The notes below the pieces were generated by a model. It made no database searches. It was not told the origin of the DNA and saw nothing but the letters and a program-made list of their open reading frames with translations. The position numbers and the translations under genes are program-made. From Promethearchaeota archaeon Loki_b32 (GTDB lineage Archaea > Asgardarchaeota > Lokiarchaeia > Sigyniarchaeales > SOKP01), in assembly GCA_005223125.1 (NCBI GenBank), contig NJBH01000003.1:96001-160000 (forward strand): a DNA stretch of 64,000 bases. The letters run 5' to 3'. This document shows, piece after piece, positions 1 through 64,000 of the stretch. How positions within the stretch are numbered: the first letter of the stretch is position 1; each line of letters begins with the position of its first letter.

Positions 1-1289
1 TAAGAGTCTGGTAATTTCTTAATATTATCCAAATAAAATTCTTGAATTTCATCTATATCTGGTAATTCTATAATTAATTCACCATTCTTCATAATTGGAA
101 TTAATAACGCTTCGGAATTTGGAGGACTAGGCTCCTTCTCAAGTGATAACAAATCTTCTTTAAACATCCCATCTTTATCATAAATTCTGTACACTTGTTT
201 CTTTCCGGGATAAGTTATTTTCTCTTCGCTAACCTTGATTTTAGGATTATTATTATATTCTATTAATTTATATACTCCAGAAATACTAGGATCGTCTCTA
301 GACGTTGCTAATTCAGTCCCAACTCCAAAGGCATCAATAGGTACTCGCTTATCAATAATCTCTTTTATTTTATATTCATTTAAATCTGAACTGGCAACAA
401 TTAACACCTTCTTGCATCCATTATTGTCTAAGATCTTTCGAACTTTTTTAGCATGATCAATAAGATCCCCTGAATCTATTCTAACTCCTTTAATATTATT
501 TCCAAATTTACTAGATTTTTCAGCTCCTATTTCAGTATCATATGTGTCTATTAGAAAGATGGAATCATCTTCATATATTTTATAATATAAATTAAAACTG
601 TCCATCTCATCATCGAATTTTTGTACAAAACTATGAGCCATGGTGCCGGAAGAATTAATGCCTAGCTCAAGATCTGCAATTACATTACTCGTTCCATTAA
701 ACCCCGCGATATAACTTGCTCTGGCAGCATATACTCCTGCAAGTGGACTATGTGATCGTCTTGTACCAAATTCAAGAAGAACTTTATCTGAGGCTATATT
801 CTTAATTCTCGATGCTTTGGAGGCAACTAGTGTTTGATAATTAATTACATTAAGTAAATATGTTTCTACAATTTGAGCATGGAACATAGGTCCCGTTACT
901 CTCATTATTGGCTCATTTGGAAAGAAAAAATTTCCCTCCTTCATTGCCCAAACATCCAATTTAAACTTAAATTTTGGTAAGTACTCATCAAAAAAACTTA
1001 AATCGATATTTCGAAAAACTTCCTTCTTTCTTAAAAATTCAATTGTTTGTTCTGTAAATCTAGCATTTAATAAATAGTGGATTGCTTGTTCGAATCCAGC
1101 AAAAATTAAATAATTACGATTTTTAGGAAATTTTCTTATGAATAACTCAAATGTGGCAATATCGTTGCTTTCAGTAATATGGTTCTCAAGATTATATTGG
1201 TAATATGCTGCTCCCATTGTCAATTGATAAAAATCTGTAGCAAGAATCATATTCAAATCATTTATAAAACCAGAACTCGTACTATTCAT
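1..1289 (-). CDS. pncB: Nicotinate phosphoribosyltransferase (3' end runs off window)
   Basis: Not in the ORF track because it is truncated. Hand translation from ATG 1289: MNSTSSGFINDLNMILATDFYQLTMGAAY...ATFELFIRKFPKNRNYLIFAGFEQ; later LEFGTRRSH, GTMAHSFVQ, LIDTYD, GVRIDSGD. Confidence 0.93.
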   Translation of the reverse strand, partial: MNSTSSGFINDLNMILATDFYQLTMGAAYYQYNLENHITESNDIATFELFIRKFPKNRNYLIFAGFEQAIHYLLNARFTEQTIEFLRKKEVFRNIDLSFFDEYLPKFKFKLDVWAMKEGNFFFPNEPIMRVTGPMFHAQIVETYLLNVINYQTLVASKASRIKNIASDKVLLEFGTRRSHSPLAGVYAARASYIAGFNGTSNVIADLELGINSSGTMAHSFVQKFDDEMDSFNLYYKIYEDDSIFLIDTYDTEIGAEKSSKFGNNIKGVRIDSGDLIDHAKKVRKILDNNGCKKVLIVASSDLNEYKIKEIIDKRVPIDAFGVGTELATSRDDPSISGVYKLIEYNNNPKIKVSEEKITYPGKKQVYRIYDKDGMFKEDLLSLEKEPSPPNSEALLIPIMKNGELIIELPDIDEIQEFYLDNIKKLPDS

Positions 1290-1541
1290 CTTTTTCTCAC
1301 CAAAAATTTTCTCTAAGTATTTACTTTATTTTTTTGATTATAAACATTGTATTTTTAATCTAATTGAAATTAAAAATCTTCATGAATTGATAGGAAGAAT
1401 GGAGAACCATTTATTTTATAGTTTATTGATGAATCATATTATCAAAAGTAGGAAACGTAAGAAAATGTTTAAAATATAAGAAAATAATTTTGTATAAACA
1501 GTCTTTTTAATAAATAAATTAGTATTTGGTGTTAACAAAAA

Positions 1542-3278
1542 ATGTACCATTTAGACGATGATGAATATTTAAGTATACCATATTATCGAAAAACACGAAG
1601 TATTTGCCCAGAATGTTTACAACCAATTGATGCAGAAATCTACGAAGAAGATGATCAGATTTGGATGAAAAAATCATGTGAAGATCATGGTCCCTTTAGG
1701 GATAAACTTAGCTCGAGTGCGAAATATTATAAATGGACACATTGGGCCATAAGAGATAAGGATGGAAAGGTATTATGGAAATTTGATAAGGATGGAGACG
1801 CGAACCCACCTGATTGTGTTGGTGACGATCCTAGAGGTTGTCCTTATAATTGCGGGTTGTGCGACCAACATCTCTCAACATGTTCATTGGCATTAATAGA
1901 TTTAACTAATAGATGCAACTTCAATTGCAATTTCTGCTATGCTAATGTCCTCCAATCAGGTTATCTTGTGGAACCTACCTTAGAAGAAATCGATAGAATT
2001 ATGAAGCATTTTAGAAGTAAACCTATACCTGCTGTTGCTATCATGTTTACAGGTGGAGAACCAACTGTTAGAAAAGATTTCCCCGAAATTTGTAAGATGG
2101 CTAAAGATAATGGTTTCAAGGAAGTTATTGTAGCTACAAATGGGTATGGATTTCAGAAGAAAAAAGGTGGTCTCGAGTGGACTAAAAAGGTAAAGGAGGC
2201 GGGTTTAGACACATTATACTTCCAATTCGACGGTATAAACAATGCTACTTATGAAAAAACCAGAGGAATTAAAAATTTAATGTCCTATAAACAACGCGCA
2301 TTAGAAAATTGTCGTAAAGCAGGATTAGATTCTATTGTGTTGGTTGCTACAATCGCTAAAGGAATCACGGATATTGAGGTTGGAAATATCATTCAATATG
2401 CTATTGATAATGTGGATGTTATACGTGGTATAACATTTCAGCCAGTATCTTTATGTGGTCGAATAGCTTTTGAAGAACGAGAGGAACTTCGAATTACAAA
2501 CGCAGATGTTCTTAAAAAAATCGAGGAACAAACAGGCGGGAGGATTAGTATGGAAAACGCATGGTATCCTCTTTCGACTATAGTGGAATTTGGTCGAGTT
2601 GTAGCCTATTTAGCCGATGTTGAACCCATAGAGTTTACATGCCACCCCGATTGCGGTTTTGCTTCGTACTTAATAGTGGATCCGGATTCAGGGGAAATGG
2701 CACCAATAATGGATTATTTTGACCCCTTAAAAATAATTGATTTCGCAAATCGTTTTTGGGCTAAAATTAAACACAAAGAAAAAAAGCCACTTAAACTCTT
2801 TGAAGATTTATTAGGCGATTTTGGTAAAACTCTGGATAATGGTCTCAACTTTTTAGATAAGACACAACTACGTGCCCGTTTCCTTTTAGGTATATTACAA
2901 TACATGAAAAAACCAGGAAAGCTCATGGAAATGTTTACAAGACTTTTAATGCGTGGCGATTGGGAAAGTGTTAGCTCTTTTAGCTATGGAGCGTTGTTAC
3001 TCTCTAGTATGCATTTTCAGGATGCTTATAACATGGATCTTGAAAGAGCTAAGAGATGTATTGTGCATTTTGGTGTCGCTATGCCTGATGGAAGCGTAAA
3101 GGAGATTTCTTTCTGTACAATGAACTCAATCCACAGACCTATTATTGAAAAACAAATTGCCAAGCAAATTACAGCAAAAGTAAGGGATGAGTTTGATACT
3201 ACTACAGGTCAAACATTAGAAGAAATTGGACAAGCAGTAGCTCAAAATGGTGGAATTAAGAAAGAGGAGGGTGTCTAA
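1542..3278 (+). CDS. tes: Radical SAM tetraether lipid synthase (Tes / GDGT-MAS, MJ0619 family)
   Basis: N-terminal CPEC-x20-CEDHG, CPYNCGLCDQH, radical SAM motif CNFNCNFC, FTCHPDCG, MHFQDAYNMDLERAKRC and FCTMN. Confidence 0.88.
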   Translation: MYHLDDDEYLSIPYYRKTRSICPECLQPIDAEIYEEDDQIWMKKSCEDHGPFRDKLSSSAKYYKWTHWAIRDKDGKVLWKFDKDGDANPPDCVGDDPRGCPYNCGLCDQHLSTCSLALIDLTNRCNFNCNFCYANVLQSGYLVEPTLEEIDRIMKHFRSKPIPAVAIMFTGGEPTVRKDFPEICKMAKDNGFKEVIVATNGYGFQKKKGGLEWTKKVKEAGLDTLYFQFDGINNATYEKTRGIKNLMSYKQRALENCRKAGLDSIVLVATIAKGITDIEVGNIIQYAIDNVDVIRGITFQPVSLCGRIAFEEREELRITNADVLKKIEEQTGGRISMENAWYPLSTIVEFGRVVAYLADVEPIEFTCHPDCGFASYLIVDPDSGEMAPIMDYFDPLKIIDFANRFWAKIKHKEKKPLKLFEDLLGDFGKTLDNGLNFLDKTQLRARFLLGILQYMKKPGKLMEMFTRLLMRGDWESVSSFSYGALLLSSMHFQDAYNMDLERAKRCIVHFGVAMPDGSVKEISFCTMNSIHRPIIEKQIAKQITAKVRDEFDTTTGQTLEEIGQAVAQNGGIKKEEGV

Positions 3279-3566
3279 ATGTCAGAAGAATATGTGGAAG
3301 ATAAAGATGGGATGAAAATCCGTAAATTGGCAGAGTTAAAAACTGTTACAACTAAGGATTATGAAGAAGCTATGCTTAGACGTGTCGAGGAGTTTAAACA
3401 TGCCAAAGGACAAGACTCACAATTTAATGATATCCTTCAAAACACATTCTTTAAGGCGTTTAGTACCGTTTTAGATTTAAAACTCCAAGTTGATAAAACC
3501 CTTGGAGAAGAGAATCTAAAAAAGCTTCATAAAGCAATTGATGATATCCTTTTATTAGGACTCTAA
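3279..3566 (+). CDS. Hypothetical helical protein, abutting tes (TAAATG)
   Basis: 95-aa ORF starting directly after the tes stop, with GGAGG upstream. Confidence 0.75.
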   Translation: MSEEYVEDKDGMKIRKLAELKTVTTKDYEEAMLRRVEEFKHAKGQDSQFNDILQNTFFKAFSTVLDLKLQVDKTLGEENLKKLHKAIDDILLLGL

Positions 3567-3757
3567 TTTTATTTTATTTTATCTTTTTATTTTCAAGTTT
3601 TTAACAAATTTTTTGAACTAAATTTTTAGATTTGAAAATTGAAACTATATATTTTTCAAAAAGAAATTCTATTTCAATAATTTTTCATTGATTTTTATTA
3701 TACTCTAAAGAATTTTCCAAAAGATATTTTTGAGATTGAAATTTAATTAAGTTTATC

Positions 3758-4840
3758 ATGGTCTACCACATAATCACTTTACCTGTTTCAATTCTTTTTA
3801 TTATTTGCGGTGGTGGTTTATTTTGTTATGCGATTAAATTAAGAAAAAAATTTCCTGAATACCATAATTTTCTAAATAGTATTTGTACATTTATCCTTTG
3901 GATAATAGCCGGATTGTTATATCCAGTCTATTTTTCTACTAATAATCCAAATTTCAAATTCTTTCAATCCCTATCTATCTTTTTCATATGTATATTTACA
4001 CCTAGCTTAATAATCCTCATATTATTTTATCAATTACAGTTTGTTGTCAAAAAGGATCCAGAAATTAAGGAAAAAAGGAATATTAAAGTTTTTCTCGAGA
4101 GTTTTGATAAGAAGGACAAAGAATTAAATAGATCAAGATCATATGATTACAAAACTGATTTACACCGGAAGGCTTTACATTTATTTCCAGCGGGAATTAT
4201 TATCCTATTATGGATTTTCTCAGTATATATTTGGGACGGATTATGGAATGCTGATGAAATTTGGGGTATAAGTGGAGAGTATTATGGAAAGTTTTTAATT
4301 TTAACAGCCGGTTATTCAGGTATTTTAATTTTTGGTGCTCTAGATTATGTGAGACTTTCATTCATCTATGAGAATCGCAATCTATTTCATTTAATACCTG
4401 ATAGCGTTTTAAAATTATTAGGAAAAGCAATGAAACGAAGAGAAAATTATGAATTCATTAGGCCTACAGTTTTAGTATTATCATTTGCGACTATTTTTTT
4501 CTTTCCTTTTGGAGTATTTGCTGCTGCGGTCCTAATAGCTACAATTGGTGACGGGGCTGCCTCTGTTATTGGACTTCGATTTGGAAAAAGACATTTTCCA
4601 AAAACATCAGATAAAACCTTACTTGGATATATTGCTGGATTCTTAGCATCTTTTGGAATAAGTATTCTTATGTTGTGGATATTTGAGTCTCACTTGAGCT
4701 TGAATAAAATTATAATTGTTGCTACACTTGGAGCTATTACCTTTTTCATTATTGATATTTTGAATTTAAAGATTGATGATAATATATTAAATCCAATATT
4801 TTGTGCTTTAATTATGGGATTTTTATATTATTTTTTATGA
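3758..4840 (+). CDS. Dolichol/phytol kinase family (CTP-dependent polyprenol kinase) membrane protein
   Basis: DLHRKALHL, IGDGAASVIGLRFGK, KTLLGYIAG and DDNILNP motifs; multiple TM segments. Confidence 0.8.
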   Translation: MVYHIITLPVSILFIICGGGLFCYAIKLRKKFPEYHNFLNSICTFILWIIAGLLYPVYFSTNNPNFKFFQSLSIFFICIFTPSLIILILFYQLQFVVKKDPEIKEKRNIKVFLESFDKKDKELNRSRSYDYKTDLHRKALHLFPAGIIILLWIFSVYIWDGLWNADEIWGISGEYYGKFLILTAGYSGILIFGALDYVRLSFIYENRNLFHLIPDSVLKLLGKAMKRRENYEFIRPTVLVLSFATIFFFPFGVFAAAVLIATIGDGAASVIGLRFGKRHFPKTSDKTLLGYIAGFLASFGISILMLWIFESHLSLNKIIIVATLGAITFFIIDILNLKIDDNILNPIFCALIMGFLYYFL

Positions 4841-4909
4841 AATATCAAACTATAAAAATTTAAGTGAGTTCTATTTTGTTCTTCTTAAATAAATATTGGA
4901 GAAAATTAA

Positions 4910-5413
4910 ATGGCTCAATCGGAGGATAGTAAACTGTTTAGCTGTCCAAAATGCGGAACACAGGGTGCTATTATTTTTCTAAAAGCTGAGGGAAATAAAA
5001 TTATTGTAAAACAAAAATGCCCAAAGCATGGAGTGAGAAGTTTTAATATTCCTTTAATGCAAAAAAATCGTTTTATTCCTCATTTTCGTGATGGGGTTTT
5101 TCGGTGTTATCAATGCGGACAAGAAGCTACAGTTATAAGTTCAAAAGCATCAGGTCCTTGGATGTTAATAAAATGTGCTTGTCCAACTCATGGAAACAAA
5201 TTGCCTCTACAAAGAATTTGGAGTACTGTTTACACCGATATTTCTAATAAGGACGCCCCAGCACCACAATCAGTTCAACCACAATCAGTTCAACCACAAT
5301 CAGTTCAACCTCAACCTGCTCCAAGTGACGAAAAGAAGTTTTGTCCTAATTGTGGAACACCACTAAGTGGAACAGATAAACATTGCGACGCTTGTGGCTC
5401 AGAAATAAATTAA
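4910..5413 (+). CDS. Zinc-ribbon protein: two CxxC-x21-CPxHG modules plus a C-terminal double CxxC ribbon
   Basis: CPKC...CPKHG, CYQC...CPTHG, FCPNCG...HCDACG. Confidence 0.8.
   Translation: MAQSEDSKLFSCPKCGTQGAIIFLKAEGNKIIVKQKCPKHGVRSFNIPLMQKNRFIPHFRDGVFRCYQCGQEATVISSKASGPWMLIKCACPTHGNKLPLQRIWSTVYTDISNKDAPAPQSVQPQSVQPQSVQPQPAPSDEKKFCPNCGTPLSGTDKHCDACGSEIN
5264..5308 (+). repeat. Perfect 15-bp tandem repeat x3 (CCACAATCAGTTCAA) encoding a PQSVQ linker
   Basis: Read directly from the sequence. Confidence 0.95.
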
Positions 5414-5451
5414 ATTGAATATTTTTACTTTTTTATTATCTTTTTTTGAAA

Positions 5452-5811
5452 TTAAAAAAATGCATCCATCTTTTTAATTCCCTTTATTTCTTCATAAGTA
5501 ATACCTAGTGGATCTAAGACTTGCTCAAGAGCAGAAATAAGAAGGTCTCTATATTTTTTAATATCTATATCTTGGAGTTTAGCTAGTTCAAGTGCCCTTG
5601 CTCCAATGGATCCCTTACTCTTGATAAAACTTATTGTTTCACCATTTTGGAATTCTTTTCCAGTAGTATTTTTTAATTATAATGCAGCTTTTACATGTTG
5701 AGGAATAACTTTTGTGTAATTTTTAAGAGCCTTCTGTAAGCCAATGTTAATAGCATAATCTTCTAAAGTGAAAGTATTTGGTTTCCCTATCTTCTTTAGA
5801 TTATCTCTTAT
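5452..5811 (-). pseudogene. Orphan 3' fragment of family B DNA polymerase PolB1 (120 codons, no start, internal TAA at 5677-5679)
   Basis: Translates IRDNLKKIGKPNTFTLEDYAINIGLQKALKNYTKVIPQHVKAAL*LKNTTGKEFQNGETISFIKSKGSIGARALELAKLQDIDIKKYRDLLISALEQVLDPLGITYEEIKGIKKMDAFF; aligns without gaps to polB1 8550..8224. Confidence 0.93.
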
Positions 5812-5821
5812 AAAATAAAAT

Positions 5822-6832
5822 TTAATTTTTTTCAATAAAATCTAATAATGTTGGAGTTCTTTTTAATTCATAAATTTCTTCAATAAATCTTTTCAAATGA
5901 TTAACTAAATTTTTATATTTTATGATATAATTTCCTTGTTCTTCATTGTTAATTGCATAATTTAATTTTACAAACATTTCCATCGCGTCAATTACCCAAC
6001 TTCTTTTTGGAGCTACAAATTGCCTTTCATCATTCGCATGATAGTCCGAGAATTGAGTTCTTAGCCTTTCTGTTAAGTCATCGATATTCACTCGTATCTC
6101 GATTATTTTAATCCCTTTAGATTCCATAAATTCTTCCATTTGTGGATATTGATTAAAAATTCTCGTCCATAAAATTTCCATAGTATATGCAACATTCGGT
6201 TTTACATCATAAAACTTTATTGGATAACGAGGTATTACCTTATTTAATGGAACAAATACAATTGTGCGAAATTTTTCATCTAGATTAACGTCTGTCAAAT
6301 TTCCATATCCTTTTTCTAATGCTAAAGCATAATTGACACCGTAATCTCTATGAAAAGCAATTACAGCAAAATTTTTATTAAAAATCAGCTCCTTTTTCTG
6401 AGATAGATAATCACTTACATGAACTTTCATTCTATAGTGCGTCAAAAGTATGATATCAAAATTATCAATTAATTCATTCTCTGTTTTCCATCCTTTAAGA
6501 TCATCATCATATTTTTGTAATTGTTCAAAATCGTCTTTCCAATGTTCTCTATTTCTGGGAAATGATATTTTTGCTTCACTTAAAATACCATACTCTTCAT
6601 TTAATTGAAGAACCAAATCAGGTATAATTGTATTTTCAGGATTTATACGATTTACCTTTGAGGTATCCATCCTTCGGGCAATAAAACTATACGTATTAGA
6701 TTTGAAATCCATATTCTCATCATCCCATCTTATTACATGAGAAAAACAAATAATTGCTTCTAATGTTTGTTTATAATTATCTATATTCTCTAAGATTTTT
6801 TTAATTCCTCTATTAATTTTGTCTTCTGGCAT
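5822..6832 (-). CDS. Putative PD-(D/E)XK endonuclease, with possible C-terminal winged helix and PIP-like tail
   Basis: IIPDLVLQ...SEAKIS...EQLQKYDD matches the PD...ExK...QxxxY pattern; ends TPTLLDFIEKN. Confidence 0.65.
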   Translation of the reverse strand: MPEDKINRGIKKILENIDNYKQTLEAIICFSHVIRWDDENMDFKSNTYSFIARRMDTSKVNRINPENTIIPDLVLQLNEEYGILSEAKISFPRNREHWKDDFEQLQKYDDDLKGWKTENELIDNFDIILLTHYRMKVHVSDYLSQKKELIFNKNFAVIAFHRDYGVNYALALEKGYGNLTDVNLDEKFRTIVFVPLNKVIPRYPIKFYDVKPNVAYTMEILWTRIFNQYPQMEEFMESKGIKIIEIRVNIDDLTERLRTQFSDYHANDERQFVAPKRSWVIDAMEMFVKLNYAINNEEQGNYIIKYKNLVNHLKRFIEEIYELKRTPTLLDFIEKN

Positions 6833-6833
6833 T

Positions 6834-7955
6834 TTAAGAATAAAAGTCTTTAATAATTCCTTCTCGAAACCAAATAAATATAAAATTACATAATCTTACT
6901 AATGATGCATAAGTAGATCTCATTTGTGGAACAATTGTTATTTTATTATCAGAAAGAATCCAAATATCATAGGAAGAACCATCTCTAAAATCATTGAAAG
7001 AACAATGTAGATATGGATTTAGGTGATAAATAGAAAGAGATGAATATGTGATTTTTTGGAGTGCTTCAATTAATTTCTTATTTTGTTTTTTATCTTTAAA
7101 AACATCAATATTATATTTAATAACGACTGGTTTAGTTTTCAGATTTTCTTCTTTTGTACGTTCTCTATTGTCTAAGATTTTTATATCCGAAGTTACTTTT
7201 GAAATGATATCTCTGACTATATTATTATAAAAAAATCCAAACATTTTATTGCATCTAAAAAATGCATAACGAGAAATTTTACATTTCACATCACTATATA
7301 TATATTTCTTTCTATCATCTTCAAAAGGTTTAATCAAAGTAAATTCAATATAATTAATCCATTCATCATTTTCTCTAGCTTCTTGAAATAATTCTTCGAA
7401 AGGACGATCTGTAAACTTCACTTCTATCTCAAATTCTCGCCTAGCATATTCTTGGACAATTCTGGCTTGTTTTGATAAATGTCGTACTTGTATTTTGGAG
7501 TTTTCTAGTTTTTTCTCTAAATGATGCAGAATTTTTTCCAAATAATTCGAATCTAAAAAAAATCTAGAGATTTTAGGGTAAAATTTATCAAAAAAACTTA
7601 TTATATCATAATGAAAATTTCTATATTTTTCATGAGTGATAAGAATATAAATATTGGGTGTTTTATGTTTAAAAAGGATAAATCTACTAATTCTTGCTTT
7701 CTTACTACCTCTAATTATTTTTGTTAAATTAAATGAATAAATATTCTCTCCCAATTCCTTCTTTTTATATGTAAAATTTTTTAGATTTAAAGTTTCTAAG
7801 ATCTCAAAAATATCAAATTTTGAAGTCAGTATAAGAGTATAAAATTCTTCTCCTATATTTGATAAAATAGATGTTATAGTCTGAATTATTGAATTAATAT
7901 CTTTCTTTTCAATATCATAAAGCCAAGAAAGTGGATCTTCTCTTTTTTTTAACAT
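6834..7955 (-). CDS. Hypothetical protein, coupled to the downstream nuclease
   Basis: 373-aa ORF whose stop is 1 nt from the next ATG; no family recognised. Confidence 0.8.
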   Translation of the reverse strand: MLKKREDPLSWLYDIEKKDINSIIQTITSILSNIGEEFYTLILTSKFDIFEILETLNLKNFTYKKKELGENIYSFNLTKIIRGSKKARISRFILFKHKTPNIYILITHEKYRNFHYDIISFFDKFYPKISRFFLDSNYLEKILHHLEKKLENSKIQVRHLSKQARIVQEYARREFEIEVKFTDRPFEELFQEARENDEWINYIEFTLIKPFEDDRKKYIYSDVKCKISRYAFFRCNKMFGFFYNNIVRDIISKVTSDIKILDNRERTKEENLKTKPVVIKYNIDVFKDKKQNKKLIEALQKITYSSLSIYHLNPYLHCSFNDFRDGSSYDIWILSDNKITIVPQMRSTYASLVRLCNFIFIWFREGIIKDFYS

Positions 7956-8160
7956 TATTTACTATCTATAATAATTAGAATCAAAATATAAATTTTAATT
8001 TAAAGTCAATATTTATTATTTTTTTCATATTACTCCAAACTTAAATAAATATCTAGACTATTAGAGTTCTCTCATTTTTTAATGTATATTTGTCTTTACA
8101 CATTCTTATGATATTTAACTTGGATTTATTTAAATCTTTAATGATTATTTAAAAAATGAA

Positions 8161-11103
8161 TTAAAAAAGTGTTTTTTGAACACTTGGTTCTGCTTCTTCT
8201 TTCTTTTTATACTCTTTTAAAGTAATTTCTTCATATTCAATACCTAAAGCATCAAACAACTGCTCTAATGCTGATTTCAATAAATTTCTATATTTTTTAA
8301 CATTTAAATCTCTAAAACTAGCCAGATCAAAATCTTTAGCTCCAATACTGTCATTGCTTTTGATAAATTTAATATCATCACCTTTTTGATATTCCTTCCC
8401 TGTTATTTTTTTTAGTTCGTTAGCAGCTCTGACATGTTGCGGTATTGTTTTCTCATAAGATTTAAGAGATTTTTGTAATGTTATATAAATTGCATAGTCT
8501 TCTAAAGGAAATTCATCTTCCTTACCTATTTTTTTTCTATTAGCCTTTATAATTTCGATTATAGATTTTCGGGCTTTTAAAAAATCATCATCTGATTTTA
8601 CATTTTTTAATATATCAATTACTTGTCGAAATACTTTCTTAATAAATTCAGGTGTATTTTTTTTTTTAGCTAAGACTCCTTTCATATCAATGTATTTAGT
8701 ATTTTTATAGATACCAACATAATTTTTCTTTCTTTTAGATAATGCTAGAAATTGATAAGTTTTTTCCTCCTCCAAATCAAGATCTAGTTCATTTTTACTC
8801 CATTCAGATAATTGTCTCATTTGATCTTTTGTTGGATTTCTAAGAAAGACAGAATCTGTATCACCATATAATACTTCTATTCCTAATTCTTCTGATTTTT
8901 TAATTGTCTGTTTAATGGAATATTGTCCTATTGAAGTTGTACTTTCAGCCACCGGAAGGCAAAAAAGAGGAAAATTCTTAGATCCAAAAACACCATATGA
9001 ACCATTAATAAAAACTTTAAGAGCTTGTTGAATCGTTTGATAATAACTTCTTTGTTTTTCTGTTAAATTTTTATCACCAGATTTAGGTTTAAAATATTTT
9101 ACTCTTATATCTCGGAAAAAGCCTACGACATATGCAAAGATTCCCATTTTTTGAGTACATATATAGTAGGGGGTTCCTTTTACAAGATTATCTTCATCAT
9201 CCTTATGTGGACACAAAACTGTTTCATATGATAAATTATATTCCTTGATAATGGAAGGATATAGGCTAGCAAAATCCATAACAACGACATCGAAATGAAT
9301 ACCAGGAACAGGTGGAACAACATATGCCCCAGCAAATGTTTTTCCTTCGATAACAGCTTTTGAATATCCTCCTGTTTTTAATTCTGCAATTTCAGATCTA
9401 CGAGGTATAAGATATTTGTTTCTCCTGTGTTCAAAATAAAAAATATTCTGAATCCATGTAGATATTTGGCGCCTTACAGTTTCATGAATAGGCATTTTAG
9501 TAATTCGGCATAATAATAAAATTAAATTCCATACTAATGAATTATTAAATTTAGTTAATTCTAATGTAAGTATTGAATCTTTTAGATTATACCATGTAAG
9601 TATATCATATTCCATTTCGTGTATTTCTTCTTCATGTTCATATTTTTTTTCTCCCAATAGCGCTTCACTTATTGCGTTTAATGAACTGCTTTCATATGCT
9701 CCACCAAATGCATATCCAGAAATACTTCTATTAAAGAAGAAATTAAAGAGATCAATATGGATTCCTTTTCTTAGATCACAGTCAGATCTTGATAGAAAAC
9801 CAAAGCCTCTCTTAACATGGATGGGATTTAAATCTTTATTTATTTTTAACTTATTTGCTCTATGAAACATATAATTTAAGTCAAAATTATCACCATTGAA
9901 TGTGATAATTACAGGATATTCCCATAAAAGACGAAAGGATTCTGTCAATAATTCCTTTTCGCTTTTAAAGAATATAACTTCTGCATCAGATGGAAATTTT
10001 TTATGAAGTCCACGAAAAGCAAATCCTTCTCGTTCTAGTACATAAACTAATTTTAGTCCATCCGAAGCCACAAATGATATACTGATAATTGCTTGTTTTG
10101 CCTGACGAGGATCTGGAATAACAAAATCTTCTGATCCTATACTTACTTCGATATCCATAGCTAACCGTTTCACATCTGGAATCGGAGTGAGAAATATATC
10201 TAAAAACTTTTCCGAAAATTCTTGGATTTCTGGAGATTCATTTTTAAATAGAGCGCGCAATTCTTTTGCCATTCTCTTTGATTCTTCTGAAACCTCTTCA
10301 AAACTTAACTTTTTGATTTGACCACCCTGAATACTATAAATTAATCCAGGAATTAGTTGTCTATCGAAAATATAGTTTAAGTGATATCTAATGTCTGCTT
10401 CCCAAGCTTTTTTATTATTTTTACTTAAAATATTTCTGATATTTGTACCAGAACCTCCAATATCCGAAGGAGTTTTACCATATATTTTTGTCATCGATAT
10501 TTTTTTATCTTTTAGTAGATCTATTTTCTCTATTTCTTCAAATCTAGTAAAACCTTCATATTCTGTTAATTCTATCATATTTTGTAAATCTGTTAGCGTT
10601 TCCTTACTTAAACAATAAGGTTCATGGTCGGTTGTATCAATCCAAATCTTTATATCATCGGTTTCCAAATCATAAAATTTACAGTATGCTTTATTTTGTC
10701 CACCATCATAGTTAACATCAAGCAATATTCCTCGTTCCATATCTTCAACGATTTCTCCTTTTTCAATAAGGTATCGAATATATGTTGAAGAAACATTTTC
10801 TCGTAAAACCTTGGTTAATCTGATATTTCCTTCTTTTAAGCCAAAAAGTTCATTATTTCCTTTAAAAAATAAATTTGAAGGTATTTCTTTTGTAATTTTC
10901 TCTGCTTTTGGAGTTGGTTCTTTAGTTTTCTCTTCTTTTATAATTTTTGGCTTAGCTTTAGGTTTTTCTTCTTTATATTTTTCAGTCTTTACTACTTTTG
11001 GTGTTTCTGGGGATTTTACTTTTTTCTGCTCTTTATCGCTAACAAAGGAAAAAAGCGAGGTTTGTTCCTTATCATTTAGTTTTTTCTTTTTTGGAGGTGG
11101 CAT
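8161..11103 (-). CDS. polB1: Family B DNA polymerase, PolB1 type
   Basis: Exonuclease motifs AMDIEV, FNGDNFD and YNLKD; polymerase motifs DFASLYPSII, KVFINGSYG, YGDTDS and KKNY; N-terminal PIP-like QTSLFSF. Confidence 0.93.
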   Translation of the reverse strand: MPPPKKKKLNDKEQTSLFSFVSDKEQKKVKSPETPKVVKTEKYKEEKPKAKPKIIKEEKTKEPTPKAEKITKEIPSNLFFKGNNELFGLKEGNIRLTKVLRENVSSTYIRYLIEKGEIVEDMERGILLDVNYDGGQNKAYCKFYDLETDDIKIWIDTTDHEPYCLSKETLTDLQNMIELTEYEGFTRFEEIEKIDLLKDKKISMTKIYGKTPSDIGGSGTNIRNILSKNNKKAWEADIRYHLNYIFDRQLIPGLIYSIQGGQIKKLSFEEVSEESKRMAKELRALFKNESPEIQEFSEKFLDIFLTPIPDVKRLAMDIEVSIGSEDFVIPDPRQAKQAIISISFVASDGLKLVYVLEREGFAFRGLHKKFPSDAEVIFFKSEKELLTESFRLLWEYPVIITFNGDNFDLNYMFHRANKLKINKDLNPIHVKRGFGFLSRSDCDLRKGIHIDLFNFFFNRSISGYAFGGAYESSSLNAISEALLGEKKYEHEEEIHEMEYDILTWYNLKDSILTLELTKFNNSLVWNLILLLCRITKMPIHETVRRQISTWIQNIFYFEHRRNKYLIPRRSEIAELKTGGYSKAVIEGKTFAGAYVVPPVPGIHFDVVVMDFASLYPSIIKEYNLSYETVLCPHKDDEDNLVKGTPYYICTQKMGIFAYVVGFFRDIRVKYFKPKSGDKNLTEKQRSYYQTIQQALKVFINGSYGVFGSKNFPLFCLPVAESTTSIGQYSIKQTIKKSEELGIEVLYGDTDSVFLRNPTKDQMRQLSEWSKNELDLDLEEEKTYQFLALSKRKKNYVGIYKNTKYIDMKGVLAKKKNTPEFIKKVFRQVIDILKNVKSDDDFLKARKSIIEIIKANRKKIGKEDEFPLEDYAIYITLQKSLKSYEKTIPQHVRAANELKKITGKEYQKGDDIKFIKSNDSIGAKDFDLASFRDLNVKKYRNLLKSALEQLFDALGIEYEEITLKEYKKKEEAEPSVQKTLF

Positions 11104-11264
11104 AAATTTCAGTTAAAAATAATATTTTAGGTCTAATAATGTATATTATAATATTTTTTATAATACCCACTATTCCTTCTTTAATATTTCATTTACTACT
11201 CCAAAGTGAAGTATTTATGCAAAGAAAAGAGATTAAGCTAATTATTTTATATGAGAATGTGGTA

Positions 11265-11612
11265 TCAGCTGTTATTTTCGATTATTTTTTTTATTTCTTC
11301 CAAAAGGAGTTGCTTCTCAGCGATATACCATTCTATTTGGCTTCGGGAGGGATTTTCATGATAAATAATCTCAGCAACCTTCCTAATTTCATCTTCGGAA
11401 GGATGAATCAATTGTCCATTAACATCATCTCTTATTAAAAGGATTAAGTTATCTGTTTCTAATGGTTTGATATCATATCCATCTTTGGCGTTATTATTAA
11501 TCGTAACGCAAAGTTCGGCAAGTCTCCAAACAGACTTCTCTACGCCTTTATTCTCTTTATAAATCTTGAATGCCAATTTAGTTACATCTTCTTTTGTAAA
11601 CATTTTACTCAA
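11265..11612 (-). CDS. Small protein with two DUF2934-like repeats
   Basis: EDVTKLAFKIY...WRLAE and DEIRKVAEIIY...WYIAEKQL are internally homologous. Confidence 0.6.
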   Translation of the reverse strand: MSKMFTKEDVTKLAFKIYKENKGVEKSVWRLAELCVTINNNAKDGYDIKPLETDNLILLIRDDVNGQLIHPSEDEIRKVAEIIYHENPSRSQIEWYIAEKQLLLEEIKKIIENNS

Positions 11613-11769
11613 TTAGAAGTCTAATTTAAATTAAAATTAATAATAAGGTAATTGATTAACAAAAAGAAAAGTACACTTTTAACTATTTGTGTTGATTTTT
11701 TAACGCGTCTAAAACCACAAAATTAAAAATTTATACTAGTTTCATATAAAATAGTTATTATAATAAAAT

Positions 11770-11874
11770 GCCTCCGTGGCTTAAAAATAATGATTAGCGC
11801 TTTATTTGGCAAAGCGGTATAGCGGCAGACTTGTAATCTGCAGGTCGTGGGTTCAAGTCCCACCGGGGGCTCCA
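11770..11874 (+). tRNA. trnT: tRNA-Thr(UGU) with a 30-nt D-loop intron (about 11784..11813) and encoded CCA
   Basis: Acceptor GCCTCCG/CGGGGGC, anticodon arm GCAGA-CT-TGT-AA-TCTGC, T arm GTGGG-TTCAAGT-CCCAC, end TCCA. Removing the insert gives D arm GCTTAGCGGTATAGC. Confidence 0.92.
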
Positions 11875-11886
11875 TTATTATTTATC

Positions 11887-13005
11887 TTAAAGTTCTTTTT
11901 CCAAATTTTGATTACTTAGATAGTGATAAATCAATTCAGCTGCTTGCTCAATACCATCTAAGGTGCTGATCTCAGGAACATTGTGAGCAAACATAGTAGG
12001 TATCCCTACCAAGGCTGATGGGATTCCAAGCCATTTTTGGGTTTTTCCTGCATCAGAACCATAAAATTCTAATACACCATCTTGGTATTTTATATTATTT
12101 TGTTCTGCTACTTCAACTAAGGTTTTACATAAATTATAATCTAAAACACCACTACCACTTAGTTCTTGCCATATAATTACTGGTCCATCATTTAATTTAA
12201 TATCAGTACTTACCGTTCCTGGAAAATTCTCGACTAATCCTATATCAACTGCTATGATTTCATCAATGGGATTACTTCTAGCAAAAAATAACGATCCTTC
12301 TGTTCCTATCTCCTCTCTTGAAGTTGCAACAATGTACAAGTCATATGGGATTTTTAAATTTCCTGATTCATCTAATAGATTATTCACAATTTTATCTGAC
12401 AATAAAATTAAGGCAGTTAAGGCGACTAAGTTATCCATTGAATATCCTTCAATAATGTTATCATTAAACTTCTCATTTAAAAGTTCAAAATCTCCAGAGA
12501 ATACAAAGGGCGCGCCAATATGAATCTTATATTTGTTAATTACTTCTTCTTTATCTTGAGCCCCAATAAATATCTCCATTTCATATAATTCAAATTTCTC
12601 TTCTCCTCTTAATTTTGGGGGAGTCGCGTGAGGGGATCTTCCTCCAATAACACCATTTATCCATTTTCCTTCCTTATTTAATACAGATATTTTTCGTGAG
12701 ACAAGCCATCTACCTTCATACCCACCTCTTTTTGAGAACTCTAATGTTCCACTTTTTTTAATTTTTCTAATAGTTCCACCAATTTCATCTAAATGTGCAA
12801 GAATAGCAATAGCTTTTTTACTAGATTTTCCTTTAAATTTAACATAATAATTACTCAGAGAATCTGTGTTAACTTTGATGTTCTTATCAGTAAGAATTTT
12901 CTCTAATTCCGTTTTAAATAGTTCACCGCGAGCTCTTTCTAATCCTGAAGGTGCTCTTGCTGATGAAAATGTTTTAATTATCCTAAAGATCTCCTTTTTA
13001 TCCAA
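11887..13005 (-). CDS. M42 family (TET/FrvX-like) aminopeptidase
   Basis: AHLDEIG, MDN, REEIG, VDIG and C-terminal HNVPE metal-ligand motifs. Confidence 0.88.
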   Translation of the reverse strand: MDKKEIFRIIKTFSSARAPSGLERARGELFKTELEKILTDKNIKVNTDSLSNYYVKFKGKSSKKAIAILAHLDEIGGTIRKIKKSGTLEFSKRGGYEGRWLVSRKISVLNKEGKWINGVIGGRSPHATPPKLRGEEKFELYEMEIFIGAQDKEEVINKYKIHIGAPFVFSGDFELLNEKFNDNIIEGYSMDNLVALTALILLSDKIVNNLLDESGNLKIPYDLYIVATSREEIGTEGSLFFARSNPIDEIIAVDIGLVENFPGTVSTDIKLNDGPVIIWQELSGSGVLDYNLCKTLVEVAEQNNIKYQDGVLEFYGSDAGKTQKWLGIPSALVGIPTMFAHNVPEISTLDGIEQAAELIYHYLSNQNLEKEL

Positions 13006-13269
13006 AATTTATCACTCTATATACTTAAATTAATGAACTTACTAACTTCAATAATATTACAAACTTGATTAAATATTTGAATCTTGCTCAATAGGATCAC
13101 TAAAATTGGCATGTTCAGAAGAATTCGGTATCAAAGATTTAAAATAATTTATAATTTTGAGTATCCTATGTAAATATAAGACAAAAGTTATAGAAAAAAA
13201 GTTTGAATTTGCAACTATTATGAGGAGATACTGAAACAGATTTAGAATTAAAAAGGATAATAGAAAAAA

Positions 13270-14412
13270 ATGAAAGAATTTACCTTAAGAAGAAAAAACT
13301 CTAAAAAAGAAATAATCGAATTAATGAAACAAAAAGAATTAAGCAATCAATTAGAAGGAGTTGGTAAACTAATTGAAGAAGAACGATATACTGAAGCGAA
13401 AGATAAATTAGAGGTTATCATTAGGGAAGCTAAACGAAATAATTTAAATATAATTCTTAACATTGCTCAAGATTATTACAAATTTTGCAAAAATCCCATT
13501 AAAGGAAAGTTCAAAAGGAAAGAGATTCAATCAGAGTTGGAACTTCCCAAAATTAGTAAAAAAGCAAGATTTAATCATGAGAAAACCCCCAAAATACCAG
13601 AAATTAAAATACAAGTTGACTTATCAGGAAAAGAACTAGAACAACATAAAATTCAAGATGGATTGTTATACCTTTATATAAAGCTAGGCAAGAATGATGC
13701 AATCATCAAATTAATCTTGGAAAGTTTACGAAAGAGTAAAAACATAGTTTCATTAGCAGAAGATCAGTCATTAAAAGTATTGATTAAGTATTTCAAAAAT
13801 CCTTTAAATGTAAAGAACTCTCCCTTACTTGGGCAATTCATAACTCTAATCAATAAAATAAAAAAAATAGAGAGAGCTCCGCAAGTAATACTTCATGTAG
13901 CAAGAAGAGAAATACCGGTAAACTCATTTAAATTCTTGAAGAAACAATTCAACTCTACTTTCCAATTATTCAGGTATATTTTAAAGGGGTATTTCTCTCA
14001 AAACGAGCAAGACCTTCTACAACGAATCGTTACTTACATGGAGCTTGTTCTTGATTATTGGGAATATGAATTATGGGGTGTTGATGAATATTTGAGTGAA
14101 TCTGTTTTTAAGGGAGGGGTATATCCTGACACTAACGTAAAGCAGTACGTGGAAGATGCGTTGAATGATGCGTATTGTGATATTAAAATCGCACCCCATG
14201 CGCTTGAAGGTCCTTATAGTGGTGAATTCAAATTCAGTATAAATTTTGATAAAATCATCGCTGATGGAATGCTTTATGTTAAATTATTTAAAGATTTCAT
14301 GAGAGGGAGTTTCACTGAAGAAACTAACACTCTAATAATGGGAGAAATAAGAAAATACGATGCACGACATCATCCTATCAAATCACAACAATGGTACTCA
14401 AAAAATTTGTAG
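13270..14412 (+). CDS. Hypothetical protein
   Basis: 380-aa ORF; no motif recognised. Confidence 0.75.
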   Translation: MKEFTLRRKNSKKEIIELMKQKELSNQLEGVGKLIEEERYTEAKDKLEVIIREAKRNNLNIILNIAQDYYKFCKNPIKGKFKRKEIQSELELPKISKKARFNHEKTPKIPEIKIQVDLSGKELEQHKIQDGLLYLYIKLGKNDAIIKLILESLRKSKNIVSLAEDQSLKVLIKYFKNPLNVKNSPLLGQFITLINKIKKIERAPQVILHVARREIPVNSFKFLKKQFNSTFQLFRYILKGYFSQNEQDLLQRIVTYMELVLDYWEYELWGVDEYLSESVFKGGVYPDTNVKQYVEDALNDAYCDIKIAPHALEGPYSGEFKFSINFDKIIADGMLYVKLFKDFMRGSFTEETNTLIMGEIRKYDARHHPIKSQQWYSKNL

Positions 14413-14448
14413 AAAGTTGTCTAAAACAAGAGCTTAATAATTATAAAA

Positions 14449-14516
14449 ATGAAAGATTTCAAGGTTAACGAGTACATCACCATGAAGTGGAAGGTGGAAA
14501 GACCAACATTTCAATA
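14449..14516 (+). pseudogene. Short gene-start remnant (MKDFKVNEYITMK, frameshift, EGGKTNI)
   Basis: Resembles, from recall, the FKVNxYITLKLExGKTNIY N-terminal motif of many Lokiarchaeal proteins; frameshifted and truncated. Confidence 0.4.
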
Positions 14517-14594
14517 AAATTGGTATTTTATAATATCATTTATTAATTTCGAAGAATATGTAAATATATACTGAATTGTGAGTGGTGACATTTA

Positions 14595-16166
14595 ATAAAT
14601 AAGATCAACAGAGTCATTCTTTGCGTCATCGACGACGTAAGAGCCGAGCACTTTTTTGATTTCATCAACAGGGGGTTACTACCTAATTTAAAAAAATTAA
14701 TGGAAAATGGAATTTATTCAGAAAATTGTATAACTGATTTTCCTCCTATTACTTACCCCACACAAGTATCGTTAATAACAGGAACGTATACTGGGGATAA
14801 TAGGAAGGAGTTATGTCATGGGGTTCCCCTCCTAAATTGGATGGGTCGAGATTGGGCACCACCAATGTTGAGAGAATATGCCGCTAAAGATTTACAAATT
14901 TACAAAATTAATAATGATATGGGAAATAATTGCCAGACAATTCTTGAAATGGTAGGAGACGGGAATACAGCGAGTATAGCACAGTTTATTAATAGAGGTT
15001 CAGACTACATTTTTCCAGAGAGAAAGACAAAACTCGCTATGTTCTATCTTCTCATGAAATACCTCCCGAATGTCAAAAGAAGAATGATTAGAGCTAATTC
15101 AGTTATTGCACAAAAATTAATAGAGGTTTTTGAAAAACCAAGAAAATTTTTTGATAATGCAGAGCCTCCTATTGCTTCTTTACTATGGTTTATCTCATCA
15201 GATTTATTAATGCATAAGTTTGGTTTTGATTCACATATATATAAATTGAATTTACTACACATTGATAAAGTAATAGGAGTTTTAATTGATAACTTAAAAA
15301 GAATGGGCTATTTAGATGATACCGCTATTGTAGTTAGTTCCGATCATGGAAATTATAAAGCCAATGAGTTTGGAAATTTAGGCAACTTTTTTAGGAAAAG
15401 GGGTTTAACTAATTATCATCCTCTAAGGAATTTAAGAGGAAATATGGATCTTGCTTATTACTCAGGAGGAGGTTTTTTTAATTTTAAAGGTAATAATGAT
15501 TTAGGATTTAAAAATAGCTGGCCTCATCCTACTCTTAAAGAACTTAAGAGTTATGGGGCAAAAAATGTAAATCTATTAGAAGACCTATTTTATATCAAGG
15601 GAAGTCGTTCAATGTATTATAGAGACGATAATAATACATTTAATAAAGGGATAATTCATCTTAAAAGAAAAAGTAAAGATTCGGAAAAAATAATTACAGG
15701 AAGGATTGAGTATGAGGGTATTGGAACAGAATATAAAACGCGATATACCACTGATGATCATGATGATATATTCAATTTTATAAATGATATTAAAGCAAGT
15801 CGATTGTTAGATAATAGATTTCATTCAACTCAAGAATGGTTAGAGGGAACATATCATCTAGATTACCCCATACATCCCGATTTAATACCTCGTCATTTCA
15901 AAAATCCTAGAGGCTCTGATATAATTTTAAGCAATGATGAGACGATAAAATTTGGCATCCATCATGGTAAACAGAAAAGTAAAAATCTTTATGATCATGA
16001 TTTAGGCTTGCGGAAATGTATGGCTGTTCCATTAATAATAGGAGGGTCTTTAGAGATTCCTTCTAAACATGTTCCTTGTTGTAAAATTACTGATATTGTT
16101 CCAACCTTATTAAAATTTCTAGGAAAAACACCACATAAGAGTGTAATTGGTAGAATTTTGCTATAA
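14595..16166 (+). CDS. Alkaline phosphatase superfamily nucleotide pyrophosphatase/phosphodiesterase (probable ATA start)
   Basis: FPPITYPTQ, DLLMHKFG, SSDHG and DHD motifs. The conserved N-terminal RVILCVIDDVR lies in frame upstream of the track ATG at 14700. Confidence 0.85.
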   Translation: MNKINRVILCVIDDVRAEHFFDFINRGLLPNLKKLMENGIYSENCITDFPPITYPTQVSLITGTYTGDNRKELCHGVPLLNWMGRDWAPPMLREYAAKDLQIYKINNDMGNNCQTILEMVGDGNTASIAQFINRGSDYIFPERKTKLAMFYLLMKYLPNVKRRMIRANSVIAQKLIEVFEKPRKFFDNAEPPIASLLWFISSDLLMHKFGFDSHIYKLNLLHIDKVIGVLIDNLKRMGYLDDTAIVVSSDHGNYKANEFGNLGNFFRKRGLTNYHPLRNLRGNMDLAYYSGGGFFNFKGNNDLGFKNSWPHPTLKELKSYGAKNVNLLEDLFYIKGSRSMYYRDDNNTFNKGIIHLKRKSKDSEKIITGRIEYEGIGTEYKTRYTTDDHDDIFNFINDIKASRLLDNRFHSTQEWLEGTYHLDYPIHPDLIPRHFKNPRGSDIILSNDETIKFGIHHGKQKSKNLYDHDLGLRKCMAVPLIIGGSLEIPSKHVPCCKITDIVPTLLKFLGKTPHKSVIGRILL

Positions 16167-16190
16167 TTGAGTATTCTAAGATATTTTTTT

Positions 16191-16217
16191 CTATATAGTA
16201 TATATAGTGTATATAGT
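16191..16217. promoter_or_regulatory. Three tandem 9-mers NTATATAGT (CTATATAG core) upstream of the Pit operon
   Basis: ctatatagt-atatatagt-gtatatagt, with a further CTATATAG at 16343-16350. Confidence 0.5.
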
Positions 16218-16362
16218 AAAACTATTCAAGGAGTACGCAAATACATAATTTCAAGTAAAATCATTAATAAAAGATGTTTAAAGGTTAATATAATAATAAC
16301 AAAATTAAATTACTTATAGAAATTTAATAGAAATATAGAAGACTATATAGAACGAAATATTA

Positions 16363-17031
16363 TTGAAAATGAAAGAAATTGAAGATAAGGAACTGAAAAA
16401 GCTCAGTATTGATAATCTAACACATTTATTTATGGATAACATAAATGAGCAGAATCTAAAACTTATAGAAGGGATTGAATTTCTTGTTCAAGAGGATTTT
16501 GATAAATTCAAAAAAAATTTGAATTATGTAATAGAAACTAATACCGAAGTTCAAATAAAGAAAAAATTTGAATCAAAAATATTCAAATCAAAATTAATGT
16601 TCTCCAAAGCAGATAGATTAAAATTATTCAATAAAATTAATGGTATCAAAAATATTGGGGAATTTATAGCAAATAAAATGCTTCTATATAAAGCTGTTTT
16701 CCCTGATGAGCAATTTAAGCATCATATCCTAAGTATACTGGAGTCATTAAAAAATATTTCTAACGATTTATCGAAAGCGGTGAAATTAATTGGATCTGAT
16801 CTTAGTAAAGCTCACGATATTTGTGAAGAAATAAAAGATGAAAGAAGAAAAATGAGAAACGAGGAATGGCAACTATTAAATCGCCTTTATAATTATGATA
16901 TGGATTATATATCTCGAACATTCATATATCTGAAAGAATTAATTGAAGATATAATGATGTTGGCTGATCATATTAAAAATTTCTCTGAGTATATCCAGTT
17001 TCTTGCGACTAAATATCTAATCTTTGATTAA
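16363..17031 (+). CDS. DUF47 / PhoU-like phosphate transport accessory protein (divergent)
   Basis: All-helical two-repeat pattern ending LKELIEDIMMLADHIKN; adjacent to Pit. Confidence 0.7.
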   Translation: MKMKEIEDKELKKLSIDNLTHLFMDNINEQNLKLIEGIEFLVQEDFDKFKKNLNYVIETNTEVQIKKKFESKIFKSKLMFSKADRLKLFNKINGIKNIGEFIANKMLLYKAVFPDEQFKHHILSILESLKNISNDLSKAVKLIGSDLSKAHDICEEIKDERRKMRNEEWQLLNRLYNYDMDYISRTFIYLKELIEDIMMLADHIKNFSEYIQFLATKYLIFD

Positions 17032-17051
17032 AAAAAAAGTCAAGAATTAAT

Positions 17052-18089
17052 ATGGCTGATGAGTTAACTGCAATCTTAGTCATAATTCTAGTAATTATGG
17101 CTATTGGCCTTGCTTTTAGTATTGGGGCGAATGACGAAACACTTGCATCCTTAGTTGGTGCGGGGGTTCTAAAATTTAAAATAGCACTCATAGTGGGTGG
17201 TATCGCCATAGGTTCTGGCATGATTCTTTTCAGCGGTGGCTTTGTTCCAGAAACAATAGGAAAAAGTATTTTAGGTGAAGGTTTAGAAGCAAAATATACT
17301 AATTATATGCTATTAGCTGTATTGATAAGTAGTATTCTATGGTTAGTAATAGGCAGTTTTGCTGGAATTCCTTTAAGTAGTACTCACTCATTAATTGGAA
17401 GCATTGTTGGAGTAGTTATAGTCTATACTATCTTTCAAGGAGGGATGGATCTTAGCACTGCATTTAATTATGAGAAGTTAAGGGATGTTGTTTTAAGTTG
17501 GTTTATATCTCCCATAACCGGTTTATTAATAACATATATTCTTTTTAAAATAAGTGCTAAATTTTTATTATCTCGGCTAAAAGGTTTAAATCAGATAGAA
17601 AAATCTGAAAAAACATTTAAATGGTTATTGTTTATTGCTGTTATATTTGCGGAAATTTGGGTAGGAGCAAATTCAGGAGAAGCTTTAGGTATCCTTCTAG
17701 GACTTAGGGAAAATAGTTCTATAACAAATGGTCAATATATTACATTTGCAATTTTCTGTGGAATATTTTCCTTTGTTGGTATTTACTTTGCAGCACGTTA
17801 TGTAATCAGAAATCTTGCATCGCATATGATAAATACACGTCCAAGTGAAGGTTTTATTATTCAGATGAGTTCTGCAATTATTTTAATGATTGCTACGTTA
17901 TTAGCTCTTCCAATTTCACATAGCCACGTAATTGTATTTTGTATTATCGGGATGAGTATTGCACAAAAAAAAGAAATAGATCTTAAAGGATTAGGTAAGA
18001 TGGGATTGTATTGGGTATTAACATTTCCAATAGCGGCACTGTTAGCAGGTTCTATCTATTTAGGATTAAGTTCATTTGGGTTTTTGTAA
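17052..18089 (+). CDS. pit: Inorganic phosphate transporter, Pit/PHO4 family
   Basis: GAND, PLSSTHS, GANS and PISHSH signature motifs. Confidence 0.92.
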   Translation: MADELTAILVIILVIMAIGLAFSIGANDETLASLVGAGVLKFKIALIVGGIAIGSGMILFSGGFVPETIGKSILGEGLEAKYTNYMLLAVLISSILWLVIGSFAGIPLSSTHSLIGSIVGVVIVYTIFQGGMDLSTAFNYEKLRDVVLSWFISPITGLLITYILFKISAKFLLSRLKGLNQIEKSEKTFKWLLFIAVIFAEIWVGANSGEALGILLGLRENSSITNGQYITFAIFCGIFSFVGIYFAARYVIRNLASHMINTRPSEGFIIQMSSAIILMIATLLALPISHSHVIVFCIIGMSIAQKKEIDLKGLGKMGLYWVLTFPIAALLAGSIYLGLSSFGFL

Positions 18090-18162
18090 AAAATTTTTAA
18101 TAATAGTAAAAAATATATTGTTATGTTGTTTAGATAGAGTTTAATGAAGATAATAGAAGGAG

Positions 18163-18855
18163 ATGTTCAAAATAGGTTCATTAATTGAATATTTGAAACG
18201 AGAAACTGCTCTGAATGCTTTAGAAAAAACTATAAAGCATGCCCAGAAAGTGCAAGAGTGTGTTAAGGAGTTAGAAAAAGGATTTGTAATGCTTTTAAAA
18301 GAAAAAGATCTTGAAAAAACGCATGATATATTTCATAATGTTGATTTATTAGAAGGAGAGGCCGATGACTTAAGAAGAGGGCTTCAAAGAGATATTTCAA
18401 AAGGAGAATTAGATCCAAATGTTAGACAAAATTTGTCACATTTAATTAAAAGAATAGATGATGTCGCTAATTGTTGTAATGGAGTTGCACGTAGAATAGC
18501 CACTGTACCAATAAAATTTTGGGATCAGTGTAGTGAAGAGACAATAGGTTTAATTATTGATATTATGAAAATTACAGTTGATTGCGCGGGATTTTTAGAT
18601 AAAATAGTAATTGATTTAGTAGAAGAGAGGAAAGAGGTTAAAGAGATTGCAAGTCAGATAAATCAACATGAACATAAAGTCGATCTTTTGAATATTAAGT
18701 TAAGAAAAAGCCTTCAAGAAACGAAATACGATGTGAATTTTTTCACAATTTTTACAGTAGGTAATATTTTTGATATTCTTGAAGCAATTTCAGATTCAAT
18801 TGAAGGAGTTGCAGATTATATAATGGTGTTATTAACAGGTGTTGAAGGTATTTAA
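18163..18855 (+). CDS. DUF47 family phosphate transport regulator
   Basis: LEGEADDLRR, IDDVAN, HEHKVD and LEAISDSIEGVAD. Confidence 0.88.
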   Translation: MFKIGSLIEYLKRETALNALEKTIKHAQKVQECVKELEKGFVMLLKEKDLEKTHDIFHNVDLLEGEADDLRRGLQRDISKGELDPNVRQNLSHLIKRIDDVANCCNGVARRIATVPIKFWDQCSEETIGLIIDIMKITVDCAGFLDKIVIDLVEERKEVKEIASQINQHEHKVDLLNIKLRKSLQETKYDVNFFTIFTVGNIFDILEAISDSIEGVADYIMVLLTGVEGI

Positions 18856-18885
18856 ATAAAAAATTAACATTAGAAAGCTAACTGT

Positions 18886-19149
18886 TTAATCTAATTCTAA
18901 ATAAAAATATTCTATCCCATTCGAAATAATAGATATTATTTTTTTTGCCTTAATTAAATCTCTTAAAATATTATTGATAAAAAATTTTCCTCCTAAGTTA
19001 ACACCAGATTGTTTTTCTTTAATAAGGTTAAACTCAATCTCATTAAATGTTAAAGCTATTCCTTTATTATCAAGCAAAAGTTTAAGGATTATATCTTCAA
19101 TTAATTGAGAATTTTCATGTTTTAATAATTCTGTTATAGATCTTGGCAT
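18886..19149 (-). CDS. Small winged-helix-like protein
   Basis: ILKLL...LTFNEI...ILRDLIKAKKII...YFY pattern. Confidence 0.5.
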   Translation of the reverse strand: MPRSITELLKHENSQLIEDIILKLLLDNKGIALTFNEIEFNLIKEKQSGVNLGGKFFINNILRDLIKAKKIISIISNGIEYFYLELD

Positions 19150-19178
19150 TTTTCAGTTAACACTAATTTGTGGATTAT

Positions 19179-19799
19179 CTAAGGATTTATTAATTTGTAT
19201 TTTTGTTTTTTTAAATTTTCTTTCAAAAGAATTATAGATTCTTGTCTTGCTTTCAAAATTGATCTTTCAGCAATTCCTTCCATTTCTTTTGATGGTAAGA
19301 CTTTTTCTTTTAGTATTTTTTTAAACAGTAAATACTCATCCTTTCTACTGATAAATGGATTTACTTTCTCCTCATGAATGAATTCCTCGATTGACGTATT
19401 TTTTCCATTACAATTCCCTTCTGATAAATCAAATCGGAATTTTTTATATACTAAAAAGCAGTGTACCATTGGTACATAGGGTAATTTATATTTTTTTAAA
19501 ATTTCATTTGTACCATTTGAGATTTCTTCTGTAAATTTATAAACACCTACATACTTGTATAACGGAATATTTAATTCTTCTGCTAACCCAGTGATTACAG
19601 CATGTTTGGTAGTACAAGTACCTTTATTCTCCTTAAATAAAACCATCTTATCATCATAATCGCTGTTATATCCATATTCAATATTATGCACATACTCACA
19701 AGCTTCTCTGAATGATGTAATTCCTAGTTCTAAAAATTTTTTTGATATTTCTCCTTTATCTTCAATTTCCACATCTGGTATTTTATTATATGAATCCAT
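19179..19799 (-). CDS. Hypothetical protein, transglutaminase-like (Cys-His-Asp)
   Basis: GTCTTKH, VHCFL and RFDLS in the expected order. Confidence 0.55.
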   Translation of the reverse strand: MDSYNKIPDVEIEDKGEISKKFLELGITSFREACEYVHNIEYGYNSDYDDKMVLFKENKGTCTTKHAVITGLAEELNIPLYKYVGVYKFTEEISNGTNEILKKYKLPYVPMVHCFLVYKKFRFDLSEGNCNGKNTSIEEFIHEEKVNPFISRKDEYLLFKKILKEKVLPSKEMEGIAERSILKARQESIILLKENLKKQKYKLINP

Positions 19800-19997
19800 T
19801 AAAATCTTCTTAGGTTTTTCAGTTTTATATTAATGATACACGATTTCATAGTTTAAAAAAGTAATTTTTAAAATTTATTAGAAAAGAATTGTTTTGCTTT
19901 TTCTAAAAGAGTAATTTTTTAAGTAGAATTTATTTTCTAAAAGATATTTTTTGATTGAAATTTGTTATATTTTTTTGAGTTATATCCATTATATTAT

Positions 19998-20156
19998 CTA
20001 TATAGATAATCTAGGTCGTTCTTTACTCTTTGGGAGTGTTTTTGGTGAATGAATTATATTAACTATATAGACTATATAGAAATTATTTTAAATAGATCAA
20101 TTATTTGATCTATATAACTATATTATGTTATTATTAATGATTAATCTTCTATATAG
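19998..20156. promoter_or_regulatory. CTATATAG palindrome cluster upstream of the AbrB-PhoU regulator
   Basis: Exact copies at 19998, 20063, 20072 and 20149; near-copy at 20110. Confidence 0.55.
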
Positions 20157-20177
20157 AGATATTATTTTAGAGTTTAA

Positions 20178-21191
20178 GTGATAATTATGGTTTTAAATAT
20201 TGAAACTAGAAAAGTTCAAAAAACTGGGGGGAGCTCCTACATCATTTCTTTACCCAGAGCTTGGATTGAAAAGCATAAAATTAAACCTAAGGATACATTA
20301 GGAATCCTTAGTCAACCAGATGGGAATCTGTTAATATCACCAAACATTAATTCGGAAGATTACATCAAAAGTAAGGATTTTGATGTAGATAATATATCGG
20401 ATTCTAATTATTTATTCCGGATCTTAATAGGAATGTATATTATGGGATATACAGTTATAACAATTAAATCCAGTAAGAAATTCGAACCTTTTATAAGAGA
20501 TACAATTACAAATTTTACTAAAATAGCAATAGGCCCTGAAATAATAGAAGAATCCAATAATATCATAAAAATTAAGGATTTACTTAATCCTAAGGAAATG
20601 CCATTTGAAAAAACAATAAGGAGAATGTATATTTTAGCTCAAGACATGCATGAAAATGCTATTAAAGCTTTAAATTCTGGCGATAAAACTTTAGTTGAAG
20701 AGGTTATAAAGAGAGATGATGAGGTTGACCGATTACATTGGTTAATTGGAAGACAATCTCATATAGTCTTAAGAGATATTATATTATGCCAAAAGATGGG
20801 GATTACACTAGAAGATACAAGCCATTTTCAATCAATTAGTAGGTTCTTAGAGCGAATTGCAGACCATTCTGTTAAAATCGCAAAAAACGTATTATTAATT
20901 GATTTCCAGAAAATAGACAAAAAGATATTGACTGATTTATCAAAGGCAAGTATTTTTGCTTTAAAAATGCTTGATATTAGTTTAGATGCGTGGCTTAATA
21001 AAAGCATCAATTTAGCAAATGAAAATATTAATTCTGTCAAGGAATTAATAGATACATGTGAAAACATTTATTTCAAATTAGATAAGATTGCTGAATTCTC
21101 AGTTCCTATAGGTTATGTAATTGAAAGCATAAGACGAACTGGAGAATATTCTGTTGACATATCTGAAGTAATAATTAATAAATTAATTTAA
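20178..21191 (+). CDS. phoU: Archaeal phosphate uptake regulator (AbrB DNA-binding domain plus PhoU repeats)
   Basis: ETRKVQKTGGSSYIISLPRAW N-terminus; RDDEVDRL, LERIADH and IRRTGEY. Confidence 0.92.
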   Translation: MIIMVLNIETRKVQKTGGSSYIISLPRAWIEKHKIKPKDTLGILSQPDGNLLISPNINSEDYIKSKDFDVDNISDSNYLFRILIGMYIMGYTVITIKSSKKFEPFIRDTITNFTKIAIGPEIIEESNNIIKIKDLLNPKEMPFEKTIRRMYILAQDMHENAIKALNSGDKTLVEEVIKRDDEVDRLHWLIGRQSHIVLRDIILCQKMGITLEDTSHFQSISRFLERIADHSVKIAKNVLLIDFQKIDKKILTDLSKASIFALKMLDISLDAWLNKSINLANENINSVKELIDTCENIYFKLDKIAEFSVPIGYVIESIRRTGEYSVDISEVIINKLI

Positions 21192-21282
21192 AATATTTTT
21201 CGACGCTTTCAAATGCGAAGAATGATTAATTTCATCTGAACTCATTAAATATCACATAAAAATCTATTTTTGTCAAAATTTT

Positions 21283-22161
21283 TTATTTTTCCCATTTAAT
21301 TAAGGAAATAATTAAATTTTCTCGTGAGAGGTCACCTTGAGTTAGTTGTTCTATGATACTTTCTTTCCCAAATAAGTTTCTAATTAATTTTCTTATAAGT
21401 TTTTTTCCAGAATATCCCTCCTTTTGCAGTTCTCCATGATATTCATGAGCTTGTATGCGTAAATTCTCAATTTCTTCCATTTTTACTTTTATAAATTCTC
21501 TTCCCTGCAAAACACCATTCCCAGCAGAAAAAATTAATAAATTGTCCATTCCCTCAGTAAAATCGTACAGTTTCGAAAGAGATTGACATATCAGTGATAT
21601 ATCTTCTTGAATATCACTGTTCTTGCCAAAGATCATTTTGTATTTTGGCTGTACAGCATCAGCTACAAAAGCCCATTGCTGATCTTTTTCAATTAAAGCA
21701 TTTAATTCTGGAGCATGTCCACTCATAGGAAATAATTCAAAGTTATACTTTTTAGATTTAGTTATTATTGGTTTATCAATAATCTCAGCATTAACAGGCA
21801 ATAATTTTAAGCCCCAAGCCACTTGACGATATTCAGGATAAATATTACCCCTTTTTAAAAGATTTAATGCTTTATCACTAGTATAGATAGGTATACCAAA
21901 TTCAGTATTTAACATATGAGCCCCCCCAGCATGATCCTCATGAGTATGGGTTATAAAACATTTATCAATCATTTGGCTAGGATTGAGGGAATTAACAAAT
22001 TCTTTAAGATCATTTTCTCCTGCAGGGGCCCCAGAATCAATAAGAAGCCCATCAATTAAATAACAAGATGTCCAATAGGGATATGGCATCAGAGGATTAT
22101 CTGACGACCACTCCCATTCCAGAATTTGATTATTACAATGATAAGTTTTACGAACAACCAT
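21283..22161 (-). CDS. Metallo-beta-lactamase fold hydrolase
   Basis: LIDSG, THTHEDHAGG, GHA and VADA. Confidence 0.85.
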   Translation of the reverse strand: MVVRKTYHCNNQILEWEWSSDNPLMPYPYWTSCYLIDGLLIDSGAPAGENDLKEFVNSLNPSQMIDKCFITHTHEDHAGGAHMLNTEFGIPIYTSDKALNLLKRGNIYPEYRQVAWGLKLLPVNAEIIDKPIITKSKKYNFELFPMSGHAPELNALIEKDQQWAFVADAVQPKYKMIFGKNSDIQEDISLICQSLSKLYDFTEGMDNLLIFSAGNGVLQGREFIKVKMEEIENLRIQAHEYHGELQKEGYSGKKLIRKLIRNLFGKESIIEQLTQGDLSRENLIISLIKWEK

Positions 22162-22210
22162 AAATTGAATCTCAAATGATAAAATGAAACTTTAAAAAAT
22201 ATAATTTATT

Positions 22211-23314
22211 CTATCCTATTTCAATTTTTTTTGGGGGAATAAAAACATCTCTTAGACCGGATCTTTTCAGATGAATTGCATCTTCAGGACAATGATGAGC
22301 ACAAACACCGCACCCTATACATCTTTCCTCCTCTACCACTGCTAAACCATCTTCTAAATCGATTGCGTGCATTGGACATTTTTCCACACAAGTTCCGCAC
22401 CCGATACAATTATCATCGTCTACTTCAGCTAAATAGTTCGAAATTGTATGAAATGGCATTGCTCCTTTATCAAAAAGTTGAAATACACCACAACAACAAT
22501 TACAACAGTTACAAATCGCCTCAAAATCCCTTTCTGGGTCTTGGTGTATATGAAATGCTTTATGTACTAAGCCTGCATCTTCTGCTTCTCTTAATACTTT
22601 TAAAGCTTCATCTTTAGTTATAGAGTTAGCAAAATCTTTTTCAATACAAAATTTAGCGGTCTTACCAAAAAGAAAACAATTTGTTCTTGGAGCGTCTATT
22701 TCACAAGGTTCAGCAATTAGGTCTTTCTCATGGCGGCAATAGCATAGAGCTACAGCAATATCATCGTATTTATCAATAATCTTTTTCACATCTTCTCTGG
22801 ATAAAATAACCTCTGATCCAGAATTTACTTCTTTTTCTACTGGTACCACTCGATCAACGGGAGGAAAATTTTTAAATTGAGGTATTAAATTATCATAATT
22901 TTTCGATGTAAGCAGCCCCATTTCTCTGAATATAGTATCGAATAATCGAGCAAGTTTTTTTTCTCGTTCACCCTCCCCTGGACGCATTAATTGAAACTCA
23001 AACATTCCCGGAAATGGTGGTTGTAATCGATATACAGTAATCCCTGTTGACATGCTTTGTGTACCCACAATTACTCCTTTATATTGTAGTTTATCCAACA
23101 TTTTCATTAAAGAATCATCATCTAAATCAGATTTCTTTTTAATTTCATCAAGATTCATGTTTGGTTTTCGATTATATACTCTGATTATAAATTTAGCTTG
23201 CTCTACTGTGACTACATTTTGTAATAACTCAATTAAAGTATTGGTTACAGGAAATGGCATCTTTCCTGCTTTAATAATTACACGTGAAAGTTTATACCAG
23301 ATTTTATCATTCAT
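22211..23314 (-). CDS. 4Fe-4S dicluster protein with N-terminal winged helix
   Basis: CYCR, ICNCCNCCCG and two CIGCGxCxxxCP ferredoxin motifs. Confidence 0.88.
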   Translation of the reverse strand: MNDKIWYKLSRVIIKAGKMPFPVTNTLIELLQNVVTVEQAKFIIRVYNRKPNMNLDEIKKKSDLDDDSLMKMLDKLQYKGVIVGTQSMSTGITVYRLQPPFPGMFEFQLMRPGEGEREKKLARLFDTIFREMGLLTSKNYDNLIPQFKNFPPVDRVVPVEKEVNSGSEVILSREDVKKIIDKYDDIAVALCYCRHEKDLIAEPCEIDAPRTNCFLFGKTAKFCIEKDFANSITKDEALKVLREAEDAGLVHKAFHIHQDPERDFEAICNCCNCCCGVFQLFDKGAMPFHTISNYLAEVDDDNCIGCGTCVEKCPMHAIDLEDGLAVVEEERCIGCGVCAHHCPEDAIHLKRSGLRDVFIPPKKIEIG

Positions 23315-23532
23315 TTTTGAGATATCCCCATTTAAAATCTTTTATATTGTTATAATTGATTAAAAATTTAATGATTTAATTACATTATTAGAATATTTGA
23401 TAAAGAGAACTCGGTAGAACAACCTAAAATCACAGTAAAAATCCATTAAATCTTAACACTCTCGTAATTTATTAGTTTAATGTTCTTAAACCACAATAAA
23501 ATAAGAACAAGGGTTTGAGGAGAGATAAATTT

Positions 23533-23706
23533 ATGTTGAGTCAAGTCCAAGACAGAATAAATAGATTAGAACTCTCAGTAAATCTTTTAGAAGACCATTT
23601 GCAAAAATATGGAAATCAATTACAACCACGCCCTCTTAAATTTATACAAAGTCAAATTGTTTACTTTAAACGTGAAATCCGAATAAGGAGAGATTATCCC
23701 ACATAA
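23533..23706 (+). CDS. Small helical/coiled-coil hypothetical protein
   Basis: ATG at 23533 downstream of GAGGAG; MLSQVQDRINRLELSVNLLEDHL... Confidence 0.55.
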   Translation: MLSQVQDRINRLELSVNLLEDHLQKYGNQLQPRPLKFIQSQIVYFKREIRIRRDYPT

Positions 23707-23886
23707 AAAATAAAATGTTTTTTTCTATTTTAATTAAGTTTTGATATAAATTCTTAAAGCAATTTTTTAGATAGACTAAGTTAATTTTTTTTTTTTTGAA
23801 GAATTTTTCACTCGATTTAAAAATATTAAGTATAAAAATAATAGTAACCACTAAACCTTTATTCACTAAAAAACTATATCCTTGTT

Positions 23887-25197
23887 TTGATTAGGCTTAT
23901 GGAAAAAAGTGCAGTAGAATTAAAAAAGACTTATATTGGAATATTTTCATTAAATTATTTTACTCAGGGAATTACTCAGTCGTTCTTCACTACAATTATT
24001 CCAATCTATTTATTACAATTAATGTCGGGTTTAGATACTGGTGAGGTTTCATCAGTGATGTCGATGGTTCTTCTTCCTTTTGGCGTGAAATTCATTTATG
24101 GGATACTTTCAGACAAATATGGTTTAAAAAAATGGGGAAGGAGAAAGCCATGGATAATCTTCCCCTCGATTATATCGGGTTTAATCTGGATACTGGTTCC
24201 TTTTTTATTAACACCCGATAATGCCATGTTAATGATAACACTTCTTGGAATTTTGATTGTCATTGGTGTGGCAATGGGAGATACAGCAATTGATGGACTT
24301 ATTCTCGATCTATGTCCTAAAGAAAGACTAGGACGTGTTCAAGGGATATGTTGGGGATTTAGATCTGTTGGGATAATTGCGGGGGGACCTTTAATTGTAA
24401 TGCTTTTTTTAGGTTTTAGAGGTGTGGTGGAATTTTCTTTTATAGTTCTTGGAATTGCGATGATTATATTTCCATTTTTAGTGTTAATCGTTAAAGAGGT
24501 TGAAAAGCCTTTAGAGATAAATGCACTCGAAAATCTTAAAATAATATTTGGTAAGCTTAAAAATTGGAAAGTATTTGTATTTTCATTATTTAACGCAGTT
24601 TGTGATGGTGTAATATTTGTAATTTTACCTCTTTTTGTACTTATTCAATGGGGTTTAGTTGGAGCTACGGGCTCTGAAATAGATCTTATTGGAAATGCTG
24701 ATTTATATGCTCCAAACGCTCTTGTTGCTTTCGTTGTTGGTTTAGGAGTTATTGCTGGAGCTTTAATTGGAGGAAGGATTGCAGATCTACAATCTCGAAA
24801 ACGTAGTGTCTATTTTTCTTTATTTATAACAACAGGTTCTTTTTTACTTTTTGTAATTCCCGTACCATGGTATATTTTAATGATATTTGCATTCTTTATA
24901 GGAGGCTCCGCGGGTTGGAGAAATTCAGCCTTTTCAGCAGTAATAGGGCAAGAATCACAACAATATCCTGAAATGGACAGTACGTATTATGCAACTTGCA
25001 ATTCATTTGTCAACCTAGGGGGTACTATAGGATTACAACTGACCAGTATTTTATTTATATGCTTCGCCGGACTCCCTGTATTTGGAATATATGCACTTAT
25101 CTTTTTAATAATGGCAATTCTAATAAATTTAGATTTCCTCCCCTTTTTCACATTAGATCCTAAAGAATACGAAATAAATAGAGAAATAAATGAATAA
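23887..25197 (+). CDS. MFS transporter (AmpG/BT1-like)
   Basis: About 12 TM; KFIYGILSDKYG...GRRKPW, DTAIDG and GGRIAD motifs. Confidence 0.88.
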   Translation: MIRLMEKSAVELKKTYIGIFSLNYFTQGITQSFFTTIIPIYLLQLMSGLDTGEVSSVMSMVLLPFGVKFIYGILSDKYGLKKWGRRKPWIIFPSIISGLIWILVPFLLTPDNAMLMITLLGILIVIGVAMGDTAIDGLILDLCPKERLGRVQGICWGFRSVGIIAGGPLIVMLFLGFRGVVEFSFIVLGIAMIIFPFLVLIVKEVEKPLEINALENLKIIFGKLKNWKVFVFSLFNAVCDGVIFVILPLFVLIQWGLVGATGSEIDLIGNADLYAPNALVAFVVGLGVIAGALIGGRIADLQSRKRSVYFSLFITTGSFLLFVIPVPWYILMIFAFFIGGSAGWRNSAFSAVIGQESQQYPEMDSTYYATCNSFVNLGGTIGLQLTSILFICFAGLPVFGIYALIFLIMAILINLDFLPFFTLDPKEYEINREINE

Positions 25198-25335
25198 AAA
25201 CTCTTAATTTTTTTATTAATTTTATTTATTCTGTTATTAATGTAAATGGCTACACTTTTTCGAAAAATTTTTATCGTTTAATAATGATTGATTTCACATA
25301 GTCCTAATCCTTAATTTGAAATAAAGGTGTTTTAA

Positions 25336-26517
25336 ATTAAATTACAATATTCTGAGAGGGTTAAGAGTCTTCCAACATATATTTTTGTAGAGATAGAACA
25401 ATTATTATCAGAAAAAAGAAAGAAAGGTATTGATTTAATTCCACTAGGGATTGGAGATCCTGATTTACCTACTCCTGATGTAATCATTGACGAATTAATA
25501 AAGCAAGTTAAAATTCCTGAGAATCATAATTACCCTTCGAGTATGGGAGAAGATGATTTTAGAGAAGCAATTGCTAGATGGTATAAAGTTAGATTTAACA
25601 TGGATTTTGATCCCAATGAGGAGATTTCAAACGTAATTGGAGGAAAAGAAGGTGTAGCTAACATTGCAAGAGCATTTATTAATCCTGGAGATATAGTATT
25701 ATGTCCTAATCCCGGATATCCTGTTTATGAAAATGGAGCAACAAAATTGAGTGATGCAAAACCTTATTCAATGCCACTGTTGAAAGAAAACAATTTTTTG
25801 GCAGACTTAGATTCAATTGATAGAGAAATTCTTAAAAAAGCTAAACTAATGTATTTAAATTATCCAAATAACCCTACTGGTGCAATAGCACCGAAAGAAT
25901 TTTTAAAAAAAGCTGTTGATTATGCTGATGATTATAATTTTTACATCATTTATGATAATCCTTATTCAGAGTTTACATTTGATGATTATATAGCACCTTC
26001 GATATTGCAGATAGATCCAAACCATGTTGAGATTAATAGTGCATCTAAAATGTTCAATATGACTGGATTTCGGTGTGGCTGGACTGTTGGAAACAAAGAT
26101 ATTATAGAAGGGTTAAGAAAGATTAAGTCTCAAATTGATTCGGGGTGTCCTAAATTTATACAAAGAGCTGTAATCAAAGGACTAAATGAATACAAATCTG
26201 AAAAAAAGCCAGAAATAATTGAAAGAACGATTAAGACCTATCAACGGTGCAGAGATATTCTCATTAAAGGATTAAATGATATAGGTTGGACAACAGACAA
26301 ACCTCAAGCAACTTTTTATATATGGACTCAAATCCCTAAAAAATATAGAGATATTAGTTGTATGGATTTTGTAAAAAAATTAATTGAGATTGGAGTAGTT
26401 ATTACGCCTGGAATAGGATTTGGTCAGTATGGAGAGGGATTTGTAAGGTTTGCTTTAACACAACCAGAAGAACGAATTCTTGAAGCAATAGAAAGAATTA
26501 GTACCTTAATAAATTAA
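25336..26517 (+). CDS. dapL: LL-diaminopimelate aminotransferase-like class I PLP aminotransferase (probable ATT start)
   Basis: YSERVKSLPTYIF...LGIGDPDLPTP lies in frame upstream of the track ATG at 25543; NYPNNPTG, SASKMFNMTGFRCG and PGIGFG motifs. Confidence 0.8.
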   Translation: MKLQYSERVKSLPTYIFVEIEQLLSEKRKKGIDLIPLGIGDPDLPTPDVIIDELIKQVKIPENHNYPSSMGEDDFREAIARWYKVRFNMDFDPNEEISNVIGGKEGVANIARAFINPGDIVLCPNPGYPVYENGATKLSDAKPYSMPLLKENNFLADLDSIDREILKKAKLMYLNYPNNPTGAIAPKEFLKKAVDYADDYNFYIIYDNPYSEFTFDDYIAPSILQIDPNHVEINSASKMFNMTGFRCGWTVGNKDIIEGLRKIKSQIDSGCPKFIQRAVIKGLNEYKSEKKPEIIERTIKTYQRCRDILIKGLNDIGWTTDKPQATFYIWTQIPKKYRDISCMDFVKKLIEIGVVITPGIGFGQYGEGFVRFALTQPEERILEAIERISTLIN

Positions 26518-26564
26518 AAAAAATTAAAAAAAAGTGATTACAATTTACAAGATTCTTAGTTTTT

Positions 26565-26744
26565 TTACCCCAGCTTTTTTCTCATCTTTATTCTTAATGC
26601 TTTTAGTCTTCTGTCATCTTCAGCCTCAAGACTTTCTGAAAGTTCATTTGTAACTTCTAATGACATCATAACTGGAGCTTTATGAGAATCCCAATCTTTA
26701 TAATAATCCAATATCAGATCCATTTTATCTGATTCTTCCTCCAA
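26565..26744 (-). CDS. 59-aa small protein (below ORF-track cutoff)
   Basis: Strong SD GGAGGTGA 6 nt before TTG; MEEESDKMDLILDYYKDWDSHKAPVMMSLEVTNELSESLEAEDDRRLKALRIKMRKKLG. Confidence 0.65.
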   Translation of the reverse strand: MEEESDKMDLILDYYKDWDSHKAPVMMSLEVTNELSESLEAEDDRRLKALRIKMRKKLG

Positions 26745-26902
26745 TAATTTTCACCTCCATTTTTTATTGAATCCTTCACTGGGAGAATCAAATTTACCAT
26801 TGACCTATCTCAAATAAAATTTAATGAGTTGTAGTTATAAAAGAGAACAAATCAGTAAAAGTTAAAGGAAAAAGGTCAAGAGTTTTGATTTATTCTCTCT
26901 TA

Positions 26903-26969
26903 ATAATACTACGGATAAATACTGGCTTTACCAATAAATGTAAGCCACACCAATAATCTGTAGTATTAT
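26903..26969. other. Intergenic two-stem hairpin
   Basis: 14-bp outer stem ATAATACTACGGAT/ATCTGTAGTATTAT with one G-U pair, plus 8-bp inner stem TGGCTT(T)AC/GTAAGCCA. Confidence 0.5.
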
Positions 26970-27174
26970 ACTGTGAAAAACTCATTATATAAAATAAGTT
27001 ACAATAACCTTATAAATTTTCCCATTTCTTTCCCATTTGTCAGATTATTTAGACGTGTGATTTGACAAGTAAGTACATAGAATTCTTTACTGATAACTAT
27101 AAAAACCTATTAAATTGATTTTACTTTTAACTAAATTAGTAAGCTATTTGATAATAAAGCGGTTATAAAGTGAG

Positions 27175-28497
27175 ATGGATAAAAAAATTGTATTAATCGG
27201 AGCGGGTTCAACCTCATTCGGCCCCCCAATGTTTAATGACATCTATTTAAGTGATGTTTTGAAAGGTTCAACAATTGTACTTCACGATATTAATAGAGAA
27301 AAGTTAGAAATAATTTATGACCTTTTAATAGCTGAAAATGAGAAGCATGATAACAAATTCAGTCTTGAACGAACAACTGATAGGTCTAAAGCACTAAAAG
27401 ATGCTGATTTTATAATCAATTCAATAGAAGTTGGTGATCGAATGGAATTATGGCGCCAGGATTATGAGATACCAAGAAAACATGGTTCAACACAGATTTT
27501 AGGGGAGTGTGGCGGGCCAGGAGGTACTTTTCATGCGTGGAGAATAATTCCTCCAATTGTTGAGATTATCGAAGATGTTGAAAAAATTTGTCCTAATGCG
27601 TTTTTCATTAATTTTTCAAATCCTATGTCTCGAGTTTGCTTAGCTATTAAAAGGAGTGTAGAAAAACTAAATTTTATTGGCTTATGCCACCAAATAGGGT
27701 TTATGGTAATTTATTTACCTAAGTTATTTAATAGGTCGATAAACGAGTTAAAAATGTCTGTTGCGGGGCTTAATCATTTTGCTTTTCTCTTAGGAATAGA
27801 GGAATTATCTACAGGAAATAATTTAATGCCTTTTTTCAATGCTAATGCCATGAAATATTTTAAAGAACGTGAGGATCGATTTGTGTTCTCTATGCTTACC
27901 TTTGAAGTTTTTAAAAGGTTTAAAGCTTTTTCTTACGTTGGGGATAATCATCTAGGTGAATACCTCCAATTTGGCGAGGAATTCACAGAAACTCAAGATA
28001 TGGTAGATTGGATAAATTTCATAGATAAAGAAGGCGAATTTTGGTATAGAAGATATCTTAATAAGCATAAAAGACTTAAGAGAGGTAAATATCCAAAAAA
28101 AGGAATTTTATCTAGAAGACCCTCAGGAGAAAGAGCAGTTCCAATAATTGAAGCTATAATTAATGATAAGAATTCATATGAAACAGCAGTTAATATTCCC
28201 AATAATGGAATAATAGATAATTTACCAAAAGATTTAGTTTTAGAATGCTCGGCAACGGTTGATAAAAATGGTGTTCATGGTATACGAGTAGGAGCTTTAC
28301 CTAAAAATATTGCGGCATTACTTCGCATAGAAGCCACAATCCAAGATTTATGTATTGAAGCAGTTCTTAAAAAATCCAAAGATCTTGCGATCGCATGTTT
28401 AGCCATCGATCCGAATGTTGGCAGTTTTGAAATGGCAGAAAATATCTATAATGAGATGATTGAAGTACAGAAAAACTTTTTACCGAATTTTAAGTAA
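27175..28497 (+). CDS. melA: Glycoside hydrolase family 4 (alpha-galactosidase-like)
   Basis: IGAGS, GECGGPGG, NFSNP, GLCH and GLNH. Confidence 0.85.
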   Translation: MDKKIVLIGAGSTSFGPPMFNDIYLSDVLKGSTIVLHDINREKLEIIYDLLIAENEKHDNKFSLERTTDRSKALKDADFIINSIEVGDRMELWRQDYEIPRKHGSTQILGECGGPGGTFHAWRIIPPIVEIIEDVEKICPNAFFINFSNPMSRVCLAIKRSVEKLNFIGLCHQIGFMVIYLPKLFNRSINELKMSVAGLNHFAFLLGIEELSTGNNLMPFFNANAMKYFKEREDRFVFSMLTFEVFKRFKAFSYVGDNHLGEYLQFGEEFTETQDMVDWINFIDKEGEFWYRRYLNKHKRLKRGKYPKKGILSRRPSGERAVPIIEAIINDKNSYETAVNIPNNGIIDNLPKDLVLECSATVDKNGVHGIRVGALPKNIAALLRIEATIQDLCIEAVLKKSKDLAIACLAIDPNVGSFEMAENIYNEMIEVQKNFLPNFK

Positions 28498-28711
28498 TCT
28501 ATAGTTATTTTAATATTAATTTAAATTAAAAAAATTTATAGAATTGTCAAAATAGTAACACATTTTCTGGTTTTTTACCCTTTTAGAAAATATTTTTAAA
28601 AAAGCTGTAAGAATTTGATAAAACCTTTTAAATATTCTTTACACATTAGTAAATATACTTCTAATATATTTATAAACTTATATTTTCATTATTCCCACAA
28701 TACAATTAAAA

Positions 28712-31700
28712 TTGTGTTGGGCGATGCAATCAGAAACTAGTAATAATTCACAAGAAAGGATTAGGAAAGCCACAGACCTACTTCAAAAGTCTTGGTGGTT
28801 TTGTTTCTATCTTATTATTGCTCCATTGATTATTACATTATTAGTAATTATAATCTTTACTCAATCTGGAGTAAATTTATTCATTTCATTATCTTTTTCT
28901 GTTTTAACTTTTATGTTTGCTTTCCTCTTTTTTTATAAGGTATATGACAAATATAGAAAAACTCCATTTTTCTTAAATAAAGAAAATAATCTTATAGCTA
29001 GAATCCAGATTTTGTTCCTAATTTCCATCTTATCTTTTATAGTAACCCCAATATTTTATTTAATTTCACCTCCAGGTACCTCTTTTGCTTTACTTCCTCT
29101 AATTAGCTATGCTGTTCTCTATAATATTGTATATTACTATTATTACTTCCAACCTATAGATTTTTTTAACTTAGAAGAAGGGACATTCAAACATACTGGA
29201 AATTTAAAATTAATGGTTAAGCAACCATATAACTTTACAATTTTTCTCAATTATTTAATTCATCTTATTTTTCTAGGTTTTACAGCCTTCACTGACTTTT
29301 CTTGGCTTTTTGGTCTTATTTCAAACTTAATTTTTTATTTCATCACAGTAAAAACTACCAAAGTTCAGGTTGATAAAATTAAAGCCCTTTTAAATGAAAA
29401 AAAGCCAATTTTAAAAGAATTAACTTCTTTTAAACAGAGTTTTGTATTATCTATAGTTAGCCTTCTTTTTATCATATTAATTCAAATGCCTTTTGTCATT
29501 ATCGTAATATTCAGTCTTTTGGGTGTTCAGTATTCGAGCTTAGAACTGATAAGCACCTCTTTTTTAACAATAATCTTTGTCCTATTTTATTTTAAATCTA
29601 GGTTTTATGTTAGTGTGTATTATACTTCGAAACTTAACCTGTTCGATATGCCTGAAAAAGTTGAAGATTCTGAAGTAAAATCTTCGCTAACACATATTAA
29701 GTATCAGAAACAGAATTCCTATGTATCCGGGATATTAATTCTATTAATAACAATATTCTCTTTTTTACTTGAGATTCCCCTATTAAACTTAATTATTCTT
29801 CCATTTCTATTTATTATCCTTCATTATGAACAAAAATCAGAACTCTGTCCTAAAGAGTATAATAGATTTGTGGTTATATTAAATACTATTGCACTTTTGA
29901 TAACTATCGCTTTTGGTATAATTCCAGTGATACTGGAAACCATCTTACTAAATTTCTTAGTATTTTCTCTTTCCTTGTATTTTATTTTGCAAGTATTTGT
30001 GAAATATGAGTATTTCATTAAAGAAGATATTCTCGTTTACCAAAATTTACTTGCTATGGCCAGTTTTGCATTAATATTATATTCATTCTTCCCGATAGCT
30101 ATATTTGAATATACTGCTTTTACATCAGATCCCCTAATCATTTTCGTTTCAAATTTTCTCTTACACTCATTACTAATTTCGATCACCTTCCTAATTTCAC
30201 TGTATATATTAGGTGTTCGATATTTTTATGCAAAGAGCCCTAAGTTATTCAGAAGGCTTATAGTAGGATTTAGTTTTTTAATTGAACTCGCAATTTTTAC
30301 TTTTATTAATTTTCGGTATTTTTTTGTGATGGACTTTATCAGATTTTTACTGGTAATTTGCATTTCATCTATTTTATTCCCAATTATCTTCTTAGTTTTT
30401 CTTTTAATAAATTATAGTTTAAACACATTTCCACTGGAATACTTCTTAAAATTAAGCTATATATCTTTTTGGATATTATTAGTTGATTTTTTCCTCTCTC
30501 TATTGGTCATATCTCTACTAAGCACTTATTTTATTATTATAATAATAATAGATTTCCTCATCTCATCTGTTTTTTATTATTATATCTTAAAGTTTGGACT
30601 GAAATTAGAAAGAGTGAATGAAGTCAAGTTTAAAAAGTACGTTAAAATCAATTCATATAGCATTACTATTGAGCTTTTATCTCTGTTTTTCATAATATTT
30701 TTTATAGCTTTTCAAGCTCTTTCGTTATTTGAAAATATAATTTATTCATTATATTTATCTTTGGCATTAGTTTGTTTATTAATCAATCTTTTTTCTAAGA
30801 AGGAAATCTTTTCTGAAGGGCTTTATTTCAAAATTAACACATTTATTCTTCTCTATAGCTCATTAATAGCATTCTATTACTTTTTGTTGCTCACTCTTGA
30901 TACTTTTTATGTGTTTATAATTCCTCTAATGGTTTTTAACATAATTTTTTACTTTCCTCTTTTATATCTTAGAAAAAAGAGTGTATTACAAATATTAACA
31001 TCTAAGTTATTGAAAATAAATAGTATACTATTCTCAGTGACATTATCATTAATTCCGACTATTAGAGGATTAGAACTCTACAATTTGGGCGAATTTTTTG
31101 ATATTATTTTCTTAATAATGACTGTGATAAACTTTACTCTATATATTGATTTTACAATTCTTACAATTTATTACTATATATCGAAGAAAATCAAAACCAA
31201 TGAAGAACGAGTAGGATTTTTCCAAAAAGTACAAGTGCTCATAACAATATGCATTGGTATTACAACAATATTCTATTATCCTTTTTTCTTGCTTATTGAT
31301 ACGCTCTATTGCGTAGTTTTACCTTCAATTTTTATGTTCTGCTTCCTTTATATTCCTCTTTATTATTCTTACAAGAGAGTGGCATTCAATATAGGATTTA
31401 TTAAAAGATTAATCCTTTTCAATACTTTAATTTTAACAGGGCTATTTACTTCAATTCCAACAATAATTAGCGTTAACTTAATTAATTTAGGATTTGTTTT
31501 TGATTTTAATAGTTTTGTGCTGAACACAATAAACTTTTCCACATACATATTCTATATTTTCTTATTAATCCTGAATAGTTTATTAAAAAAATTTGAGATA
31601 AAGCAAAAGTACATCCTTGTTTTAAATCGATTACGGTATATTACTATATTTAGCATTTCTATCACAACCATTTTCTTTTATCCCTTTTTATTACTCTATG

Positions 31701-34700
31701 GAACTTATTATAGTGTAATTGTACCTTTAATCGCATTACTATTTTCTTGGTTCTTTCTTTTCTATTATTCATATAAAAAAGAGTACTTCAACCTAGAATG
31801 GGTTAAAAGATTAACAATCTATAATTTTACAGGTTTATCTAGTTTAATTATATCTTTACCAACTATTATTGGTTTAGAATTAATCAGAATTGGATTTGAA
31901 GCGAACATAATTCTTATAACAACTATAACTCTAATCTTACTCTTTATTTTTTTTAAGATTTCTGAGATTATAAGTGTTAAAGTAAAATTAAAGGAGAATT
32001 ACATAAGATTTTTTAAATTATCTGAATTAGTTAGTTGGTTTCTATTCTCATTGCTTTTATCTTATTATATTGCTTCAATCTTTATTATTGAATTAGTGCT
32101 AACCCCTACAAATTTACTAATACTAAGTTGTTCCTTGTTTGTTTTTTTTATTTTAAGTGTTTATACATTAGTTCTGGTATCTTCTTCTATCCCAAAACTT
32201 TCAAACTTAATTAAGTATCAAGATATCATTATTTACGGAATAATTCTTTCGATATCATCTATATTTACTTTTTTAAGTCTTTCAACCAATCTTTTTGCTT
32301 TTATATTTCCAGGACTAGTATTATTAGAATCATCAATGCTTATTGGTTTTTTTGCAACTTTATTTCTCTTGTTTTTAATTCTGTGTGATAACTTTATAGA
32401 GTTTAAACTTACTCAGGTAAAGATTATCTGTGAGTTAACCACATGGCTGATTATAAAAATAATATTATGTATTTTCATTTCTTCTCTTATAGAAATTTTT
32501 GCATATCAATTTTTTATTATAAATAAAATATTTTTGTTTTCATTAATTTTCACATTTCTTACACCCATAAGTCTTTCACTATTAGAGAATTCGAGGTTTA
32601 TTTCAACAAAAAATAAATTTTTAATGAAAAAAATAACTGTAATTGCATTTGCGATTTTTTTACTAAGTTTATATATTGAAGTCCTATACATTTTAACATT
32701 ATCGATTCCTATCTTTTATCAAAATACATTATTACAAATCACATCTATTACAGCTAATCTGGTTATATTTGTATATTATTACTTTTTAAGGTTTAATGAA
32801 GTAACAGAAGAACCTTCTACTTCTAAAATATATAAGTTATATTTTTTATCATCGATATTATTCGTGTGTCTTCTTTATTCAAACTCAATTTTGATGATTT
32901 TTCTAATATTTTTCTCATATACAATTGTTCTATCGCAGAGAAGTATAATTCCCATTACACGATTTCTATTGTATTTTTTACTAAGTTTTGTTGCTTTCAT
33001 TGAAATTATTATAATTCTAAATTTTTATGAAGTTATAACTGGATTTGATATAGTGTTTGTTGGTATTTTCATAGATATTTATATTTTAACCACAATTTGT
33101 GTTTTGTTTTTCTCAATCTTGTTAAATATAAAGAAGAAGAATAATCTAGAAAAAATTGCTTTGTATGCGCTCATTTCTCTTTTAACCTTCTTTACTTTGA
33201 TGATCTTTACCAACATCTTAGTAATTTACAATATAACAATTTCAATTTTTGTATTTTTGCTATTCATGGGAATTTTCTTCTACCGTCAACAAGATGAGCG
33301 ATACAAATGGTTTACTAAACCCTGCGTAATTTTATTTATCTTTGATGCTATCAGCTTTATGTCATATTCTTGGCTTTTTAATAATCAAATTTTTAGGGCA
33401 TACAATCCTATCCTAACTTTTACTCTTACTATGAGTATAACAGGATTGGGATTTGTTCTTTTGTATAATTCTGCACCTGCACGATTTAGGAAGAAATCCT
33501 TCTATATTGTATTAGCTTCGATTGTTATCTCTTTTCCAACTTTTATATATTTCCTTATAATCTCTTCCTTATCTATGTCTTTTGGAGCTGTAGTCCCTTT
33601 AATAGTAGCAATTAATTTAGGAGTTTTTCTATTTTATCTTTGTATTGGAATTTATCAATGGAAAATATCATGGGCGATTTGGAAATCTGGATGGTATATT
33701 TGGAACATTCTACCCTTTGTTAACTTTTTAATCATCTATGAAAGTTTTACAGGGATAGATGTTTTTACTGATTCATTGCAATTTGGATTATATAACGTTC
33801 ATGGTTCATTAATTATATCGATAATAATATCCTCGTTATTCTTTTTACCAGTATTGTACACTAAAATAAAGAAATACTTTTTTCAAATCATATTTATTAT
33901 TTGGGGAGAAAGTTTATTCTTGCTCTATTGGCTTAGCTTAAACTTATTTGATTATGATCTTTTATTATTAAGGAATTTATCTTTTATTTTATTTTCAGTC
34001 ATTCTTTTGATGCCCCTATTTGCGGGATTTAAATATTGGAAAATTGTGTCAATTTTATGGCTATTATTAATACTCATTAATGCAACTTTTTTGTTATTTT
34101 ATTTATCATCAATTGGTATCATTATGGAAGTTACAATTTCAATTGACATCTTAGTTATAGGGTTATTTTTAATTGTCTATTCATTTTTCCCTAATATTAG
34201 GTCAATAGGGGTCGTTTTGATAACTGCGTATTTCATAACTTTATCAGGTATATTCTTTACAATTTATTTTATTCTCTATTCTATAATTTTAAATCCCTTA
34301 TTTTCTGTGAATATTAGTTTTATTGTAGTTGGATTTAGTCTTTTTTCCTCAAAATATATAAAATTATCAAAAAGAATTATAGATTTATGTCTCTCCTGGA
34401 TTCTAATTTTTAATTTCTCATGGCTGACTTTCAACACATTTAGCTTATTTCCAGGGTTAATTATATTTGCATTTTCTCTAGCTTTAACCGTTTTTGGATG
34501 CTCCTTTTTTATATTTAATCGTTATAAAATGAAAACTAATATTAATATTATAATTCCATACTCAATTATTACCATTGGAGCATCATTGTCAATAACTTCC
34601 CTAATTTCAATTATTTTCAAAGCATCACCAGGGGTTTTAGTTTCTACGTTTTCTTCAGTGTTTATTCTGTTTTTGTACTTTCTAATTAGGGAGTATCGAT

Positions 34701-37700
34701 ATGTATTGTGGTTTGGTTTTCCAATTCCTATAACATCACCGATATTAGAATTATTGTTAAGATTTGATGTTATCCAACCTTTTTGGTTTTTAACTTGGGC
34801 AATGTTATATCTCATTACATTTCAGATTTTAATTAATATGTTCAAAAATTATATAAAAGAAGACATACCAGATTCTATAGAAGAGGAAAAACCAGATTCT
34901 TCAAAAGAAGAAAAATTAGATTCTATAAAAGAGGAAACACGGAATTCTGTGAAGGAGGAAAATCCAGATTCTGTAAAAAATGAAAAACCAAAAACAAAAA
35001 ACAGCTTATTTAAGATTTATGAGGATAAAAATCAATTAAAATGGTTTAACTTTACATGTTTTCTATTAAATTCAATTTTTATTTCACTATTTATATCAAT
35101 CATTTTCCCATATTTAATTAAACAGATAATTTTTACTCAAATTCTATTAATTTACCAGATATGCGATTTTCTAATAATATGGTCAATATTATTTTTATTT
35201 TGTATAAAATATGTCGAAAAATCAGAATTAGATATAAAAATAAAGGACCAATTAATCTATTTCAATAAATTTAGTATTGTACTTTATATTTTAATTCCAT
35301 TGTCTTCAGGAATTAATCTTTTGCTTTATCTTTTTCTTATAAACACAGATTTTCTCATTTTAATTTATTCATTTTTATTATTAGGAAGTGGAATTGCTTT
35401 TATAGAGGGATACATAATTGATAGACGCCACTTTTATTTTCTGTTTGATTCAACACGAAATAAGTTTACATTGTGGTCATGGTTGGTTTTCAGTAATACA
35501 TTTGCACTCTTCTTTTATGTATTATATTCAAATATATTCTTCTTGGTATTAACAATTTCAATCTTAAATATTATCTCTGTTCATTTCTTATCTTATTTAG
35601 ATATTGGACAACCAAAAATTTCTACTTACCGATTAATTCTTATTTATAATTCATTCATTTGGAGTTCTTTTTATATAGCTTCTCTAATTTCAGAAGGATT
35701 ATTAATTCTTTTTGAAGGATTAAATGAATTCACTTATTATTCAATGTTATTTCAAAACTCTTTTCTATTCTTATATATTTTCAGTCATTTTTTCATTAAA
35801 TTTGAAAAAACTCTTAAAAATTGGGTTGAATTTACTCTTTTCATCACTTTCCAAGGATTACTAGCAATTAACCTGATCCTCATATTCACAATATTTACTC
35901 CCTTAAATTTTCTCATGGTAAATTTAATTATTTTAGTAGAAATATGTCTTACATTTAATCCTATTAAGTTATTTGACAAAATTTTGTCAGAACAAAAATA
36001 TCCGAACTTCTTGGATAAAATGTATTCGATTTTAGTCTTGTTCTTATACTGTGAAATAAGTCTAATGGTTTATGGGTTAACCTTTGAAGTTATTGGAGTA
36101 TTTGAGAGTATACTTTCTTCTCTATCGATATTATTAATTTTAACGTTATTTGATATTTATTCAATAAAAAAAATAAAGAGAAGCTATGCTACATTTGTTC
36201 ATACGATTAGTTTTTTTACGATCTCAATCATGCTACTTTTAATTTTAAATCAATTTGTAAATCAATATCCATTCTTATTCAGTTTGGAGTTTTTTATTTT
36301 TCTAATTATGCAATTCTACACGAATTTTTCTCTTTTTAATTCATTAAAATTATTTTACCAAAATAAAGTGGATGCTCTTGAAAAACTTCAAAGCTCAATT
36401 CAACGCATATTAGGGACTGCATTCTACGCTATGCTATGCTTTTTTATATTACAATCATTAATTTTACAACGGATTGAATTCCAATTGATCTTGTTGATTT
36501 TGAGCATCGTAATCCATGTGCTAATGATTATTGATAACTCTCTTTTAAAATTTATTGGAAAGGCTACTAGTTATGCAAAGTTAATATCCTGGATCTTTAT
36601 TATGACATTTACATCAACTTATCTAATCTGGATTTATAATACTTATTTTATATCATTCTTCTTTACAGTTATACCCATCGTTATTATTATTCTTATCCTT
36701 GAGCTCGCATATCTTTTTAGACTATTTTCTTTTTGGCAGTTAATTGCTTCAAATAAAGAAAAAATTCGATTTAATCTAATTCTTGTCTCTTATGTCAATT
36801 TTATTACATGGCCTTTGTATTTTTCTAGCTTAAATCCATTTCTTATTCTTAATCTATTTCTAGCTTCTTTTTTCATTATGTTATTAATTACTTTAATTGA
36901 TAATATTTTAAAAGAGAAATTCCGAAAACTTTTGAGATCCTACTCATTTCTAATGGTTGGGGGGTTAGTGTCCATTGATTTGTACATATTATTAGATACA
37001 ATTCCAAATTTCAATATTTTCCTAAATTTAAGCATATCATCTTTAATCTTTGTAATCTTCTTAATTATCTTAGTCAAACCATTTAAAGAGCATTCGGTTG
37101 TAGCATTCGTCTATTGGATTGTAACTTTCTTTTTACTGAGTTCAATTATTTATCATGTTTCATTAACTTTTATCTTTAGTGGTGTAATTTTTGGCTTATT
37201 GTTTTTAGCCTATCCATTTGTTTTCCTTTTGGAAGAATTAAGAGAGCTCTTTAATAAATTTATAGATATTATAGCTAAATTCTTTAAAAAACTCAAAACC
37301 CTAATTAAGACCATCTTTAATAAGATAGGCAATTTTATAAAAACTCATTTCAGATTAATTTGGGCAATTATCAATTTATTCATTTCAATATTCCTTGGTG
37401 TTCTTTTTTCACCCAACGAATATATTGGATTAAATTTATTAAATTGGATCCACTCCACACTTTTAATTTTTCCTCTTTTTGGCCTGCTATGCTCACTCAT
37501 ACCTTCTAAAAAGTCTGACGATGCCGATATTAGATTTAAACGTAGAATGTTTCGTTTAGTTATCAGTTGGGGAAGTATTATTATAGTGATGTTTGCTTTT
37601 ATAAACCCTGACTGGTATATATTTACTATTTGGATATCAATTTGGATTATAGGGGCCATTCTATTACCCTATATGATTTTTAAAGAAAAAAGAGAAAATA

Positions 37701-37804
37701 TTTCAATAAAATGGCGCTTTTATACACTCATTATATTAATATTCCTTCTTGTTTTATTTGGAATAATATTTGGGACACAAGTTTATGTGAATTTATTTTC
37801 TTAA
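28712..37804 (+). CDS. Giant (3030 aa) polytopic membrane protein of unknown function
   Basis: Uninterrupted ORF of hydrophobic helices with short Lys-rich loops; internal 133-134 aa repeats. Confidence 0.85.
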   Translation: MCWAMQSETSNNSQERIRKATDLLQKSWWFCFYLIIAPLIITLLVIIIFTQSGVNLFISLSFSVLTFMFAFLFFYKVYDKYRKTPFFLNKENNLIARIQILFLISILSFIVTPIFYLISPPGTSFALLPLISYAVLYNIVYYYYYFQPIDFFNLEEGTFKHTGNLKLMVKQPYNFTIFLNYLIHLIFLGFTAFTDFSWLFGLISNLIFYFITVKTTKVQVDKIKALLNEKKPILKELTSFKQSFVLSIVSLLFIILIQMPFVIIVIFSLLGVQYSSLELISTSFLTIIFVLFYFKSRFYVSVYYTSKLNLFDMPEKVEDSEVKSSLTHIKYQKQNSYVSGILILLITIFSFLLEIPLLNLIILPFLFIILHYEQKSELCPKEYNRFVVILNTIALLITIAFGIIPVILETILLNFLVFSLSLYFILQVFVKYEYFIKEDILVYQNLLAMASFALILYSFFPIAIFEYTAFTSDPLIIFVSNFLLHSLLISITFLISLYILGVRYFYAKSPKLFRRLIVGFSFLIELAIFTFINFRYFFVMDFIRFLLVICISSILFPIIFLVFLLINYSLNTFPLEYFLKLSYISFWILLVDFFLSLLVISLLSTYFIIIIIIDFLISSVFYYYILKFGLKLERVNEVKFKKYVKINSYSITIELLSLFFIIFFIAFQALSLFENIIYSLYLSLALVCLLINLFSKKEIFSEGLYFKINTFILLYSSLIAFYYFLLLTLDTFYVFIIPLMVFNIIFYFPLLYLRKKSVLQILTSKLLKINSILFSVTLSLIPTIRGLELYNLGEFFDIIFLIMTVINFTLYIDFTILTIYYYISKKIKTNEERVGFFQKVQVLITICIGITTIFYYPFFLLIDTLYCVVLPSIFMFCFLYIPLYYSYKRVAFNIGFIKRLILFNTLILTGLFTSIPTIISVNLINLGFVFDFNSFVLNTINFSTYIFYIFLLILNSLLKKFEIKQKYILVLNRLRYITIFSISITTIFFYPFLLLYGTYYSVIVPLIALLFSWFFLFYYSYKKEYFNLEWVKRLTIYNFTGLSSLIISLPTIIGLELIRIGFEANIILITTITLILLFIFFKISEIISVKVKLKENYIRFFKLSELVSWFLFSLLLSYYIASIFIIELVLTPTNLLILSCSLFVFFILSVYTLVLVSSSIPKLSNLIKYQDIIIYGIILSISSIFTFLSLSTNLFAFIFPGLVLLESSMLIGFFATLFLLFLILCDNFIEFKLTQVKIICELTTWLIIKIILCIFISSLIEIFAYQFFIINKIFLFSLIFTFLTPISLSLLENSRFISTKNKFLMKKITVIAFAIFLLSLYIEVLYILTLSIPIFYQNTLLQITSITANLVIFVYYYFLRFNEVTEEPSTSKIYKLYFLSSILFVCLLYSNSILMIFLIFFSYTIVLSQRSIIPITRFLLYFLLSFVAFIEIIIILNFYEVITGFDIVFVGIFIDIYILTTICVLFFSILLNIKKKNNLEKIALYALISLLTFFTLMIFTNILVIYNITISIFVFLLFMGIFFYRQQDERYKWFTKPCVILFIFDAISFMSYSWLFNNQIFRAYNPILTFTLTMSITGLGFVLLYNSAPARFRKKSFYIVLASIVISFPTFIYFLIISSLSMSFGAVVPLIVAINLGVFLFYLCIGIYQWKISWAIWKSGWYIWNILPFVNFLIIYESFTGIDVFTDSLQFGLYNVHGSLIISIIISSLFFLPVLYTKIKKYFFQIIFIIWGESLFLLYWLSLNLFDYDLLLLRNLSFILFSVILLMPLFAGFKYWKIVSILWLLLILINATFLLFYLSSIGIIMEVTISIDILVIGLFLIVYSFFPNIRSIGVVLITAYFITLSGIFFTIYFILYSIILNPLFSVNISFIVVGFSLFSSKYIKLSKRIIDLCLSWILIFNFSWLTFNTFSLFPGLIIFAFSLALTVFGCSFFIFNRYKMKTNINIIIPYSIITIGASLSITSLISIIFKASPGVLVSTFSSVFILFLYFLIREYRYVLWFGFPIPITSPILELLLRFDVIQPFWFLTWAMLYLITFQILINMFKNYIKEDIPDSIEEEKPDSSKEEKLDSIKEETRNSVKEENPDSVKNEKPKTKNSLFKIYEDKNQLKWFNFTCFLLNSIFISLFISIIFPYLIKQIIFTQILLIYQICDFLIIWSILFLFCIKYVEKSELDIKIKDQLIYFNKFSIVLYILIPLSSGINLLLYLFLINTDFLILIYSFLLLGSGIAFIEGYIIDRRHFYFLFDSTRNKFTLWSWLVFSNTFALFFYVLYSNIFFLVLTISILNIISVHFLSYLDIGQPKISTYRLILIYNSFIWSSFYIASLISEGLLILFEGLNEFTYYSMLFQNSFLFLYIFSHFFIKFEKTLKNWVEFTLFITFQGLLAINLILIFTIFTPLNFLMVNLIILVEICLTFNPIKLFDKILSEQKYPNFLDKMYSILVLFLYCEISLMVYGLTFEVIGVFESILSSLSILLILTLFDIYSIKKIKRSYATFVHTISFFTISIMLLLILNQFVNQYPFLFSLEFFIFLIMQFYTNFSLFNSLKLFYQNKVDALEKLQSSIQRILGTAFYAMLCFFILQSLILQRIEFQLILLILSIVIHVLMIIDNSLLKFIGKATSYAKLISWIFIMTFTSTYLIWIYNTYFISFFFTVIPIVIIILILELAYLFRLFSFWQLIASNKEKIRFNLILVSYVNFITWPLYFSSLNPFLILNLFLASFFIMLLITLIDNILKEKFRKLLRSYSFLMVGGLVSIDLYILLDTIPNFNIFLNLSISSLIFVIFLIILVKPFKEHSVVAFVYWIVTFFLLSSIIYHVSLTFIFSGVIFGLLFLAYPFVFLLEELRELFNKFIDIIAKFFKKLKTLIKTIFNKIGNFIKTHFRLIWAIINLFISIFLGVLFSPNEYIGLNLLNWIHSTLLIFPLFGLLCSLIPSKKSDDADIRFKRRMFRLVISWGSIIIVMFAFINPDWYIFTIWISIWIIGAILLPYMIFKEKRENISIKWRFYTLIILIFLLVLFGIIFGTQVYVNLFS
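34853..34990 (+). repeat. Degenerate 24-bp (8-aa) tandem repeat, about 6 units, forming a charged loop
   Basis: IKEDIPDS-IEEEKPDS-SKEEKLDS-IKEETRNS-VKEENPDS-VKNEKP. Confidence 0.8.
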
Positions 37805-37989
37805 TAGACTCCTAACATTTAAAAATAATGACTTAGGACCGGTTAGACGGTTCTAGCGATTTTTTACATATCTTCTCTAAAATGAAAAGTTGAAAACTTT
37901 AAATATATGTTAAAATGAACTAATATTTGTAGATATTAATTTAAACATAAAAATTTAATAAAAAAAATAATAAAGAAGTGATCTAATAT

Positions 37990-39429
37990 ATGGAAAAATT
38001 AGCAAAAAGAATAATAGCAATTGTTATTATTGCGGGTCTTGGTGTAGGAGGAGGATTAGGAGCTTGGTTTCTCTTTTTAGCACCAGGTGCTGGGGAATAC
38101 TCTTGGAGTTCCAAAGATTGTCCTGGAGCTCCATCAGGAATAAGTTCTGATCAAATAATTAAGTTTGGAATTACAGGTGATGTGGGTGAAATAACTGGAG
38201 ATGGTGCTTGGGAAGGGTGTTATCTTGCTGCAAAAGAAATAAATGAAGCAGGTGGTATTAAAATTAATGACACTACTTATTATATTGGGGTTACAAGGGA
38301 AGATAGTGATGAAGCTAATCCTAATTTAGTTACATCAAGAGGAATTGCTGCTGCAGAGAGATTAGTTTATAATAAAAAGGTTCAATTCGGTATTGGAGGT
38401 TTCAGATCAGAAGCATTATTGGCATATCAAGAAGTTTTCATGGATAATGAAATCATCTTTATTAATACTGGTGCTGCCACTGATGTTTTCTGTGAAAATG
38501 TTAGATCTTGGTATACGAGATACAAGTACTTCTGGAGATCCATGCCTATAAACTCATCTTCATTGGGTGAACAAATCTTTAATTATCTTTTTAGGTTGAT
38601 ATATGTTTTGAACGCGACATATTCTGGAGAAATTGCAAATGTTGGAATAATTTACGAAGATTTGACCTGGACAGAAGACTTGGTTACAGGGATTGAATAT
38701 TACTTTGGTCCTTATGGACCTTTGCCAGCATATAGAAATATGCTTACGGCAAATATCCCATATGATGTTACCTTAACTGCTGCAGACATGCTTACTCATG
38801 TGAATACACTCATGGCAGCTGACTGTGATATTGTAATACCCATAATATCCGCTCAAGGTGGACTCATGCTGATGCAACACTACGCCACTCTTCAACCAAA
38901 TTTTTTGGTCGTTGGTATTGATGTACAATCGCAGTTGGATACATTTTGGACGCAAACTAATGGAGATTGTATATACGAAATTCAGATGCAGAGCATACAC
39001 GTAACCAATAAGACTCCTACTACAATACCATTTTGGAACGCTTTTCGCGCTGAGTGGGGGCACGACCCACTTTATACAGCTTCAGGTTCTTATGATGCTT
39101 TAAACTTTATTGTATGGGCAATCAACGAAACTCAATCATTACAGGCATATCCAACCCTTACTCAAAAGATGGAGACAGCTACTAAAGCAAATATACTAGC
39201 AAATCCTGAACTATTCCCATCAAGTGTTGGTGGACTTGGGGCTTACTGGCCTACTACTCATGATCTTGTAGCAGGATATCCATTTGGGTTTACTCTATTT
39301 TGCCAATGGCAAGCAAACGCAACTAAAGTGATCATGCCATCATATAACTCTGTATACATTGATAGTCAACTTTCAAACATAGGAACATTGATATTACCAC
39401 CATGGCTTATTACAGATTGGACTACATAA
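37990..39429 (+). CDS. livK: Branched-chain amino acid-type ABC transporter substrate-binding protein
   Basis: N-terminal TM anchor; LAAKEINEAGGI, GGFRSE and GSYDA; heads the liv operon. Confidence 0.85.
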   Translation: MEKLAKRIIAIVIIAGLGVGGGLGAWFLFLAPGAGEYSWSSKDCPGAPSGISSDQIIKFGITGDVGEITGDGAWEGCYLAAKEINEAGGIKINDTTYYIGVTREDSDEANPNLVTSRGIAAAERLVYNKKVQFGIGGFRSEALLAYQEVFMDNEIIFINTGAATDVFCENVRSWYTRYKYFWRSMPINSSSLGEQIFNYLFRLIYVLNATYSGEIANVGIIYEDLTWTEDLVTGIEYYFGPYGPLPAYRNMLTANIPYDVTLTAADMLTHVNTLMAADCDIVIPIISAQGGLMLMQHYATLQPNFLVVGIDVQSQLDTFWTQTNGDCIYEIQMQSIHVTNKTPTTIPFWNAFRAEWGHDPLYTASGSYDALNFIVWAINETQSLQAYPTLTQKMETATKANILANPELFPSSVGGLGAYWPTTHDLVAGYPFGFTLFCQWQANATKVIMPSYNSVYIDSQLSNIGTLILPPWLITDWTT

Positions 39430-39644
39430 TTAAAGAAATGAAATTATAATTTAAATAATAAATATCATTTTTTTTTATATTTTACTAAAATAAAATTCCC
39501 TCTTAATTGTATTTTTTTTACTTCTTTAAATAAATTTGACAACATTTTTGTCTAGAAATAATCAAAAGGTTAGCTTTATAAAAAATGAGATAGAATTATA
39601 TTTATCAAATATAAAATAATGAACAATCACCAGAGTAAACAATT

Positions 39645-40535
39645 ATGATTGTAGATATAATGAATATGTTATTTAATGGCACCTTAACTGGTGCTGTATA
39701 TGCATTAATTGCTATGGGATACTCCTTAGTCTATGGTGTAGGAGGTATCATGAATTTATCTCATGGAGCATATTTTATGCTAACAGGGTATTTACTATTA
39801 TGGATGTTACAAACTCCATTTTTCATTGGTCTTGAATGGTTAACTGTTGTTTTTGCTTTAATTATAATAACGGTTATTGGAGGACTTACATTTTTACTCC
39901 TAGTAAAGCCTCTACAGGATTCCCATGTAGCTGTTGTTATTGTTACTTTTGGATTAGCGTTCTTGTTGGAACAAGTAGTATTAATTTCTCCCTCCGGAAC
40001 TGAAGTATGGTCTATTGGTCAATTACGATTGTTCCAAGGATATACGATGGTTTTCGGATATCCTATTGTTCATCAGTATGTTTTTCTCATCGTTATGTCA
40101 ATCGTAATTGTTTTATTATTTGCATTATTCATTAACAAATCCAAACTCGGGAAATCAATTAGAGCAGTCTCACAAGATCGTGAGGCTGCTGGACTTATGG
40201 GGATAAATGCTAGTAGAATTCTCTTATATACTGTTATGATTTCAGCACTTCTAGCAGGTTTAGCTGCTTTTCTGTATTTGCCAGGAGCTTCATTAGATGG
40301 CCCTTCTATGGGTTGGGGATATTTACTAAATTCATTTGCAGTTGTGATTCTAGGAGGGATGGGTAGTCTCATAGGAAGTGTAGCTGGAGCATTCATTGTT
40401 GGTTATACGATCAGTTTCACTAATGTCTTCGTTCCTTACGGTCCATCTTGGGCTCATTTGGTACCAATAATAATTATAATTGTAATACTTTTAATAAGAC
40501 CTCAAGGGTTATTTGGAAAGAAAGAACTTAGGTAA
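39645..40535 (+). CDS. livH: Liv-type ABC permease
   Basis: YALIAMGYSLVYGVGGIMNLSHG, GKSIRAVSQD and RPQGLFG. Confidence 0.92.
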   Translation: MIVDIMNMLFNGTLTGAVYALIAMGYSLVYGVGGIMNLSHGAYFMLTGYLLLWMLQTPFFIGLEWLTVVFALIIITVIGGLTFLLLVKPLQDSHVAVVIVTFGLAFLLEQVVLISPSGTEVWSIGQLRLFQGYTMVFGYPIVHQYVFLIVMSIVIVLLFALFINKSKLGKSIRAVSQDREAAGLMGINASRILLYTVMISALLAGLAAFLYLPGASLDGPSMGWGYLLNSFAVVILGGMGSLIGSVAGAFIVGYTISFTNVFVPYGPSWAHLVPIIIIIVILLIRPQGLFGKKELR

Positions 40536-40555
40536 TAGATGAAAATATTAATGAG

Positions 40556-41623
40556 ATGTATATAAAAATGTTAAATTTAAAAATAGTAAAGGAAAAAATG
40601 AATGAATTTCCAAGTTACTTAAAGTCTTGGGTTAAAACTTTCACTGGAAGCTTAACGATATTTTGTTTACTCATTCTTTTTGTCATGCCGTTTCTTTCTG
40701 CTAATCAAAGTTTTACACATGTGTTCCTGCGCCAATTTTCTCTTGCAATGATATTTGCAATTTTTGCCGCAAGTTGGGATCTTCTAACCGGCATCTCTGG
40801 ACAAATAAGTTTTGGGCATGCAATATTTTTTGGAATATCAGGATATATTTGTGCTTACTTAATTAAATATCAATCCTTCCCGATATGGATATCAATAATT
40901 ATTAGTACAGTTGTGGCAGTATTTTTTGGTTTAGCGATAGGATTTCCATTATTAAGGCTAAAAGGTCCATATCTAGCATTAGGAACTCTCGCAATGAGCT
41001 TAATTTTATTAAAATTATTTTTAATGGGTTCATTAGCAGATTGGCTTTTTGGTTCAGAAGGGATATCAGCGCTTCCGGGTTTGGCTGCAACCCCAGTGAT
41101 AGAATATTTTATATTATTTATTTTTATGATACTTACATTTGTAATTTTAATTCAAATATCAAAATCTAAATTTGGTACAATTCTAAAATCTATTAGAGAT
41201 GACGAGGTAGGATCTGATGCATCAGGAATTAATACAACTAAATATAAAATTTATGCTTTCATGTTAAGTTCTTTCTTCGCGGGACTTGCAGGTGGTTTCT
41301 ATGCTTTGTACATTGGAGCTGTAAATCCTACAGGAAATTTTGGTACCGTCCTTTCATTTTTCGCAATTCTAATGGCATCCTTAGGTGGATTAGCAACAAT
41401 TTCTGGAGCAGCTTTAGGAGCATTTTTCTTTATCTTTCTTGAATATGCCCTTATTGAGATTGGAGTTGTTGAGATTGGTAATCTTGCAATTGATTTTGGT
41501 CTTTACAAATTTGCAATATTCGCAGTAATTTTAATTGTTATTATTCGGTTTGCTGAGCATGGTATACTAAAACCATTGTTGGAACGTTTAAAAGATCTAT
41601 GGGATTTGTTGTTAGGAAGATAA
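40556..41623 (+). CDS. livM: Liv-type ABC permease
   Basis: GQISFGHAIFFG, LRLKGPYLALGT and SIRDDE. Confidence 0.92.
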   Translation: MYIKMLNLKIVKEKMNEFPSYLKSWVKTFTGSLTIFCLLILFVMPFLSANQSFTHVFLRQFSLAMIFAIFAASWDLLTGISGQISFGHAIFFGISGYICAYLIKYQSFPIWISIIISTVVAVFFGLAIGFPLLRLKGPYLALGTLAMSLILLKLFLMGSLADWLFGSEGISALPGLAATPVIEYFILFIFMILTFVILIQISKSKFGTILKSIRDDEVGSDASGINTTKYKIYAFMLSSFFAGLAGGFYALYIGAVNPTGNFGTVLSFFAILMASLGGLATISGAALGAFFFIFLEYALIEIGVVEIGNLAIDFGLYKFAIFAVILIVIIRFAEHGILKPLLERLKDLWDLLLGR

Positions 41624-41657
41624 AATATATAGGTGACTTTATCAGAGGGATTTAATT

Positions 41658-42398
41658 ATGGGTGTTATTTTAGAAGTTAAAAATTTAACTAAGAAATTTG
41701 GTGGCTTAACGGCTGTCAACGATTTCAGCTTTGAAATCAAACGAGGAGAATTTATAGGGTTAATTGGTCCAAATGGAGCTGGGAAAACCACAGTTTTTAA
41801 TTTAATTAGTGGATTTGAGAAACCAAGCTCTGGAAGAATTAGATTTAATGGAATTGATATTACTGGAATGAAACCTTATAAAATTGTAAATTTAGGAATT
41901 GCGCGGACTTTTCAATTAGTAAGATCGTTTAAATACTTAAGTTTGCTTGATAATATAACAGTATCGTGTCTCTCAAAAAGAGGTAAAGAGGTTTCAAAAA
42001 AAACAGGTACTGATAATTATGCAAGTTCAATTCTTGCTTCAGTTGGTCTTATTGATAAAGCTAGAATACCACCAATCATATTACCTCATGGAGACTTAAG
42101 AAAATTACAGATTGGTAAAGCTGTTGGTACTAATCCAGAATTACTTCTGCTTGATGAACCATTTAGTGGTCTTTCTTTCGAAGAACAATTAGGAATTACT
42201 GATTTGATAAAAAAATTGCATGCTGATGGTGTGACTATTTTTATTACAGGTCATGTTCTTCGTGAACTTATGACATTAGTACCAAGAGTAATAGCAATGC
42301 ATCAAGGTAAATTCATTGCTGATGGACCTCCGGTACAAGTTGCAAATAATAAAATTGTTCTTGAAGCATATTTAGGAAGAGGTGTAAAAATTGCTTGA
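41658..42398 (+). CDS. livG: Liv-type ABC ATPase
   Basis: FGGLTAV, GPNGAGKTT, GIARTFQ and LLLDEP. Confidence 0.92.
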   Translation: MGVILEVKNLTKKFGGLTAVNDFSFEIKRGEFIGLIGPNGAGKTTVFNLISGFEKPSSGRIRFNGIDITGMKPYKIVNLGIARTFQLVRSFKYLSLLDNITVSCLSKRGKEVSKKTGTDNYASSILASVGLIDKARIPPIILPHGDLRKLQIGKAVGTNPELLLLDEPFSGLSFEEQLGITDLIKKLHADGVTIFITGHVLRELMTLVPRVIAMHQGKFIADGPPVQVANNKIVLEAYLGRGVKIA

Positions 42399-43095
42399 AA
42401 TAAAAAAAATTTATCATTACTATGGAAAAGCAAAAGCCCTTGAAGAAATTAGTTTAAAAATTGAGGAAAAGGCTCTCGATGCCGTTATCGGTCCAAATGG
42501 AGCTGGAAAATCTACCCTTCTCAGAGTTATATCTGGTTTAGAAGAACCAGATAGAGGAAAAATCGAATTCCTAGGTGAGAGGATAGATAAATTAAAAGCT
42601 CATAAAATAACAAAAAAAGGAATTTCTCATTGCCCAGAACGCCGTCGGCTGTTTTTTGATATGAGTGTTGCTGATAATCTCAAAATGGGAGCATACCCCG
42701 TAAAAAATAAGGAGGTGTATAAGGCGATGAAAAATTTTGTTTATGAACTATTCCCCCGATTAAACGAGAGACGAAAACAGCGAGCTGGAACACTAAGTGG
42801 TGGGGAGCAACAAATGCTTGCCATAGCACGTGCATTGATGTCAAAACCAAAACTTCTCTTGCTGGATGAACCCTCATTAGGATTAGCTCCAAAAATAAAG
42901 AAAAGAATATTTGACGTAATCGAAAAGATAAAACAAGAAGGTACGACCACCCTACTAGTAGAACAAGATGCAGTTTTAGCAATGGATATTGCTGAAAATA
43001 TTCATCTCCTCGAAGAAGGGAAAATAGAAATGAGAGGAACTAAGAAGGAATTGGAAAAAGAACCTCGAATAAAACAAGTTTATTTAGGAATTTAG
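42391..43095 (+). CDS. livF: Liv-type ABC ATPase
   Basis: GPNGAGKST, LSGGEQQM and LLLDEPSLGLAP. Confidence 0.93.
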   Translation: MLEIKKIYHYYGKAKALEEISLKIEEKALDAVIGPNGAGKSTLLRVISGLEEPDRGKIEFLGERIDKLKAHKITKKGISHCPERRRLFFDMSVADNLKMGAYPVKNKEVYKAMKNFVYELFPRLNERRKQRAGTLSGGEQQMLAIARALMSKPKLLLLDEPSLGLAPKIKKRIFDVIEKIKQEGTTTLLVEQDAVLAMDIAENIHLLEEGKIEMRGTKKELEKEPRIKQVYLGI

Positions 43096-43105
43096 GTGAT
43101 TTAAA

Positions 43106-44566
43106 ATGTCAGCTTCATTAGACAAATTGTTAAGAGATGCTAGAATCGATCTGGTATTATCAAGGATCGAAAAGGACTTATCAGTAATAAATAAGGTTAT
43201 TAGCCATTTAAGCAGTGAAATCAGATCTATAAAATTCAATTCAATACACGTTCTAGGACTCTTAGAGGAAAGATCAGAAAAAGGAATCCCAAAGTTAATC
43301 GAACTCTTAGGAAGTGATGACTGGAGCATCTGTCGCGAAGCAGTACGCTCATTGGGGAAGATTGGGAGCATTGCTAAAAATGCAGTACCAAAATTATCGG
43401 ATTTATTAAGTAATAAAGAAGTATCAATCCGAAAAGAAGCTGCGATTGCTCTCGGCAAAATTGGAAATGCTACAGATCAATCAATTCCTAGTTTAATCAT
43501 GGCATGCAATGATGAAGATGAAGATGTGAGAATGGAAGTAGCCAAAACTATCGGTGAGTTAGGTGCAGATGCTCAAGGAGCAATCCCTGAATTAATGAAG
43601 TGCCTTAAAGATGTAAACTGGAAAGTTAGAACTGCTTCTGCTCAATCAATTAGTCAAATAGGGAGAGAATCTATAACAGCAATACCGAGTTTGATTAGTG
43701 CCTTGGATGATAATGATTGGAGAGTGCGATATCGAGTTGTAAATACTTTATCAGAAATAGGAGAAGAAGCTGTTCCACATCTTATAAATAAATTGACTAG
43801 CAAAAGTGCGATAGTTAGAAAAGGAGCAATAGATGCATTGAGCGAAATGAAAATTGCTGATCCTAAAATCATCAATAGTATCTCTCTTTTACTCACTGAT
43901 AATGTAGAAGCGGTTCGAGGTAAAACTGCTGATGCACTTCGGAATATCGGTAAGGCAGCTATTCCGGCATTAATTGAAATATACGATTTTTATTCTAAGA
44001 ATTATGTCTTTCATTTTATCATTCCTATCTCTAATAAAGAAATGCAAATTCTCGTTATTTCAGCTATTGGTGGAATTGGTGAGGAAGCAAAAGAAGCAAT
44101 TCCTTTTGTTATTGAACGATTAACAGATAAAAGAAAACTGATTCGTGTTGAAGCTGCACGAGCATTAGGAAGAATAGGTACAGAATCTGGATTAGCTGCT
44201 GTCGCTCTATTTCATGCACTAACCGATAAAAAAAGTTTAGTACGCAAGGAAGCGGCTCTTGCTTTAGGAAAAGTGGGGTACTCTGCTGGATTAGCAATCT
44301 CATCGTTAATAATCACTTTAAGGGATAAGAACCCAGATGTTAGGTGGAGAGCATCTGATACACTAGGGATTATCGGAGAGAGTTTTTCAGATATAATAAA
44401 AAGAGCTCTTGAATTAGATGATAAAGAAGCAATTTTTAAGGCAGTTGAATTACTTAGAATAGGATTAAATGAAATTATTTCGAGCTTAACAGATTTAAGG
44501 CAAGATGAATGTGATTATGTATGCGAAGCAGCTCTAAGCGCTCTAGATACTTTGACTGAAGAATAA
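43106..44566 (+). CDS. HEAT / PBS-lyase repeat protein
   Basis: About 33-aa repeats of the form AIPxLIxxLxDxxxxVRxxAAxALGxIG. Confidence 0.9.
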   Translation: MSASLDKLLRDARIDLVLSRIEKDLSVINKVISHLSSEIRSIKFNSIHVLGLLEERSEKGIPKLIELLGSDDWSICREAVRSLGKIGSIAKNAVPKLSDLLSNKEVSIRKEAAIALGKIGNATDQSIPSLIMACNDEDEDVRMEVAKTIGELGADAQGAIPELMKCLKDVNWKVRTASAQSISQIGRESITAIPSLISALDDNDWRVRYRVVNTLSEIGEEAVPHLINKLTSKSAIVRKGAIDALSEMKIADPKIINSISLLLTDNVEAVRGKTADALRNIGKAAIPALIEIYDFYSKNYVFHFIIPISNKEMQILVISAIGGIGEEAKEAIPFVIERLTDKRKLIRVEAARALGRIGTESGLAAVALFHALTDKKSLVRKEAALALGKVGYSAGLAISSLIITLRDKNPDVRWRASDTLGIIGESFSDIIKRALELDDKEAIFKAVELLRIGLNEIISSLTDLRQDECDYVCEAALSALDTLTEE

Positions 44567-44650
44567 CTTAAAAAATCATTAACTTTTTTTAAATATAATA
44601 TAGATCATTGAAATTAAATTAAAACTAAAGAATAAGAGGAAATTAAAAAA

Positions 44651-46348
44651 ATGAGTGAAAACCCCTACGCTGAAAAGCCTTGGTTAAGTAGTTATGACGA
44701 AGGCGTTCCAAGTCACATTGATTATCCTGAAATGAATATCTATGAGTTTCTGGATAATTCAGCAAAAGAATTTGGCTCACGAACAGCCATATGGTTTTTA
44801 AAAAACAAAATATCATATAAAAAATTAAAAGATATAACAGATAGACTTGCTACTGCACTTGTTAATTTAGGGGCTAAAAAAGGCGACGTTATTGCTATAA
44901 TGATCCCAAATTTTCCCCAATTCATAATGAGTTATTATGCTATCTTAAAAGCAGGGTGTATTTCAACAGCAGTTAGTGTTCTCCATACTGAATACGAATT
45001 AGCTTATCAGTTAAACGATTCGGGAGCCAAGATATTAATTGCTTGGGATAATCAAGTAGAGAAAATAAATAAAATAAAAGATAGAACACCGCTTAGGCAT
45101 ATAATAATAACGAATTTATTCGACTATGCTCCCTTAGCTAATCCATTGGGTAAAAAAGATCCCCCTGAAATTGCAGGAACATTACAATTCCTTAATTTAG
45201 TTAATAAAACAAAACCTAATCCACCTAAATTTGAAATCAATGCTAAAGAAGATGTAGCATGCCTCCAATACACAGGAGGAACTTCAGGATTACCTAAAGG
45301 AGCAATGCTTACACATTATAACATTGTATCTAATTGTACCGCTATTTACATTTGGAATATTTCAGAAGTCCGGAAGGGCAAAGATACCGCTCTCACAAAT
45401 TTACCACTATTTCATATATATGGTCAAACTGTTTGTATGAATTTTGCGATTTCTACAGGTACTACTATTGCTTTGAATCCCGATCCTCGAGACCAAAAAT
45501 CTTTATTTGAGATAATTCGAGCAACAAGACCTGCTTTATTCCCCGGTGTTCCGACAATGTACATGCGTTTATTAGAACGAGATGATCTTGAAGACTATGC
45601 TAAGGATCTTAAATCGATTAGAGTATGTAATACCGGTGCAGCCCCCATGCCTCCTGAAGTCTTAAAAGAGTTTGAAGAAAGAACTGGAGGTAAAATAATC
45701 GAAGGATATGGAATGACAGAGACATCACCAGTAACTATTGTAAATCCTATAAATGGTGTAAGAAAAATAGGTTCAGTTGGATTTCCTTATCCCGATACTG
45801 ATGTTAAAATAGTCGATATTGATGATTATACTAAAATTGTTCCACAAGGGGAATCAGGTGAAATTATGATAAAAGGACCTCAAGTTATGAAAGGATATTG
45901 GAATAAGCCTGAAGAAACTGTTAATCAATTGAAGGGGGATTGGCTTTTAACTGGAGATATAGCAAGAATGGATGAAGACGGCTATTTCTTCATTGTAGAT
46001 AGAAAGAAAGACATGATTAACGTTAGTGGATTTAAAGTATACCCCAGAGAAATCGAAGATGTGTTATTTGAACACGAAGCTATTGAAAATGCTGCCATAA
46101 TAGGAATTCCTGACCCTAACCTTCCTGGAAGTGAAAAAGTTAAGGGTTTTATCGTGTTAAAAGATGGTTATAAAGAATCAGATGAAATGACAGCCGAAAT
46201 AAAGGAATTCTGTCGAAAAAATGTGTCCCCATATAAAGTTCCTAAGTTTATTGAATTTCGTAAAGAGCTACCAGAGACACTTGTGGGAAAAGTATTACGA
46301 AAGGACCTGAAAGTAATAGAGGCTAAGCGCAGAGGAGAAGAAGTATAA
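44651..46348 (+). CDS. fadD: Long-chain fatty acid--CoA ligase
   Basis: YTGGTSGLPKG, GYGMTETSP, TGD, DRKKDMI and GKVLR. Confidence 0.9.
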   Translation: MSENPYAEKPWLSSYDEGVPSHIDYPEMNIYEFLDNSAKEFGSRTAIWFLKNKISYKKLKDITDRLATALVNLGAKKGDVIAIMIPNFPQFIMSYYAILKAGCISTAVSVLHTEYELAYQLNDSGAKILIAWDNQVEKINKIKDRTPLRHIIITNLFDYAPLANPLGKKDPPEIAGTLQFLNLVNKTKPNPPKFEINAKEDVACLQYTGGTSGLPKGAMLTHYNIVSNCTAIYIWNISEVRKGKDTALTNLPLFHIYGQTVCMNFAISTGTTIALNPDPRDQKSLFEIIRATRPALFPGVPTMYMRLLERDDLEDYAKDLKSIRVCNTGAAPMPPEVLKEFEERTGGKIIEGYGMTETSPVTIVNPINGVRKIGSVGFPYPDTDVKIVDIDDYTKIVPQGESGEIMIKGPQVMKGYWNKPEETVNQLKGDWLLTGDIARMDEDGYFFIVDRKKDMINVSGFKVYPREIEDVLFEHEAIENAAIIGIPDPNLPGSEKVKGFIVLKDGYKESDEMTAEIKEFCRKNVSPYKVPKFIEFRKELPETLVGKVLRKDLKVIEAKRRGEEV

Positions 46349-46364
46349 ATTTCTATAAATGTTT

Positions 46365-46535
46365 TTAATTTAAATTATTTTTCTTCCATTTTTTTAAAAA
46401 GTTCTTAAAGTTATCTTCAGAAATACCAATAGAAGTAGTTGATTGTGTTTCAATCTTTTTTTCTGATTCAGACTTAATCTTGAACGATTTTTCCCAATCA
46501 TAAAAAGAATCATAATTAGAAATTGCTTTTGACAT
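46365..46535 (-). CDS. Possible 56-aa small protein
   Basis: MSKAISNYDSFYDWEKSFKIKSESEKKIETQSTTSIGISEDNFKNFLKKWKKNNLN; fills the intergenic gap. Confidence 0.4.
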   Translation of the reverse strand: MSKAISNYDSFYDWEKSFKIKSESEKKIETQSTTSIGISEDNFKNFLKKWKKNNLN

Positions 46536-46739
46536 AATATTATTATCAAATTTTATACAAATAAACCGATACAGTGTATCAGTTTTCTAATAGGCATACA
46601 AATAATACAAATTTGTCTATTTAGATTTAAGTCTTATAATCTATAATTCGTGCCAAAAGCACAAAAAAATGAATTTAACAAAGATATATAAGTGAGAACT
46701 TTCACGGACTATATAGTAGTAAAGTATCCGACAAAAATA

Positions 46740-47765
46740 TTAGATTTTTAATTTGCTGGCTAGAGTGTATTCCTTTCTGGGTTTACCAGTGGCTCCCTTT
46801 ATCTCTGATTCTTTAATAATACCCTCATTAATTAAGAAATTTAATATTTCTCTTAGTTTTCCCCCTCCCACTCTTGATTGAGTACTTAATTCTCTTGTCA
46901 TTATAGGTTGTTTTGCTTTGATTACATCTAAAATAGTTTGAATAGGTTCAGGGAATTCAATTTTTATCTGTTTCTCAACTGTTTTAATCTCCATAAACCG
47001 TTTCGACTGCTCTACAAATGTAGGCCCATAAAAACCATCAAAATGAAGAATATCATCATCAATAAAATTTATTGCATTTAAGTATTTTCCATCAATAAGT
47101 ATTACACCTACATTGACTAAAATATCATTGTATCTAGCTCTCTGACAAGTACGTTCTTTAGTTTGAATTATAGTTATTTTGACTCTACTTAAAATATCTG
47201 TAATTAAATTAAAATAATTGTTAATTGAATCGAAATCTGCATTAGAGAAATATAATTTGATTTGCACTCCTCTCATATATGCATTATATAGAACAGATTC
47301 GATTTTTTTTAAAAGTATTGGCGGTAAAGAAGATAAAACAATCTCTTCCATGGAATTTTCAATTAATTCAAAAAAATTATTCATAGCTAAATTTAAATCC
47401 GAATAATGGTAAAAAGGAACATTCTTAAGGCAAACTCCTTGAACACTTTCTTCAATATTAACCTTTTCTTCTATCTTATCTATTTGTTTTTTGAAATTTT
47501 TTACTCGATCTTCCAAGACTTTCGTCAAGGCTATTTTTGGATCAATTCTATAAAATTTTTTATTTTTTTCACTCTTAGTTGAGAAAATCAATCCCATGTC
47601 TTCTAAAACTGACAAGTTGTAATTTACTTGGGAATAAGAGAGATTCAATTCTTCCTTCAATTCAATAACCGCCCCACTTTTATTCTCTATAATATAATCA
47701 TACAATTTAATTTGTACTTCAGATAATCCAATGTCTCTTAAGTAAGGATGATATTTTTTAAGCAT
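46740..47765 (-). CDS. TrmB family transcriptional regulator with an additional C-terminal HTH
   Basis: LRDIGLSEVQIKLY N-terminal wHTH, PLD-like effector domain (AYMRGVQIK, LIDGK) and GKPRKEY tail. Confidence 0.82.
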   Translation of the reverse strand: MLKKYHPYLRDIGLSEVQIKLYDYIIENKSGAVIELKEELNLSYSQVNYNLSVLEDMGLIFSTKSEKNKKFYRIDPKIALTKVLEDRVKNFKKQIDKIEEKVNIEESVQGVCLKNVPFYHYSDLNLAMNNFFELIENSMEEIVLSSLPPILLKKIESVLYNAYMRGVQIKLYFSNADFDSINNYFNLITDILSRVKITIIQTKERTCQRARYNDILVNVGVILIDGKYLNAINFIDDDILHFDGFYGPTFVEQSKRFMEIKTVEKQIKIEFPEPIQTILDVIKAKQPIMTRELSTQSRVGGGKLREILNFLINEGIIKESEIKGATGKPRKEYTLASKLKI

Positions 47766-47902
47766 AATTAAATTTTCAACTTTCAGGTGTTAAAAATAGT
47801 ATGTGACACAATTAAGAAGTAATTTACAATATATATTAGTTTTTTATGAGTAAGATTATTCCTTTAAATTAATAGAAAAAAACAAATTTAATGTGAAAAA
47901 AA

Positions 47903-48040
47903 ATGGCTCAATGTAAAGATTGCAAATTTTATAAACCATTAGATGATACGAAAGGCGATTGTTTTGGCCATGAAGTTCCTGCGGGCTTAGATTCAGATAA
48001 ATGCCCTACAAAAAGCTTCCAACCGCGAGACCAGATTTAA
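47903..48040 (+). CDS. 45-aa four-Cys metal/Fe-S binding microprotein
   Basis: MAQCKDCKFYKPLDDTKGDCFGHEVPAGLDSDKCPTKSFQPRDQI; coding-like GC content; first gene of a divergent operon. Confidence 0.7.
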   Translation: MAQCKDCKFYKPLDDTKGDCFGHEVPAGLDSDKCPTKSFQPRDQI

Positions 48041-48066
48041 AATGGGAGATATTTTTTATAATAACT

Positions 48067-48375
48067 ATGATTACACAGTTCTTTTATTCATTCGAAGTTT
48101 TACAGCAGAATGAAGAGAAGTTTGTAGAGTATATGAACAACTATGGTATACCAGTAATGTCAAAATACTGTAAAAATTGGCAATTATTCAAACAAAAAGC
48201 GACATTAAGAGGAAACAATGCTCCTCAATATATCGGTTATTTTGAAATTCCTGATATTGATTCTTTCTTTAAAACTGATCCACCTGAAGAAATGACAACA
48301 ACAATAGAAGAAGCTTCAAAAGTTTGCTCAAATGTAAAGGAATGGATTGCAGAACAAATAGCTTCAAATATTTAA
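48067..48375 (+). CDS. Small dimeric alpha-beta barrel (EthD-like) protein
   Basis: Start moved to ATG 48067 because track start 48001 overlaps the 45-aa gene; EEKFVEYM...APQYIGYFEIPD. Confidence 0.55.
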   Translation: MITQFFYSFEVLQQNEEKFVEYMNNYGIPVMSKYCKNWQLFKQKATLRGNNAPQYIGYFEIPDIDSFFKTDPPEEMTTTIEEASKVCSNVKEWIAEQIASNI

Positions 48376-48389
48376 TAAAAGGTTAGAAG

Positions 48390-49022
48390 GTGAAGATTAT
48401 TCCAGCAAAAATAGATTTTAAAAAAACTCAAAAAGAATTATATCAACCTAGTTCTAAAGAAGTTGTAATGATTAAAGTACCTGAAATGCAATTCTTGATG
48501 ATTGATGGTATGGGTTCACCTGGTGATTCCCAAGAGTACCAAAACGCACTTGCTGCTCTATATCCTGTAGCGTTTAAAACGAAATTCTTAAGCAAAGCAA
48601 AAGGAAAAGACTATGTTGTACCTCCTTTAGAAGGTCTCTGGTGGGCTGATGATATGAATGATTTTCGATCAGGAAACCGAGACAAATGGAAATGGACTAT
48701 GATGATAAGGCAACCAGATTGGATCACAGAGAAATTTATTGAAGAAGCAATTGAAATAACTAAAAAAAATAAACCGGAACTTTCTGAACTACTTGATAAA
48801 CTACGTTTTGAAAGATATAATGAGGGTCAGTGTGCTCAAATTATGCATCTTGGTCCTTTTTCAGAAGAAGGACCTACAGTAGATAAAGTTCATAACTTTA
48901 TAGAAGATCAAAATGGGAAATTTGATGGGTTTAATCAAAAACATCATGAAATATATCTAAGTGATCCAAGAAAATCAAAACCAGAAAACATGAAAACTGT
49001 AATAAGACAACCGTTTGATTAA
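48390..49022 (+). CDS. GyrI-like small-molecule-binding domain protein
   Basis: PPLEGLWW, WKWTMMIRQP, HLGPFSEE and HHEIYLSDPRK. Confidence 0.88.
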   Translation: MKIIPAKIDFKKTQKELYQPSSKEVVMIKVPEMQFLMIDGMGSPGDSQEYQNALAALYPVAFKTKFLSKAKGKDYVVPPLEGLWWADDMNDFRSGNRDKWKWTMMIRQPDWITEKFIEEAIEITKKNKPELSELLDKLRFERYNEGQCAQIMHLGPFSEEGPTVDKVHNFIEDQNGKFDGFNQKHHEIYLSDPRKSKPENMKTVIRQPFD

Positions 49023-49133
49023 AATTTGGAAAGTATAAAATAATTTTTTCTTTTATTCTATTTTAATTCATTGTTCTCAAAATATAAAGCATTACCTAAA
49101 TTTAATTTGTTTCATTAAATTTAAAATAATAAG

Positions 49134-51722
49134 ATGTTTATTTATTTAGAGAATTTAGATGTATCGGAAGATATCGAAAAAGATTTATTTTTAATTCCTC
49201 AACCTCGTTACTTTAAATTTAAAAATTTTAAAAAATCCAAAATTACAGACCAATCTAAATTATTCACAGACTTAGAAGAAGACTATTCTTTTATTATTAA
49301 ACAGTTTCAAGAAAAATTAGAATATTTTGGTTTAAAAAAAGAAATAGAAGTTCACTATGTCCATGATGTTAATAGATTTCCAAAAATTGAATCGTTTTTA
49401 GAAAATAATAAAAAATTATTTCCAGATAAGCTTTATCAGAAAATCTTAAATGAACAAAATTATACTGATCAAGGATACATTTTAGTTTCTCAAGAATCTT
49501 CTATATATATCGAAGCACCCTCATACCAAGGGATATTCTATGGTATCCAAACATTAATTCAATTATTAAATTCAAGTCAGGATAAATTATCTATAAACGA
49601 AGTAAGAATAATTGATTATCCTGCATTAAAAATTAGAGGTGTTTCAGATGATATTTCAAGAGGTCAATCACCTACTATTGCGAATTTAAAGAAATTCATC
49701 AAAGAATTAAGTCACTACAAAATTAATCAGTATTTTTTAGTATACATGAATGATATGTTTAAATTTTCTAATCACCCTAAAATTGGAAAGGATCGAGGGG
49801 GTTTCTCAAAAGAAGATATCATAGAATTATTGGTTTTCGCAAAAGAACACTTTATTGAAGTGATTCCAGTTTTTCAAACTATTGGTCATTGGGATAATAT
49901 TCTAAATAATCCAGATTATTGGGAGTATGGGGAATTTCCCGGTTCTAATAGTTTAAATATAGCTAATGAAAAGATCTATGAACTTTTGGATGAAATGATA
50001 GGTGAATTGAGTACTGCTTTTAGTTCTGAGTATTTTCATATTGGAGCAGATGAAAGTTGGGATGTTGGAAAACTAGGTTCAAGAGAAATGGTGGAAAATA
50101 TTGGCATTGGACAGGCTTATCTTAACCATTATAAAAAAGTATATGAAATTGTGAAGAAATATGGGTATAAGAAAGTGATTATTTACCATGACATTCTCTA
50201 TAAATATAAAGAAGTCCTCGAAGGTTTACCAAAAGATGTAATAATAATGTACTGGAAATATAATACCCACAAAAATCATCCTATAATAAAGAAAATTAAA
50301 AAATATAATTTTCCATTAATAGTAAGCCCATCTATTATGGATTATAATCGGATTTTCCCTTCTTTTGATAAATATGAAAAAAATATTATAAATTTAATCA
50401 AATTTGGTTATGAAAATGGCGCAATTGGAGAAATAACCTCGAGCTGGGGCGATTATCGGAATAAGGAAATTCGAGAAAATCGATTTTATGGATTTATTTT
50501 TTCTGCTATGATTGGATGGGATCCAACTAGAGAAATTAATACTTTTTATTTTTGGAAGGGTTTATTTCTTCACTTTTTTGGTATTATAGATATCAAACTA
50601 ATCCATATTTTAAGCAAATTTCGTTCAATCCAAGATAGAAGCCTTTTATTTGTGCGTCCTACTGCATACTTTAATCACTTTTTTGCTCATCCATATTCAA
50701 ATAACACGACGAGACATAAAAAAAATATAAAAACTTCCAAGTTTGATAGGTTGGTAACTGATTTGAATGAAATTGTAAAAAATTGTGAAGAGTTAGAAGA
50801 GAAAGTCCTCAGAAATAAAATTAATATTAGAAATCTTGCGTTTGTTGCAAAACACAATAGATTTTTCTGCAAAAAAAGATTGAATTCAAAATCCTTGGTA
50901 GGAGTTAAGTTTTTTAGTGAAGATTATAAAGATCAGAAAATCAATGAAATTAGAGATTTATTATCTGATTTAACATTATTATTAGAAGAATATGAAATTT
51001 TGTGGTTAGAAAGTGCAAAAAAGGAAGGATTTGAGTCAATTAAAAGGTTATATTTATGGTTAATAAAGTTTTATGAAGAAAAAATTGAACAATTACAAAA
51101 TAATATAAATTGGAAAAATCCTAATATCCCTAGTGAGTTAATATATCTAGATAATGAATCTTTACAGACAGTTCATACAACTTATTATAAGTATGTGATA
51201 AATATTGAAGGAAAAATAGAAGCTGCTTATCTACAGGTAATTGCAGGTACTTTTGCCAAAATTTTCGTAAATAACTCATATATAGGGCATACAATTACAA
51301 GACATTCACTTAATTTTATTGTAATAGAAAATAATATTCAAATATTTGATATAAAGGAATGTCTCAATCAAGGAGAAAATGAAATTAGAATTGAAAATTC
51401 TGATTTTATTGGTGGTATAGGTCCTATAAATATTTATGGCGAAATTGAATTATTGAATGAAGAAAGAATTGAAATATCGACTGATAAGACATGGTTGGCT
51501 ACGAGAAAATTAAATGGAGAGTGGAGAGGGGTAAAAAGTTTTGGTAGGCCTCCTAAAGGTACTGGAGGTTTATATTATCCAGATTTTAAAAATTCCCTAC
51601 ACTCAAAAGAAAATGATGCTCTAGCATTTTTAAATTCAATTGTGAGTAGAAAATCTAGAAGATCTTTTTGGCTATTAAAAATGGTATTTAGGCTTTTTTA
51701 TCGCTTAAGTATTTTAGTATAA
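49134..51722 (+). CDS. Glycoside hydrolase family 20 beta-N-acetylhexosaminidase with C-terminal beta-sandwich
   Basis: [27 protein letters not shown] and catalytic HIGADE. Confidence 0.88.
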
Positions 51723-51815
51723 GAAAGTATATGGAATTTCTAACAATAACATCAAAATTTATATATTCCAACCATATAGTAATTTTAATAAAAACATAAT
51801 TTATTGGTTTAGAAA

Positions 51816-51965
51816 ATGAGTAATCAAGAGCGAGAAAAAATCAATGTAAGAGATTGGATAACACTTAGCACAGTTATGACTGGTGCTGTTTTAACAATTC
51901 TAGCTTTAATTTGGCAAGTTCCACCACCTACTGCTAATCTTTTACATTATTTAATTAAAAAATAA
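51816..51965 (+). CDS. 49-aa single-TM ORF, possibly a truncated membrane protein remnant
   Basis: MSNQEREKINVRDWITLSTVMTGAVLTILALIWQVPPPTANLLHYLIKK. Confidence 0.45.
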   Translation: MSNQEREKINVRDWITLSTVMTGAVLTILALIWQVPPPTANLLHYLIKK

Positions 51966-51978
51966 TAAGAATCTGAAT

Positions 51979-52446
51979 ATGTCAAAATTAAAATTGAAGC
52001 CTTCTGATTGGAAGGATTATATAGGTAAAGAGATAGGAATCTCTGATTGGTATGAGGTAACCCAAGAGGAAATTACCGAATATGGAAAGTTAATTGGCGA
52101 TATGCAATGGATACACACCGACCCCTATCGGGCTAAAAAAGAATCTCCTTATGGAACAACTATAGCACATGGGAACTGGTTAATCTCTATTGTGGTTCCA
52201 AAATTGTTATTTCCACTTTATCGACCAATCAATACTGGAATGATCATTAATTATGGTTGGAATAAAATTAGATTCCCTGCACCAGCGCCCGTTGGAAAAC
52301 GTATTAGAAGTAATATGAAAGTGACTGACGTAAGAGAGATCGGTAATGATGCTTATGATGTAGAATACGAAATGACAATCAATGTTGAAGGAGAAAGTAA
52401 ACCATGTTGTGTAGCTAGCAAAATTACTAGGTATTATCCAAGTTAA
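51979..52446 (+). CDS. MaoC family (R)-enoyl-CoA dehydratase
   Basis: GDMQWIHTDP, TIAHG and NYGWNKIRFPAP. Confidence 0.9.
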   Translation: MSKLKLKPSDWKDYIGKEIGISDWYEVTQEEITEYGKLIGDMQWIHTDPYRAKKESPYGTTIAHGNWLISIVVPKLLFPLYRPINTGMIINYGWNKIRFPAPAPVGKRIRSNMKVTDVREIGNDAYDVEYEMTINVEGESKPCCVASKITRYYPS

Positions 52447-52514
52447 AATGATACAATAGAAAAATTCAGTAATCTATTTTTTATTCATCTTTTATTTATT
52501 TTTAATGGCTACTC

Positions 52515-53306
52515 TTATTTACCAACAAAATCAGGCTCTTTTTCTTCAATTAAAGCATAAACACCTATCTTATAATCTTCGGTTTCGGCAGATTTAACTT
52601 GCATTTGTTTTTCATTTTCGAGATGATTTTCAAGGGGGGTGCTTAGAGAGTTAAAGAATAATTTCTTAGTTCTAGCATATGCTAATGTTGGCCCTCTAGC
52701 AAGTCGTTGTGCCCATTTTAGAGTAACTTCTTCTAAATTTTCATGAGAAGTAATTTCATTTATAAAACCAAGTTTAAACATTTCTTCAGCAGAATAGGTA
52801 TCTCCAAAAAAAGACATTTGAGTAGCTTGCTGCCATGTAAGTTGGCGACTGAGCAAAATTGTTCCAGCAAATCCAGGTATTAAACCAAGTTTACTAAAAG
52901 ATTGTCTAAATTTTGCATTTTCTGATGCGATAATGAAATCGCATGATAACGCAAGATTCATTCCAGCACCAATAGCCCATCCATTCACGGCCGCTATTAC
53001 TGGCTTTGGATAAAGTCGTAAGGTTATCGCAATCTTATACAAATCATTCAATGTTTCCTCCATAACTTGACCTGGCGTACCATTTTCTATACCTGATTTA
53101 AATTGCTTTATATCCCCACCAGCAGAAAAAGCTCTCCCAGAACCTATGATTATTAAACATCTCACTCCATTATTATCCTTAAGAATTTCTAAAGCATCAT
53201 ATAATTCTTTTCCAGTTTCTTTGTTTAGTGGATTTAAATTTTCAGGATCCATTAATTTTATAGTAGCAATATTGTCTCTAATTTCTAAAGTAATTTTATT
53301 TCCCAT
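52515..53306 (-). CDS. Enoyl-CoA hydratase/isomerase (crotonase family, PaaG-like)
   Basis: AFSAGGD, PVIAAVNGWAIGAG and LGLIPG. Confidence 0.9.
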   Translation of the reverse strand: MGNKITLEIRDNIATIKLMDPENLNPLNKETGKELYDALEILKDNNGVRCLIIIGSGRAFSAGGDIKQFKSGIENGTPGQVMEETLNDLYKIAITLRLYPKPVIAAVNGWAIGAGMNLALSCDFIIASENAKFRQSFSKLGLIPGFAGTILLSRQLTWQQATQMSFFGDTYSAEEMFKLGFINEITSHENLEEVTLKWAQRLARGPTLAYARTKKLFFNSLSTPLENHLENEKQMQVKSAETEDYKIGVYALIEEKEPDFVGK

Positions 53307-53310
53307 GGCT

Positions 53311-54531
53311 TTACTTACCCCACATTCTTATCATTTCTCTTGAAATTAAATACTTCATTATTTCAGTCGATCCCGCTGCTATTTGCCCTACTTTAGCATC
53401 TCTGTAATAGCGTTCTAAGGGATATTCTTCAGAATAACCTAAACCACCAACAATCTGAATAGCATCTTGTGTAATTTTTACAGTAGCATCTGCAAGCTTA
53501 GCTTTAACCGCAGCAACTGATGCTCTACAGTAATGCCCTTCATCAAGCATTCTCGCTATTTGCGCCATAGCCATCCTATTTAATTCTATGTCCATAAACA
53601 TTTCACTTAGTTTGAACGAAATTCCTTCAAATGAGTAAATTGGTTTTTTAAATTGAATCCTCTTATGAGCATACTTGTATGCCACTTCGAACGCACTTCT
53701 TGCTAAACCAACATATTGAGATGCAGTAAAGGTTCTCTCACCATCAAGTCCAAACATCAATACCTCAACTCCTTCATTTTCCTTATGGATTAAATTTTCG
53801 ACTGGTACTTTACAATTATTAAATTGGAGATGAGAATTTGGCATTCCTCTACGGCCCATATGATTATAATCTTTGATAACCTCAAATCCTGATGTCTCCG
53901 TCTCAAAGATGAAGGCTGAAATACCTTGATGCCTTCTAACTTGGTCATTAGTAACTGCATATAAACAAATGTAGTCTGCAACACTTCCGTTAGTTATAAA
54001 TCTTTTTTCTCCATTTAGTATATAGTAATCTCCCTGTTTCCTGGCTCTTAGATTCATTCCTCCTACAGCATCAGAACCTCCTGTAGGTTCTGTTATCCCT
54101 ATTGCCCCAATTTTTGTACCATCAGCAATACCTGTAAGATATTTCTTTTTTTGTTCAGAAGTTCCATATTCAATAATAGGGCCAGTAAATAGACAAGAGG
54201 AAGCGCCAAATATTGTTGCGATGGAATAATTAAAAGCAGATAACTCTTCGCCAAAAATCGTACGGTACAGTATTCCCTTACCTAATCCCCCAGCTTCTTC
54301 AGGAATTACTATGTTTAGATATGGTTTCATTTTTCGTAGAGTTTCCACAGCTAATTTTGTATTTCTTTCCTTATCAATCTTATCAGAAACGGGTTGTATA
54401 TTTTCTTCGCACCATTTACGCACTTCCATGCGGAATTCGTTTTCTTCTTCTGAATAATAATATAATCTATCAGGCATACAAGAATATCCAAAATTTAAAT
54501 TTAAATCCTCAAATTGTATATTTCCAACCAT
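53311..54531 (-). CDS. Acyl-CoA dehydrogenase
   Basis: ITEPTGGSD, LNGEKRFITNG, GGLGY and ERYYRDAK. Confidence 0.92.
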   Translation of the reverse strand: MVGNIQFEDLNLNFGYSCMPDRLYYYSEEENEFRMEVRKWCEENIQPVSDKIDKERNTKLAVETLRKMKPYLNIVIPEEAGGLGKGILYRTIFGEELSAFNYSIATIFGASSCLFTGPIIEYGTSEQKKKYLTGIADGTKIGAIGITEPTGGSDAVGGMNLRARKQGDYYILNGEKRFITNGSVADYICLYAVTNDQVRRHQGISAFIFETETSGFEVIKDYNHMGRRGMPNSHLQFNNCKVPVENLIHKENEGVEVLMFGLDGERTFTASQYVGLARSAFEVAYKYAHKRIQFKKPIYSFEGISFKLSEMFMDIELNRMAMAQIARMLDEGHYCRASVAAVKAKLADATVKITQDAIQIVGGLGYSEEYPLERYYRDAKVGQIAAGSTEIMKYLISREMIRMWGK

Positions 54532-54710
54532 TTAAATCAATTTATTATTAATTTTAGAGATAGTTAAAAATTAATTAAAAACCTCAATGAAATATCAAAT
54601 TATAAGTTTGTTACGTATAAAATCTCTCTAATTAAAATATTTTATTTCGTATAATGCTCTTGCTATTGATTCTTAAGGAAATAGAAAATATTAAAGTCAA
54701 GAAATATAAT

Positions 54711-57125
54711 TCATTCAGTAAAACACAGTAAATCCTTCTGGATGGATTTATTATTGAAATCTAATTTCAGAAGCGCTTCAAGTTCGGGGAATTTAAAAGG
54801 AAAAATGTTTTCAAACGCTCTTTTTAGCAGTTCAACATATTTCTTTCTGTCGTATTCGTGCCTTTTCTCATCATACAAATCTGAAAGTATTACTTTTTTT
54901 TCAGGAAAATCAGCATCAGCATCAGCATTAAGAATAATATATCTCACATTTTTCCCAGCAGACGCTACTACACCTGATCTTTCTAACTGTCTAGCAGCAA
55001 CCGCTTGGTAGCTATTTACTTTGTATTGATTTGGACTTCGAGAGATCTTTTGTTTTATCGTTAGCTCATCTCTTGATACTTCTCCTGAGTACACCCTCTC
55101 CACATATTCGAAGAGCTTTTTCTTTGCTTGAGGAATTCTTTCATTGAACTCATCAGCGGTCTTTGCTCCTTGAAATATGTCAATAAAAGCGTATTGAGCA
55201 TCTTTCACAATTTTGGGCGTATCTCTACGTCTCACTTCAATGCCTCTCACCTTAATCTCTCCGTTACTTTTTATCCCCCAGTAGTGATTTAGTGTCGGAA
55301 TGTCGTGTTCTGCTCGGGAAGGTAAGAAAACGATTACATTATATATCCCCTCCCAATTCATGGGAATTTTCATCTCTCGTGTGATTTTTTCCGCAATACC
55401 TTTTGTCAACTTTTCAAATTCTTCTGGAGTTCTTCCTTTCGTATCTTGGAGCCACAATGAATCCACAATTCCATGAATAATTCGGCATCCATGCTGTTCG
55501 GCAATCTCAGCAGAGCGCATTAGAAATTCTCGAGCAAAAGCACATACCGTTTGGTGGGCTTCGATTTTTCCAAAACGTGCATTCTTGAATCCTAAATAGC
55601 CAAAACTTACAACAAGTACCCATTTTAATGCAATATCCGTAAATTTATAACGAAGATCATCATGAGTTTTGTTATAATCTTTATACTGGAGACGTTTTCT
55701 TAGCGGTAGGCTGATTGATTTTGAGATGATTCCTTGCCTTTTGGAGCAAATATGAAAACTTCCACCCCCTGGCACTCTAAGTCCTGTTCCATCATCTTTG
55801 CAACATTTACAGTTTATTGTCTCTGAAGAAATGTTAAAATTTGCCATTAAAGATGGATACATTGAAGAAAAATCTAACTCTACGACTTGATCGAAGACTC
55901 CAATTAACGGTTCGAATATATGTCCTCCTCGATCATTTGTAATCAAATCCATACCACTTCGAAAATCTTCTGGACTCTTCTTGAAAGGGGGGATAAGATG
56001 ATCTAGTTTATATGCATTATAATATTGGATAGATTGAAGAGCACCTCCAATTGTTATTCTGCATAACCTCTGCATTGGTACACGTGAAATACGTGCGACT
56101 TCGATCACACCAGGGATATTACCCTCGCTAAAATGTAAACTGCCATAAGTCGTAGTGTCTAAATGAAAACGCCCTGTAAAGTAAACTTGTGTTTTCGAAC
56201 GTCGCATTATTATTCCATAAGACATGTAATGATCTGAGTTTCCTGAAAGGTTGAAGATACAATTTCTAAGTGGTGTTTTAGTACGAGAAAAATATAGATC
56301 CTTTGATACTCGATTCACTGATGCTCGAGCAGCCAAGTAAGGAAATACGAATTCATCTCCTCCATGTGTCAATATTATATCTGGATTTAATCGCTCAATC
56401 ACCTTACTAATTGTCTTGATGGTTTCAGCTTCATCAGCTTTATCGATTAGAATCTTTCTTTTCCTCTGTCCGTCTGCTCTTGGGATGTTGGCTTTTTCAT
56501 CTTTTTCAACAATACTAACTTCTGCATATAGCAGAGGGTCGTTGTAATATGATCTCATTCCACGTTGCTGTATTTTAATATCCAACCACACAGCTTTTAG
56601 AGGAGGTAAATCGTAAAACAATTCTTCGTTGTTGTCTTTTAATTCTAATGATATTAAACGCATTGAGTGCTCGTTTGCTTTTTTCTTCTTTTCAAGTTTG
56701 ACCTTTAAACCGCATAAAGACATTGGAAATAAGTCATTTACATAGAAATACATCTGAGAGATTGGAAGATCTGTATTATATGTTGTAAAAAGACCAATTT
56801 CATCGATTTCTTTTATTGTTTTCTTGAACACCGAAGGTTTTACTACAGAAACTCCAAATATTTTTGCTTTTTCATGATCTTCCAGCTTCACATATTTTTC
56901 ACAGATTCTCACACCTTTTATATTGTGATGAGATTTAAGAATCTGTTTTAGTCTCTTAAAATCTTTGCCAACATGTCGTTTTGGCACGGCGAAAAACTCG
57001 GGGTGGAAGTCATGGAAAATTTTTACTACCTTTTGCTCTTTTACAGTTTTCACCCAAAGAATGACTCCATTGTTATACGTGGTGACATCTAACAGCCAAC
57101 CATCAAATTGATCTTGGAAATCCAA
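54711..57125 (-). CDS. polB2: Family B DNA polymerase, PolB2 (Dpo2) type
   Basis: DFSSMYPS, KWVLVVSFGYLG, motif C altered to HGIVDS, degenerate ExoI (LDIKI), GIEVRRRDTP; PIP-like tail QKDLLCF. Confidence 0.9.
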   Translation of the reverse strand: MDFQDQFDGWLLDVTTYNNGVILWVKTVKEQKVVKIFHDFHPEFFAVPKRHVGKDFKRLKQILKSHHNIKGVRICEKYVKLEDHEKAKIFGVSVVKPSVFKKTIKEIDEIGLFTTYNTDLPISQMYFYVNDLFPMSLCGLKVKLEKKKKANEHSMRLISLELKDNNEELFYDLPPLKAVWLDIKIQQRGMRSYYNDPLLYAEVSIVEKDEKANIPRADGQRKRKILIDKADEAETIKTISKVIERLNPDIILTHGGDEFVFPYLAARASVNRVSKDLYFSRTKTPLRNCIFNLSGNSDHYMSYGIIMRRSKTQVYFTGRFHLDTTTYGSLHFSEGNIPGVIEVARISRVPMQRLCRITIGGALQSIQYYNAYKLDHLIPPFKKSPEDFRSGMDLITNDRGGHIFEPLIGVFDQVVELDFSSMYPSLMANFNISSETINCKCCKDDGTGLRVPGGGSFHICSKRQGIISKSISLPLRKRLQYKDYNKTHDDLRYKFTDIALKWVLVVSFGYLGFKNARFGKIEAHQTVCAFAREFLMRSAEIAEQHGCRIIHGIVDSLWLQDTKGRTPEEFEKLTKGIAEKITREMKIPMNWEGIYNVIVFLPSRAEHDIPTLNHYWGIKSNGEIKVRGIEVRRRDTPKIVKDAQYAFIDIFQGAKTADEFNERIPQAKKKLFEYVERVYSGEVSRDELTIKQKISRSPNQYKVNSYQAVAARQLERSGVVASAGKNVRYIILNADADADFPEKKVILSDLYDEKRHEYDRKKYVELLKRAFENIFPFKFPELEALLKLDFNNKSIQKDLLCFTE

Positions 57126-57128
57126 TCC

Positions 57129-57401
57129 CTAACCTTTTCTTTTTATCATTTTTTCTAATTCTTTTACTTTCTCTTCTAACATCTCGATTTTTTTTTCTTG
57201 TTCAACTGCAAAGGAGATGAATAATACTTCTGATAGCAGTGGACGTGCACTCAAACTCCCCGCATCTGCGTGTATTCGAGCAAAATTCATCAATTTATCA
57301 AATATTTTCTGTTCTTCTGGACGCAATGCTCTTTTGAAGTCCTTCCAGCTTTCAATTTCATGCTCCAAAGCAGGTCTAAAAGAAGGTACAGTTCTACCCA
57401 T
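57129..57401 (-). CDS. PolB2-associated small protein (arCOG07300-like)
   Basis: MGRTVPSFR...WKDFKRALR signature directly upstream of polB2. Confidence 0.82.
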   Translation of the reverse strand: MGRTVPSFRPALEHEIESWKDFKRALRPEEQKIFDKLMNFARIHADAGSLSARPLLSEVLFISFAVEQEKKIEMLEEKVKELEKMIKRKG

Positions 57402-57591
57402 TTTTTATTTCATCCGATTCTGTTAGAATCCCAGAGAATAAGTATTTCGATAAATTAAAAGGAGAATACATTACTAATTTTCTAATTTCTGAGACAATCT
57501 AATTCACTAAGATTTATTCCATCTAAATAAATAGAATCCTTAATTACTATTTCTTATAAATTTGATTATAAATAATGTAAGCACGATAGAA

Positions 57592-58562
57592 ATGAGTTAT
57601 AAAATCATTGATTCTCTTTGTTATGTTCCTACTGAAGAAGTGTTCGTTGATCTTTTAGTATCTTTGCCTCCACAAATGACTAGATACCTAAAAGATGTTT
57701 TTGGTCCAAGAGTAGCCCCTCTCTTAGGTATTACATCAGATGAACTATATAAAATAAAATCAACTCTAAGTACATTCGAACTTAAGAAAGCAATTAAACC
57801 TTATTTACCCAAAATAAGGAAATTAACTATGTCAGTTGAAAAATTTGTTGAACTACTCAATAAAATGGGAGTAGAAAAAGCAGTGATCTTCAATTTAGAT
57901 GAAGAAACCCCTAGTGGTATCGCTGGGCTTCCAAATGATTATTATGCGGAGATAGTAAGACAATTTCCAGACAAGTTCATAGGATTTGCTGGTATTGACC
58001 CCTGAAAAAAAAGAAGGCTATTCAAGAAATTAAGCGATCGTATGAGTTAGGTCTAAGAGGGATCGCAATCAGACCTTTTATGTTTCAAATCCCTCCCACT
58101 GATAAAAAAATGTATCCAATTTATTCTACATGCGTAGAATTTGATATACCTATTTGGTTTCATATATCTATTAATTATTCAACAAATACAATGGGAGTCG
58201 AACGTCCAATCTATCTTGATGTTGTTGCTCAAGACTTTCCTGAATTAAAAATAATTGCCGGACATGGAGGATGGCCTTGGGTAAATGAAATGGTTGCTGT
58301 TGCCTGGCGTAATCCTAATATTTATATTGATATTGCTTCTTACTTGCCTAAATATATAGGCATGCAAGGAACAGGATGGGAACCCCTAATGCACTTTGGT
58401 AATTCTGTTTTACAAGATAAAATCCTATTTGGCTCCACTTGGCTTTTCATGGGAATGTCAATAAAACAACTTGCAGATGAAGTCATGAAATTACTTTTAA
58501 AGGAAAAAGTAAAAGAAAAATGGCTCTATGGTAACGCGGCTCGACTTTTGGGTATAAAGTGA
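57592..58562 (+). pseudogene. Amidohydrolase_2 family protein split by a 1-nt frameshift at about 58000
   Basis: FIGFAGIDP (frame 1) continues as LKKKKAIQEIKRSYELGLRGI in the -1 frame; second half has PIWFH, AGHGGWPW and LFGS. Confidence 0.8.
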
Positions 58563-58579
58563 ACAATTATTTTATATTT

Positions 58580-58717
58580 TTACTCTTTATCTTCACACTC
58601 AGGACATTTTATCTCATCAAAATCTTCTAAATCACTTCTCCAAACATAAATTATACTATTACCTTCACATAATTTACATTTTTTCACATCGCCTTTAGGG
58701 TATACAATATAACTCAA
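58580..58717 (-). CDS. 45-aa zinc-finger microprotein
   Basis: AGGTGA SD upstream of TTG; MSYIVYPKGDVKKCKLCEGNSIIYVWRSDLEDFDEIKCPECEDKE. Confidence 0.65.
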   Translation of the reverse strand: MSYIVYPKGDVKKCKLCEGNSIIYVWRSDLEDFDEIKCPECEDKE

Positions 58718-58919
58718 ATTTTTATTTCACCTTCCAAATGAAATCAAGCTACAATATCTATACCTAATTCCAACAAACTATGATAATTTTACCTATTTAA
58801 ATGTTTTCATATTTTTTGAAACTTGAGAAGATATTTCTTCTTAAAAAATATAAAAAAATATTAATTAATCTCGAAACTTATTAGTTTAAAACAGAAAAAC
58901 AAAGCATAATGATGTAGCA

Positions 58920-59339
58920 ATGGTTGAAGACATAAAAAAATGGCATGCTCCTTGTGGCATCTATTGCAAGAGATGTCCTGGTGTAGAATCTTTTGGATGT
59001 AATGGGTGTCGTGATCAAAAAGGCCAAATATTAAAATTTCCAGTTTGTAAAACTTATGATTGTGTTACTAGTAAGGGTTATGAATTTTGCTATGAATGTG
59101 CTGATTTTCCTTGTGAAATGTTGCAGCCTATAGTAAATTTTGAAATCTTTAAACCCCATAATTCTAAAGTGTACAACTCAATTATGATAAAAAAGTTAGG
59201 TTTAGAGGAATGGAATAAAATCTGTGATTATAAAACTACCCTTTATTACCAGGGGAGAAAAGTACAATATGGTGGCGATCCTCTCACTTTAGAGGAAAAG
59301 GACCCTAATATGTATAAAAAAAAGAATGAAGAAGACTAA
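58920..59339 (+). CDS. DUF3795-like Cys-rich protein
   Basis: APCGIYCKRCP, CNGC and FCYECADFPC. Confidence 0.8.
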   Translation: MVEDIKKWHAPCGIYCKRCPGVESFGCNGCRDQKGQILKFPVCKTYDCVTSKGYEFCYECADFPCEMLQPIVNFEIFKPHNSKVYNSIMIKKLGLEEWNKICDYKTTLYYQGRKVQYGGDPLTLEEKDPNMYKKKNEED

Positions 59340-59435
59340 ATTCATTTTAGGTTAGTTATATGCTACAAATCTCCTAAAATACCTAGACTATCACTAATCC
59401 TCGAAAAAGTAAATCAAATTATACTATCAAAAAAG

Positions 59436-59984
59436 CTAAGTTTTCTCTGCTTTCGTCTTAGCTTCCTCCTTAATTCTCTCAACTCCCTTCGTAGCTTTCT
59501 CAGCCCTCTTCTTAGCGCCCTCAGCAACCTTCTTAGTTTTCTCTGCTTTCCGCTTAGCTTTCTCAGCTGCCTTCTCAGCTGCCTTCTCAGCTTTCTCAGT
59601 TGCCTTCTCAGCTTTCTCAGCTACCGTCTTAGCTACCTTTTCAGCTTTCTCAGTTTCCTTCTCAATATCCTTACTTTTTTTAACTACTTTCTCAGATACA
59701 TCCTTAGCTTTTATCTCAGCTTTCTCAGCAACCATCCTAGCTTTCTCAGCTACTTTCTCAGCTCTCTCAGCAATCATTTTAGTTTCCTCAGCTGCCTCAG
59801 ATCCTATTCGAGATTTTTTAGCGACTCTTAGTGTTTCCATTTCATATCTCGTATAATCCTCATTTGTTGCCTTCCTTATAGTCTTTACACCACATTTTTC
59901 ACAATATTCTGTTACTGTAGTTGTAAATTCTCCACATTCATCACAGACAAATTTAAATGTCTTTTTAAATGTTTTCATGTCCAA
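59436..59984 (-). CDS. Zinc ribbon plus AEK-repeat coiled-coil protein
   Basis: CDECG...CEKCG followed by about 110 aa of AEK/KA repeats. Confidence 0.75.
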   Translation of the reverse strand: MDMKTFKKTFKFVCDECGEFTTTVTEYCEKCGVKTIRKATNEDYTRYEMETLRVAKKSRIGSEAAEETKMIAERAEKVAEKARMVAEKAEIKAKDVSEKVVKKSKDIEKETEKAEKVAKTVAEKAEKATEKAEKAAEKAAEKAKRKAEKTKKVAEGAKKRAEKATKGVERIKEEAKTKAEKT

Positions 59985-60354
59985 AATTCTTCACATCTCT
60001 AAAATTTTTTTTTCTATACAATACTGACTATTCTTTACATTATTTAAAAATTGTTCACAATTATATATTTATTCGCATGGTATAGATAAATTCATGTTTT
60101 CTTAATAGATATAAATCGCATGAAATAAATTTAAATTAGAGGAGAACTAAACTTAATAATCTAATGTCGTATTTTTTAAAGAAACTTTTCTCTTGGATAT
60201 ACGAGGTTTCCACCTTAACAACTTATTATCTGAAAGATATGGGTGTTGGACGAGAACTAAAAAAGAAAATTTAAATTTTCAGATAATCAACAAATTTAAT
60301 CTATAATTTTTAAAATAAAATTTTAAATTAGACTTATTTTGATATTATTATATT

Positions 60355-61089
60355 ATGGTTGATTTAATCATATTTCTAAATTTTATTGGGATGATCTTTG
60401 AAATTTTTATCATCATTTTTGCTGCGATTTTACTAATACTTATATTAAAAAAGTATTTCATTAAGCGTCATAAACTAACTCGGCTGCTTTTAATAATTTT
60501 CACTTGCTATTTTCTTGCAATTCTCTTTTCTTGGATATCAAAAGTTTTTGTAGTTGTACAATTAAATGTGGTCCAGGATGGATCTATAATTACTTGGATG
60601 TATAATATAATATTAGGCTTTAGATTAAGTGAATTCTTCGTGACGATTGCCATTTTCTTATCTTATATATTAAAAGTAAATGTATTTGAAAAAGGATATA
60701 ATACCTTACAAAGATATATCATAATAATATATGGAATATTCGCATGCGTTTATGTTTTTATTTTCTATGAAGACGGTAATACTTTATTAGATATTATTGC
60801 GTTCTTAATTGTTTTCATATATATGGTTATGGTTTACGCACCCTTTTTACGAAGAGCAATAGAATCTTATCGTGGAGTAGATGTGAAGATTTATAAACAA
60901 GCCTTTTTATCATTAGCAATCATGTCTTTTAGTTTTATATTGATATTTCTCAATTTTGCAATCGACCGAGTATTAATCTTTTTAGGGAGCCCTGGTTTTA
61001 CAGTGTTTTATTTTCTAGCGTGGATTTTTGCTATAGTCGGAATTTTTGGAGCATATTATGGATATATTAGACCAAAATCTATTGAATAA
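60355..61089 (+). CDS. Seven-TM membrane protein
   Basis: Seven hydrophobic segments counted by eye; no soluble domain. Confidence 0.75.
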   Translation: MVDLIIFLNFIGMIFEIFIIIFAAILLILILKKYFIKRHKLTRLLLIIFTCYFLAILFSWISKVFVVVQLNVVQDGSIITWMYNIILGFRLSEFFVTIAIFLSYILKVNVFEKGYNTLQRYIIIIYGIFACVYVFIFYEDGNTLLDIIAFLIVFIYMVMVYAPFLRRAIESYRGVDVKIYKQAFLSLAIMSFSFILIFLNFAIDRVLIFLGSPGFTVFYFLAWIFAIVGIFGAYYGYIRPKSIE

Positions 61090-61178
61090 TAAATATTAAT
61101 TTTTTAAAAATTAAACATTAAATATTTTATATATATTTTTTTTTATTAACTTCATAGTTAATTTAAATATAATAATCT

Positions 61179-61601
61179 GTGATTTCTGTGGAAAAGGTAA
61201 TACAAGATATTTGGATATTAAATGATGCTGGCGCTGTCTTATATCATCGTATTTTTAATAAAAACGTTGATGACCAATTAATTGGTGCATTAATGTCTGC
61301 GTTAAACCTACTAGCGGAAGAATTAGAAAGAGGAGGTTTATCTAATTTCGAGATAAAAGACAAAAAATATATTATCCTGAAACAGCATGGATTATCTTTT
61401 ATTGTAAACTCTTCGAAAAAGACTAAGGAGAAAAAAATTAAAGAGGAAATGAAAAGTATTGTAAATAAATTCTTTAATTTATATCCAAAAGAGATGCTAA
61501 ATAACTGGGATAATGATGTAAGTATTTTTACTGATTTTGAAAAGCATATTAAAGATAGTTTGCAAGATACTATAGATAAATTCGAAAAAGCTTTTTGGTG
61601 A
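61179..61601 (+). CDS. Stand-alone longin-like domain protein (Asgard-type)
   Basis: IQDIWILNDAGAVLYHR...DDQLIGALMSALNLLAEEL...LSNFEI beta-beta-alpha-beta pattern. Confidence 0.65.
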   Translation: MISVEKVIQDIWILNDAGAVLYHRIFNKNVDDQLIGALMSALNLLAEELERGGLSNFEIKDKKYIILKQHGLSFIVNSSKKTKEKKIKEEMKSIVNKFFNLYPKEMLNNWDNDVSIFTDFEKHIKDSLQDTIDKFEKAFW

Positions 61602-61606
61602 TATGC

Positions 61607-62374
61607 TTAAAACCAGTAGTCTATCGTTGTATTCTTTAAAGGAACTTTTTTCTTAGACTTACGGGGTTTCCACTTTTTCAGCCCCTTTTCAGGTAAGTAG
61701 GGATGTTGAACAAGTGTATATTCTACATACCGATCATCATCATTTATCATTACTAGCACGTTTCCAAAATGAGAAAGGATTTTACCTCCTTTTGGTCTGA
61801 ATAGGGAATGCTCATGTAAGGGTGCTGTTATAATAATTAAAGGTTTTGTTTTCTCGAGCATTTGTTTAATTCCATCTATTGCTCGTAGCAGGTCTTCAAA
61901 AGTCTGTTTTTCATAGTTTTCGAACATGGTTGTAATCCCAGAGATTAACACAACTTTCACATCTTCAAGTGTAGAAAGTTTATTCTCCAATATTTCAACT
62001 GTTTGGTCCCAAGTAAAGGCCCTAGAGATCAGGATACTTTCCAAAACTTTCCGAGGAGACAAATTTTGGGAAACCGCAAACTTGCTTACATTATAAGGAT
62101 TAAACCGATTGTTTCCATCTATAAAGGCAACTCTAATACCTTCTCCAAGGCCTCCATTGATAAAAGCTTTCTGAGCAATAACAGCCGTTGTTAATAGAAT
62201 ATTGGTTGTAAGCTTCTTGTCTCCATAGAGCAGATAAACTAAATCTCTGTGAAACCCCCCAGAAAGCAACTCGTCTAGAGTAAGATCCCCACTTGAAACG
62301 AGTGGATAATGACTGTTTCTTTTAAACACCTTAAATCCATCATCATATGAGAGTAACGATTCTTCGAACGTCAT
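61607..62374 (-). CDS. RadA/Rad51-like protein with degenerate Walker A (PolB2-associated type)
   Basis: SSGDLTLDELLSGGF, LYGDKKLTT in place of GxxxxGKT, AFIDGNNRFNPY, ISRAFTWDQ; ATG 62374 preferred over track start 62407. Confidence 0.82.
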   Translation of the reverse strand: MTFEESLLSYDDGFKVFKRNSHYPLVSSGDLTLDELLSGGFHRDLVYLLYGDKKLTTNILLTTAVIAQKAFINGGLGEGIRVAFIDGNNRFNPYNVSKFAVSQNLSPRKVLESILISRAFTWDQTVEILENKLSTLEDVKVVLISGITTMFENYEKQTFEDLLRAIDGIKQMLEKTKPLIIITAPLHEHSLFRPKGGKILSHFGNVLVMINDDDRYVEYTLVQHPYLPEKGLKKWKPRKSKKKVPLKNTTIDYWF

Positions 62375-62716
62375 TATATGGAGTAAGAATTCTTCAAAAT
62401 AAAACAAAGATACACCGACAATTTTCTAAAATACATGCAATTTCTCCATAGTTTAGAAATATCATTTCTATTTTCAAGAAAAAGTGTTCTCTTAAAAGAA
62501 ACATTGTTTCATGGAGACGGAGAGGGGTAATTAAAAGTAAAAATAAAGTATAGAAAATATCTGAATATGGCTTAAGGGCGACAAAATTGATAAAATATTT
62601 TTGATCATATTTGGCAATATGGAGGATAACTAAAATCAAACTTTATAATAAGTGTTACAAAATAATATATTATCATTTTTTTAAATTATAAAAATCAAAA
62701 AAACCAATATATTAAA

Positions 62717-64000
62717 ATGTCATATAAAGATAGGTTTTGGAAGTCAAACTGGGACTCACATATTAAGGATTTGGATCCTAGAGAGTTCAATACTTCTTTT
62801 AACGAAACAATAAGAAGAACTTTTGAGGAACTTCCTGAAAAATTAGCTATTGCTTTTTATGGAACAGAAATTTCATACGGAGAATTGGATAAGCTATCTA
62901 ATGAATTTGCTCATATGCTTATTGAAAATGGAATGAAAAAAGGGGATGTTCTAGGAATAAATGTTGCTAATATTCCTGAATATGTAATTGGAATTTTGGG
63001 AGCAATGAAGGCAGGAGTAATTGTTTCTGGGGTTTCACCTCTTCTCTCAGCTGTTCAGATACAATATCAATTAAATGATTTAGGATCTGGTGGAAAACAA
63101 GTTGCACTTCTCACTTTAGATGCAATATTTGCAGGTCATATTACTAAAATTTATACAAAACTTCCTTCGTTAAAATTAGTCATAACCACAAGTGTGGGTG
63201 GTTTTATGCCAAAAATGTTAGCCAAGCTAGGAAAATTAGTAGGGAAAATCCCAAAAGGAAAAGTAACTCCATTAGAAGGAAAAACTGTCCTTGAATATCA
63301 TAAAGTCGTTAAAGGAAAATATTCTGATGAACTACCTGATGTTAAAATAAGTCCAGATGATATTATATTTATTCAATATACAGGTGGAACAACTGGTCCT
63401 CCAAAAGGGGCAAGGTTGAGTCACAGAAATTTCGTTGCAGATATTAAAATATTCCAACACTGGCTTAGTTGGGAATTTGGAACGGGTTTTGGATTATCAG
63501 GATTTCCATTTTTCCATATAGCAGGCGTATTTACTTGTGCGAATGTGATAATGTTAGGTTGGAGTCAGGTTCTAATCCCAAATCCAAGAGATACTGACCA
63601 TATTATAAAAGAAATGTTAAAATACAGACCCAATGTCTTAGCAAACGTGCCTACATTGTATCAAATGATAATAAAGAATCCTAAATTCAAGAAAATCGAT
63701 AAAGATATGATTAAGTATGCCGTATCTGCCGCTGCTCCTTTTCCAAAAGAATCACAGGAAATATTTGAAGGTGTTATAGGTAAAGGAAAAATAATAGAGT
63801 TATATGGGATGACTGAAACTTCACCATTAACAATAGGTAATCCTTCAAGAGGAACAAAGAAGTTAGGACATGTTGGTTTACCCTTCCCAAATGTAGAATT
63901 TAAATTATTAGATCCTGATACTGGTAAAGAAGTACCTTTAGGGGAACCTGGAGAAATCTGCATTAAAGGCCCAATGGTTATGGAAGGTTATCATAATAAA
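62717..64000 (+). CDS. fadD: Long-chain fatty acid--CoA ligase (runs off window)
   Basis: Not in the ORF track because it is truncated. MSYKDRFWKSNWD..., QYTGGTTGPPKGA, LYGMTETSP, GEICIKGPMVMEGY. Confidence 0.88.
   Translation, partial: MSYKDRFWKSNWDSHIKDLDPREFNTSFNETIRRTFEELPEKLAIAFYGTEISYGELDKLSNEFAHMLIENGMKKGDVLGINVANIPEYVIGILGAMKAGVIVSGVSPLLSAVQIQYQLNDLGSGGKQVALLTLDAIFAGHITKIYTKLPSLKLVITTSVGGFMPKMLAKLGKLVGKIPKGKVTPLEGKTVLEYHKVVKGKYSDELPDVKISPDDIIFIQYTGGTTGPPKGARLSHRNFVADIKIFQHWLSWEFGTGFGLSGFPFFHIAGVFTCANVIMLGWSQVLIPNPRDTDHIIKEMLKYRPNVLANVPTLYQMIIKNPKFKKIDKDMIKYAVSAAAPFPKESQEIFEGVIGKGKIIELYGMTETSPLTIGNPSRGTKKLGHVGLPFPNVEFKLLDPDTGKEVPLGEPGEICIKGPMVMEGYHNK

Follow-up and report, generated by a model that had tools for sequence, protein, structure and literature searches.

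Layout and origin of a chimeric polB1 locus

The window, by which we mean the whole analysed stretch of 64,000 nucleotides of a Lokiarchaeia genome, carries on its minus strand, in this order, polB1, a 373-aa ORF, a 336-aa ORF and a start-less copy of the polB1 end. Gene order, coordinates and strand agree with a preliminary description made from the sequence letters. The features are:

8161..11103, minus strand: polB1, an intact chimeric family-B DNA polymerase gene of 980 aa (Pfam; mosaic identity profile)
8918..11103, minus strand: native polB1 5' part, codons 1 to ~729, grouping with the congeners G001, G003 and G088
9000..9001, minus strand: motif-B intein insertion site (between FING and SYG, codons 701/702), native and unrecoded in the window
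8161..8917, minus strand: foreign 3' end of polB1 (codons ~730-980); its longer C-terminus ends in QKTLF
7956..8160, no strand: AT-rich spacer of 205 nt, common to a second host (92-97% identity to G107)
6834..7955, minus strand: 373-aa protein, the predicted partner of the nuclease; structure comparison gives an RdgC/Iml3-like fold and, at the C-terminus, a KA1-like domain
5822..6832, minus strand: 336-aa PD-(D/E)XK nuclease (motif; fold) with a winged helix and a PIP-box-like C-terminus
5809..5821, no strand: non-homologous cassette/orphan junction, the same in all carriers
5452..5811, minus strand: orphan native polB1 3' end, codons ~853 to the stop (120 codons), with one TAA at 5677-5679

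The polB1 product matches the Pfam DNA_pol_B (2e-47) and exonuclease (5e-24) families. Changepoint mapping placed the start of its foreign segment near 8920-8914 (codons 728-730), ~370 nt further upstream than the preliminary description had it (8550); donor-like informative sites make up 1 of 118 before codon 729 and 126 of 156 after it. The trees of the polB1 5' and 3' parts are in conflict. An ungapped alignment of the orphan with the active tail spans 109 codons, 68/109 of them identical (tblastn E 2e-35, far from chance), and the sole lesion of the orphan is the TAA, found where the active gene has GAA (Glu896); alignment thus bore out both the hand-counted identity and the single lesion. 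Amino acid identity to ten congeners is 76-84% (83-92/109) for the orphan and 61-65% for the active tail. The nearest relative of the orphan is G088 (87% nt), and G088 and G001 are the sisters of the polB1 front part, a grouping that had been predicted. The orphan also occupies the native position, before a Zn-ribbon gene. At the level of sequence, identities and trees confirm the earlier proposal that the native polB1 end survives as the orphan and that the active tail is foreign; a native active tail was rejected (p 1e-7). The orphan lacks native codons ~730-852: its match to native sequence begins at ~5808, and its start at ~codon 853 lies ~150 codons past the motif-B site, not at the cleavage site.

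It is extremely unlikely that this arrangement reflects an assembly chimera or a local duplication with later divergence. The source is a metagenome-assembled genome (95.5% complete) with 4.6% contamination, which speaks for the former, but synteny is native on either side of the cassette in a 228-kb contig and the 5809..5821 junction recurs, unchanged or with a single base different, in six further assemblies made from other samples (L043, L035, L265-L268), on which ground chimeric assembly was rejected. Duplication, already judged a poor fit in the preliminary description, was rejected by the AU test (p 1e-5). No integrase or transposase ORF was found in the stretch and no integrase in the related loci scanned; terminal repeats were likewise absent from the scanned stretch except for short AT-rich chance matches, and promoter and repeat scans of the stretch gave chance level only. 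The lack of integrase, transposase and terminal repeats in the stretch had been noted before. An integrase-type element that restores the 3' end of its target gene was rejected for want of an integrase ORF and att-like direct repeats.

A two-gene nuclease cassette

Searches of Pfam, PADLOC, NCBIfam and PDB sequences yielded no family for either cassette protein. By structure comparison, the 373-aa protein resembles RdgC in Foldseek (E 3e-5, TM 0.29-0.35), RdgC, Iml3/CENP-L and KA1 in VIA (Z 6.7, 7.8 and 9.4, respectively) and MJECL33 in Atlas (TM 0.72-0.78). In the 336-aa protein, P71, D72, E86 and K88, which form the motif PD-x13-ExK, are invariant in 22 homologues; residues 16-190 adopt a restriction-like fold (Z 6-9 to restriction-like proteins) and residues 210-320 a winged helix. 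Foldseek returned nothing for it at E < 0.001, and its Atlas match is MJECL32-like (TM 0.60). A complex of the two proteins was predicted with a score of 0.86 (best control 0.00), the score mark used being reached by 58 of 80 solved pairs and 2 of 110 mismatched pairs; at least 89% of contacts are common to the runs, and the partner pLDDT is at least 85.

The two genes are linked in 84 of 88 testable loci. The preliminary description had asked whether the pair sits behind polB elsewhere; a polB1 tail adjoins it only in L043. In the ~84 other loci, from archaea and bacteria, the pair has no polB1 linkage, and its neighbours include AbiJ, DUF4145, type III R-M, a prophage and PIN and ParE toxins. 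The first 30 relatives contained no cassette. The pair is a widespread, uncharacterised two-gene nuclease system, here brought to light and amenable to tests in a laboratory strain, and its members are probably anti-virus or defence genes.

The anti-phage system GAPS4 (PMC13748975; 10.1101/2025.09.07.674715) offers a comparison. As in GAPS4, two adjacent genes encode the subunits of a complex (predicted for the cassette) in which a PD-(D/E)XK subunit is docked on its partner; the GAPS4 partner is predicted to be a DNA-encircling ring, and RdgC likewise forms a ring. The likeness has limits: the cassette motif is PD-x13-ExK and that of GAPS4a HGxD-SxK, the 373-aa partner reaches an Atlas TM of only 0.41-0.46 with GAPS4b_N clusters, below 0.5, the cassette nuclease has a winged helix and a PIP-like end, and the closest Atlas families of the cassette proteins are the uncharacterised MJECL33 and MJECL32, not GAPS4. 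The cassette is probably a GAPS4-like sensor-effector pair, in which a DNA-binding ring protein carries a docked, probably non-specific nuclease; it would be kept for defence at a cost to the host, as cargo and not as driver.

Lateral movement of tail and cassette

A second host species carries the same tail, the same two genes and an identical right junction with a different orphan. Between the window and this host, the cassette genes share 97.5% and 95.6% of their nucleotides, with 9 synonymous and 13 nonsynonymous codon differences in one and 19 and 23 in the other; the polB1 fronts share 65-86%, and 320 of 591 codons differ. A single clade for the two hosts was rejected (AU p 3e-4), and with it vertical inheritance from their common ancestor; a single clade for the two orphans is compatible with the data (AU p 0.30). 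Since tail, cassette and right junction recur in the second host, the arrangement is no chimera and has moved sideways. Two proposals of the preliminary description hold up: the joint arrival of the two genes with the foreign tail is supported, and the data agree with a spread through polB1-anchored recombination.

The same description had also cast the nuclease as a homing driver. A role for the PD-(D/E)XK nuclease and its partner as a site-specific driver that cuts native polB1 would be in keeping with an intact catalytic motif, a winged-helix domain and the passage of the cassette between species at ~96-97% identity under purifying selection. It appears very unlikely, as homologues lie beside unrelated genes in the ~84 loci without a polB1 tail, the two hosts do not share a crossover (codon 729 in the window, recoded site at 701 in G107) and the two-subunit build resembles a non-selective defence DNase (PMC13748975); in addition, the population of the second host contains two different nonsense alleles of the nuclease, that is, two independent knock-outs. 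What the description missed is that the arrangement would descend from a homing-type element whose driver was an intein-derived LAGLIDADG gene, of which five other Lokiarchaeia have copies and this genome showed none.

LAGLIDADG elements of relatives and a probable path to the window

In five other Lokiarchaeia (G078, G086, G109, G071 and G075), a foreign polB1 tail is followed by a LAGLIDADG gene that stands free and does not splice. The five endonucleases are closest to polB1 inteins (43-47%) and keep both LAGLIDADG blocks without the splicing Cys and the terminal His-Asn; two CxxC in an N-terminal fusion, a possible sign of a zinc finger, occur in G086 and in none of the other four. Inteins sit exactly at codons 701/702 in G147, G155, G043 and G028. 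By sequence comparison, these genes are derived from the polB1 motif-B intein, and the 701/702 site would be the target of the related free-standing genes. It is recoded in 5/5 endonuclease carriers against 6/48 non-carriers, and 5/5 independent pairs agree on the association (p 0.0625). The identity break falls at the site in G109 (codon 701) and G078 (696) and at codons 728-730 in the window, ~85 nt downstream of the motif-B target; break positions rest on these three genomes, the sisters of G071 and G086 being too distant. The arrangement in these relatives, as read from their genes and trees, looks to be a WHO-like, gene-end-replacing homing element of Lokiarchaeia. A literature survey in which subscription papers were mostly wanting did not turn up any description of elements of this kind from Asgard archaea.

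The window tail forms a clade with those of G087 and G107 and of the endonuclease carriers G086 and G078 (SH-aLRT 99), and G107 and G087, which have the window tail type, show the recoded site ASYG, as do G086 and G078. A LAGLIDADG endonuclease had no match in the window locus or its 95.5%-complete genome, and the spacer at 7956..8160 holds no endonuclease remnant, its alignment scores to endonuclease ends being within the shuffle range. Viral contigs contained no free endonuclease and one cassette match, in a provirus-like contig. Among short proteins, no closer tail donor exceeded 80%.

We consider it probable that the stretch is an endonuclease-less, WHO-like derivative that was moved by ordinary recombination with a defence-like cargo. 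Comparison shows, as a starting point, an element family that lies behind polB1 and combines a foreign 3' end, its motif-B site recoded, with a free LAGLIDADG gene and, usually, a stranded native polB1 end. In one lineage, the two-gene cassette would then have replaced the endonuclease gene in a one-time illegitimate event in which the front of the stranded end was lost too; an intermediate with endonuclease and cassette together was seen in no genome. The lateral movement that followed would have proceeded by two-sided homologous recombination of tail plus cassette, with polB1 sequence on either side, the left crossover at ~codon 729 and the right one in the first bases of the orphan, which we infer to be the right-hand recombination arm. 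The host's own 3' end would become the new orphan and the essential gene would stay whole. Clear shared sequence at the right crossover amounts to ~15-30 nt, which is short for plain recombination.

Two other paths to the window were weighed. Under the first, no endonuclease was ever present in the lineage, and DNA of a donor whose own polB1 was followed by the cassette became integrated once by homology-facilitated illegitimate recombination, anchored in polB1 and illegitimate at its right end, followed by homologous spread. Such recombination has been proposed for the orphan 3' ends of Vibrio T6SS and Rhs arrays (PMC5361080), which share with the window a homologous anchor on one side, a non-homologous junction on the other, displaced resident sequence downstream and the lack of an integrase; the window differs in that its anchor is an essential replication gene and its tail belongs to an endonuclease-associated lineage. 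This path accounts for the loss of native codons ~730-852, for the one junction that all carriers have, and for the native site and a crossover away from it. In another genus, moreover, a five-genome clade (G141 group) has the extended tail type but neither endonuclease nor orphan, and the tail could therefore stem from a donor lineage instead. But the tail is nested among endonuclease-bearing tails (99), the site is recoded in 2/3 tail carriers and only 6/48 non-carriers, and no donor with a native cassette behind polB1 was found among the 161 genomes searched; we regard this path as unlikely, while giving it some weight. The second path, homing of the allele through a trans-acting or former LAGLIDADG enzyme cutting at codons 701/702, with later conversion of the site region back to native, seems distinctly less plausible. 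Cut-induced repair would explain entry across species and the short right-hand homology, and both the patchwork identity after the motif-B site in G086 and the endonuclease remnant that follows a native tail in G070 are in line with it, but an extra event is needed, the window is native at all but 1/118 informative sites up to codon 729 and its genome has no endonuclease match.

The locus shows a way for new genes to come into an Asgard chromosome by way of an essential gene's end without an integrase, and, if the endonuclease-less derivative is the correct reading, stages of the process (intein, free endonuclease, cargo-loaded, endonuclease-free and reverted) may be read from archaeal genomes. 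Tentatively, a WHO-like element might leave in polB1 a two-armed recombination platform that moves between species without integrase, transposase or an endonuclease of its own and ferries an undescribed two-subunit, clamp-binding defence nuclease. On this reading, the cassette nuclease may even respond to double-strand breaks that homing endonucleases cause at this locus. Loki polB1 has a mosaic C-terminal quarter, by which trees can be misled.

Gene-end replacement, as in yeast nuclei and fungal mitochondria, would thus have an archaeal form. In the mORFs of fungal mitochondria (Allomyces macrogynus atp6; Glomus atp6/atp9/cox2/nad3), the available part of PMC3630166 describes a foreign C-terminal gene part, a native one left downstream that matches close relatives, and an endonuclease ORF as in the related Lokiarchaeia elements; mORFs differ in being organellar and in having an endonuclease present, often in frame and not intein-derived, and that part describes no multi-gene cargo. 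WHO elements of Torulaspora and Lachancea yeasts (Coughlan et al. 2020, PMC7282813; Osborne et al. 2026, 10.64898/2026.08.13.744650) likewise exchange an essential gene's 3' end; the 5' and 3' parts give discordant trees, and a stranded 3' fragment, renewed from the recipient, acts as the recombination arm downstream. They share with the related Lokiarchaeia genomes a non-splicing, intein-derived LAGLIDADG gene and an altered target site. The route from intein to free endonuclease proposed for WHO and HO becomes testable in a second lineage. Unlike WHO, which targets FBA1, the Lokiarchaeia elements lie in polB1 on an archaeal chromosome, their endonuclease is on the opposite strand, traceable to an intein of the same gene and mostly without a zinc finger, and their fragments do not start at the cut site; the window itself departs further, with a native target, no endonuclease and an unrelated cargo in its place.

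Native and foreign ends of polB1

The gene order in the window was confirmed to be that of the preliminary description:

8161-11103, minus strand, polB1
6834-7955, minus strand, 373-aa open reading frame
5822-6832, minus strand, 336-aa nuclease open reading frame
5452-5811, minus strand, orphan (start-less second polB1 end)

Also as described, the orphan carries one TAA and is identical to the active tail at 68/109 residues without gaps; it matched polB1 at E 2e-35. The window is part of a 228-kb contig in a 95.5%-complete assembly, and the polymerase's named homologues are from Promethearchaeota/Lokiarchaeia, which points to a Loki-type Asgard archaeon as the host. In 10 congeners polB1 ends in KKMDAFF or KKLDAFF, as does the orphan; these congeners share 83-92 of 109 residues with the orphan and 66-71 with the active tail. 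In trees, the polB1 front grouped with genomes G001, G003 and G088, the orphan with G088 (87% nucleotide identity) and G001, and the active tail was placed away from the latter group. The orphan had been predicted to group with relatives of the polB1 N-terminal part and with genomes ending in KKMDAFF, and both trees and identities bore this out. The orphan is thus the native end of polB1 and the active tail is foreign. A single clade of the two tails was 122 log-likelihood units worse (AU p 1e-5), in agreement with the earlier judgement that a local duplication does not fit.

The orphan occupies the place of the native end, ahead of a Zn-ribbon gene. It differs from G088 by 25 synonymous and 14 non-synonymous codons; since this mix equals that of two intact genes (24/14), the orphan fell out of use recently. 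Relative to a second carrier, donor-like states were found at 1/118 informative sites before codon 729 and at 126/156 after it. This places the left crossover, whose mapping was proposed in the preliminary description, at 8920-8914. As the orphan begins near codon 853, the displaced native gene has lost about 370 nt.

Other features of these genes were noted. Patches of 100% nucleotide identity to G003 in the polB1 front (9850-10250, compared with loci L004-L005) suggest that congeners have also exchanged other short stretches by recombination. At the end of the foreign tail the clamp-binding motif is shortened (8161-8190; QKTLF versus native MDAFF), and a short tandem repeat (5265-5330; QPQSV units) occurs in the Zn-ribbon gene (167 aa) that follows the orphan. 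A second, distant family-B polymerase gene (54759-56105; 27% identity) lies on the same contig and is found in most congeners.

Free-standing LAGLIDADG genes behind polB1

A class-wide search of 161 genomes found further foreign polB1 tails and orphans. In G078, G086, G109, G071 and G075, the next gene after the tail, on the opposite strand, encodes a LAGLIDADG protein with Hint remains, and in 4/5 of them an orphan lies further on. The closest relatives of these proteins (43-47%) are inteins within polB1 at FING|SYG, codons 701/702, the motif-B site. Intein splicing depends on the first Cys and the terminal His-Asn. Both endonuclease blocks are kept in the free proteins, but these residues are absent, so the proteins should not splice. 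The site is changed at the protein level in 5/5 carriers versus 6/48 non-carriers; each of five independent pairs points the same way (p 0.0625, the minimum attainable with that number). Identity to the sister breaks at codon 701 in G109 and at codon 696 in G078, and the carriers are scattered across the host tree. Such is the anatomy of the parent element, whose LAGLIDADG protein presumably cuts the site. Its layout is that of WHO, the yeast gene-end-replacing homing element (PMC7282813), and of the mORF elements of fungal mitochondria (PMC3630166).

Several loci are of particular note. In G086 (L170:3841-5898) a Zn-ribbon protein of 250 aa is fused to the front of the free endonuclease, paralleling the zinc-finger fusion of WHO/HO; the family of this protein has stand-alone copies in the same genome (contigs C44 and C48; 52% identity). 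The G109 element (L171:8150-13070) holds driver and cargo together: the endonuclease and three ORFs of unknown function (147, 445 and 404 aa) precede a frameshifted orphan. In another family, polB1 of G028 (L245; C119:10600-20325) carries a mini-intein that lacks the endonuclease at its motif-B site, and behind the gene on the opposite strand is a homologous free-standing endonuclease in a 1021-aa open frame, possibly a case of trans homing or the element's birth stage. In G070 (L236, contig C6), an endonuclease remnant of about 84 nt and a 12-codon orphan end lie just behind the polB1 stop; the tail is native-type and the site native, and the locus reads as a reverted or decayed element. Finally, a clade of another genus (G141, G147, G121, G119, G138 and G145; L174 and L176-L180) carries the extended type of tail without orphan or free endonuclease, with an intact intein in G147; the clade may be a donor lineage, or its tail a fixed relic.

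A second host and the cargo genes

G107 (L043) carries the same tail type, both cassette genes and the same right junction as the window, as do other assemblies (L035, L266-L268); L265 is a third version. The two genes are 97.5% and 95.6% identical between the hosts; 320/591 codons differ between the polB1 fronts, and a tree uniting the two hosts in a single clade was rejected (AU p 3e-4). The orphans differ at 63/119 codons and have stops at different places, although a shared origin is not formally rejected (p 0.30). Because a second host carries it, the arrangement is not chimeric in origin and moved laterally between species; an artefact is scarcely credible. In this second host's population the nuclease has premature stops at codon 269 (L035/L268) or codon 279 (L266/L267) in otherwise near-identical copies; both stops truncate the winged helix and spare the catalytic domain. 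Two separate nonsense alleles fit a costly accessory function.

The preliminary description called for a search for the gene pair elsewhere, and we found it in archaea and bacteria, adjacent in 84/88 testable loci; the two genes are linked. Among 97 loci (50 with at least 1.5 kb upstream), a polB1 tail lies directly upstream only in L043. Elsewhere the neighbours include AbiJ, DUF4145, a type III restriction system, a prophage, toxin genes and also housekeeping genes; in L259:4865-12157 a cassette homologue is flanked by a type III restriction-modification operon on one side and by prophage tail genes on the other. The suggestion that the PD-(D/E)XK nuclease itself drives homing must, with the pair so distributed, be considered very improbable.

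In the 336-aa protein, an invariant PD...ExK core is combined with a winged helix and with a PIP-like C-terminal end (5822-5850) that is kept in many archaeal homologues; the fold of the 373-aa protein resembles that of RdgC/Iml3. Structure prediction has the two bind (0.86 versus 0.00 for the best control; at least 89% contact agreement, partner pLDDT at least 85), with a complex-score mark reached by 58/80 solved and 2/110 mismatched pairs. Their Atlas look-alikes are MJECL33, MJECL32 and, more weakly, GAPS4b (TM 0.41-0.46). GAPS4, a two-gene anti-phage system, is a complex of a ring and a nuclease which degrades DNA when it senses damage (PMC13748975). The active-site motif of the cargo differs, so this is resemblance, not membership; a role in defence appears plausible.

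Entry into the window's species and comparison with WHO

The window's tail falls in one clade with the tails of G087 and G107 and those of two endonuclease carriers, G086 and G078 (SH-aLRT 99), and the recoded site is present in G087 and G107. In the window's own genome (95.5%-complete assembly) the endonuclease had no match, the motif-B site is in its native state and the crossover lies about 85 nt past it. One-sided illegitimate recombination with an unsampled donor, without an endonuclease ever having been involved, would also leave a native site and no endonuclease; with the tail placed among carriers, we consider it unlikely. Homing followed by back-conversion of the site would restore the native state as well, and is improbable. 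Since a cut would normally convert the site itself, recombination is the likelier mode of entry: the tail and cassette would have entered through ordinary recombination, with polB1 arms on both sides. We infer both this route and the order of events. The window holds a real tail swap, which probably descends from an archaeal WHO-like element, lacks its endonuclease and crossed between species carrying defence-like cargo. Compared with WHO, its layout works alike, but it is set apart from membership on two counts, the endonuclease and the immune site, both of which are absent.

What the first reader, a model, noticed from the sequence alone, without database searches (positions are those of the whole stretch)
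5822..7955. Two-gene unknown plus PD-(D/E)XK nuclease operon with no methyltransferase: candidate new defence or selfish system
Seen: the genes are 1 nt apart and look very AT-rich. The second has PDL...EAK...QLQKY (restriction-endonuclease-like fold), a possible winged helix, and a PIP-like C-terminus TPTLLDFI. The first has no recognisable motif, though its C-terminus NPYLHCSFNDFRDGSSYDIW...IVPQ looks structured and conserved. Inference: a sensor plus nuclease effector pair, possibly loaded on PCNA at replication forks, which would fit its linkage to the polymerase. I do not recognise it as a named system.
Basis: partly seen in the sequence, partly recalled or inferred. Interest (0 to 1): 0.72.

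Follow-up and report, generated by a model that had tools for sequence, protein, structure and literature searches.

The report
Mobile clamp-tethered nuclease cassette in polB
The two genes are a conserved, horizontally moving nuclease module that has inserted into the end of this Asgard archaeon's main DNA polymerase gene, giving it a foreign tail and leaving the original tail behind as a dead fragment.

Summary
Gene A (6834-7955, -) and gene B (5822-6832, -) are real, 1 nt apart, and adjacent in about 65 loci from archaea, bacteria and plasmids.

Gene B is a PD-(D/E)XK nuclease (invariant D72, E86, K88) plus a winged helix. It has a C-terminal clamp-binding tail: PIP-like in archaea, QLSLF in an Arthrobacter plasmid. 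Gene A is not featureless. It has an RdgC/CENP-L-like double domain plus a TBP/KA1-like domain that carries almost all the invariant residues.

The link to polB comes from insertion, not shared function. The cassette brought a foreign polB tail (from about residue 780). The native tail survives as a pseudogene at 5482-5832. The nearest relative has an empty site there. A second species of the genus has the same cassette at 95-98% DNA identity inside flanks that are only 77-79% identical. In a third species the same site holds a LAGLIDADG/Hint endonuclease gene, again with a foreign tail and a displaced native fragment.

Best reading (about 0.5): a self-mobile, homing-type nuclease cassette. 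Main rival (about 0.3): a GAPS4-like or restriction-like defence module that moves the same way.

No function has been described for either gene. The closest named families are Pfam MJECL33 and MJECL32, both uncharacterised. Other first readers in this scan also flagged the polB tail swap on this same stretch.

The parts
8800..11103 (-). Host-derived body of the replicative family B DNA polymerase gene (about residues 1-770)
   Evidence: Pfam DNA_pol_B and exonuclease domains. An orthologue is present in 27 of 30 genomes of the genus. Residues 1-720 are 93-100% identical to the nearest relative G201.
8161..8799 (-). Foreign replacement 3' end of polB (about residues 770-980, 'L-type' tail ending QKTLF), brought in with the cassette. 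The left boundary is approximate.
   Evidence: Identity to G201 falls to 57-68% from about residue 780, while identity to cassette-bearing G261 rises to 90-95%. The last 135 aa are only 60-66% identical to genus orthologues.
7956..8160 (-). Non-coding spacer inside the cassette, between the polB stop and the gene A start
   Evidence: 94.6% DNA identity to G261, although the host flanks are 77-79% identical.
6834..7955 (-). Gene A (373 aa): RdgC/CENP-L-like double domain (about residues 35-259) plus a TBP/KA1-like domain (260-373) with a highly conserved polar patch
   Evidence: Model pLDDT 90.7. Foldseek to RdgC: probability 1.0, E 9e-5. At least 8 phage RdgC proteins hit at probability 0.99-1.0. 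VIA: Iml3 Z 8.5, CENP-L 7.8, RdgC 6.5, KA1 Z 9.5-9.7. The family has 729 clusters.
5822..6832 (-). Gene B (336 aa): PD-(D/E)XK nuclease domain, winged helix, flexible linker and C-terminal PIP-like clamp-binding motif
   Evidence: Invariant D72, E86, K88. Fold matches. Tail motif.
5482..5832 (-). Displaced native polB 3' end (about residues 852-961 plus the tail ending KKMDAFF), now a pseudogene with one in-frame TAA. It starts about 10 nt after the gene B stop.
   Evidence: It is 74-85% identical to the C-termini of genus orthologues, in line with the 71-88% identity of those orthologues over the whole protein.
4910..5413 (+). Host zinc-ribbon gene that marks the far edge of the insertion site
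   Evidence: In G201 its orthologue lies about 150 nt after the polB stop with nothing between them, which is the empty site.

Best explanation
Genes A and B form a self-mobile, homing-type nuclease cassette.

Shown: the cassette is about 2.7-3 kb. It consists of a foreign polB 3' end, a spacer, gene A and gene B. It sits inside the 3' end of the host's conserved replicative polB. It restores the reading frame with its own tail and displaces the native tail. The same cassette has moved between species of the genus.

Inferred: A and B form a complex. A, with its RdgC-like DNA-encircling or DNA-sensing double domain and conserved C-terminal domain, positions or licenses B. B is a metal-dependent PD-(D/E)XK endonuclease with a winged helix, held on the sliding clamp by its C-terminal motif. 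B cuts cassette-free polB alleles near codon 850. The break is repaired by recombination with a cassette-bearing copy. That copies the cassette and co-converts upstream polB sequence to the cleavage-resistant foreign version. The downstream crossover in the native tail leaves that tail as a fragment.

This is the chromosomal, archaeal counterpart of the endonuclease 'mobile ORF' gene hybrids of fungal mitochondria. It differs in using a new two-gene, clamp-tethered nuclease.
For: Insertion and empty site: G201 has polB followed directly by the zinc-ribbon gene. None of the roughly 20 genus polB loci with a complete C-terminus has a second tail copy.

Foreign versus native tail: the displaced fragment is 74-85% identical to orthologues, while the attached tail is 60-66% identical. 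The mosaic breakpoint lies at about residues 720-790.

Horizontal movement: between G000 and G261, gene A is 97.5% identical in DNA, gene B 95.6% and the spacer 94.6%. The polB body is 76.7% and the displaced fragment 79.4%.

Minimal cargo: nothing but A and B lies between the two tail copies.

Same niche as a classical homing endonuclease: in G250 the same site holds an L-type tail, a 685-aa Hint plus LAGLIDADG ORF and a displaced native fragment. G171 has the L-type tail and a 487-aa Hint/LAGLIDADG ORF.

Flanking direct repeats in unrelated contexts, starting 9-10 nt after the gene B stop: L009 (Nanoarchaeota) 37 nt at 95%; L100 about 53 nt.

Patchy, cross-domain and plasmid-borne distribution.

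Published precedent for the architecture: PMC3630166, read.
Against: No cleavage or homing has been tested.

Most other loci (about 25 of 31 with both flanks) show no flanking duplication. Many have a divergently oriented upstream gene.

Both proteins are strongly conserved across domains, with intact ORFs in nearly all loci (3 of about 60 are split). Classical homing endonuclease genes decay quickly.

A clamp-binding tail is not a known homing-endonuclease feature.

Neighbours are often restriction-modification, toxin-antitoxin or other defence genes. That fits a defence module just as well.

Restriction systems are also known to insert with long target duplications and no other mobility genes (PMC2853133).

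The L-type tail also occurs with a different cargo. The tail swap could therefore have been made first by the LAGLIDADG element.
Confidence: 0.5

Rival explanations
1. The pair is an anti-virus or anti-plasmid defence module. It would be restriction-like without a methylase, or GAPS4-like. A would be a DNA-encircling sensor that detects aberrant or foreign replicating DNA. B would be the nuclease effector, delivered by the sliding clamp. Its mobility would be the 'insertion with long target duplication' behaviour known for restriction gene complexes. The polB site would be an accident of recombination.
For: Among 79 neighbour proteins, Pfam matched N6_N4 DNA methylase on 3, N-6 DNA methylase on 2 and Eco57I methylase on 2. 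It also matched PIN on 2, and a TdeIII endonuclease, a ResIII helicase and RadC on 1 each. The pair sits next to a type III restriction-modification system in L018. It sits next to a DUF1156 protein and an HNH endonuclease in Halosegnis. A probable M. jannaschii plasmid copy lies among VapBC, an ATP-dependent endonuclease, EVE, PIN and type I restriction-modification genes. GAPS4 is an experimentally shown two-gene system: a PD-(D/E)xK nuclease plus a ring-forming partner around dsDNA (PMC13748975). The ESM Atlas finds weak structural likeness between gene A's N-terminal part and GAPS4b_N, TM 0.41-0.44. Restriction systems insert with 46-420 bp target duplications. Strong conservation and rarity (5 of 135 genomes in the family) are typical of defence genes.
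Against: There is no hit in PADLOC 2.0 apart from a weak BrxF match, E 0.0013. The GAPS4 nuclease motif HGxD-SxK and its gene order differ from this pair. TM below 0.5 is not evidence of the same fold. Defence does not explain why a LAGLIDADG endonuclease gene occupies the same site with the same tail swap. It also does not explain why the cassette edge lies right after the gene B stop in unrelated loci. Only one hit came from a viral contig, and that contig also looks like a defence island.
Confidence: 0.3
2. The pair is an addiction or 'cleave and rescue' element. B attacks the native polB tail sequence, so cells or chromosome copies that lose the cassette, and with it the resistant foreign tail, suffer breaks in an essential gene. 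This stabilises the cassette without active homing.
For: The cassette carries a diverged copy of exactly the part of an essential gene that it displaces. There is no methylase or antitoxin. The architecture is the same as in the best explanation.
Against: It does not explain loci where the pair is not associated with a duplicated essential gene. The displaced native tail is kept next to the cassette and would itself be a target. This has not been tested.
Confidence: 0.1
3. The pair is an accessory, replication-coupled DNA repair or fork-processing nuclease. It would be NucS/EndoMS-like in logic: a PD-(D/E)XK nuclease with a clamp-binding tail, with an RdgC-like partner that modulates recombination. 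It would be carried as useful cargo on mobile DNA.
For: The clamp motif switches between the archaeal PIP form and the bacterial QLSLF form, as in NucS (the NucS comparison is from general knowledge). NucS appears among the fold matches at Z 6.2. RdgC is a recombination-associated DNA-binding ring (titles of 2owl and 2owy).
Against: It is found in only 5 of 135 genomes of the family and 2 of 54 of the genus. That is too sporadic for a repair pathway. This reading gives no reason for the flanking duplications or the tail swap.
Confidence: 0.07

Closest known systems
Mobile endonuclease ORFs (mORFs) that create gene hybrids in fungal mitochondria (Allomyces atp6; Glomus atp6, atp9, cox2, nad3; PMC3630166)
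   Same: The architecture is the same. A host gene body is followed by a foreign, in-frame C-terminal piece, then the endonuclease gene, then the displaced native C-terminus. The native piece matches close relatives, while the inserted piece is divergent.
   Different: Those elements carry a single LAGLIDADG or GIY-YIG gene in organelle genomes. Here the cargo is two genes (an RdgC-like protein plus a PD-(D/E)XK/winged-helix nuclease with a clamp-binding tail) in an archaeal chromosome, and relatives occur in bacteria and on plasmids. Cleavage has been shown for Allomyces but not here.
GAPS4 anti-phage system (PMC13748975)
   Same: Both are two genes: a PD-(D/E)xK nuclease and a partner predicted to form a ring around dsDNA. 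There is a weak structural likeness between gene A's N-terminal part and GAPS4b_N.
   Different: The active-site motif differs (HGxD-SxK versus PD...ExK). The gene order is reversed. No clamp-binding tail is mentioned in the passages read. TM is only 0.41-0.44, and there is no detectable sequence relation. Homology was not established.
Restriction gene complexes that insert with long target duplication (PMC2853133)
   Same: These are nuclease-encoding units with no integrase or transposase, flanked by direct repeats of tens to hundreds of bp that often overlap the 3' end of a gene. This compares with L009, L100 and the window.
   Different: There is no methyltransferase in or next to this cassette. 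In the window the repeat copies are diverged (59% aa identity). This shows one copy is foreign rather than a fresh duplication.
Pfam 38.1 families MJECL33 (PF25924), AF_0896_M (PF27341) and MJECL32 (PF27326), all uncharacterised
   Same: The ESM Atlas places gene A next to clusters carrying MJECL33 and AF_0896_M (TM 0.72-0.78) and gene B next to MJECL32 clusters (TM 0.60). The two eponymous genes are numbered as neighbours on the M. jannaschii large plasmid.
   Different: These families are not in the local Pfam copy, so membership could not be scored. The M. jannaschii pair hits the profiles built here only weakly, at E 0.03-0.04. No function is attached to these names.
RdgC (recombination-associated ring protein) and CENP-L/Iml3
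   Same: Residues 35-259 of gene A share their fold.
   Different: There is no sequence similarity and no Pfam RdgC hit. Gene A has an additional, highly conserved TBP/KA1-like domain. Ring formation has not been tested.
NucS/EndoMS and other clamp-bound PD-(D/E)XK nucleases
   Same: They share the nuclease fold and a C-terminal clamp-binding peptide that differs between archaeal and bacterial members.
   Different: NucS is a housekeeping single protein with a different N-terminal domain. Here the distribution is sporadic, a partner gene appears obligatory, and the unit is mobile.

Membership tests
PD-(D/E)XK nuclease superfamily (gene B) | Restriction-endonuclease-like alpha/beta core fold | tested here: met
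   Residues 16-190 align to AF2093 (Z 9.3, 121 aa, rmsd 2.9), XisH (Z 8.0), AF1548 (Z 7.4), PaqCI, Can2, NotI, NucS, Bax1 and LlaBIII.
PD-(D/E)XK nuclease superfamily (gene B) | Catalytic D ... (D/E)-x-K residues conserved | tested here: met
   P71, D72, E86 and K88 are invariant in 22 homologues at 27-61% identity to gene B.
PD-(D/E)XK nuclease superfamily (gene B) | Metal-dependent DNA cleavage | not testable with these tools
   Needs a biochemical assay.
Sliding-clamp-binding proteins (PIP box / beta-clamp motif) | Short clamp motif at the extreme C-terminus after a flexible linker | tested here: met
   Qxx[LIMF]xx[FYW] occurs in 22% of 65 tails against 0.4% of body windows. T[LIM]xx[FYW] occurs in 40% against 1.2%. 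The last 16 residues of the model have low pLDDT. The sequences are related to each other, so these counts are not independent.
Sliding-clamp-binding proteins (PIP box / beta-clamp motif) | Motif type follows the host's clamp (PCNA versus beta) | tested here: met
   Haloarchaeal plasmid copies end QSSLDDF and QPTIGEF. The Arthrobacter plasmid copy carries QLSLF. The Planctomycetota copy has QRNLF and the Gemmataceae copy PSLF. There are few bacterial examples with known taxonomy.
Sliding-clamp-binding proteins (PIP box / beta-clamp motif) | Physical binding to the clamp | not testable with these tools
RdgC family (gene A) | Sequence membership (Pfam RdgC) | tested here: not met
   No Pfam hit for gene A or any of 34 homologues.
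RdgC family (gene A) | RdgC-like fold | tested here: inconclusive
   Foldseek gives probability 1.0 but TM about 0.3 to E. coli and P. aeruginosa RdgC and to at least 8 phage RdgC models. VIA Z is 5.9-6.5 over 183-194 residues at rmsd about 5. Iml3/CENP-L score higher, at Z 7.8-8.5.
RdgC family (gene A) | Head-to-head dimer forming a ring around dsDNA | not testable with these tools
   No multimer prediction was available.
Homing-endonuclease mobile ORF / gene-hybrid elements | Empty site in close relatives | tested here: met
   In G201, polB is followed directly by the zinc-ribbon gene. About 20 genus loci have a single tail copy.
Homing-endonuclease mobile ORF / gene-hybrid elements | Foreign in-frame C-terminus plus displaced native C-terminus | tested here: met
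Homing-endonuclease mobile ORF / gene-hybrid elements | Element more similar between hosts than the flanking host DNA | tested here: met
   95-98% in the cassette against 77-79% in the flanks.
Homing-endonuclease mobile ORF / gene-hybrid elements | Encoded nuclease cuts the empty site and drives copying | not testable with these tools
   Needs cleavage and homing assays.
Homing-endonuclease mobile ORF / gene-hybrid elements | Same flanking signature at other insertion sites of family members | tested here: inconclusive
   Present in L009 and L100, and weakly in L049/L051 and L064/L065. Not detected in about 25 other loci.
GAPS4 defence system | GAPS4a nuclease with an N-terminal HGxD-SxK motif, encoded upstream of GAPS4b | tested here: not met
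   Gene B has PD...ExK at residues 71-88 and is the downstream gene. The GAPS4 features come from PMC13748975.
GAPS4 defence system | Partner homologous to GAPS4b | tested here: inconclusive
   Only the ESM Atlas structural rows at TM 0.41-0.44. PF26110 is not in the local library. PADLOC 2.0 predates GAPS4.
Known defence systems in PADLOC-DB 2.0 | Profile match to a system component | tested here: not met
   Gene A has only a weak BrxF match (E 0.0013, 16.6 bits). Gene B has none.
Pfam MJECL33 / MJECL32 | Score above the families' thresholds | not testable with these tools
   The families are absent from the local Pfam. This is a lead from the ESM Atlas only. The M. jannaschii pair gives weak profile hits.

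The most novel reading that the evidence does not exclude
A previously unrecognised class of homing or cleave-and-rescue element. Its endonuclease would have two subunits (an RdgC-like DNA ring or sensor plus a PD-(D/E)XK nuclease) and would ride on the host sliding clamp. It would be widespread in archaea and bacteria. In Asgard archaea it would rewrite the PCNA-binding C-terminal tail of the replicative polymerase as it spreads.
Probability: 0.25. Interest if true: 0.85.

Novelty: new variant of a known kind. Interest (0 to 1): 0.7.

Why it matters
First, this gives a testable function to a widespread pair of uncharacterised families. Gene A alone has 729 clusters at 50% identity, across archaea, bacteria and plasmids.

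Second, it shows that the replicative DNA polymerase gene of Lokiarchaeia-like Asgard archaea is a hot spot where nuclease elements swap the polymerase's clamp-binding tail. This creates chimeric essential genes across species boundaries. The same mechanism is known from fungal mitochondria and appears to be working here in archaeal chromosomes.

Third, a nuclease whose clamp-binding peptide changes with the host domain points to a mobile nuclease that works at the replisome. That would be new for both homing and defence.

Carriers exist in cultured, tractable organisms: Haloarcula marismortui pNG100, Natrinema, Halosegnis and Arthrobacter plasmids. The idea can therefore be tested directly.

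Tried and rejected
- Pfam, NCBIfam, PADLOC and PHROGs scans of both proteins and of their family alignments gave no meaningful hit.
- Profile searches against PDB sequences found nothing.
- Foldseek against PDB gave no hit at E <= 0.001 for gene B. VIA-align was needed to see the fold.
Contexts were obtained with the search for related loci, the genome search and the plasmid collection instead.
- Pfam families PF26110 and PF25924 are not in the local library. The GAPS4 and MJECL33 relations could not be scored.
- No fused A-B or longer forms were found with the C-terminal domain of gene A (this is weak evidence). The 150 best representatives are all 173-399 aa.
- The idea that the pair is functionally linked to polB was rejected. 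None of 59 metagenome loci has a PolB next to the pair, and the window's linkage is explained by insertion.
- Site-specific integration through a shared att core was considered and judged unlikely. The host-to-foreign junction in polB (about residues 720-790) and the start of the displaced fragment (about residue 852) do not coincide. No long identical core exists (best is 16 nt at 94%), and no integrase is present.
- No remnant of the G250 LAGLIDADG ORF exists in the window.
- No tRNA was found by ARAGORN in the window.
- Flank duplications were searched at protein and DNA level in all loci. Most were negative.
Full report
**Observation.**
The stretch has 25.6% GC. The quoted motifs are all present.

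Upstream on the same strand is a 980-aa family B DNA polymerase at 8161-11103. Nothing in the cassette or its immediate neighbours is a methyltransferase. The neighbours are NAPRTase, a radical SAM enzyme, a zinc-ribbon protein, an M42 peptidase and a phosphodiesterase.

**What the proteins are.**
Neither protein matches Pfam, NCBIfam, PADLOC 2.0 or PHROGs. Both have homologues.
- Gene B has 22 homologues and gene A has 35 in the word-indexed search.
- An exhaustive profile search gives gene A 729 clusters at 50% identity, 348 of them at E <= 1e-30. Nearly all are about 365 aa long.

Gene B:
- P71, D72, E86 and K88 are invariant.
- The AlphaFold2 model (pLDDT 86.6) has an N-terminal domain at residues 16-190 that aligns to PD-(D/E)XK proteins: AF2093 Z 9.3, XisH 8.0, AF1548 7.4, then Upx, PaqCI, Can2, NotI, NucS and Bax1.
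- Residues 210-320 form a winged helix, Z about 6-6.6 to many such domains.

Gene A:
- The model has pLDDT 90.7.
- Residues 35-259 resemble Iml3/CENP-L (Z 8.5 and 7.8) and RdgC. Foldseek gives RdgC probability 1.0 at E 9e-5, and VIA gives Z 5.9-6.5. At least 8 phage RdgC models also hit at probability 0.99-1.0.
- Residues 260-373 form a KA1/TBP-like alpha+beta domain, Z 9.5-9.7.
- That last domain holds 16 of the 18 invariant columns: S308, H311, N313, P314, D322, D325, S327, W332, Q344, E365 and others. This pattern suggests an active, ligand-binding or partner-binding site. I could not tell which.
- These Z scores are moderate. I treat 'RdgC/CENP-L-like' as a fold description, not as family membership.

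**The pair is a unit.**
- In 12 of 14 loci from species genomes and one viral contig, gene B follows gene A directly, overlapping by a few bases or separated by a few.
- The hosts are Promethearchaeota, Methanoregula, Nanoarchaeota, Micrarchaeota, Gemmataceae, Planctomycetota, Anaerolineales and candidate division B38.
- In 59 metagenome loci the same holds wherever the contig is long enough, about 50 of 52. L104 and L105 are decayed exceptions.
- The pair is also present on plasmids of Natrinema, Halosegnis, Haloarcula marismortui (pNG100) and Arthrobacter.
- It is rare. It occurs in 5 of 135 genomes of the window's family and 2 of 54 of its genus. A gene B profile scan of 201 genomes of the phylum found only the window's own genome, plus one weak partial match (G147, E 3.3e-6).

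**The clamp-binding tail.**
After a variable linker, gene B homologues end in a short motif.
- Archaeal examples include QKTLEKW, QLPLTKFF, KTLNNFI and TPTLLDFI. Haloarchaeal plasmid copies end QSSLDDF and QPTIGEF.
- The Arthrobacter copy carries QLSLF, the textbook bacterial beta-clamp motif. Planctomycete copies have QRNLF and PSLF.
- A strict PIP pattern occurs in 22% of 65 tails against 0.4% of equally long windows in the protein bodies.
- The sequences are related, so this is not an independent-sample statistic. Still, the motif sits after non-conserved linkers, and the change of motif type with host domain is hard to explain except by binding to the host sliding clamp.
- Binding itself is inferred.

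**Why the pair is next to polB.**
A search of the window's own genome with PolB found a second, partial copy of the PolB C-terminus. It covers residues 845-961 at 59% identity with one in-frame TAA. It lies immediately after gene B, at 5482-5832.
- PolB is the conserved orthologue of the genus, present in 27 of 30 genomes at 71-88% identity.
- The orphan fragment is 74-85% identical to the orthologues' C-termini. The tail attached to the intact gene is only 60-66% identical.
- Along the protein, identity to the nearest relative G201 is 93-100% up to residue 720 and falls to 57-68% from about residue 780.
- In G201, the polB stop is followed about 150 nt later by the orthologue of the zinc-ribbon gene at 4910-5413. 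That is the empty site.
- So a block made of a foreign polB tail, a spacer, gene A and gene B (about 5833-8800) was inserted. It keeps polB intact and displaces the native tail.

**The cassette moves between species.**
G261 (L005), in the same genus, has the same arrangement with the same right-hand junction.

| Segment | DNA identity, G000 vs G261 |
|---|---|
| polB body | 76.7% |
| Foreign tail | 88.9% |
| Non-coding spacer | 94.6% |
| Gene A | 97.5% |
| Gene B | 95.6% |
| Displaced fragment | 79.4% |

The cassette is far more similar than the host DNA around it, including in its non-coding spacer. This indicates recent horizontal transfer into the same site.

The foreign 'L-type' tail, ending ..QxTLF, also occurs in three further species of the genus: G251 (88%), G250 (76%) and G171 (72%).
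- In G250 the L-type tail is followed by a convergent 685-aa ORF with Hint and LAGLIDADG_3 matches, and then by a displaced native-type tail fragment.
- G171 has the L-type tail and a 487-aa version of that ORF, without a fragment.
- The polB 3' end is therefore a hot spot for endonuclease elements. The A-B pair occupies the same niche as a classical homing endonuclease gene.

**Independent insertions elsewhere.**
- In a Nanoarchaeota contig (L009), a 37-nt sequence from the 3' end of the upstream ORF recurs 9 nt after the gene B stop, at 95% identity.
- In L100, about 53 nt of upstream intergenic DNA recur 10 nt after gene B.
- Weaker repeats occur in L049/L051 and L064/L065.
- Most other loci show none.

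**Interpretation.**
The architecture matches the mobile endonuclease ORFs of fungal mitochondria. Those insert a foreign C-terminus plus the endonuclease gene and displace the native C-terminus (PMC3630166).

I therefore favour a homing-type mechanism. The steps are:
1. B cuts cassette-free polB near codon 850.
2. The break is repaired from a cassette-bearing copy.
3. Upstream sequence is co-converted, which would explain why the junction at about residues 720-790 lies upstream of the fragment start at about 852.
4. The downstream crossover falls in the native tail.

Shown are the insertion, the foreign tail, the transfer between species and the alternative nuclease cargo. Inferred are cleavage specificity, the A-B complex, the role of A and clamp binding.

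**The main rival is a defence module.**
- Neighbours are often restriction-modification, PIN/VapC, HNH or OLD-like genes.
- Restriction gene complexes also insert with long target duplications and no other mobility genes (PMC2853133).
- GAPS4 is an experimentally shown pair: a PD-(D/E)xK nuclease plus a ring-forming DNA-binding partner (PMC13748975). The ESM Atlas reports a weak structural likeness between it and gene A, TM 0.41-0.44.
- The two readings are not exclusive, because a restriction-like nuclease can be both defensive and selfish.
- Cleave-and-rescue addiction and replication-coupled repair are lesser rivals.

**Comparison with known families.**
- The ESM Atlas links gene A to clusters carrying Pfam 38.1 MJECL33 and AF_0896_M, and gene B to MJECL32. 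Going by their numbering, these families are named after two neighbouring ORFs of the M. jannaschii large plasmid.
- An adjacent pair of 405-aa and 438-aa hypothetical ORFs on that plasmid, probably the eponymous ones, sits in a defence-rich stretch. It hits the profiles built here only weakly, with a TPD...ExK motif.
- These Pfam families are not in the local library, so membership could not be scored. They carry no function.
- The pair is not a member of any PADLOC 2.0 system, of RdgC by sequence, or of GAPS4 by motif and gene order.

**Verdict.**
The nuclease, winged-helix and PIP readings are supported.
- 'No recognisable motif' for gene A is superseded by a fold assignment.
- The polymerase linkage is reinterpreted as an insertion scar.
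- I class this as a new variant of a known kind: an endonuclease-driven mobile cassette with gene-hybrid formation, built on a new two-gene, clamp-tethered nuclease.
- Other first readers of this scan had flagged the tail swap on this same stretch. I reached it independently and tested it.

Noticed in passing
L131 (G250:C4:73000-82000) 1341-3398 (-), 3631-3885 (+); L123 1-1464: In two other species of the genus, the polB 3' end carries the same L-type foreign tail next to a convergent Hint plus LAGLIDADG_3 ORF (685 and 487 aa). G250 also keeps a displaced native tail fragment. A winged-helix regulator and a MazF-like toxin gene lie just beyond it.
   Followed up: partly
window 8161-8223 and 5482-5520: The tail swap changes the polymerase's C-terminal clamp motif from the native ..KKMDAFF to ..VQKTLF after a longer charged linker. 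PolB also has an N-terminal QTSLFSF. The effect on PCNA binding is unknown.
   Followed up: no
G207:C14, G213:C19, G210:C55 (loci L040, L043, L037): PolB orthologues of several genus members are read as 1318-1333-aa open frames, with the match split at about residues 612-615 or 745-750. This probably reflects inteins in polB.
   Followed up: no
window about 54759-56105 (-): A second, distant family B polymerase-like gene: 27% identity to PolB residues 529-964, in an 805-aa open frame.
   Followed up: no
L015 9179-11062 and L016 9134-10306 (Cenarchaeum sp. MAG): Gene A-like genes without a gene B. One is a 627-aa protein with an extra N-terminal part. The other lies about 500 nt upstream of a 1137-aa PolB that is 37% identical to the window's. 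No Pfam hits on the neighbours.
   Followed up: partly
L118 (M. jannaschii plasmid NC_001732) record 36217-57338: The probable MJECL33/MJECL32 pair lies in a stretch with VapBC, an ATP-dependent (OLD-like) endonuclease, an EVE-domain protein, a PIN protein and a type I restriction-modification system. This looks like a defence island on the plasmid.
   Followed up: partly
L104 1-1404: A gene A homologue without gene B, followed by a convergent small pair that looks like a RelE/ParE-type toxin-antitoxin module. This is probably a decayed locus.
   Followed up: no
L052, L055, L103: Gene A or gene B is split into two ORFs in three metagenome contigs. This could be frameshifts from decay or from sequencing errors.
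   Followed up: no
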